Below are positions 1-32,000 of a stretch of DNA of 32,000 nt, piece after piece. The DNA is taken from the NCBI GenBank assembly GCA_021498095.1, contig JAIZWK010000001.1, positions 4,050,001 through 4,082,000 of the forward strand, in the 5' to 3' direction. Positions within the stretch are counted from its first letter, which is position 1, and each line of letters opens with the position of its first letter. The DNA comes from Candidatus Harpocratesius repetitus. GTDB taxonomy: Archaea > Asgardarchaeota > Lokiarchaeia > Sigyniarchaeales > Promethearchaeaceae. The notes beneath the pieces were generated by a model, which saw only the letters and a program-made list of their open reading frames with translations, had not been told where the DNA came from and did not search any database. Position numbers and translations under genes: made by a program.

Positions 1-1
1 A

Positions 2-541
2 GATAAAATTCTATTTAGCATTACTCTCGAAGAAATCCAGCAAATAATCTCTCAATATACAGAACCTTCTATAATGGAAGAAGATCGAAACAAAATTTTC
101 ATTGTCTCCTACAAAATAGATGATAATCTTGGACCTTTGATTCATGCTGTAGATAATATCGATATTACAGACCAGCGTTACACTCAACAGATAAAATTGG
201 TTGGAAGTCTATATCCAGTAAGTTTAGGTCATGGAAGAGAGTATCATACTGGATTATTTGGCCCATATCCATTTGGAACTTCAAATTTAAAAGCATTGGT
301 GTATAGTTTGACATTATTCGATCATACTCAGAAAAAAACCCGAAACAAAGGTATTACATTTTTCTTAATTTGCATTATTTATCCTGATGAAATCAGCCCT
401 ATTTTTTATGATCAACAGAAATTAGAATCACTGATCGAAATGCAATTAAAAACTATACGTGAAGTTGATGAAATAACACCTATATTTCTATCTAACTTAA
501 GACAATTAATTATTCAAGAATTGATGCGCGATTTTGGTTAA
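2..541 (+). CDS. Asgard-type uDENN/longin-like domain protein, possibly 5'-partial (frame is open from the window edge)
   Basis: Frame 2..73 has no stop (DKILFSITLEEIQQIISQYTEPSI) and runs into the ATG at 74. Motifs 'SYKIDDNLGP', 'GLFGPYPF' and 'ALVYSLTLFD...RNKG..FFLICIIYP' resemble the Lokiarchaeal uDENN/longin-like family (recognised by eye). Confidence 0.5.
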   Translation, partial: DKILFSITLEEIQQIISQYTEPSIMEEDRNKIFIVSYKIDDNLGPLIHAVDNIDITDQRYTQQIKLVGSLYPVSLGHGREYHTGLFGPYPFGTSNLKALVYSLTLFDHTQKKTRNKGITFFLICIIYPDEISPIFYDQQKLESLIEMQLKTIREVDEITPIFLSNLRQLIIQELMRDFG

Positions 542-619
542 TACAAATATCTGTATACGGAGAAGATCCCTCTTATTCTTTTATAAGCAAATTGATGATA
601 TAATAATTATAGGTGCATA

Positions 620-2131
620 ATGAAGCGAAAATTGATTTTAAATGTTCTTCTTTTTATAACATTCATTCTTTCTTTTCTGATAATGGAAAATACAATCAAT
701 CTTGCATCAGCGAGTAGCCACTCTGATTTTGGAAAAGAACAAGCAGATAAAGCGAGATCTATCAATACAGATATTACAGAAGATCTTTTAAAAATTGAAA
801 GCGAACAAAATTCAAATGGAAAAAATGATAATTTTGAGTTTAAAATTTCTCTTAATCAAAATGAAGGAATGGAAATCAAATTAGAATATCGAGCTAATGC
901 ACTACTCCCTAAAATATCTAGTGAATTCAAAATTCAATTCGATTCCTTAATAGAATTCAACGATACAAATAAAGATGGAAAGTATGATATTTATAATGAT
1001 CAAATAATTCAACAAATTTCACTTCAAGGTATTCATGTAATTAATCAATCAATAATAGAACAAGGAAATATCTCTCTTTATACCTTTCAATTAGAAGATA
1101 CTTCAAAAATCTTTCAACCTACTGTAATAATATCCAGCGATGCATTGATTTCCCAAAATATGGTAATATTACCAAACCAACTAAAAATCGATTTGAATTT
1201 TGTCAATTTTCCTTTTATTTCAGAAAACGGTTTGCTGGCTCTACAAATTTCGATAGAAAATACATATAATATCGTAGAACAGGAAATCACTGAAGATGAA
1301 AGTCAAAATGTTTCAACTAATGAAGAAGGAATCAAATCAGTTCAAGCGGATTATCCATCATATTTTACATGGACAAATGATATATCCGTAGATGGAAAGC
1401 AAAATGAAATGAAATCGTCCATTTTTTATCCAGATGAAGATGAATTCACAGAATATCAATTATTCTTTGCCTATCCGAAAGGAAATTCCATAAATCATGA
1501 TCCAAAGATTGGAGTAGAAAATACTTTTTTCCCAAGTTCAGGAACTGATTTGGATAGAAATTCAATCCCAATATGGATATGGATAGTTTTGATTACAGGA
1601 TTGGTCAGTACTGTTCTCTTTATTTTATATATGAGTGTTCCCGAATTTCGACAATATTTACTAAATCGCTATCTTCCCATGCATACAGCCCCACATCGAT
1701 TAACAATGGAAGAAGTTCTGGAAAATGAAATCAGAATGAACTTAATCACCTTGATTCTTGAACGCCCTGGTATTCATTACAGTGAATTACTCCGTGAAAT
1801 TGATACTTCACCTTCAAATTTAGCTTGGCATTTAGATATCTTAGAAACATATAAAATTATTCAAAAACAGCGTTTGGGAAAATTTTTAATATTCTATCCT
1901 TATTTAGACAAAAATCCATTCGCTAATTTAGATCCTACAATTGCAAAATCCAAAACTACTCTTGAAATCCTTAAAATCATTGGAGAAAATCCGGGGATTT
2001 ATCAAGGAAAAATAGCTAAAAGACTTGACTTAAATCGAAAGAGTGTTCAATATCATTTAGATAAATTAGAAGAATTGAAGCTTATTCGAAGAGAAAAATT
2101 GGGAAGAAAAGTTCTATTATATCAAAATTAA
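620..2131 (+). CDS. Single-pass membrane protein: signal peptide, about 290-aa ectodomain, TM helix, C-terminal tandem winged-HTH (COG3398-like regulator)
   Basis: Hydrophobic N-terminus; DxNxDG motif (DTNKDGKYD); TM 'IWIWIVLITGLVSTVLFILYM'; two wHTH units 'RPGIHYSELLREIDTSPSNLAWHLDILE' and 'NPGIYQGKIAKRLDLNRKSVQYHLDKLEE'. Confidence 0.75.
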   Translation: MKRKLILNVLLFITFILSFLIMENTINLASASSHSDFGKEQADKARSINTDITEDLLKIESEQNSNGKNDNFEFKISLNQNEGMEIKLEYRANALLPKISSEFKIQFDSLIEFNDTNKDGKYDIYNDQIIQQISLQGIHVINQSIIEQGNISLYTFQLEDTSKIFQPTVIISSDALISQNMVILPNQLKIDLNFVNFPFISENGLLALQISIENTYNIVEQEITEDESQNVSTNEEGIKSVQADYPSYFTWTNDISVDGKQNEMKSSIFYPDEDEFTEYQLFFAYPKGNSINHDPKIGVENTFFPSSGTDLDRNSIPIWIWIVLITGLVSTVLFILYMSVPEFRQYLLNRYLPMHTAPHRLTMEEVLENEIRMNLITLILERPGIHYSELLREIDTSPSNLAWHLDILETYKIIQKQRLGKFLIFYPYLDKNPFANLDPTIAKSKTTLEILKIIGENPGIYQGKIAKRLDLNRKSVQYHLDKLEELKLIRREKLGRKVLLYQN

Positions 2132-2171
2132 AACCGCAAATTATATTTACAAAAACGTCGATACATGATTT

Positions 2172-3170
2172 ATGGTGCAAATTGCAGATATTCACATTCA
2201 TCCTCATAATATGATACCTCAACCTTTTCGATTAATATATAGATATATTAATAGGAAAGAAATGCCCCCATGGTTTAAACTTTCATCATTAAAAGAAATT
2301 CCCACGTCTGATTTATCTTTAACAGTTGTTAATGCTGTTGGTGATAAGATAGTAACAGGATTGTATGGCTTTAATGCCTATCAAGCAGTAAAGACTCAAT
2401 TAAAAAAAATCCGAAAACAAGCGGAAAAAATCGGAGCACTTATTTATCAAAATCCTGATTCAATAAAAGAAGCAGAAGAAAATCATCAACCCCTAATTCT
2501 TTTAGCAGTAGAAGGAGGTGATTTTCTTAATGAACGAATTGAACGGATAAGTGAAATACATGATATGGGAGTTAGGGCAATTACTATTGTTCATTCTGCT
2601 GATAATTGTATCGGGTATTCAACGTTATCATTACCTGAACTTTTTAAAAATAGTGGAGCACTTCCAGTTAAGAAATACGGCAAATTAACCGATTTTGGAA
2701 AAAAAGTAATTGAAGAGATGAATCATCAAGAGATTATTGTTGATGTCGCCCACTCTTGTGAAGAAACAGCCTTTGACGCGATAGAACATTCCAATCAGCC
2801 AATAATTGCGAGCCATACTGGCGCTTTAGCCCTCCAACCAAATTTTCCCCGCTATATTTCTGATGAATTGATAAAAAAAATTGCGGAAAAAAGAGGAATG
2901 ATTGGTATTTGGCCCTTTTATATTAATTCTTATGGAACTAAGCAGCGAAAGGATTTAGCCAATCATGCCAAATATATTTCTTCTTTAATAGGTTCTAAAC
3001 ACTTGGCAATTGGCACAGACATTAATGGACTTCCAGGTATCATGGAAAATTTTCACTATCCCACTGATTTCAGCAGTTTAAAAGAGGACTTTGTTGCAGC
3101 GGGAATTTCAGAAAAAGAAGTTAATGGAATATTAGGAAAAAATTTCACTGATTTTCTTCGCAATTTTTAA
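2172..3170 (+). CDS. Membrane (renal) dipeptidase family, peptidase M19
   Basis: Metal-ligand motifs DIHIH, AVEGG, DVAH, ASHTG and GTDING of the amidohydrolase-fold M19 family. Confidence 0.85.
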   Translation: MVQIADIHIHPHNMIPQPFRLIYRYINRKEMPPWFKLSSLKEIPTSDLSLTVVNAVGDKIVTGLYGFNAYQAVKTQLKKIRKQAEKIGALIYQNPDSIKEAEENHQPLILLAVEGGDFLNERIERISEIHDMGVRAITIVHSADNCIGYSTLSLPELFKNSGALPVKKYGKLTDFGKKVIEEMNHQEIIVDVAHSCEETAFDAIEHSNQPIIASHTGALALQPNFPRYISDELIKKIAEKRGMIGIWPFYINSYGTKQRKDLANHAKYISSLIGSKHLAIGTDINGLPGIMENFHYPTDFSSLKEDFVAAGISEKEVNGILGKNFTDFLRNF

Positions 3171-3205
3171 TTTTTTTTATTTGAAGAATGCTTTGAAAAA
3201 TGCAG

Positions 3206-4063
3206 TTAAATTTCAAACCGAACTAATAGCCCACCTGCGTAAATTCCACCTACACCTAAAACATCCTCTTTGCTATCAAATTCTTCCAAAAAATCGAGAA
3301 AATCTTGATACACTTCTTCATTTTGATACACTTTTTCAATTATTTCAGGAGACATACAACGGGTGAAAGTACCTGGCGCAGATATTCGAATAATCTTCCC
3401 AGAATGATTTTTAATAAGATCCTTAACTTCTTTAGGGGTAAAACCATGCCAGCTGGGCATTAAATTCGGTTCAAACTGCTTTATTTCCTCATTTACGTTC
3501 AAATTTCCAGTATGAAGAAGATCCCACTGAGTTTTCAATTTCCCAAAATATTGAAAATCGAATTCAGCTGCATCTTCCATCATTGCTCCAAATCGGTTTA
3601 CAACACATAATACAACAGTTTTTTTTGCTACACGCACCAATTCTGCGAAAGCACTTTCATAATTATTCACACAATAAGAAAGAGGAGAATCCAAACATAA
3701 AACAAGATCAAAACTCTGATCTGGAAATGGAAGCGGTTCACAAATGCTTTGTTGAACGAAAGTAATATCACATTTTTCAGTCTTGGGTAAACGGTTTTTT
3801 GCAATTTCAATCATTTCGCCGGATATATCCAAATGAACCACAGAATGCCCTTCTTGTGCCAGTGGAATCGAAAATCTTCCCGGTCCAGCGCCAGCATCTA
3901 AAATTGACAAATTTTTATTACCATTTAGGGCACGTCGAATTTCTCGCCATAATAAATCAGTATGAATTTTTTTCCTAATATCATATTCTTCTCGTGCGAG
4001 TTCAGATGGGGCTTTTTTATTCCAATATTTTTTTGTTTCTTCGTAATGAGAACTTTTCGCCAT
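3206..4063 (-). CDS. Class I SAM-dependent methyltransferase
   Basis: Motif I 'ILDAGAGPGR', post-I 'HLDIS', motif II 'LPFPDQSFDLVLC'. Confidence 0.9.
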   Translation of the reverse strand: MAKSSHYEETKKYWNKKAPSELAREEYDIRKKIHTDLLWREIRRALNGNKNLSILDAGAGPGRFSIPLAQEGHSVVHLDISGEMIEIAKNRLPKTEKCDITFVQQSICEPLPFPDQSFDLVLCLDSPLSYCVNNYESAFAELVRVAKKTVVLCVVNRFGAMMEDAAEFDFQYFGKLKTQWDLLHTGNLNVNEEIKQFEPNLMPSWHGFTPKEVKDLIKNHSGKIIRISAPGTFTRCMSPEIIEKVYQNEEVYQDFLDFLEEFDSKEDVLGVGGIYAGGLLVRFEI

Positions 4064-4149
4064 GGATAAACTTTTTGATGAAAGAAGATTTTTAATATTT
4101 ACGAATTTTTGTTGATATATTATTTTTAAAGAACTTGGGAGTAAAATTA

Positions 4150-4608
4150 TTATTTAGATAATTCAGAATGGCGAAAACAATCTACTAAATGATCATTCAC
4201 CATTCCAATTGCCTGCATGAATGCATACACAATTGTTGGTCCCACAAATTTAAACCCGCGTTTCTTCAAATTTTTGCTTATTTTTTCAGATAATGGCGTT
4301 TTTGCAGGCACTTCATCCCATGATCGCCAATGATTTTGGATTGGATTACCATTCACAAACTGCCAGATATATTTATCAAAGGCACCAAATTCTTCTTGAA
4401 TTCTTAAAAAAGCTTGAGCATTTGTTATAAAAGATCGGATTTTCAATCTATTTCGGATAATTCCTGGATTGTCCATAAGTTCATCAATTTTTGATTCTGG
4501 ATACTGTGCGATTTTTTTATAATCAAAATCATCAAGTGCATTTCTGAAATTTTCTCTTTTATTAAGAATAGTATTCCAGCTTAGCCCTGCTTTCGGAAAG
4601 ATCAACAC
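4150..4608 (-). pseudogene. tag: DNA-3-methyladenine glycosylase I (Tag), 5'-truncated
   Basis: 'AGLSWNTILNKRENFR', 'GIIRNRLKI', 'KKRGFKFVGPT..YAFMQAIGMVNDH..C' are Tag hallmarks. The roughly 40 N-terminal residues (RCxW...YHDxEWG...LFE) are absent in the upstream frames inspected, and only 14 nt separate the GTG from the MFS stop codon. Confidence 0.7.
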
Positions 4609-4622
4609 ATATCTCTGTACTT

Positions 4623-5930
4623 TTACGATTCATTGCTCATCATTTTGTTTTTTATTTTTTTCATTGTTAAAAAGTAATAAATAAAAATCGGCAAAAACAT
4701 TCCAGTATAAATTACATAACCCCAAATATATGAAGTATAATTAATTAAAGCCCCGAGCCATAATGGAGTAATTCCAAAGCCGATTCCAGCCATAATTTCC
4801 CCAATATTAATATATTTTGAATTTCCTGTCATAGCAGAATGATCAAAATTCACTTTCATAACAAATCCTTGTTTGATTCCTGTAGTAAATCCTAAAAATA
4901 TAGTTGCACAGATAATAAAATAAATATTTTTCACGAAAATCAAACTGATAACCATTAAAAGATCTGCTATTAAACACATTTTTACCCAACGCACTTTTAT
5001 TTTTAATGGTTTTGGCCCAATTAGATTTAATGCGATAATTTGAAGTGCTTGCTGACCAAAAATAAAAATATATCTCCATTCAGACCCAAAACCCGCTACT
5101 TTAAGATTGTATGGAAAAATAAAATTGATTAATGATTTTGCTGTAGTATAGCCCAAATTTAATATCCAAGCAATCATGGCAGGAATTATAATATGTATAT
5201 AATTTTGAGAAGTAAGTTCTTTTCCCAAAGATTCTTCAGGGCGGTGAATCTTTACCCCAGTTTTTTCTATTGCAGAAGCACTACGCATCTTAAGTTCTTC
5301 AATCTTTGACGCAGAATCAACAAAAAAGCCAATAGGAATTACCAAAAAAGCTAAGATTACCGAAACAATTAGGGCAATGAAATCATTGTGGAATTGTAAC
5401 ACAACCAAGTATCCACTAATAAATCCACCTAAGAGCCCAAAATTCCAACTTTTATTAAATCGCTTAAAATTTAAATCATTTTGAGTCTCTGATGATAAAT
5501 CTTGCCAAAGGCTGATCTGCATCATTATATTGGGCCAAAACAGTCCTAAAGCCAATCCTTCTAATAACTGCATTAAAATTAGTATTGGAGTAGTAAAAAC
5601 AATTACTTGAGTAGAATAGGAAACCACGCTTAACAGAAGAGAAATAATAATAGTATTTCTATATCCAATTTTATTTGCAATAACTTGACCAATAAATGGG
5701 GTAACAATATAAAAAAGTGCAGTCATGGATAAGACTACACCAATTAAATCAGCACTCATGAGATCATTATAAATTAAATAATTTGGAAGAGCTAAAGAGA
5801 AAAGTGATTGATAAAAAGTCTTTATAAAAGCAAGTAGGTAAATTGGCCAATCTTTATAAGGAAGTATATGCCGTTGTGATCGTGATTTGATGGCAATTGG
5901 GGATTTTAAGAAGAAGCGGATTGATCTCAA
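4623..5930 (-). CDS. Major facilitator superfamily transporter
   Basis: About 12 hydrophobic segments and the MFS motif-A-like 'GQVIANKIGYRNT' loop after TM2. Confidence 0.85.
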   Translation of the reverse strand: MRSIRFFLKSPIAIKSRSQRHILPYKDWPIYLLAFIKTFYQSLFSLALPNYLIYNDLMSADLIGVVLSMTALFYIVTPFIGQVIANKIGYRNTIIISLLLSVVSYSTQVIVFTTPILILMQLLEGLALGLFWPNIMMQISLWQDLSSETQNDLNFKRFNKSWNFGLLGGFISGYLVVLQFHNDFIALIVSVILAFLVIPIGFFVDSASKIEELKMRSASAIEKTGVKIHRPEESLGKELTSQNYIHIIIPAMIAWILNLGYTTAKSLINFIFPYNLKVAGFGSEWRYIFIFGQQALQIIALNLIGPKPLKIKVRWVKMCLIADLLMVISLIFVKNIYFIICATIFLGFTTGIKQGFVMKVNFDHSAMTGNSKYINIGEIMAGIGFGITPLWLGALINYTSYIWGYVIYTGMFLPIFIYYFLTMKKIKNKMMSNES

Positions 5931-6022
5931 TGTTAGTTACCATCGAGGAAAGGATTACAAGCTTCTTAAAGTTACTTAAGTAATTCAAAATATTCTTTAG
6001 ATAATGGTGCTTTTCTTGAAGT

Positions 6023-6523
6023 ATGCTAAAATTATACAAATTATGGATATTCCAGAGAGAAAGTGGGCTGAATCTAGTGGATGCTACTATTGACGAATTT
6101 AAAAAAAGTGAATTAATAGATGGAAATTTGATTTCTGGATTAATTACATCAGTTATGCTTTTTTCAAAGGAAATATTAAGAGAAGACATCAGATTAATAG
6201 AAACGGACAATTTTAGATTAATCTTCTCGCTAGATGAAGAAATAATTACCGTTCTTCTAATGGATCGTGCAGGACCGATTAATTTAGCAGAAAAAATTTT
6301 AGAACGTCTCCAAAAACGATTTATTCGAAAATATCGAGATCAAATTGAAAGAAGTTTCAGAGGTGATGTAACTGCTTTTACTGAAATTACCCAGCAAATA
6401 GAGGAGATCACGCAAAAACGTGGAATAAAATTAATCCATGATATGACAAAACGGCAAACAATGGAACAAACTGAAAAAATTATACAATCAATTCATGAAT
6501 TTATCCAAAAAATGAAAAAGTAG
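6023..6523 (+). CDS. Longin/roadblock-like domain protein (Asgard type)
   Basis: Pattern 'LWIFQRESGLNL...LISGLITSVMLFSKE..REDIRLIE...LIF...VLL...LERLQKRFIRKY' matches the beta-beta-alpha-beta-beta-beta-alpha longin layout. Confidence 0.65.
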   Translation: MLKLYKLWIFQRESGLNLVDATIDEFKKSELIDGNLISGLITSVMLFSKEILREDIRLIETDNFRLIFSLDEEIITVLLMDRAGPINLAEKILERLQKRFIRKYRDQIERSFRGDVTAFTEITQQIEEITQKRGIKLIHDMTKRQTMEQTEKIIQSIHEFIQKMKK

Positions 6524-6581
6524 GAATAAAAAAATTTTGATGAAGTTTCCTACTTTTACAATCAATTTAGCATTCTAATTA

Positions 6582-6980
6582 ATGGGGGAATTAGTTCAAT
6601 TTTTGTTGAATCATGAAAAATGTCAATGTTTTACACCTTCAATTGTTATTGCTGAATTATCTGATAAATTCAATCGAGAAAATAAACAAGAGAAATGGAA
6701 AATTTTATTGAAATTTATTAATAATAAAACGGAAATTGTTAATTTAGATATAAAACTTGCCGACCAAGCAGGAAAAATCAAAATAGATTTGCGCAAAATG
6801 CAGCAATCTAGAACTCAAAAACTTGGTTTAGCTGATGCAATAATTTACCAAACAGCAGTTCATAAAGAAGCTAAATTGATTTCTGGAGATGAACATTTTA
6901 AAGATTTTTCTGGTGTAATATATTTAAAAAGTAAAAAAAGAAGAGAAATGGAAATTCAACGATTGTCCCCGATTAAATAA
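6582..6980 (+). CDS. PIN-domain (VapC-like) ribonuclease, apparently N-terminally truncated and without an adjacent antitoxin
   Basis: 'TPSIVIAEL', 'GLADAIIYQTA' and 'LISGDEHF' are PIN motifs. The first strand with the catalytic Asp (hhDT) is missing, and an in-frame TAA lies at 6576-6578. Confidence 0.65.
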   Translation: MGELVQFLLNHEKCQCFTPSIVIAELSDKFNRENKQEKWKILLKFINNKTEIVNLDIKLADQAGKIKIDLRKMQQSRTQKLGLADAIIYQTAVHKEAKLISGDEHFKDFSGVIYLKSKKRREMEIQRLSPIK

Positions 6981-7001
6981 AAGCATGAAAAGTATTTTAG
7001 C

Positions 7002-8690
7002 TTATTTTCCTGCAAGCATATCAGCAATATCTCCTTGCACAGAGTTAATTGGCATGATATTGAATTTCTCGACTAAAACCTTAATCACATTTTCAGATAA
7101 GAATGCAGGTAAAGTTGGGCCTAAACGGATATTCTTAACACCCAAATAGAGCAAAGCGAGTAAAACGATTACTGCTTTTTGCTCATACCATGCAATATCA
7201 AATGAAATTGGGAGATCATTAATACTATCAGTCTCGAAAATTTCTGCCAACTTTAAGGCAACGACCGCCAGAGAATATGAATCATTACATTGACCTGCAT
7301 CAATTACTCGAGGAATTCCATCAATATCACCTAAATCTAACTTGTTATAGCGATATTTGGCACATCCTGCGGTTAAAATAATGGTATCATTTGGAAGATT
7401 TTTAGCGACATCTGTATAATACTGTCTTGATTTCATTCTTCCATCACAACCAGCCATTACTATAAATCGACGTAAAGCACCGCTTTTAATCGCTTCAACA
7501 ATTTTATCCGCAACACCTAATATTGATTCGTGAGCAAATCCAGTCATCACAGTTCCTTCTTCCAACTGAGTAGGGCCCGGCAATTCTAAGGCGCGCTTAA
7601 TCAGCATTGAAAAATCTTTAGGTTTGTCATCCACTCTATCAGGAATTCTGGGAATCCCAGTAAATCCAACCGCTCCAGTAACGAAAATTCGATCTTTATA
7701 ACTCTTTTTAGGGGGTACCAAACAATTTGTCGTCATTAAAATGGCTCCCTTAAAAGATTCAAATTCTTTGGTTTGATGCCACCAAGATCCACCATAATTT
7801 CCCACCAAATGAGGATATTTTTTCAATTTTGGATAAGCATGAGCAGGTAGCATTTCTCCATGGGTATAAATATTAATCCCTTTATCTTTAGTCTGCTCCA
7901 ATAACTCATGTAAATCTCGTAAATCATGACCACTTACCAATATTGCTGGTCCTTCTTTTACACCCAAATTTACAGCAGTTGGTTCAGGATGACCATAGGT
8001 AGTCGTATTTGCTTCATCTAAAAGAGCCATCCCTTTGACACCAAATTCACCGACTTTCATTACGAGTCCTATCCAATCTTCAACAGTTAAAGAACTATTT
8101 TGTGTATCGATCAGTATTTGCTCCAGAAATTGGTAAATCTCATCTTTTTCAAAGCCTAACACCATCGCATGTTCTAAGTATGCAGCTAAACCTTTTAATC
8201 CAATAACAGCTAAATCTTTCAATGAGCGAAGATCAACATCTTTAACAGATAAAGGATCTTCCATCTTTCCTTTTAAAACTAAAGCAGTAATATCAGAGTT
8301 AGTGACTTCAGTTTCCCATTCGGCCCATTCAGGTATATCTTTCAAATTTAACTTTGGTTCAGAACCATTTGAAGATTTTTCTTCGATCTCTGCCTTAAGT
8401 TTCCGTCGAAGTTCAAACCCTTGCTTAATTTGGCTTGAAAACCAAGCATCATCAAAATTTGCATTTGTAATTGTTGCAAATAGTACTTGAATAATATAAT
8501 GTGAACCTTGAGTTGTATCAATTTTCAAGCTTCGAGCAAGCTTATTCCAAAAAGCAATTTGCTTGCAGACAAATATCGCTGCATATTGTAAATTTGCCGT
8601 ATCCGATGGTTTTCCACAAACACCGCGTATGGTACAACCTTTATTATTAAGTGCTTCTTGACATTGATAGCAAAACATTTTTTTTTCCAT
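7002..8690 (-). CDS. hcp: Hybrid cluster protein (hydroxylamine reductase / NO reductase)
   Basis: N-terminal 'MFCYQCQE...GCT..GVCGK' cubane ligands; 'SGHDL', 'YTHGEMLPAH.YP', 'AGCDG', 'DAGQCND', 'WYEQKA', 'GPTLP'. Confidence 0.97.
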   Translation of the reverse strand: MEKKMFCYQCQEALNNKGCTIRGVCGKPSDTANLQYAAIFVCKQIAFWNKLARSLKIDTTQGSHYIIQVLFATITNANFDDAWFSSQIKQGFELRRKLKAEIEEKSSNGSEPKLNLKDIPEWAEWETEVTNSDITALVLKGKMEDPLSVKDVDLRSLKDLAVIGLKGLAAYLEHAMVLGFEKDEIYQFLEQILIDTQNSSLTVEDWIGLVMKVGEFGVKGMALLDEANTTTYGHPEPTAVNLGVKEGPAILVSGHDLRDLHELLEQTKDKGINIYTHGEMLPAHAYPKLKKYPHLVGNYGGSWWHQTKEFESFKGAILMTTNCLVPPKKSYKDRIFVTGAVGFTGIPRIPDRVDDKPKDFSMLIKRALELPGPTQLEEGTVMTGFAHESILGVADKIVEAIKSGALRRFIVMAGCDGRMKSRQYYTDVAKNLPNDTIILTAGCAKYRYNKLDLGDIDGIPRVIDAGQCNDSYSLAVVALKLAEIFETDSINDLPISFDIAWYEQKAVIVLLALLYLGVKNIRLGPTLPAFLSENVIKVLVEKFNIMPINSVQGDIADMLAGK

Positions 8691-8697
8691 GATAAAT

Positions 8698-8702
8698 CCT
8701 CC
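8698..8702 (-). promoter_or_regulatory. Shine-Dalgarno GGAGG of hcp
   Basis: CCTCC on the + strand, 7 nt from the hcp ATG (8690). Confidence 0.7.
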
Positions 8703-8745
8703 ATCTAAAGGGTAAGTAATGTATCGCTACCTTCCATTTAATTTT

Positions 8746-8767
8746 CGGTACGTACCGGTTCGTACGA
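8746..8767. promoter_or_regulatory. Paired palindromes upstream of hcp, candidate operator
   Basis: Perfect 12-bp CGGTACGTACCG (8746-8757) and 8-bp TCGTACGA (8760-8767), GC-rich in an AT-rich intergenic region. Confidence 0.4.
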
Positions 8768-9030
8768 GCCCATTTTTGCGGGAATGGAATTCACGATGCT
8801 TATACTCAAAAAGTAAATTGAATTTTTTACTTCTATTTCATAATCATTTTTCGTATATTTCTGTCTTTCGTTAAAATTAATTTTTATTGACTGTCTTATT
8901 CATTTTGATATATCAACATATACTATAATCATTTATTTCTTAAGTTGAAAATTTCGTTAAATTGTTCAAAATCAACAATTCTGTAAAAAAAAGGGTAGAA
9001 ATAAAAAAAAAGGGATATTTCAAAAATCAA

Positions 9031-9806
9031 ATGGAACTCTGGTTATTTATTCTCTTATTTCTTCCTATTGCAATGTTAATTGGTATTGCAACAGCTTCCA
9101 TAAGTTTTACTAGTTGGCATACATGTGCATTATTATTTAGAGATATTGATAAAAAAGGGTTATGGCAATCACTAAATATCAGGGTAAACGTGAATCTAAA
9201 GTAAATGCTCAATCAGAAAAGACGAACATGGCACAAAAAGAATCATTTGAACCAACACTGGATTCCAAACACATGCAATTTCATTTATTTCACCGATTTC
9301 AAAAGTGTTTTTCTAAATATTCGCATGCTAAATTGAAACAACGTTTTCAAGCACGATTTCAGAATCAGTATTTTGAAAAACTAAAGAAACAATTAGGTGA
9401 AAATGATTTTAAATCTCTTCCAGAATCTGTAGTATATAGTATCATTTTTATTGGAGTTGTTGTATCAGGAATATTAGGAGGATCGATTGGAATTGGTTCA
9501 GGGATGAATTTTACATTGCTTTTTATTTTATTACTCGGAATGGAACATCTTCGAGCCACAGGGACAGGAAGTTTCTTAATGATGATTTTAATGGCTCTGG
9601 CAACATTGTTATTTTATCCATTAGTTATTATTTCGAACATTTGGCAGTATTTAGTGATTGGCATATCTTTTTCTGCAATTGGAACTATAATTGGTGCAAA
9701 ATTTACAATTAAATTACAAAAGAGCATGTTAAGTTATCTGGTGAGTGGAACTCTTCTGATTATTGGCATTTTTGCGCTGGTTCAAGAGGTTTTTTTTCTT
9801 AAATAA
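9031..9806 (+). pseudogene. Sulfite exporter TauE/SafE family, disrupted (frameshift plus apparent loss of most of the N-terminal repeat)
   Basis: First TM 'MELWLFILLFLPIAMLIGIATASISFTSW' (ATG 9031) is in one frame. The second repeat 'SGILGGSIGIGSG...LLLGMEHLRATGTG...GTIIGAKF' is in another (9162-9806), with TAA at 9150-9152 blocking upstream extension of that frame. Confidence 0.6.
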
Positions 9807-9929
9807 AAAAGAAGAGAAATAGTGATGAAAAATTAACACTTTTTTATCAAATCTCGAGATAATGATGCACATGTGTGTCGTATCGGATAATTTTCCGCAC
9901 ACGCTGTGTACGGTGCACCTTTTCAACTA

Positions 9930-10439
9930 TTATTCGATTGATTGGAGTATCTTCTTCCAATTTTTCAAATCTTTTTTGGAATAACGTTTTTGATAACTCC
10001 AAAATTTCAAACTTTTGGCAACAACATTCTTTTTTATTTTTGTATTTTTTAAAAGCATTAAAAGAAAATCAGGTAAGCGAAAAGCAGGAATTTGAGAAAT
10101 ATAGCATTCGGAAAATAACTCTCCGTCATCGGTTAAAATAAGAAATTCTGATTGTTTATTAGAATAGCCTAAATACCATAGAGTTTGATCTGCGGTATCT
10201 AATTCTAATATATCAGGATACTGGATGATTTTTTTTTCAAAATCTGATTCATCAATTGGAATAATGATTAAGTCAGAAAGAGGTAAGAAGTTAACAATCT
10301 CATAGTGAACAAATTCTTTTTTTACCGCTTCTGTGATTCCAACAAAATATTCTCGTAACAAGATTCGTAAATCAATAATTTTAGATAAAAATAATTCTTG
10401 CATATGGCTTGCAAAACAAGTGTCAATAAGAAATATCAA
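9930..10439 (-). CDS. PIN-domain toxin of a type II toxin-antitoxin pair
   Basis: Acidic tetrad positions intact: 'FLIDT', 'ITEAVKKE', 'LDTAD', 'ILTDDG'. Lies 16 nt downstream of the antitoxin. Confidence 0.75.
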   Translation of the reverse strand: MIFLIDTCFASHMQELFLSKIIDLRILLREYFVGITEAVKKEFVHYEIVNFLPLSDLIIIPIDESDFEKKIIQYPDILELDTADQTLWYLGYSNKQSEFLILTDDGELFSECYISQIPAFRLPDFLLMLLKNTKIKKNVVAKSLKFWSYQKRYSKKDLKNWKKILQSIE

Positions 10440-10455
10440 AAGCTATTACACCCTT

Positions 10456-10788
10456 TTATCGATTTTTTCGTCGAAAGCTTGACAAATCAAAGTTTTCTAT
10501 TAAGTTCTTGCTTGATTCTCTTGTTTCATCGCTTATTACTTCTTCAACACCTCGTTTTGTCCATTCATTGAGAAATTCCAATGTTGAAAGTCCAGATATT
10601 GTCCATGCTCGTTTACGGCCAATTTTTCCAGCTTTTAATAAATTAAACGCTAGATTCACTCTTAAGCGGGAAATTTCTTTTAAAGTTGCCTGTTTAGCTA
10701 ATTCAGCGGCGCTTATTCCGAGGTTTTTTGAAATTATATCTACAATCTCTTTGATTTCCTTATCTATTCGAAAATTAATTTGTGCCAC
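10456..10788 (-). CDS. Antitoxin: N-terminal ribbon-helix-helix plus UPF0175-like domain
   Basis: 'AQINFRIDKEIKEIVDIISKNLGISAAELAKQA' (RHH) then 'AFNLLKAGKIGRKRAWTISGLSTLEFLNEWTKRGV' (UPF0175-like). GTG start. Confidence 0.75.
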   Translation of the reverse strand: MAQINFRIDKEIKEIVDIISKNLGISAAELAKQATLKEISRLRVNLAFNLLKAGKIGRKRAWTISGLSTLEFLNEWTKRGVEEVISDETRESSKNLIENFDLSSFRRKNR

Positions 10789-10845
10789 AATTTGCTAATA
10801 TAAATAATTATATAAAAAGCTATTTATTATAGAAAAAATTTGCTA
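10789..10845 (-). promoter_or_regulatory. Probable promoter/operator of the TA operon (leaderless)
   Basis: Minus-strand TATA-like TTTTATATA about 21-29 nt upstream of the GTG, and direct repeat AATTTGCTA at 10789-10797 and 10837-10845. Confidence 0.4.
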
Positions 10846-10913
10846 CATATTGTATTTTTATACTGCTTCAAGAAATACTTCTCGTTTTGTAACTGATTTC
10901 AGTATGAATAAAA

Positions 10914-11189
10914 TTACAAAAACATTTTGGGAAGGGAACGAGTGATATTGGTGCGGCATTTATCGATCCATTGTTGCAGGTATTGCTGCAGCAATGCTTC
11001 ATTTCCAGATATTGCCCCAAGTTTCTCCTTTTTCTTTCGATCTTTGCTCTTTTTGAGATGATTAGAAGGAATTTTGAGGGTTTTCTCAGTCTCTGCAAAT
11101 TTCACAGCTTTACCAAATATCAAAGCATATTCATAATTGAAGAGTAAATTTGCAAATTCATTTCTCGTTGAATGGTACAATTCTTGCAC
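10914..11189 (-). CDS. Short hypothetical ORF or gene remnant
   Basis: 91-aa ORF with ATG start and no recognisable motif. Confidence 0.25.
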   Translation of the reverse strand: MQELYHSTRNEFANLLFNYEYALIFGKAVKFAETEKTLKIPSNHLKKSKDRKKKEKLGAISGNEALLQQYLQQWIDKCRTNITRSLPKMFL

Positions 11190-11270
11190 TTAATTTCACA
11201 AAATTTTTATTAAATCTACTTCTTAATTTCTTGTTAAGGTTTGAAAATAAAGAAATGCATTTATTATTAA

Positions 11271-11373
11271 GCCTTCGTGTCTTAGTGGTATAGAGTTGCC
11301 TTGGTAAAGAATAAAACTGTATTCTTATTCTCTTTTAAGGCAAAGGTCGAGGGTTCAAGCCCCTCCGAAGGCT
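11271..11373 (+). tRNA. tRNA-Thr(GGT) with 31-nt intron at 37/38 (intron 11307-11337)
   Basis: Acceptor GCCTTCG/CGAAGGC, U73 discriminator, anticodon stem TTGCC/GGCAA, anticodon GGT at 11303-11305, T arm GAGGG-TTCAAGC-CCCTC. The intron forms a 7-bp AGAATAA/TTATTCT helix in the expected register. Confidence 0.88.
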
Positions 11374-11441
11374 TTATTTCCTTTTCAATTTCTTTCGTCA
11401 AGAATATTAAGAGAAATATTTTCATTCCCCTCTTAAAAAAT

Positions 11442-11542
11442 GCTTTCATGTCTTCGTGGTATATTGATATCTTGATAAAGAATATTTTAAATTCTTATTC
11501 TCTTTGAGGTAAAAGTCGAGGATTCAAACCCTTTCTAAGGTA
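11442..11542 (+). pseudogene. Decayed tandem copy of the intron-containing tRNA-Thr (anticodon position reads GAT)
   Basis: Hand alignment to 11271-11373 gives 76/103 identities including the intron. Acceptor and T stems carry mismatches. Confidence 0.8.
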
Positions 11543-11900
11543 TCTATCCCATATTCGATAAATTCCCAATCATTTTTGAGAGTGACCTTTATTTGCTTGG
11601 AAACGTTTACATTTTTTTGAAAGTGATCTGTAATAGTATATAAGTGAACTAAATAATAGAAACAATCAGCTTCTCTGATTTTGTCATAGATCTAAACATA
11701 TCCTGCGTTTAAAGGAAGCCATCCAGTAAAATAAGGATAATTCTAAGTGATTTTTTGGGAAATGGGGAGAAATAAAAAGATACAGTAAATATAAATAGAT
11801 TAATGCAAAATTTAGAAAAAGCTTAAAATCAAAAATGTAAACGAATCATTTTTAATCAATTTGAAAAAATTTAATAAGTTTTTATTGATTCTATCTAATT

Positions 11901-12407
11901 ATGGAAGAAAATATGCGATTACAATTCAAAATGATTGTCTTTGCAACCGAAAATGGGCTTCCATTAGTATCTGTTAAAATAGATAAAAATTTGGACGAAA
12001 AATTCTTAACACCGTTCTTTTCATCGATTCATCAATACTCCGATCGAGGAGGATTAGACTCTAATGAAACCCGAATTCTTATAAAAGATTTAGAGATAGT
12101 AATTAATCGAAAGAATAAAATTATGTTAATAGGGGTTTTTAGTGAAGATCTTAAAAAACTTCCTTCTATACAGGAGAATATGTATCGAATGCTTGAGCTA
12201 TTTGAGAAGATGTACAAAGAAGAATTAACGGCAATAGATAATGGTGAAGCTGTAGACATGTCAATTTTTAAAAAATTCGAGGTTTTAATCGAAAATCAAA
12301 TACAATCGTATATTGAAGAAGTTAAAAACATCGAAAACGAAAATAAGCCTCGACAATCCATTTTCGGAAAATTAATTAGCATTATCAAAAATCATGCAAA
12401 ACAATAA
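11901..12407 (+). CDS. Longin/roadblock-like domain protein (Asgard type)
   Basis: 'MIVFATENGLPL...FLTPFFSSIHQYS...ILIKDLEIVI...MLIGVF...MLELFEKMY' longin-like pattern. Confidence 0.6.
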   Translation: MEENMRLQFKMIVFATENGLPLVSVKIDKNLDEKFLTPFFSSIHQYSDRGGLDSNETRILIKDLEIVINRKNKIMLIGVFSEDLKKLPSIQENMYRMLELFEKMYKEELTAIDNGEAVDMSIFKKFEVLIENQIQSYIEEVKNIENENKPRQSIFGKLISIIKNHAKQ

Positions 12408-12524
12408 CAACACACTCATTTTACATATAAAAGATTCATAATTTTATATATTTATTCAATATTTCTTAATATTTTTTAATATTTTTTGTATCTTTTTTTT
12501 CTCCTGATTTATTATTATTAATAA

Positions 12525-14795
12525 TCAAAATAAATTCAGTTGTTGGATATATGATTCCATTTTTAACTGAAGCGCTTGAAACTGTTCTGCAGTTAATTCT
12601 ACATTTGATCGGATATTCTGTTCACGAAGATACAGTTGAGCAAACAAATTTGCATAAAGTTGTTTGGTTGTAGGTTTACGACTCTTTTTTAATATTGTTT
12701 TTAATCGAGAAATGTGTTTATTGAAAAAATCAGAAAGCAAAATAGGCACAAATCCATAAATACCATAAGTGTGCTCTTGAATTCGCTTAAATCGGTTGTA
12801 TGTAAATCCTCTAGAACCAACAAGCTCCTTAAAAATGCTTTGGATGATTGAATATCGAAATTCGACAATATCCTCTTCTGCAATTGCGGCTTTCATAATC
12901 AATTTTAAATGTAAATCTACAATTGGGCTCCCAAGTAAATTTAGAAAAAAGGATAATTCAGGACCTTCAGCAAAGAGTATTTTCTTACATATCTCTCGGG
13001 TTTCATCGTTAAGTCTATGTGTGCTGGCAATTAATTTAGTTCTTAATTCTTTATACATCGTTTCCGAAATCCCTGAAGTACTTCCGCGATAAATATGTTC
13101 TAATTCTTCTTTGAGATGAAGCGCACCGAAAACAAACTGGAAATCAAGACATTGCTTAATGGCTAAGGATATTCGTCCACCAGGAACATAAATTCCCGAG
13201 TAAAATTCAGTTAGGACACTCCATGGAAGAATGTTAGAAATGACTCTAATTCCCTTTTTTACCAGTGAAACAACTTGATCAGGCATCAAAATTAATTGGG
13301 GATAGGTTTTCTTTTTATTAGGTGATAAGGCAACAAAATTGGGCGCGCAAAGAGTCATATCAAAGGGTTGTAGAGATGATGCAATTGGTGATTCACTATC
13401 AACGATCAATCTGATATTATCTTCAAATGCGGTTAAAAATTCGGAATGATGTAAAGAAGCGTTCACATCCCATTGAACGATTACTCCTGTTCCCGGTAAA
13501 ACAGAATCCAAACAACGCTCCCGCGGTTTTTCAATCCAATTGGGTAAAGAAGTTTTATTAGATTTGCCTTCTAGATATTTAAAAAGACTTAAATGCGCTT
13601 GATACTCTTTATATGTGATATATTCTCTCCCGCTTTGTTTAATATGGGAAAAAATATAACTCAAACAAGGATTTCTTTGTACTGTTTTGGTTGAATAGCG
13701 AGAATACTCTTCACCGTAATCAAAATTTAAATAAATTTGATCTTTATTTCCTGTTGATTTTAAAAGGTATATAAAAAAAGAATCCATTTTTTCCAAGCGT
13801 ATTTGATTGTGAAGGGATTTACTTGCTTCTGTTGAAGATTGAACTAACCAATGTAATAAACCTTTAAGTTCAGTGTTATAATATTCCAGCATTCGATGAA
13901 GAATTAACTTCCGCTCATAAAGAATAGGAGATTCTAAAGAAATTTCTTTAAGGTGTTTTTTAAAATTAGAATTAACTTTCTCGAAAATTGATTCTTGGTT
14001 GGAACCAAATGCTAACTCGCACAAAATCAAAATGTCGAGCAATTCAACAGAATTAACAGATGATGGCATTTTAAGAGATTTAAAAGAGAAAGGTTTTTGT
14101 AGAAGATTTGATGCGCGTACTAGATAATGTAATAATTCTAAGCGGTTTGTGATATGAGAGATCCAAAATGTGTCTAAAAAATATTCAAGACTAGCTTGGA
14201 AAGCAGAGATAAATGGTTTGGCAGCAATTTGAAGGAATTTTTCTTTTAATTCTTTCGAAACAAGGGACATTATGTCAAATATGCGGATTAATTTAGCAGT
14301 AGGAGGTAATTTCTCCAATTCCTCTTCGATTTGAGAGATTATGGAAGGAATAATTCGATTTCGATGCCTTTCTGAATCAAAATATTGAGACAGCAGTAAG
14401 ATACGATCCTTAAGTGAAATCGATTCATTATCTGGATTTTCAAGTAAAACCTGTTGCTTTATATCATTCAAATAATTTTCAAGATCATATTCGCGAATTT
14501 TTTGGAGCTCATTATGAATTTGATAAATTCGATCAACTTGTTCAGGCGATAGCATAAGAAGTAACTTGGCAATATGCTTGCAATTTCCATATCCTTTTGC
14601 AAAATCATAACACCAATGTGCAATATACTTCTCTTCGCAATTAATAATGATTGTATAGGGTTTACTTTCACTACCTTGAATAACGCAGTAAGCAATTATA
14701 GGATCATCCTTTACAACTTGAAATTCGAGTACATCTTGAGATTTTATCCGTCTTGCTCGAGACAATCTTGCTGAGTCTACAAATCTTCTAACCAT
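12525..14795 (-). CDS. SWIM zinc-finger protein with a large uncharacterised C-terminal region
   Basis: 'VIQGSESKPYTIII...AHWCYDF.....CKHIAKLLL': SWIM finger with H-x-C in place of C-x-C. Third gene of the MoxR-vWA cluster. Confidence 0.7.
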   Translation of the reverse strand: MVRRFVDSARLSRARRIKSQDVLEFQVVKDDPIIAYCVIQGSESKPYTIIINCEEKYIAHWCYDFAKGYGNCKHIAKLLLMLSPEQVDRIYQIHNELQKIREYDLENYLNDIKQQVLLENPDNESISLKDRILLLSQYFDSERHRNRIIPSIISQIEEELEKLPPTAKLIRIFDIMSLVSKELKEKFLQIAAKPFISAFQASLEYFLDTFWISHITNRLELLHYLVRASNLLQKPFSFKSLKMPSSVNSVELLDILILCELAFGSNQESIFEKVNSNFKKHLKEISLESPILYERKLILHRMLEYYNTELKGLLHWLVQSSTEASKSLHNQIRLEKMDSFFIYLLKSTGNKDQIYLNFDYGEEYSRYSTKTVQRNPCLSYIFSHIKQSGREYITYKEYQAHLSLFKYLEGKSNKTSLPNWIEKPRERCLDSVLPGTGVIVQWDVNASLHHSEFLTAFEDNIRLIVDSESPIASSLQPFDMTLCAPNFVALSPNKKKTYPQLILMPDQVVSLVKKGIRVISNILPWSVLTEFYSGIYVPGGRISLAIKQCLDFQFVFGALHLKEELEHIYRGSTSGISETMYKELRTKLIASTHRLNDETREICKKILFAEGPELSFFLNLLGSPIVDLHLKLIMKAAIAEEDIVEFRYSIIQSIFKELVGSRGFTYNRFKRIQEHTYGIYGFVPILLSDFFNKHISRLKTILKKSRKPTTKQLYANLFAQLYLREQNIRSNVELTAEQFQALQLKMESYIQQLNLF

Positions 14796-14851
14796 AATAA
14801 TTGCCTTATTTTGTTGCTTGATGTAAAGTTAAGTGAGAAAATTTTATTATA

Positions 14852-17704
14852 TCATACTCTACTTAAAATTTTTGAGACAATATTAGGAAAATTCTTCCAA
14901 TCTTCTACCGGAATAATAGCAGCATTAGCAGATTCAACCAAAGCTTGAATATTTCCAAAACTTCCCATATTAGGAGGCACAACTAAAGCGCTGCTAACAC
15001 CCATATCAGATATTTTTTCCAAACTTTTTTCAGATTGTCGAAAATCTCCAAGCATTGCATCTGTAACCATTATAAATACTCGATCTTGACTTCTGGAGAG
15101 TTCAAATTGCTTTTCAGCCCATTCTAAAGCACGACTCATTTGTGTTCCCCCTCGAGCAGTAAGATCTAAGATTTCATCCACTACTTCATCTAGATCAATA
15201 GATTGCCCAATTTTACAAATAACGTGAGTATTACTTTCAAATAATGCAACAGCAAGTTCGTCTCGCGAAAATGCAAAAAGTAACATAGCTGTGGCTAAAG
15301 CGGCACTAGCTAAAGGGGCTCCAGACATTGATCCTGAAATATCAACTAAGAATACCACACACCGTCGACCAGAAACTTCCTGCCGCACAATGAAATCATC
15401 TGTGGTAATATCTGCTAAACTTTTTCCTGTATCGAGAATATTCTCTACAGTTTCATCCAAATCTATCGAATCAAGTTCATCACCTAATACATACGGCCGA
15501 GTTGTTCCTTCAGGTAAAGGTCCTGCCTCTGAAGATCCTATTAAACTGGCAGCGCGCGCTTTTGCTAAATCGATCATAATACGTTTAGCGTGATCTTTGA
15601 TTATTTGCCGAAATCGGCTTGGAATATAGCGCCCACTTAAAAACCAATTAAAAAGTAAATTTTCTCCGGTGCCAGCTCCCAATGCTTGGTCAAGAAGTTC
15701 TTCCCCTTCAGAATTGTTAGGAAGTTGTTCTAAAACCAATTCTAATTTCATGTGTGCAATCGCTCCTAAAGCATTAGTACGATGCATTTTAATGGCAATT
15801 GAGATCAGATCTTGAAGTTCTTGATTTGAAAGTGCACCTTTTTCGATATATGTTCGTAATTCATTGAAATTTACATCAGATGTTTTCAATTGAGATTTAA
15901 CGTATTCAAAAATACTGCCAATTAATCGAGCAATCTCAGTCGCTGTCATCCCGAATTGTTTTCCTTTTGAACGTACAAATTGAGGATCAAATTCAAGCTG
16001 ATTATCACGGGCAAATCCGACACTGTTTTCTAATTCTTCTCGTGTCTTTGAATTTGCAACCATTTGATGATTTAGGTTTTGGAGTAGCTCATGAATCAAA
16101 TCTTGAAGGATAGGTTCGGAAATTTTATCAAGTGTTATAGACAATTTATCACGTAAATGTATTTGATCTAACCAATCCGGGGAATTTTCAGAATAGTTTT
16201 CAGCATAGTTATCAGGAGATTTTGTTAACACGGAAGGAATTTGATTGTTCAATGAAGTTGAAGCAGGTTTTTGGGATAGAGATGAATTAACGTTTGAATT
16301 AGAAGGAACTGATGATGTAGAAGCAGTTGATGTAGGATCGACTGATTGAATATACTCAGTATATGAAGATTTATCATAATCTTTAGGAAGGGTTTGCTGA
16401 AAATATACATTTAGTGAATTTCTTAATAAGTCTTCCCATTCTGCACTTGGAATTGGATTGTTTAAAAGATCTTCAAAATTTAATTCTTCAAAAAACTCAG
16501 GAAACCGATCAATACCTTGACGCAGAAAATTCGTCTGCAATCTATCATCAACTGCTTTGGCTTTCTGTAAAAATTCTTGAGCGTCAAAAAGCATTTTTGA
16601 TTGATCGAGAATTTTATCAAAGAGTGTCCGATCTAAATAATCAGTAAAAAGCTCAGGAAACCGAAGAAGATCATCAATAGTATGAGTATTTTCTCGCATA
16701 AATGATTCAACATGAGATATTACATCTTCAAGATTCCCTGCTTTTGGATGTTCTTGAAGATCATAGCGATCCACGAAATTTTTGTATTTGTATAGAAGTT
16801 CAAGATCATCTGACATTTCTTTATGAGACATCTTATTTAATAAAGTATCAATCTCTGAATGAAGTGAATGGAGAGCAACCGATTGCGAAGAATCAGGTTT
16901 TTCAGTTAGAGATAAAAGATCTAAGGCATTATGAACTCTTGATTCATGAGAAAGTTCCCGAACTTGATCATTCATGTTTAAAATATGAGATTGAATAATG
17001 CTTTCATCATCAATGTAAGGTACAGATTGAAGAATACTATTTCGCGCAAGTTCCATTAATGATTCTTCAGATGAGATTTTTCGATTTAATATCTCCGACC
17101 GTCCACCTAATCTTTGGTAAGAAGTAAATTTTTGAATTCGGTGGAGCCATTGATCTTCTTGCTCTGAAAGTGCAGATGATTTTAAGGATCTAAATGATGA
17201 AGGAGCATTTAGATCGAAAATAGATTTTTCAAATTCATCGATAAATTTGATAGAATCCAAATCTTGACTAACATCTACTGATTGATTTAATTGAAGAAAA
17301 TCCAAGATTTCTTGCAGTAATAACGCTTGTTGACTAAGGTGAACTGGAATGGAACTTTGGTTCTGATTAGAAATCGAAGAACTATCGTTAATTTCATTTG
17401 TTTCAAACTGTTCAAAAAAGATTTTTTTTGATGGATCAGGTTGATCAAGCAAAATTCTCAATGCGATCATTTCAGCATATGATTGAGCTTCAGGGGGTGT
17501 AGTTATAACTGCTAAATTTACCAATTCTTTTATTTCTAAAGGTTTACCTTGTCGTAAAATGCAAGCAATTCCCATAGAACAGATGGCTTGAGATTTTCGT
17601 GATGTAAATAATTCACGCTTAATTCCCGGGGCTTCATCAATACAATTACGGGCAGTTTCCACAAATTCTGCTGCAAATTCAATTAAATCGATCGACAAGC
17701 TCAT
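14852..17704 (-). CDS. Large vWA-domain protein (CoxE/ChlD-like MoxR partner)
   Basis: Intact MIDAS 'LVDISGSM' ... 'ARGGT' ... 'MVTDA', the pre-vWA 'RPY..GD...IDLDETVE' motif, and an S/T/N-rich linker around 16170-16350. Confidence 0.85.
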   Translation of the reverse strand: MSLSIDLIEFAAEFVETARNCIDEAPGIKRELFTSRKSQAICSMGIACILRQGKPLEIKELVNLAVITTPPEAQSYAEMIALRILLDQPDPSKKIFFEQFETNEINDSSSISNQNQSSIPVHLSQQALLLQEILDFLQLNQSVDVSQDLDSIKFIDEFEKSIFDLNAPSSFRSLKSSALSEQEDQWLHRIQKFTSYQRLGGRSEILNRKISSEESLMELARNSILQSVPYIDDESIIQSHILNMNDQVRELSHESRVHNALDLLSLTEKPDSSQSVALHSLHSEIDTLLNKMSHKEMSDDLELLYKYKNFVDRYDLQEHPKAGNLEDVISHVESFMRENTHTIDDLLRFPELFTDYLDRTLFDKILDQSKMLFDAQEFLQKAKAVDDRLQTNFLRQGIDRFPEFFEELNFEDLLNNPIPSAEWEDLLRNSLNVYFQQTLPKDYDKSSYTEYIQSVDPTSTASTSSVPSNSNVNSSLSQKPASTSLNNQIPSVLTKSPDNYAENYSENSPDWLDQIHLRDKLSITLDKISEPILQDLIHELLQNLNHQMVANSKTREELENSVGFARDNQLEFDPQFVRSKGKQFGMTATEIARLIGSIFEYVKSQLKTSDVNFNELRTYIEKGALSNQELQDLISIAIKMHRTNALGAIAHMKLELVLEQLPNNSEGEELLDQALGAGTGENLLFNWFLSGRYIPSRFRQIIKDHAKRIMIDLAKARAASLIGSSEAGPLPEGTTRPYVLGDELDSIDLDETVENILDTGKSLADITTDDFIVRQEVSGRRCVVFLVDISGSMSGAPLASAALATAMLLFAFSRDELAVALFESNTHVICKIGQSIDLDEVVDEILDLTARGGTQMSRALEWAEKQFELSRSQDRVFIMVTDAMLGDFRQSEKSLEKISDMGVSSALVVPPNMGSFGNIQALVESANAAIIPVEDWKNFPNIVSKILSRV

Positions 17705-17769
17705 TTTTCATTACTCTATCTTGATAATTTAACCTTGTTAGTTACTCTGCCTTATTTAATTAGGTTGCT

Positions 17770-18825
17770 CTATTTTGCTACAGTAGAAACAATATTTTTT
17801 ATTATTTTTTCAGCATCTTGACCCGGTCGGGGTTTTATTCCGCCAGAAAGAACTAATTGAGCAATTTCTTTGAATTTTTTCATTTCCAAATTTTTATTTT
17901 TTTGCTGATGCAAGCCTGCCATTTTTGCAATAGCAATTGCAGAACGTATTGATGCGGGACGTTCAATATCACGATTTTTTCTAGTTGCTGCAATCAATTC
18001 ATATGTGAGATTCAGATAATCTTTGTTTAATTTTGAATGAGGAATATTAGCATGAATAATATCCATCTCAACAGCCCTTGAAGGATAATCCAATTTTATC
18101 CAAACCTTAATACGGTCTTTTAAAGCTTCAGATAATCGATGAGTCCCCGCCATATCGCTTGGGTTCGCAGCACAAATAAGAAAGAAATCATCTTTTGCCT
18201 TTATTCTTCCTAATCTAGGAAGAAGAAGACTGCGTTCTTCTAATGGTTCTAAAAAGGAGTTTTGACAATATTCAGTAGCTCGGTTTAATTCGTTTGCAAG
18301 AAAAATACCCCCAACAACCATCATTTTAGTTAACGGTCCAGGTAAAAATGCTTCTTTAACAAATCCACGCTTTAAAGTTTCACCCGGATCAAAAGAACCA
18401 ATAAAATGTGTCGGTTTGGTGGCTTCATCCATAGTCATCCATTCAAAATCGCGATTTTGTGCAGCTGCAAAACTGCGTGCTAGCAAGGTCTTTCCCGTTC
18501 CAGGTGGACCAATTAATATTGGCGTTAATTGACACGCTTGAGCATCTTCTAACAAATCAAAAGCAATTTTATACTGCCCTTTATTAACCAATTCCACATC
18601 AGGGCTATGATCACTGATAAAAGAAGATTGGAGCAGCTCATAAAAATCTACGGATGATGGAGCAGATTTCTTATGATCAGACTTTGCAGTTGATTTTGCG
18701 GTTGATTTTACGCTTGATTTCGTGGTTGATTTTATTGATGATCTTGCTGTTGATGGTTTTGCAGTCGAAGTTTTCTTTTTTTTAGTTGATTTTACTTTTT
18801 TCTGTGTAGTTTTTTTAGCAGGCAT
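17770..18825 (-). CDS. MoxR-family AAA+ ATPase with a basic low-complexity N-terminal tail
   Basis: Walker A GPPGTGKT, Walker B variant FLANELNR, 'QNSFLEPLEER', sensor 1 'AANP', Arg finger 'EALKDR', sensor 2 'SIRSAI'. Confidence 0.9.
   Translation of the reverse strand: MPAKKTTQKKVKSTKKKKTSTAKPSTARSSIKSTTKSSVKSTAKSTAKSDHKKSAPSSVDFYELLQSSFISDHSPDVELVNKGQYKIAFDLLEDAQACQLTPILIGPPGTGKTLLARSFAAAQNRDFEWMTMDEATKPTHFIGSFDPGETLKRGFVKEAFLPGPLTKMMVVGGIFLANELNRATEYCQNSFLEPLEERSLLLPRLGRIKAKDDFFLICAANPSDMAGTHRLSEALKDRIKVWIKLDYPSRAVEMDIIHANIPHSKLNKDYLNLTYELIAATRKNRDIERPASIRSAIAIAKMAGLHQQKNKNLEMKKFKEIAQLVLSGGIKPRPGQDAEKIIKNIVSTVAK
18682..18753 (-). repeat. Six degenerate 12-bp tandem repeats encoding (S-T/S-x-K/R)6 in the MoxR tail
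   Basis: Units on + strand: ctttgcagttga, ttttgcggttga, ttttacgcttga, tttcgtggttga, ttttattgatga, tcttgctgttga. Confidence 0.8.
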
Positions 18826-19069
18826 AGAAATTATTCCTCAAATTTTTGTCACTAAGAATTTTATGAAAATGAACCAAAGTTCATTCCTACTTGATATTAC
18901 TACATAACTCCTAAAAGTATTTTAAAATAACGAATGTTGTAAGATTTTTTAGAATTATCAAACTTCCATCTTTTTAATCGATTATTTACAAGATGGATAA
19001 TCTTTTAAAAAATGTAAAAAAAATAAAAGCTTTATGTTTTTATTCCATCTCGATTTTAATATTTTGAAA

Positions 19070-19819
19070 ATGGAAGAAACGTCCCCAAATAACGCCTCGT
19101 CATTATTTCCCACAGATTTTGTAGGAGAAAAAGAATGGTTCTTTCTCTATTTGATCGCTCTTCAAGAATCTCCCCAGCAAAAAAATGTACCCACTCCTAT
19201 ATTATATAAAAATCTTCCTTTTAGTCAAACAACTGTATCTCGCCGTATCATAGAATTAGAGCAACAAGGTTATCTCAAACGTTCATTTGGAACAAAAGGT
19301 GGAACTGTTTCCTTAACCCAAAGAGCCTACTCAGCACTTGAATCGGTATATTTGAATCTCCATTTAATATTTGAAGAAAAAGAAAGATTTGATCGATTTT
19401 CTGGAAAATTACAATCAGGAATGGGTGAAGGTGCACATTATATTAAACATCCAAAATATTTGCCCCAGTTTTATCAAAAAGTAGGATTTTTTCCATATTT
19501 TGGAACATTAAACCTTCAAGTTCTTCCCGTCTATGCACAATTAATTGAACAACGTATAGAACATTTCCAATACGTTCAAATAGAAGGATTTACAGATAAT
19601 TCACGAACATATGGAACTGTAAAATGCTATCTTGTGCATTTATGGTCAGAAAAAGAACCACAAAAACGCGTGGAAGGCGCCTTGCTACGAATTCAGCGAA
19701 CATCCCACAAACCATTTACATTAGAATTCATCTCGGAGCAATATCTTCGCGATTTTTTCCATGTCAAAGATGGAGATACTATATTTTTTGAATTTAAGAG
19801 AAATTCTAAAGAGAATTGA
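19070..19819 (+). CDS. ribK: Bifunctional wHTH regulator / CTP-dependent riboflavin kinase (RbkR type)
   Basis: N-terminal wHTH 'SQTTVSRRIIELEQQGYLKR'; kinase motifs 'GKLQSGMGEGAHYI', 'PYFGTLNL', 'LEFIS...LRDFFHVKDGD'. ATG 19070 is preferred over the ORF-track start 19034. Confidence 0.9.
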   Translation: MEETSPNNASSLFPTDFVGEKEWFFLYLIALQESPQQKNVPTPILYKNLPFSQTTVSRRIIELEQQGYLKRSFGTKGGTVSLTQRAYSALESVYLNLHLIFEEKERFDRFSGKLQSGMGEGAHYIKHPKYLPQFYQKVGFFPYFGTLNLQVLPVYAQLIEQRIEHFQYVQIEGFTDNSRTYGTVKCYLVHLWSEKEPQKRVEGALLRIQRTSHKPFTLEFISEQYLRDFFHVKDGDTIFFEFKRNSKEN

Positions 19820-19914
19820 TTACAGATTATATGAAAGGATCATATTTTCTATTTCCTAAGCATGTAGCTATGATTGGAGATACCCAATTTTCAATATTAT
19901 CTTTCTCCATTATA

Positions 19915-20178
19915 TGAGGATGTTTCATCTTTTTTAATTTAAACGCTTTTTTGAATATCATTCATATATATCCGACTTATATCTGAAATATAGCAATTCT
20001 TTTTTTGTCGAACTCGATTTTTTCAAAGAAATTGTTAAAAATATACCATCTTGTTTATAAATTCTTCAATCTGAAGTCGATTTTATTATAATTTTTGATT
20101 TACATATCTTGAATTTGGCACCTTGGTAAAATCGACAAAAAATAAAGAAGGATATTTTGGATTTGAGTCGGAAGAATT
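19915..20178. repeat. 264-bp non-coding structured repeat, copy A
   Basis: Colinear with the reverse complement of 30316-30579 (17 mismatches, no indels by hand alignment). Internal inverted arms at 19971-20010 and 20133-20172. Confidence 0.92.
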
Positions 20179-20214
20179 CAGATGATGAAATGAAAAACTT
20201 CGAATCTTTGAAAT

Positions 20215-20541
20215 TTAAAATACCCTCATATATTCTAAAGAAAATTGATCTAAAGATTTTTTATTTATATATTCTAAAGAAAATTGATCTAAAGATTTTT
20301 TATTCGAATCTTGATTTAATATTTTTTTCAATTTTTCGCTTAATTCCTTTTTTATAAAAGCATTCATAAATTTGTTAAAAATTGAAATTGTTTCGGAATA
20401 GAGATTATTAAATTCTAAAATTTTAAATAACTCAGCGATAAATTCAAGAATTATATCTGGTTCGGATTCAGTTTGGAATATCTTTTCAAATGATGACTTT
20501 GAGTCAATGATTTCTTCATAATTTGAATAATGGGGACACAT
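20215..20541 (-). CDS. Hypothetical protein, possibly the C-terminal fragment of the upstream ORF
   Basis: 108-aa ORF starting 2 nt after the upstream stop, ending in a 13-aa duplication. Confidence 0.45.
   Translation of the reverse strand: MCPHYSNYEEIIDSKSSFEKIFQTESEPDIILEFIAELFKILEFNNLYSETISIFNKFMNAFIKKELSEKLKKILNQDSNKKSLDQFSLEYINKKSLDQFSLEYMRVF
20228..20304. repeat. 39-bp tandem duplication
   Basis: atatattctaaagaaaattgatctaaagattttttatt occurs at 20228 and 20267, giving NKKSLDQFSLEY twice in the minus-strand ORF. Confidence 0.92.
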
Positions 20542-20543
20542 AA

Positions 20544-20989
20544 TTAGCTCTCCTGCAATAAAACTTCAGTAATCAATTTTTCTTTAATTGATTTGAAAAA
20601 TGCTTTTTTTTCTATTTTATGTAAATCTTGAAGTATCTCTATCATTGAGGAACTATCAAATGTAGCAGAATATTCCGCTTTTAGGTCAATAAGATAATAA
20701 AAATCGGGTTTTTCTTGATGATTGGCTTTATTTTGGTCAAACACTAACCGTGTAATTAGAAGATATTTATTTTCAATGATTTCACGAAAATCAAGTAAAT
20801 GAGATTCCATGATTTCAAAGTCTTGTAACTCTGGATTAAATTTTATTTGAAAATATTTGGAATACATCTGAAATAATTCTCTTTTTTCTCGTTGTCCTAA
20901 AGGAAATTTATTAATATATCGCAACGAAAGTTTTTGGATGGTTAAATAGGGAAAAATTTTATGTTGAAGAATATCGTTTGGTAATTCAT
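20544..20989 (-). pseudogene. Hypothetical protein with an N-terminal F-box-like motif; start ATG out of frame by 1 nt
   Basis: The frame of ORF 20544-20924 stays open upstream and reads ELPNDILQHKIFPYLTIQKLSLRYINKF from 20987. An ATG at 20989-20987 overlaps the Glu codon (ATGAATTACCA instead of ATGGAATTACCA). Confidence 0.5.
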
Positions 20990-20995
20990 AATTAT

Positions 20996-22147
20996 TTATA
21001 CCAATTTACTCTTTTGAAGTTGGTTTAACGCATCTTTTGCATGATCAGAGATACTTGAATATAATCGCGATTTTTCAGATTGAATCCATGAAAGAAATTC
21101 ACGAATTCCCTCTTTAAATGGCATTTTGGGTTTAAATCCTAATTTTTCTGAAATTTTAGTAATGTCTGCGAATATATGTCGAACATCGCCAGCTCGAAAT
21201 TTATAAAGAATTTGATTATCAACTTGAATATTTAAAATTTTTTTTATCGCATTCGCTACTTCTATAATTGATACAGGATTGCCAGTTCCCACATTAAAGA
21301 TTTCATAATTTGCTTCTGGTTTTTCCATTACGAGCTGTAATGCTTGACAAATATCAGAAACATGAATCAAGTCTCGAGATTGATTTCCATCTTCATAAAT
21401 TAAGGGTGAATTTCCTGCTAATATTGAAGTAGCAAAAATAGCACAAACACCTGTATAAGGATTAGAAAGTGCTTGATGTGAACCATATGTTCCAAAAAAC
21501 CGAAGAATTGAAACGGGAATACCGTATGTTTTTCCAATTAACATACATAAATTCTCCTGCTGCAATTTTGTATATGCATATACTGTACTTGGATTTGCGG
21601 GAGCCAGTTCTGAAGTAGGTTTAGGAATGAGAGATTTACGGCATAGTGGACAAACAGGGTCCCAAATGTTCTTCTGATTGATGAAAATTTCTGATTTTGA
21701 TCGATTTTCAGGATATACTATTCCATGATCCTCACACCAATAAGCACCTTCACCATAAATTGACATAGAAGAAGCAATAATTAATTTTCTGACATTATTT
21801 GGTTTGTTTACCAAACTATCCAATAAAACACTTGTTCCTGTCGTATTATTTTGAACGAAATCGGCAATTTTATACATGGATTGGGCAACTCCAACCTTAG
21901 CTGCTAAATGATAAACAATATCAACATCATTCAAAACTTTTTGAAGAGTAGAAGCGTTAGTTATATCACCATGTATAAATTCTACACGTGAATCTAAATA
22001 CGGAGGAGTCTGTGGCGAGTAGGAATGAACTTGAGGATCTAAATTATCAAAAACAATAACATAGTGCCCTTGGTTAAGGAGTTCATGAACTAAATGACTT
22101 CCTATAAAACCTGCCCCACCTGTGATGAGAATTTTATATGTAACCAT
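20996..22147 (-). CDS. NAD-dependent nucleotide-sugar epimerase/dehydratase (extended SDR) with a Cys/His insertion
   Basis: 'ILITGGAGFIGSH', 'YHLAA', 'ASSMSIYG', YxxxK 'YAYTK', 'DGNQSRDLIHV'; insertion 'CEDH...CPLC'. Likely start ATG 22147. Confidence 0.92.
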   Translation of the reverse strand: MVTYKILITGGAGFIGSHLVHELLNQGHYVIVFDNLDPQVHSYSPQTPPYLDSRVEFIHGDITNASTLQKVLNDVDIVYHLAAKVGVAQSMYKIADFVQNNTTGTSVLLDSLVNKPNNVRKLIIASSMSIYGEGAYWCEDHGIVYPENRSKSEIFINQKNIWDPVCPLCRKSLIPKPTSELAPANPSTVYAYTKLQQENLCMLIGKTYGIPVSILRFFGTYGSHQALSNPYTGVCAIFATSILAGNSPLIYEDGNQSRDLIHVSDICQALQLVMEKPEANYEIFNVGTGNPVSIIEVANAIKKILNIQVDNQILYKFRAGDVRHIFADITKISEKLGFKPKMPFKEGIREFLSWIQSEKSRLYSSISDHAKDALNQLQKSKLV

Positions 22148-22268
22148 TAGAATAATTAAATATAGAACTTTCAACCTAAAAAAATCGTGAATTCTTTAAA
22201 ATTTTTTCAAATAAAATAATAATAAAAAGATTTTTAATTATGATAAAGAATAGGTAATATCGGATCTT

Positions 22269-22970
22269 ATGTGCCCAATATCTTTTTCTCAAGAAAAATC
22301 TACTTTTGGTCGACGTTTTCAAAGCGCTCAATTTACTCAATTTGTTATGTTCTCAATTTTAACTCTAACGACTCTTATTTCATTATTTCTATGGAAAGAA
22401 ATTTCAAAATATACATATATGTCTGAAGATGAAATGATGAAATATATTCAAACTAATAATTTGATGATTTACATGATTATTCTTTTGATTCTATTTCTGG
22501 GTATTGGAATTTTAGGTATATTCAGCTTCATCCTTTCAATTAAGTATATAATTGCTTTAGAACGAGTAAGTAGAATTACTGCAAGTATATTTCTGCGTAA
22601 AATGTTTTGGATCCAAATAACAATTCATATTAACTGGATATTTGCATTATTTTTAGTAGATGTTTACAAACCTCAATTAAATTCGCTCATTTTATTAATA
22701 TCTAATTTTCTACATATTCTTTATTATATGCAAATGAAAAAATGGGTTAAAGATTTTCCACGTCAAGGTATTGATTCAAAAATGGAAGATTTTTTCCTAC
22801 AATTTATTTTTTTACGCCAAGTGTTTGCATTAATCTCTATTGGTTTACTCGTTTTTACACTATTTTCAGACTCTGCACCAATATGGGAATATCTACTTCT
22901 ATCAACCCTAGGTACAGCTATGACTGGAATCTCATGGAGATTTGGAGTACGAATTGCAGAAATTTTTTAA
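22269..22970 (+). CDS. Hypothetical polytopic membrane protein
   Basis: About six hydrophobic segments and no recognised motif. Confidence 0.6.
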   Translation: MCPISFSQEKSTFGRRFQSAQFTQFVMFSILTLTTLISLFLWKEISKYTYMSEDEMMKYIQTNNLMIYMIILLILFLGIGILGIFSFILSIKYIIALERVSRITASIFLRKMFWIQITIHINWIFALFLVDVYKPQLNSLILLISNFLHILYYMQMKKWVKDFPRQGIDSKMEDFFLQFIFLRQVFALISIGLLVFTLFSDSAPIWEYLLLSTLGTAMTGISWRFGVRIAEIF

Positions 22971-23111
22971 AAAATAATAAGAAGTTTATTGGTATTATCT
23001 AAATCGTACTAACAAAATTTTTAATATATGGCAGATTTATTTTTTTGAATTTAAATCGATTGACGGTGGGGTTTACACCAATATCTGCCCAAAATTCATC
23101 CCATTTTTCAT

Positions 23112-23235
23112 GCCGGAGTAGCTCAGTTGGTTAGAGCGCAGGACTCATAATCGCCATCCTAAAATAGGGTCAGATCGCGCATTTCGCGCTCGTTTTGTAA
23201 TCCTGAGGTCGGGAGTCCAATCCTCCCCTCCGGTA
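23112..23235 (+). tRNA. Elongator tRNA-Met(CAT) with 50-nt intron at 37/38 (intron 23150-23199)
   Basis: Acceptor GCCGGAG/CTCCGGT, D arm GCTC/GAGC, anticodon stem CAGGA/TCCTG, CAT at 23146-23148, T arm GGGAG-TCCAATC-CTCCC, A73. The GCC start fits archaeal elongator Met rather than initiator or Ile2. Confidence 0.9.
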
Positions 23236-23281
23236 CGACTTTATACATCTTAAATTGCAACATTTATCGTTGTACTACATA

Positions 23282-23500
23282 TCATTTTACACAGACAGGT
23301 GAGAAAAGACATAGTTGTTTCCAAAAGAACTTTTGGAGTGCATCGACGATATTAATCTTATCTAAATATGCGAGCGTTTTAGACACATCAATTTGTTGGT
23401 TAAAATATATCACGGATTCGTTGCGTCCATCCATTAAATAAAATTCCAAAACATAGAATTTCGGAAAATTCTTCAAATGAGTGCCATCAGATCGTTTCAT
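23282..23500 (-). pseudogene. N-terminal fragment resembling the catalytic-domain-only 2-oxoacid dehydrogenase E2 (acyltransferase) family
   Basis: 'MKRSDGTHLKNFPKF...YLMDGRNESVIYFNQQIDVSKTLAYL' recalls the RxDG...MxxRNESxxYF...IDxxxxLxY family start. The ORF ends after 72 aa. Confidence 0.45.
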
Positions 23501-23905
23501 AAGAGAAGCAAACAAGAAAAACAAACTAGAAAAATAGAAAAAAATTCATTTCAATCAATTTATTCAAGTGAATACTCATACATAAGTCGAGTATCAACTA
23601 ATTTAGCTTTCATTAATGGTAATTTTGGAAAGATTGTGTCCCAAAATTCTTTTTCAATTGAATAAAAAAGTAATGGATATTCCCAATCTAATTGATGCAT
23701 AATTGAACTTTTTTGTGCTTTTTTTGATCTTTATTTAACAATGAAAAATTTGCAGAAAATGATATTTTTCCAAATTATTTTGGTAGAATATTCTTCAAAA
23801 TATAAAAACAAAAGATTTTTATACAATTTTTTGCAACTAGGAGTAACCTTTTCGTGTGGTTCAGATCATAAGATCTCGGAAATAGAAAATGGAATGTGTG
23901 TTGTG

Positions 23906-24409
23906 ATGAAAAAAACCTTTCGTTATGCAATTCTTCTCACCATTGGTGTGCTGATTGCTGGTAATGTAGCAACATTTGCTTCAGCTTATCCAAGTTCATC
24001 CGAATATGAAGGTGAAATTACTTATCCTCTTGAAATAACAAATGCAATTTATGCAGATTTAGATCAAGATGGTTTAGACGATGATGTAATCGTCGACTTT
24101 GTTTTAAAATCTCCTACTGGAGAACTCTGCTATTTTGATGCAAAGTTTGAGATGTTTTTAACCCTTCCATCAGGTTACACATACTGGATGCAATTTAGGA
24201 TTACAGAAGTATTCGTTGAATTACCAGTAACCTTATCACTCTATAATACAGCAACAGAATCTGGTTGGTATGATCTTGATATATTCGCAGATGTATGGGG
24301 GTACGATGTCAATGGAGTAATCTTTTCAGGAACAGTTTCTGATTCATTGACTTTTGATCCTCGTGAATATAAAGATGGGGGATTACCTTACGGAGTTATT
24401 TCCTATTAA
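23906..24409 (+). CDS. Secreted acidic beta-rich protein with a DxDxDG Ca-binding-like motif
   Basis: Signal peptide 'MKKTFRYAILLTIGVLIAGNVATFASA' from ATG 23906 (the ORF-track extension to 23741 looks like AT-rich promoter DNA); 'ADLDQDGLDDDV'. Confidence 0.7.
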   Translation: MKKTFRYAILLTIGVLIAGNVATFASAYPSSSEYEGEITYPLEITNAIYADLDQDGLDDDVIVDFVLKSPTGELCYFDAKFEMFLTLPSGYTYWMQFRITEVFVELPVTLSLYNTATESGWYDLDIFADVWGYDVNGVIFSGTVSDSLTFDPREYKDGGLPYGVISY

Positions 24410-24762
24410 AAAAACTCTACAGAAATATTTGCAAACTATTGAGATCAAGGAGTGAAGGAATTAAAGGGAGAATATTAGTTGAAATTGAAATATGTTTGAA
24501 GGTGAAAAACATCCTCATTTTTTTCTTTTCATTCAAAATAAAAATATAATAATCATGAAATTTTCTATTAAGAATGTTCTGTAAACCACAAAAAAGTTTG
24601 AAAAACAAACGAAGAGAGATAAGGAAAAGGTAAAAGATATACTAAGTAATAAGTAGTTGAAGTTAGAAAAATTCCTGATATATTCGTAATTAACAATCAG
24701 AAAAGGGAAAAAAAGGGGAATAATTAAAAGATTGCAGTAATGGGGGAGCAAATTCTTTGAAT

Positions 24763-25977
24763 ATGACTATTTTACAAAAGAAGATATCAACAAGAGAAAT
24801 GCAAGTTTTAATGGCGTTAGAACAAAAACCATTAGGTACATATGAAGAACTGGCGAAGATTTCAAATATTTCAAAATCAGTAGTATTTGGTATTTTACGT
24901 AATCTTGAAAATCCAGAAAATCTTAATTCTCCTTATTTTACAGTTACTGCACATCCAAACTTGATCAATTTAGGTTTAGAAATAGTCGATGTTATAGCGA
25001 CAATTAGTAATCGGCGCCAATTAATTGATTTAATAAAAATAGGAATCGCTCATCCTTATACAGTGTATCAAGCTTTAATTTATGGAACTTCAAATGGAAT
25101 GTTAAATCAATTTCGTATTCCGATTGGAAGTCATGATTATATCAAGAAATTATTTAATAAATTAGAAAAAGAAAGAATAATTGAATCTTATTCCTATCAT
25201 AGATATAATCCTAAAGCATTGTATAATGCAACAAAAGTTTCAAGTTGGAATCCTGAAACGAATTCATGGGATTTCTCATGGAAAGAATGGTTTGAATCAG
25301 ATATTTCAAAAATCAGTAATGAAAAAATCGATCTTTCATCTCAATATCCACCAACGCTTGGAAGATCAAAAAAATGGATAAAGCGAAGTGATCTTGCCAT
25401 ATTATCTGAACTAACTGCAAATACACGCCGTAAGAATATAGAAATTATGGAAGCTTTAATAAAACGCAATCCACAATACGAATTTACACCTCAGACTTTT
25501 GGACGCCATTTAAAGCGTATTAATGATGAATGTATTTCATATCATAGAGTTTTCTTTCATGCACTAGAGAGTGATCAAACCAATGCAATCTTAATTCAAG
25601 GACACGCTACACAATCAAAAATAAAACAACTCATTCGCAGAATACGATCACAATCCATTCCATTTAATTCAGTTTTTAAATTTAATGAAGAAGAAATAAA
25701 TTGGTTTGTAAAACTTCCTGCTTCGAAAATCCATCCATTATTACCTCGTTTATTGTATTATATAAAGGATTTACACTTTTTCATGGTAGATTCTAATAGT
25801 GCTTATGCCTATCAACTCTATCCAGGAACATTTGATGAAAGTAAAAAAGATTGGATTGTAAATGAGAAATTTATGGTAGAAAATGTTATTGATGAGATAA
25901 ATATGGATAATTTTTTTCATGATAAAGAAAAACAAAAAATCTATGAAATTTTTGGGCACCAACGAATAGTTCTTTAA
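24763..25977 (+). CDS. Tandem Lrp/AsnC-like winged-HTH transcriptional regulator
   Basis: Two HTH units: 'ISTREMQVLMALEQKPLGTYEELAKISNISKSVVFGILRNLE' and 'IKRSDLAILSELTANTRRKNIEI...QTFGRHLKRI', each followed by an alpha/beta domain. Confidence 0.7.
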   Translation: MTILQKKISTREMQVLMALEQKPLGTYEELAKISNISKSVVFGILRNLENPENLNSPYFTVTAHPNLINLGLEIVDVIATISNRRQLIDLIKIGIAHPYTVYQALIYGTSNGMLNQFRIPIGSHDYIKKLFNKLEKERIIESYSYHRYNPKALYNATKVSSWNPETNSWDFSWKEWFESDISKISNEKIDLSSQYPPTLGRSKKWIKRSDLAILSELTANTRRKNIEIMEALIKRNPQYEFTPQTFGRHLKRINDECISYHRVFFHALESDQTNAILIQGHATQSKIKQLIRRIRSQSIPFNSVFKFNEEEINWFVKLPASKIHPLLPRLLYYIKDLHFFMVDSNSAYAYQLYPGTFDESKKDWIVNEKFMVENVIDEINMDNFFHDKEKQKIYEIFGHQRIVL

Positions 25978-26344
25978 CTTCAACTTATTAATTATTCCTA
26001 AAGAGAACCATCAGAGAAAAAGAAAAGAGCTATTTTTATTTTTTCTAACAACAAAATTACTTAATCACATTTTAAAGCAATCATTTACAAAGTATTGACT
26101 CAAAATTTGCCAATACACGCATTTCTCCATTTTCTAACCAAATAACTGCTTGTTTCTCTTCGTTTCCAAAATTAATTGATTTAACATTGTTAAAGATGGA
26201 TATTTTTCCATTTTTTTCATATATTTGAACAATCATCTATTCTCATCTGGAATCACGGGAATTATTACTTCTAATCTTAATTTTTGTTCTTATAATCTCT
26301 AGATTTTTGGTGTTGATAAGTTTTAATTGAATAATCCTTTTAGA

Positions 26345-26539
26345 TTAATTTGAATCAATGCATATAGAATCTACATTTCTAAACGATTTAAGCCCTATAC
26401 CTAAAATAAATACCGTAATTTCCGAAGTTTGTGTATTTATACCAAATGATTCGACATTTGAAAGGTTATATTTCAATTGATTATCCTTATAGAGAAAAAC
26501 ATTCATATTTTTATCCTGATTATTTTTTAATTCATACAT
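26345..26539 (-). CDS. Small hypothetical protein
   Basis: 64-aa ORF in an otherwise empty gap, with protein-like alternating beta pattern and no family recognised. Confidence 0.35.
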   Translation of the reverse strand: MYELKNNQDKNMNVFLYKDNQLKYNLSNVESFGINTQTSEITVFILGIGLKSFRNVDSICIDSN

Positions 26540-26736
26540 TTGATATTTATTTATTTCACCAATAGTATTAAAGTTATTTTATTAAAATGCTTGAAATTAC
26601 AATTTTTATTCGAGTTTTGTTTGATTTCTTTTATGAAATAAGATTAAAGTTTGATTAGAATAATGATTATAAAAAAACTTGAAAGAAAAAAAAATGAAAA
26701 AAGGATAAGCAATTAAATTAATAATAATCTTTTATC

Positions 26737-28770
26737 CTATAATGTGAAATAACTGCCGGTGTTTCCATCAAATTCCATAGGAGCATCGCCACCAGTGTGT
26801 GGATAGTCTGCTGCTGCATGAGCAAAGGCATCTTCCATAGCTGTTGTAGCGCTACTACCATAATAATTAATTAAAGTATATTCTAAGAAATAATAGGTCC
26901 ATGCTCCATTTTGATGAGTGCTGTCATCATAACCATAGCCATTTTCTGTGCATGTTGTAGTACAATATACTTTTGCAGCGTTACCCATTGCCATTAAATC
27001 AGGACCAATTCCACCTGAATAGCAGTGATCAATAAACACGAAAATATCATCAGCGATAGCGGTTTGCAAAATCGCAGCAATTTCGGTGTCGTAAAGATCA
27101 CCATCTTCACCATCTTCTCCAGAAGCGCAATCCCATGCACAAATATATGAACTACCTGCACCGTCTCCAGAACCATGTCCTGAAGTGATATAAGCGATTT
27201 CACCACTTTGATCGGCTAACCAATTCAAATAATATTTGATATTGTACTCGGTTGCTATTCCATCATATTTAGGATAGTTTGCAGTGTTGGTGTCTCCTAA
27301 TACGATGATATTGCTGGATTCGTAGCCGATTGAAATCAAGTAGTTATACCAATCGGTAGCGTCTTCATCACAATAAGATAAATCATTGATTGCTTTATAA
27401 TCGGAAATTCCAACAATTAAAGCATATTTTCCTCCAGTATTTGGAACATTGTCAACAGTAATACTGATTGAATCTTCACCATAATTTCCTGCTTCATCAT
27501 AAGCTTGAACTGTTATTGTATGGCTTCCTTCACTAAGAGTGGTTGTATCAACACTCCATGAATATGGACTGGTTGAATCAACTGTCCATGAACCGCTATC
27601 GATTTTCATTTGAGTGTAACTAACTCCTACATTATCGCTGGCAGTGGCAGTAACTGTAATTGTTCCGCTCACAGTATCACCGTCCGCTGGAGCAGTGATC
27701 GATACGGTCGGAGCAGTGTAGTCTCCGTTAGCATTAGTATAATATGAAACTGTAGCAGTGTAGGCTGTGCTACTGGCACTAGAAGTATACATTCTTACTG
27801 CAATGTAGTAAGTTCCTGCAGTTTGAATTACATAAGAGCAAGTTTCTGGATTGTTGGTAGTATAACCACGAGCTAAATAATTGGTGTAGTCAGGTGTTGT
27901 GCAGATATAACAATCGATATCATAAGAATTACCCCAACTTACGGAGACAGTCATCTCTCCAGGTTCGACATCGGTTAATTCAAAATAATCGACTTCATAA
28001 CCTGCGACTGCATCATTAAATTCTCTGGTAATCAATTGAGTTTGACTGGGAGTATTGTCTACGGTAATAGAAATGCTATCTTCACCATAATTTCCCGCAG
28101 CATCAAATGCTTGAACAGTAATGGTGTGGGCACCGTCAGATAAAGCTGTTGTATCTACGCTCCAAGAATAAGGACTTGTTGAATCGGTAGTCCATGATCC
28201 ACTATCAATCTTCATTTGGGTGTAACTAACACCTACATTATCGCTGGCGGTAGCAGTAACAGCTATTGTTTCGCTTACTGTAGCGCCATTAGATGGAGCG
28301 GTAATTGAAACTGTGGGTGCTGTGGTGTCAGCGGTTCCACCAGTATAATATTTCACAGTTGCAGTATAACTTGTACTTGATGCATACCATGTATACATAC
28401 GAACAGCAATATAGTAAGTTCCTGCAGTTTGTATATTGTAGGAACATGTTTCAGGATTGCTGGTAGTATAACCACGCGCCAAGTAATTGGTATAATCAGC
28501 AGTTTCACAGATATAGCAGTCGATATCATAGCTGTTTCCCCACGAAACAGACAATTCCATCAATCCAGGTTCAACATTGGTAATTTCAAAGTAATCTACC
28601 TCATATCTCGCCACAGCACCGGTAAAGGTATCTGTGGTTTGAGTTGCACGTATACTTCGAACATTTTGTGTAGAAGAAGCAACAATATTTGATGAAAATG
28701 CGAGAAAAAGGGAGAAAACAATTGCAAATCCAACCCCAAACCCAATTATTTTTTTTTTATAACCCTTCAT
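26737..28770 (-). CDS. Secreted caspase-fold (clan CD, C14-like) protease with two tandem [PPC-like + bacterial Ig-like] modules
   Basis: Signal peptide; duplicated module 'YEVDYFE...LSVSWGNSYDIDCY...GTYYIAVRMY...DTTAPTVSITAP...DNVGV...DG.HTITVQA.D.AGN'; protease domain 'KYALIVGISDY', 'YCDEDA', catalytic 'TSGHG' and 'IDHCYSGG'. Confidence 0.85.
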   Translation of the reverse strand: MKGYKKKIIGFGVGFAIVFSLFLAFSSNIVASSTQNVRSIRATQTTDTFTGAVARYEVDYFEITNVEPGLMELSVSWGNSYDIDCYICETADYTNYLARGYTTSNPETCSYNIQTAGTYYIAVRMYTWYASSTSYTATVKYYTGGTADTTAPTVSITAPSNGATVSETIAVTATASDNVGVSYTQMKIDSGSWTTDSTSPYSWSVDTTALSDGAHTITVQAFDAAGNYGEDSISITVDNTPSQTQLITREFNDAVAGYEVDYFELTDVEPGEMTVSVSWGNSYDIDCYICTTPDYTNYLARGYTTNNPETCSYVIQTAGTYYIAVRMYTSSASSTAYTATVSYYTNANGDYTAPTVSITAPADGDTVSGTITVTATASDNVGVSYTQMKIDSGSWTVDSTSPYSWSVDTTTLSEGSHTITVQAYDEAGNYGEDSISITVDNVPNTGGKYALIVGISDYKAINDLSYCDEDATDWYNYLISIGYESSNIIVLGDTNTANYPKYDGIATEYNIKYYLNWLADQSGEIAYITSGHGSGDGAGSSYICAWDCASGEDGEDGDLYDTEIAAILQTAIADDIFVFIDHCYSGGIGPDLMAMGNAAKVYCTTTCTENGYGYDDSTHQNGAWTYYFLEYTLINYYGSSATTAMEDAFAHAAADYPHTGGDAPMEFDGNTGSYFTL

Positions 28771-29175
28771 AACTTCATAACCTCATATGTAACCAAGATC
28801 TATCAAACATTCATATGCATAAGGAAAAAAATACTTATACTGATGATTAATAAAACAATCTTAGTTACACTATTTGATATTTTATTCATATCTATATAAA
28901 TCTTTCTGAATATAATACTAATAATTTAATGACATTTCTACACTTTCGATCTATATTCTAATTTATTTTCGAGCTAATAACTTAAAATCGCGAGTTATTT
29001 ATTCCCAAAATGAGTAGAATAATGTGACGCAACCCCTTCTGTATTTATTTTTTTCTTTTTCAAAAAGTCTTAGTTAATTTATCTGGATAACAATAATGTA
29101 TAGAGATAGACGAATACTAAATTTGAAAAATGAACTTTACCAAATTTTATAGGTGCATTTATCCATTTACTGATT

Positions 29176-30300
29176 ATGGTGGATACAAATACAATTCTTT
29201 ACTTTATAATCTCATGCTTATTTGGAATTCTTTTATTACTTTTCTTAATTCAATCAATTCATTTTAAAAGATCGGTTCCTTTTTTTATTGGCAGCCTTTC
29301 ATTTGGATTTATGGGAGCGATTTTTGCAACATTACGAGGTTTTGGGCTTTCAACTCCAGGTCAAATAGATAATCTTTTTCTAGCAGTTCAACTTTCATGT
29401 TACGGATTGCAGATCTTCTTATTTTTTCTGTTTCTAAGAAGTTTGGAATCAACCGACCATCATCTATTGTTTCTTATTATGAGCTTTGGATTTTTACTTT
29501 TGCAAGTTGTTGGATTATGGTCTATTGTTATTTACGATGCATATCCTGTTGTAAAAGAAAATATGTGGCTTTTAGCCGATATGGGCTATAGTCTTAATGC
29601 CCTGTTAGTATATGCACTAAATGGAATCCCTATTTATTTACATATGAGAAAGAAAACAAATGAGCAAAAGCCGTTGTTTTTTGCAATTTCATTAACTGTA
29701 GTATCATTGGGTTATTTTTATTTACTTTTCTTTGATTTACAATCTTATTTTGGTGTTACTCCAGAATGGTACAGTGCGATATCAATAATTGGAGATTTAT
29801 TTCCACTTTTAGGATTATTTGGATTTTTAATTCTTTACCTTACTGATTTTAATTATCTCTATCGCTTACCTTCACAGAATTATATTCTTGTTGTATCTAT
29901 GAAGTATGGGCCCGCAATACATGCAGTCGAATTTGAAAATAATATGCAAATTTCGCTGCAGAAAGATTTAATTGCTGGACTTATCAGTGTGATAAATAAT
30001 CTTTTTAAAATAAAATTAAAAGCGGAAAAACCTCTGAATTTGATTAAAAGTGATGAAGTGAGTATATTACTTAAATCAGGCAGATATGTTACGGTATTTA
30101 TTATCACAGAATCTATCTCTGGTGTGCTAAATCGCGCCCTAAGTCGCTATATTTCTGAATTTGAAAAAAAATTTCAAAAAGAATTGGAAGAAGATATCAA
30201 AAGAGTGGAAATTTTCAATAAAGCAGAAGAATTAATAGGCAGTATTTTCCCGTTTTTGAAAATAAAGCGAGTTATAACAGGATTTGGGCAAGAAAATTAA
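29176..30300 (+). CDS. Seven-TM membrane protein with a C-terminal longin/roadblock-like domain
   Basis: Seven hydrophobic segments in aa 5-225, then 'YRLP...ILVVSMKYG...DLIAGLISVINNLFK...ILLKSGRYVTVFII...ALSRYISEFEKKF'. Confidence 0.7.
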   Translation: MVDTNTILYFIISCLFGILLLLFLIQSIHFKRSVPFFIGSLSFGFMGAIFATLRGFGLSTPGQIDNLFLAVQLSCYGLQIFLFFLFLRSLESTDHHLLFLIMSFGFLLLQVVGLWSIVIYDAYPVVKENMWLLADMGYSLNALLVYALNGIPIYLHMRKKTNEQKPLFFAISLTVVSLGYFYLLFFDLQSYFGVTPEWYSAISIIGDLFPLLGLFGFLILYLTDFNYLYRLPSQNYILVVSMKYGPAIHAVEFENNMQISLQKDLIAGLISVINNLFKIKLKAEKPLNLIKSDEVSILLKSGRYVTVFIITESISGVLNRALSRYISEFEKKFQKELEEDIKRVEIFNKAEELIGSIFPFLKIKRVITGFGQEN

Positions 30301-30315
30301 AATTTTTTTATATGT

Positions 30316-30579
30316 AATTCTCCCGACTCAAATCTAAAATATCCTTCCTTATTTTTTGTCGTTTTAACCAAGGGGCCAAATTCAAGATAGGTAAATCAAG
30401 AATTATAATAAAATCGACTTCAGATTGAAGAATTTATAAACAGGATGGTAAATTTTTAATAAATTCTTTGAAAAAATCGAGTTCGACAAAAAAAGAATTG
30501 CGATATTTCAGATTTAAGTCGGATATATATAAATGATATTCAAAAAAGCGTTTAAATTAAAAAAGATAAAATATCCTCA
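30316..30579. repeat. 264-bp non-coding structured repeat, copy B (inverted relative to copy A)
   Basis: Reverse complement of 19915-20178 with 17 mismatches. Confidence 0.92.
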
Positions 30580-30604
30580 GTTAATATTATTCAATTTTTT
30601 ATTC

Positions 30605-31012
30605 TTATTCACGTATAAAATGTCCAATAAAGCGCTCATAACGACCAGGTAGAATTCCTTCTGATGCTAAATAAATCAACCAAGCATGGATCTCGGTTTG
30701 CCATTGATAGAACACATCAGCATCAGTGCTTATTCGACCATTTATTGTATACGGCCGAACTTCTGTCATATACCCTGCTTCAGAAATTACAGCAGTAGCT
30801 AAATCTTTTAAATATATATCATCTTGAACGCTAAGAATTGCCCGGCTGAAAGCTTGAACTAATCGATTAATGAGATTTTCATAAATATTTCCTGCAAAAC
30901 CTTTAAGTATGCCTCCTATCATCCCCATTTGACCCGGATCTGTTCTTCTTTTTGCGAATGGCAGTAAGGTGGCTTCAATTTTTCTAATTTCCGATTCACT
31001 CATAGTAATCAT
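30605..31012 (-). CDS. Hypothetical protein
   Basis: 135-aa ORF with normal composition and no recognised motif. Confidence 0.6.
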   Translation of the reverse strand: MITMSESEIRKIEATLLPFAKRRTDPGQMGMIGGILKGFAGNIYENLINRLVQAFSRAILSVQDDIYLKDLATAVISEAGYMTEVRPYTINGRISTDADVFYQWQTEIHAWLIYLASEGILPGRYERFIGHFIRE

Positions 31013-31161
31013 TTTTATTTAATTCTCTTTGTTTTTAAAATTTCAGCAATGTTTAAAAAGAAACATTAAAGTAGTATAAAAAAAACTCCTAAATAGGATA
31101 ATAAAAGTGGTTCAATAATTAGTCAACCTTGATCAAATACATAGGATACGAGCTTACCATT

Positions 31162-32000
31162 ATGCGTCATTATAATCGAAATTTCATACCCAAATCATTA
31201 CAACGGATCATTGAAAATCCAGAAGCCTATACTATAATGAAAAATGTATCCCCACTTTCACTTTTTAACATTGGTAAGATTTGGTTAAAATACCAATCTG
31301 TAGCACAACCCATTCCAAATATGGTAAATTTAACCGAAATCAGCAAAAATTTCAATAACGTACTTATTGTAGGTGATACTCATGGTGATTTTACTTCTAC
31401 TTTACGAATAACCCGAGCTTTTTTTGAAAAAAAAGTGGATGCATTGGTTTTTATGGGCGATTATGTTGATAGAGGTGAATATGGATTTTTAAATTTAATG
31501 TACCTTATAGGATTGAACCTAGCATGGCCAGATAGGGTCATTTTACTTAGAGGAAATCATGAAGATATGGCAATAAATTTAGTTTTTGGATTTTATCAAG
31601 AATTACAAAGATACTTTGAAAATCCAGATATATTTAAAGCAGTGCAATCCACTATTGAAGCAATTTATGATTTGATGTCTTTAGCAGCAATTACTCCCTT
31701 AGATTCGTTATGTATTCATGCAGGTATTCCAAAGATCGCTTTTCCTCTAAATATTTTAAATCAAATGCCCAAACCTCATTCAGAATTTAATTCAATAACT
31801 GATCTTCAACTAAAAAAAGAACTTAAAGAGATTTTTACACAAATTCGATGGAACGATCCAACCGAAAATGAACAAGAACATCCTAATGCGCGCTCTTATC
31901 ACGGTTTTTTCTTTTTTACAGAACCAGAACTTAAAGCTTTCTTGAAAATGAATCATTTAAAGCGAATTTACCGCTCACACGAACATCCAAGAGGTATTTT
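31162..32000 (+). CDS. Ser/Thr protein phosphatase, PPP family (3'-partial; absent from the ORF track)
   Basis: Hand translation from ATG 31162 gives the PPP signatures GDTHG, GDYVDRG, RGNHE, HAGIP, RWNDP and RSHE, with no stop before the window end. Confidence 0.92.
   Translation, partial: MRHYNRNFIPKSLQRIIENPEAYTIMKNVSPLSLFNIGKIWLKYQSVAQPIPNMVNLTEISKNFNNVLIVGDTHGDFTSTLRITRAFFEKKVDALVFMGDYVDRGEYGFLNLMYLIGLNLAWPDRVILLRGNHEDMAINLVFGFYQELQRYFENPDIFKAVQSTIEAIYDLMSLAAITPLDSLCIHAGIPKIAFPLNILNQMPKPHSEFNSITDLQLKKELKEIFTQIRWNDPTENEQEHPNARSYHGFFFFTEPELKAFLKMNHLKRIYRSHEHPRGI

Follow-up and report, generated by a model that had tools for sequence, protein, structure and literature searches.

Background

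MITEs are well known in both bacteria and archaea (PMC10969869, PMC11602168). Those of archaea, Sulfolobus among them, are short, non-coding sequences that carry TIRs and a target-site duplication (TSD) of fixed length (PMC10969869; surveys cited in PMC13343696). Tens of copies lie dispersed and mostly intergenic, and they are moved in trans by the transposase of a resident IS element with matching ends (PMC10969869). A 2026 survey of archaeal IS elements covers those of Asgard archaea, not MITEs (PMC13343696). Within the literature searched, no paper was found that links MITEs to Asgard archaea, in which they seemingly have not been described before.

REP/BIME-RAYT and PATE elements have neither TIR nor TSD and require a Y1 transposase. 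Among the families of ISfinder, the IS5-group and IS701 generate 4-bp TSDs. The Correia repeat-enclosed elements of Neisseria are about 100-155 bp long with a TA duplication. RNase III binds or cleaves their hairpin RNA, and this RNA has effects on neighboring genes (PMC2649163, PMC2229807).

'Ca. Harpocratesius repetitus', very probably the host of the element described here, owes its name to a repeat content of 4% (PMC8813620; bioRxiv 10.1101/2023.12.14.571608). The window considered here, the whole 32,000-nt stretch of DNA that was analyzed, spans 4,050,001-4,082,000 of one 4,361,485-bp contig with an N gap, from a genome that has a G+C content of 31% and is 93.6% complete. An earlier, sequence-only reading of this window had described an inverted pair of 264-bp repeats at 19915-20178 and 30316-30579, and had proposed that they represent either a structured RNA or a REP/PATE-like hairpin, "not a simple MITE". 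We find instead that the repeat is very probably a MITE, a cut-and-paste DNA transposon of 312 bp that is non-coding and non-autonomous. This assignment, which reverses the last of those statements, is made because full-length copies show TIRs and a 4-bp TSD, about 50 copies are dispersed in the genome, and related autonomous IS elements are present. The element is thus of a known kind, an ordinary MITE with a palindromic body; only the host clade is, apparently, new for MITEs.

Extent and ends of the element

The inverted pair in the window is real. A repeat search places its arms at 19909-20178 and 30316-30585, 270 nt with 93% complementarity. Both copies, A and B, lie between convergent ORFs, and no ORF spans either one, as had been noted before; the ORFs that overlap the 312-bp element are small and partial only, leaving it without coding capacity. 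The unit is longer than the 264 bp first assigned to it. Alignment of 45 genomic copies together with their flanks gives 312 bp, below the limit of about 600 bp usual for MITEs and corresponding to 19916-20227 on the + strand of the window, and nearly all copies run 50 bp past 20178, the earlier right boundary. These boundaries are independently supported by public DNA runs at the locus, since contig depth rises about 100-fold exactly over the element and loose contig ends cluster at 19915/19916 and 20228/20232. No contig joint skipping the element was seen in these runs.

Copy A (19916-20227) is full-length and belongs to the youngest subfamily. Its left TIR (GAGGATGTTTCA) occupies 19916-19927 and its right TIR (TAAAATACCCTC, the reverse complement of GAGGGTATTTTA) occupies 20216-20227, as defined by alignments of 30 and of 45 copies; the right TIR is identical to the right end of a resident IS element at genome positions 2235226-2235237. 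The family consensus starts with GAGGATATTTTA and ends with TAAAATACCCTC, a 12-bp TIR with one mismatch. Thus, the TIRs (GAGGRTATTTTA) are complementary at 11 of 12 positions, and they are conserved across the 45 copies. Under the 4-bp TSD model, copy A is flanked by ATAT on the left (19912-19915) and ATAT on the right (20228-20231). Copy B lies on the minus strand at 30316-30578 and contains only element positions 1-263, lacking the last 49 bp with the right TIR and the right TSD. This truncation explains why a comparison of the two copies in the window had shown homology running beyond one arm and had failed to reveal a TSD.

When the 45 copies are aligned as 312-bp units, a perfect 4-bp duplication is present in 39 of them, in nine different sequences: AATT in 27 of the 45, ATAT and ATTT in three each, and ACTT, TTAT, ATAA, TTAC, ATGA, and AAAT in one each. 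A 2-bp TSD with a 314-bp unit fits 43 of the 45 copies. This model was displaced by the 4-bp/312-bp model after a co-variation test, in which rare non-consensus bases at the outer TSD positions were found to match the corresponding base on the opposite flank (permutation p = 2e-5). Because the outer bases co-vary between the flanks, the duplicated stretch is 4 bp long. Insertion shows a strong preference for AATT as target, set within the palindrome T-AATT-A. At genome positions 1,859,304-1,859,931 two copies that are about 8% diverged stand head to tail with one AATT in common, an arrangement indicating that the duplicated target of one copy served as the insertion site of the other.

A perfect 39-bp tandem duplication (20228-20305), each unit of which begins with ATAT, starts exactly at the right TSD of copy A. 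It lies in frame within a 108-aa ORF on the minus strand (20215-20541), where it encodes a repeated 13-aa block, NKKSLDQFSLEY(I/M). This ORF matches no Pfam family and ends MRVF* (codons 20229-20215); its M codon is shared between the right TSD and the final base of the element, and the MITE right TIR supplies RVF together with the TAA stop. The end of the protein is therefore read from the MITE, whose insertion replaced the original 3' end of the gene. Elsewhere in the window, a direct repeat of 300 nt (27443-27742 and 28049-28348, 75% identity, 606 nt spacing) falls within a 677-aa ORF on the minus strand (26737-28770) and is probably an internal domain duplication.

Hairpin and tests for RNA structure

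Alignment of the arms shows that the whole element is one long fold-back. The pairing of the arms proposed earlier is recovered in the minimum-energy fold, where the 5' arm of a core stem (19971-20011, element positions 56-96) pairs on the + strand with the 3' arm (20132-20172, element positions 217-257). The + strand of the element folds at -66 kcal/mol (z = -3.0 vs shuffles) and its complement at -51 kcal/mol (z = -0.9). For the consensus the values are -76.5 and -61.3 kcal/mol for the + and - strands, respectively, an advantage of 15 kcal/mol for the + strand. Each arm is a diverged, inverted version of the other, so the long hairpin simply reflects a nearly palindromic element body and does not mark a dedicated RNA gene.

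A different explanation is that the repeat is a multicopy gene for a structured ncRNA of about 200 nt, transcribed from an internal, TATA-like TTTAAA box (a sequence indeed present at 19938-19943) and maintained by selection on its RNA stem. Such a gene would account for a + strand that folds better than both its shuffles and the - strand, for the G-U pairs of the outer stem, and for the depletion of private mutations at paired columns described below. However, we consider this highly improbable. The dispersal of the copies is already explained by the TIRs and TSDs. In an RNAalifold alignment of 30 copies, including the full copy of G002, a second genome of the same genus, compensatory double changes are found in 0 of 69 pairs and the covariation term is -0.82 kcal/mol; as the copies are young paralogues, this test and the pairing tests have limited power. 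The earlier statement that several changes between copies keep the pairing is not borne out when substitution events are counted on the consensus fold. Transitions at Watson-Crick pairs yield 20 cases of G-U on the + strand and 18 of A-C, pairs are broken by a further 28 transversions, and where only one side has changed, pairing survives in just 35% of cases. Pair-restoring double changes number two, each in a single copy, among 101 pairs. As for the strand-specific G-U pairs described earlier, the three in the outer 22 bp do all fall on the + strand, but the asymmetry is not significant over the fold-back as a whole; in a strand-neutral arm-to-arm alignment, consensus mispairs are G-U on the + strand at 12 positions vs 7 on the - strand (p = 0.36). 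In addition, the youngest subfamily, to which copy A belongs, contains stem-breaking changes (T-T, A-G).

Searches of Rfam and the arrangement of neighboring genes also argue against an RNA gene. No Rfam family matches the element at the gathering threshold, and in a permissive scan of 19850-20300 the best match, to sau-59 (a Staphylococcus sRNA model), scores 24 bits vs a threshold of 80 (E = 0.51). Among the 45 copies, 13 have convergent neighbors and 8 divergent ones; where the neighboring genes share a strand, 11 copies have the same orientation as the genes and 11 the opposite one, so an orientation bias is absent. The only Rfam matches in the window are two tRNAs, at 11271-11373 (103 nt) and 23112-23235 (124 nt). 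Given that the tRNA model has 71 positions, both genes probably contain introns.

One pattern related to pairing is left, in the distribution of private mutations (singletons). The 56 singleton events are evenly spread along the element, and neither singleton nor shared substitutions are significantly clustered in a windowed analysis of conservation. At paired columns, 23 singletons are observed vs 36.7 expected with base stratification (p = 5e-5). Under a strand-neutral definition that treats the element simply as DNA, singletons are 2.7-fold rarer where the arms are complementary (p = 6e-4). The depletion is absent from the core 41-bp stem arms, and at columns where the arms are mismatched, complementarity is created by 39% of singleton vs 57% of shared changes. 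The depletion is symmetric between the strands and not RNA-specific; like its absence from the core stem, this counts against an RNA gene. Several explanations may be offered for it. Positions that are symmetrical between the arms may be needed by the transposase at both ends, and so be constrained in the source lineages; paired bases may be shielded from damage while the DNA is extruded as a hairpin; or there may be selection on the hairpin as such. None of the three is RNA-specific, and the evidence does not separate them. Because the + strand folds better by the margin given above and singletons are scarce at columns where the arms are complementary, the fold-back may be under some constraint in addition to that on the TIRs.

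Candidate mobilizing elements

The MITE would be mobilized in trans, and it probably belongs to an uncurated, Asgard-wide DDE_Tnp_1 IS family whose members are about 1.85 kb long, end in GAG(G/T)AAATTTTA, and are flanked by AATT. The search for IS elements clustered all ORFs of at least 150 aa, followed by Pfam scans, and the genome was also scanned for inverted GAGG-type ends with identical 4-bp flanks. The latter scan yielded two elements. IS058 (1,859 bp, 3,573,257-3,575,115) has AATT flanks, TIRs of about 50 bp that start GAGGGT, and an intact ORF for a 387-aa DDE_Tnp_1 transposase. The related IS060 (1,821 bp, 3,318,102-3,319,922) has the ends GAGTAAATTT, AAAT flanks, and an intact 468-aa DDE_Tnp_1 transposase. 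A third resident family member, IS2234, contains an intact 496-aa DDE_Tnp_1 ORF (2,233,566-2,235,056). Its right end, GAGGGTATTTTA, equals the MITE right TIR at 12 of 12 positions; its candidate left end starts GAGGAT, like the MITE left TIR; and the asymmetry at position 5, A on the left and G on the right, is common to the ends of IS2234 and the MITE. By a rough estimate, the chance of an exact 12-mer match, correctly placed and oriented, beside one of four homologous genes is about 3e-4. The IS2234 flanks (TTAA vs CTTA) are not a TSD, and its left boundary is uncertain. The candidate IS elements resemble the MITE only weakly in their subterminal sequence, with a best z of 3.2 (uncorrected) and a value for IS2234 (z = 1.3) that is not significant. 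In this genome, no parent element with the same ends emerged from searches for TIR pairs, whether exact or fuzzy, or from short-word BLAST with the two ends as queries, and no autonomous element with both MITE ends plus the subterminal sequence was found.

The family extends beyond this genome. Homologues of the IS058 transposase are present in 10 of 21 related genomes, and five loci with definable ends in other Lokiarchaeial genomes give IS elements of 1.84-1.87 kb, all flanked by AATT. Four of the five end GAG(G/T)AAATTTTA, and the fifth (L068) ends GAGCCT; between the IS end at L065 (GAGGAAATTTTAAGTT) and the MITE left TIR, 13 of 16 positions agree. The transposases of the family score above the Pfam cut-off for DDE_Tnp_1. 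Against the NCBIfam IS families IS1634, IS1182, IS982, IS1380, and IS5 they all fall far below the cut-off, the best being IS1634 with 35-41 bits vs 100. Public homologues are either unnamed or called 'IS4/IS5 family transposase'; those named by organism are all Asgard (Promethearchaeota, Sigynarchaeota, Harpocratesius), and the closest is labeled 'Candidatus Harpocratesius sp.'.

Taken together, these features make the transposase of IS2234, IS060, or IS058 a likely candidate for the mobilizer, with the specific partner not proven. Mobilization in trans by a DDE transposase (DDE_Tnp_1, IS4/IS5-type) of the Asgard IS family would proceed as follows. The transposase would bind both TIRs of the MITE and then excise it; the excised element would insert at a 4-bp staggered cut in AATT.

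Other resident sources were set aside. The ends and TSD lengths of the multi-copy IS families L032, L034, L035, L036, L038, and L039 and of an IS607-like element do not match those of the MITE, nor do the ends of a single rve-domain gene. PF13359 was not found in this genome, and HTH_38 gave sub-threshold matches only.

Several other repeats came to light in the same genome. About 35 copies of a 63-90-bp repeat, 80-97% identical, are dispersed in the genome, and one of them (about 2235104-2235178) lies between the IS2234 transposase stop and the right end of that element. A 3.1-kb element without a transposase (3642749-3645892) is bounded by TIRs that match at 19/20 positions, start GAGGTTATAG, and are flanked by a TTAT duplication. 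It carries an AAA_14/DUF4143 ATPase and an uncharacterized 367-aa protein and could be a non-autonomous, cargo-bearing relative of the DDE_Tnp_1 IS family. The 1.6-kb IS of L036, with an 8-bp TSD, encodes a 463-aa protein with an Ogr/Delta-like zinc finger. Its right-hand 430 bp (L036:2010-2439, genome ~2093110-2093538) recur at least 17 times in the genome and look like a second MITE-like family. Finally, a repeat of about 4 kb (L031, genome 2912500-2918500) present in 10-11 copies contains adjacent genes for 316-aa and 983-aa proteins with no Pfam match and may be an uncharacterized mobile element.

Two other modes of movement can be considered. The element could be a MITE moved by a resident IS630/Tc1-mariner-type IS, which occurs twice in the genome, encodes a DDE_3 transposase, and creates a TA duplication. 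That such an element resides in the genome, and that the flanks can also be read as the 2-bp duplication discussed above, speak for this route. However, it is less probable even than an RNA gene, given that the co-variation of the outer bases makes the duplication 4 bp, the inner pair is TA in only 7 of the 45 copies, and the IS630-like TIR (GAGTCTTTTGAY...) has no significant similarity to the MITE ends. Less probable again is a REP/BIME- or PATE-like hairpin moved as ssDNA by a Y1 transposase of the IS200/IS605 type or a RAYT. The strong hairpin potential and the apparent strand asymmetry of the fold would suit such a mechanism. However, the element has both TIRs and a TSD, contrary to elements of that kind, and the Y1_Tnp domain (PF01797), sought as evidence for an IS200/IS605 transposase, is absent from this 93.6%-complete single-contig genome, even though the same search was positive in 6 of 14 control genomes. 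Thus, what endures of the earlier proposal is a multicopy, non-coding, hairpin-forming element moved in trans; its identification as a structured ncRNA or as REP/PATE-like does not.

Copy number, distribution, and mobility

The census of the MITE was made by blastn of the whole genome with flanks, and the counts of TSDs and gene contexts cover 45 copies. There are 54 matches, 47 full-length and 7 partial, and the copies are 92-98% identical to their own consensus. A plain segmental duplication of two copies only, which is all that is visible within the window, is refuted by these 54 BLAST matches, each with unrelated flanks and its own TSD.

Copy A and the copies at genome positions 42,527 and 393,531 are at least 99% identical, have unrelated flanks, and carry different TSDs (ATAT, ACTT, and ATAA, respectively), implying recent transposition. 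Intergenic copies account for 43 of the 45, in a genome that is about 84% covered by ORFs. Among 40 relatives searched, one is positive: the element occurs in one (G002) of two other genomes of the same genus and in 0 of 38 more distant ones. G002 carries one full copy flanked AATT/AATT and one internally deleted copy. Orthologues of the genes that flank the G002 copy are located here at ~738.6-741.1 kb with no element between them; the intergenic DNA is too diverged for alignment at the base level.

A possible link to Argonaute

The genome encodes RNase III (3523904-3524242) directly upstream of an 817-aa, PIWI-domain Argonaute (3524960-3527413), with an ORF of at least 465 aa coming next. 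This RNase III-Argonaute-ORF order (3523904-3527413) matches the published rnc-hrAgo1-helicase cluster. HrAgo1 has been described in the literature, and its natural guides are, as published, not known. To our knowledge, HrAgo1 is the sole characterized prokaryotic Argonaute that is RNA-guided, RNA-targeting, and PIWI-like.

One could imagine that the ~50 MITE copies serve as a natural source of dsRNA for the rnc-Argonaute-helicase module, a speculative and quite unlikely possibility. Transcripts arising by read-through or internal initiation would form stems of >20 bp, which would be diced and then loaded into Argonaute. The sole hints in this direction are the fold-back, the fact that one strand folds better, and the scarcity of private mutations where the arms are complementary. 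If true, this would be an Asgard counterpart of the eukaryotic silencing of transposons by MITE-derived siRNA/miRNA. Because the host encodes an Argonaute beside RNase III, a recently active, hairpin-forming MITE family is worth seeking among the Argonaute guides.

By itself the MITE family is routine, a repeat to be masked in annotation and not to be taken for an RNA gene, origin, or regulatory element. The uncurated Asgard-wide IS family, with its defined end motif and AATT target, should allow better annotation of IS elements and MITEs in genomes that are hard to assemble.

Comparison with known systems

Like REP/BIME-RAYT and PATE elements, the present MITE is a multicopy, intergenic, hairpin-forming repeat; unlike them, it has TIRs and TSDs, and it resides in a genome in which no Y1 transposase was found. 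It resembles the Correia elements in being an intergenic MITE with the potential to form a long hairpin. The analogy is purely functional, as RNase III processing and the regulatory effect belong to Neisseria, whereas the present MITE is known from DNA sequence alone. The candidate mobilizers share with the IS4/IS5 superfamily (IS5-group, IS701) a DDE_Tnp_1 domain, TIRs, and 4-bp duplications at a short palindromic target, but differ from its curated families in lying below every NCBIfam IS-family cut-off.

The closest relatives in kind are the archaeal MITEs of Sulfolobus and others, with which the present element shares its short non-coding body, its TIRs, its fixed-length TSD, and its tens of dispersed, mostly intergenic copies; in place of their resident IS partner with matching ends there is here a candidate partner. 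What sets this MITE apart from them is its Asgard (Lokiarchaeial) host and its candidate parent, an uncurated DDE_Tnp_1 IS family with an AATT target.
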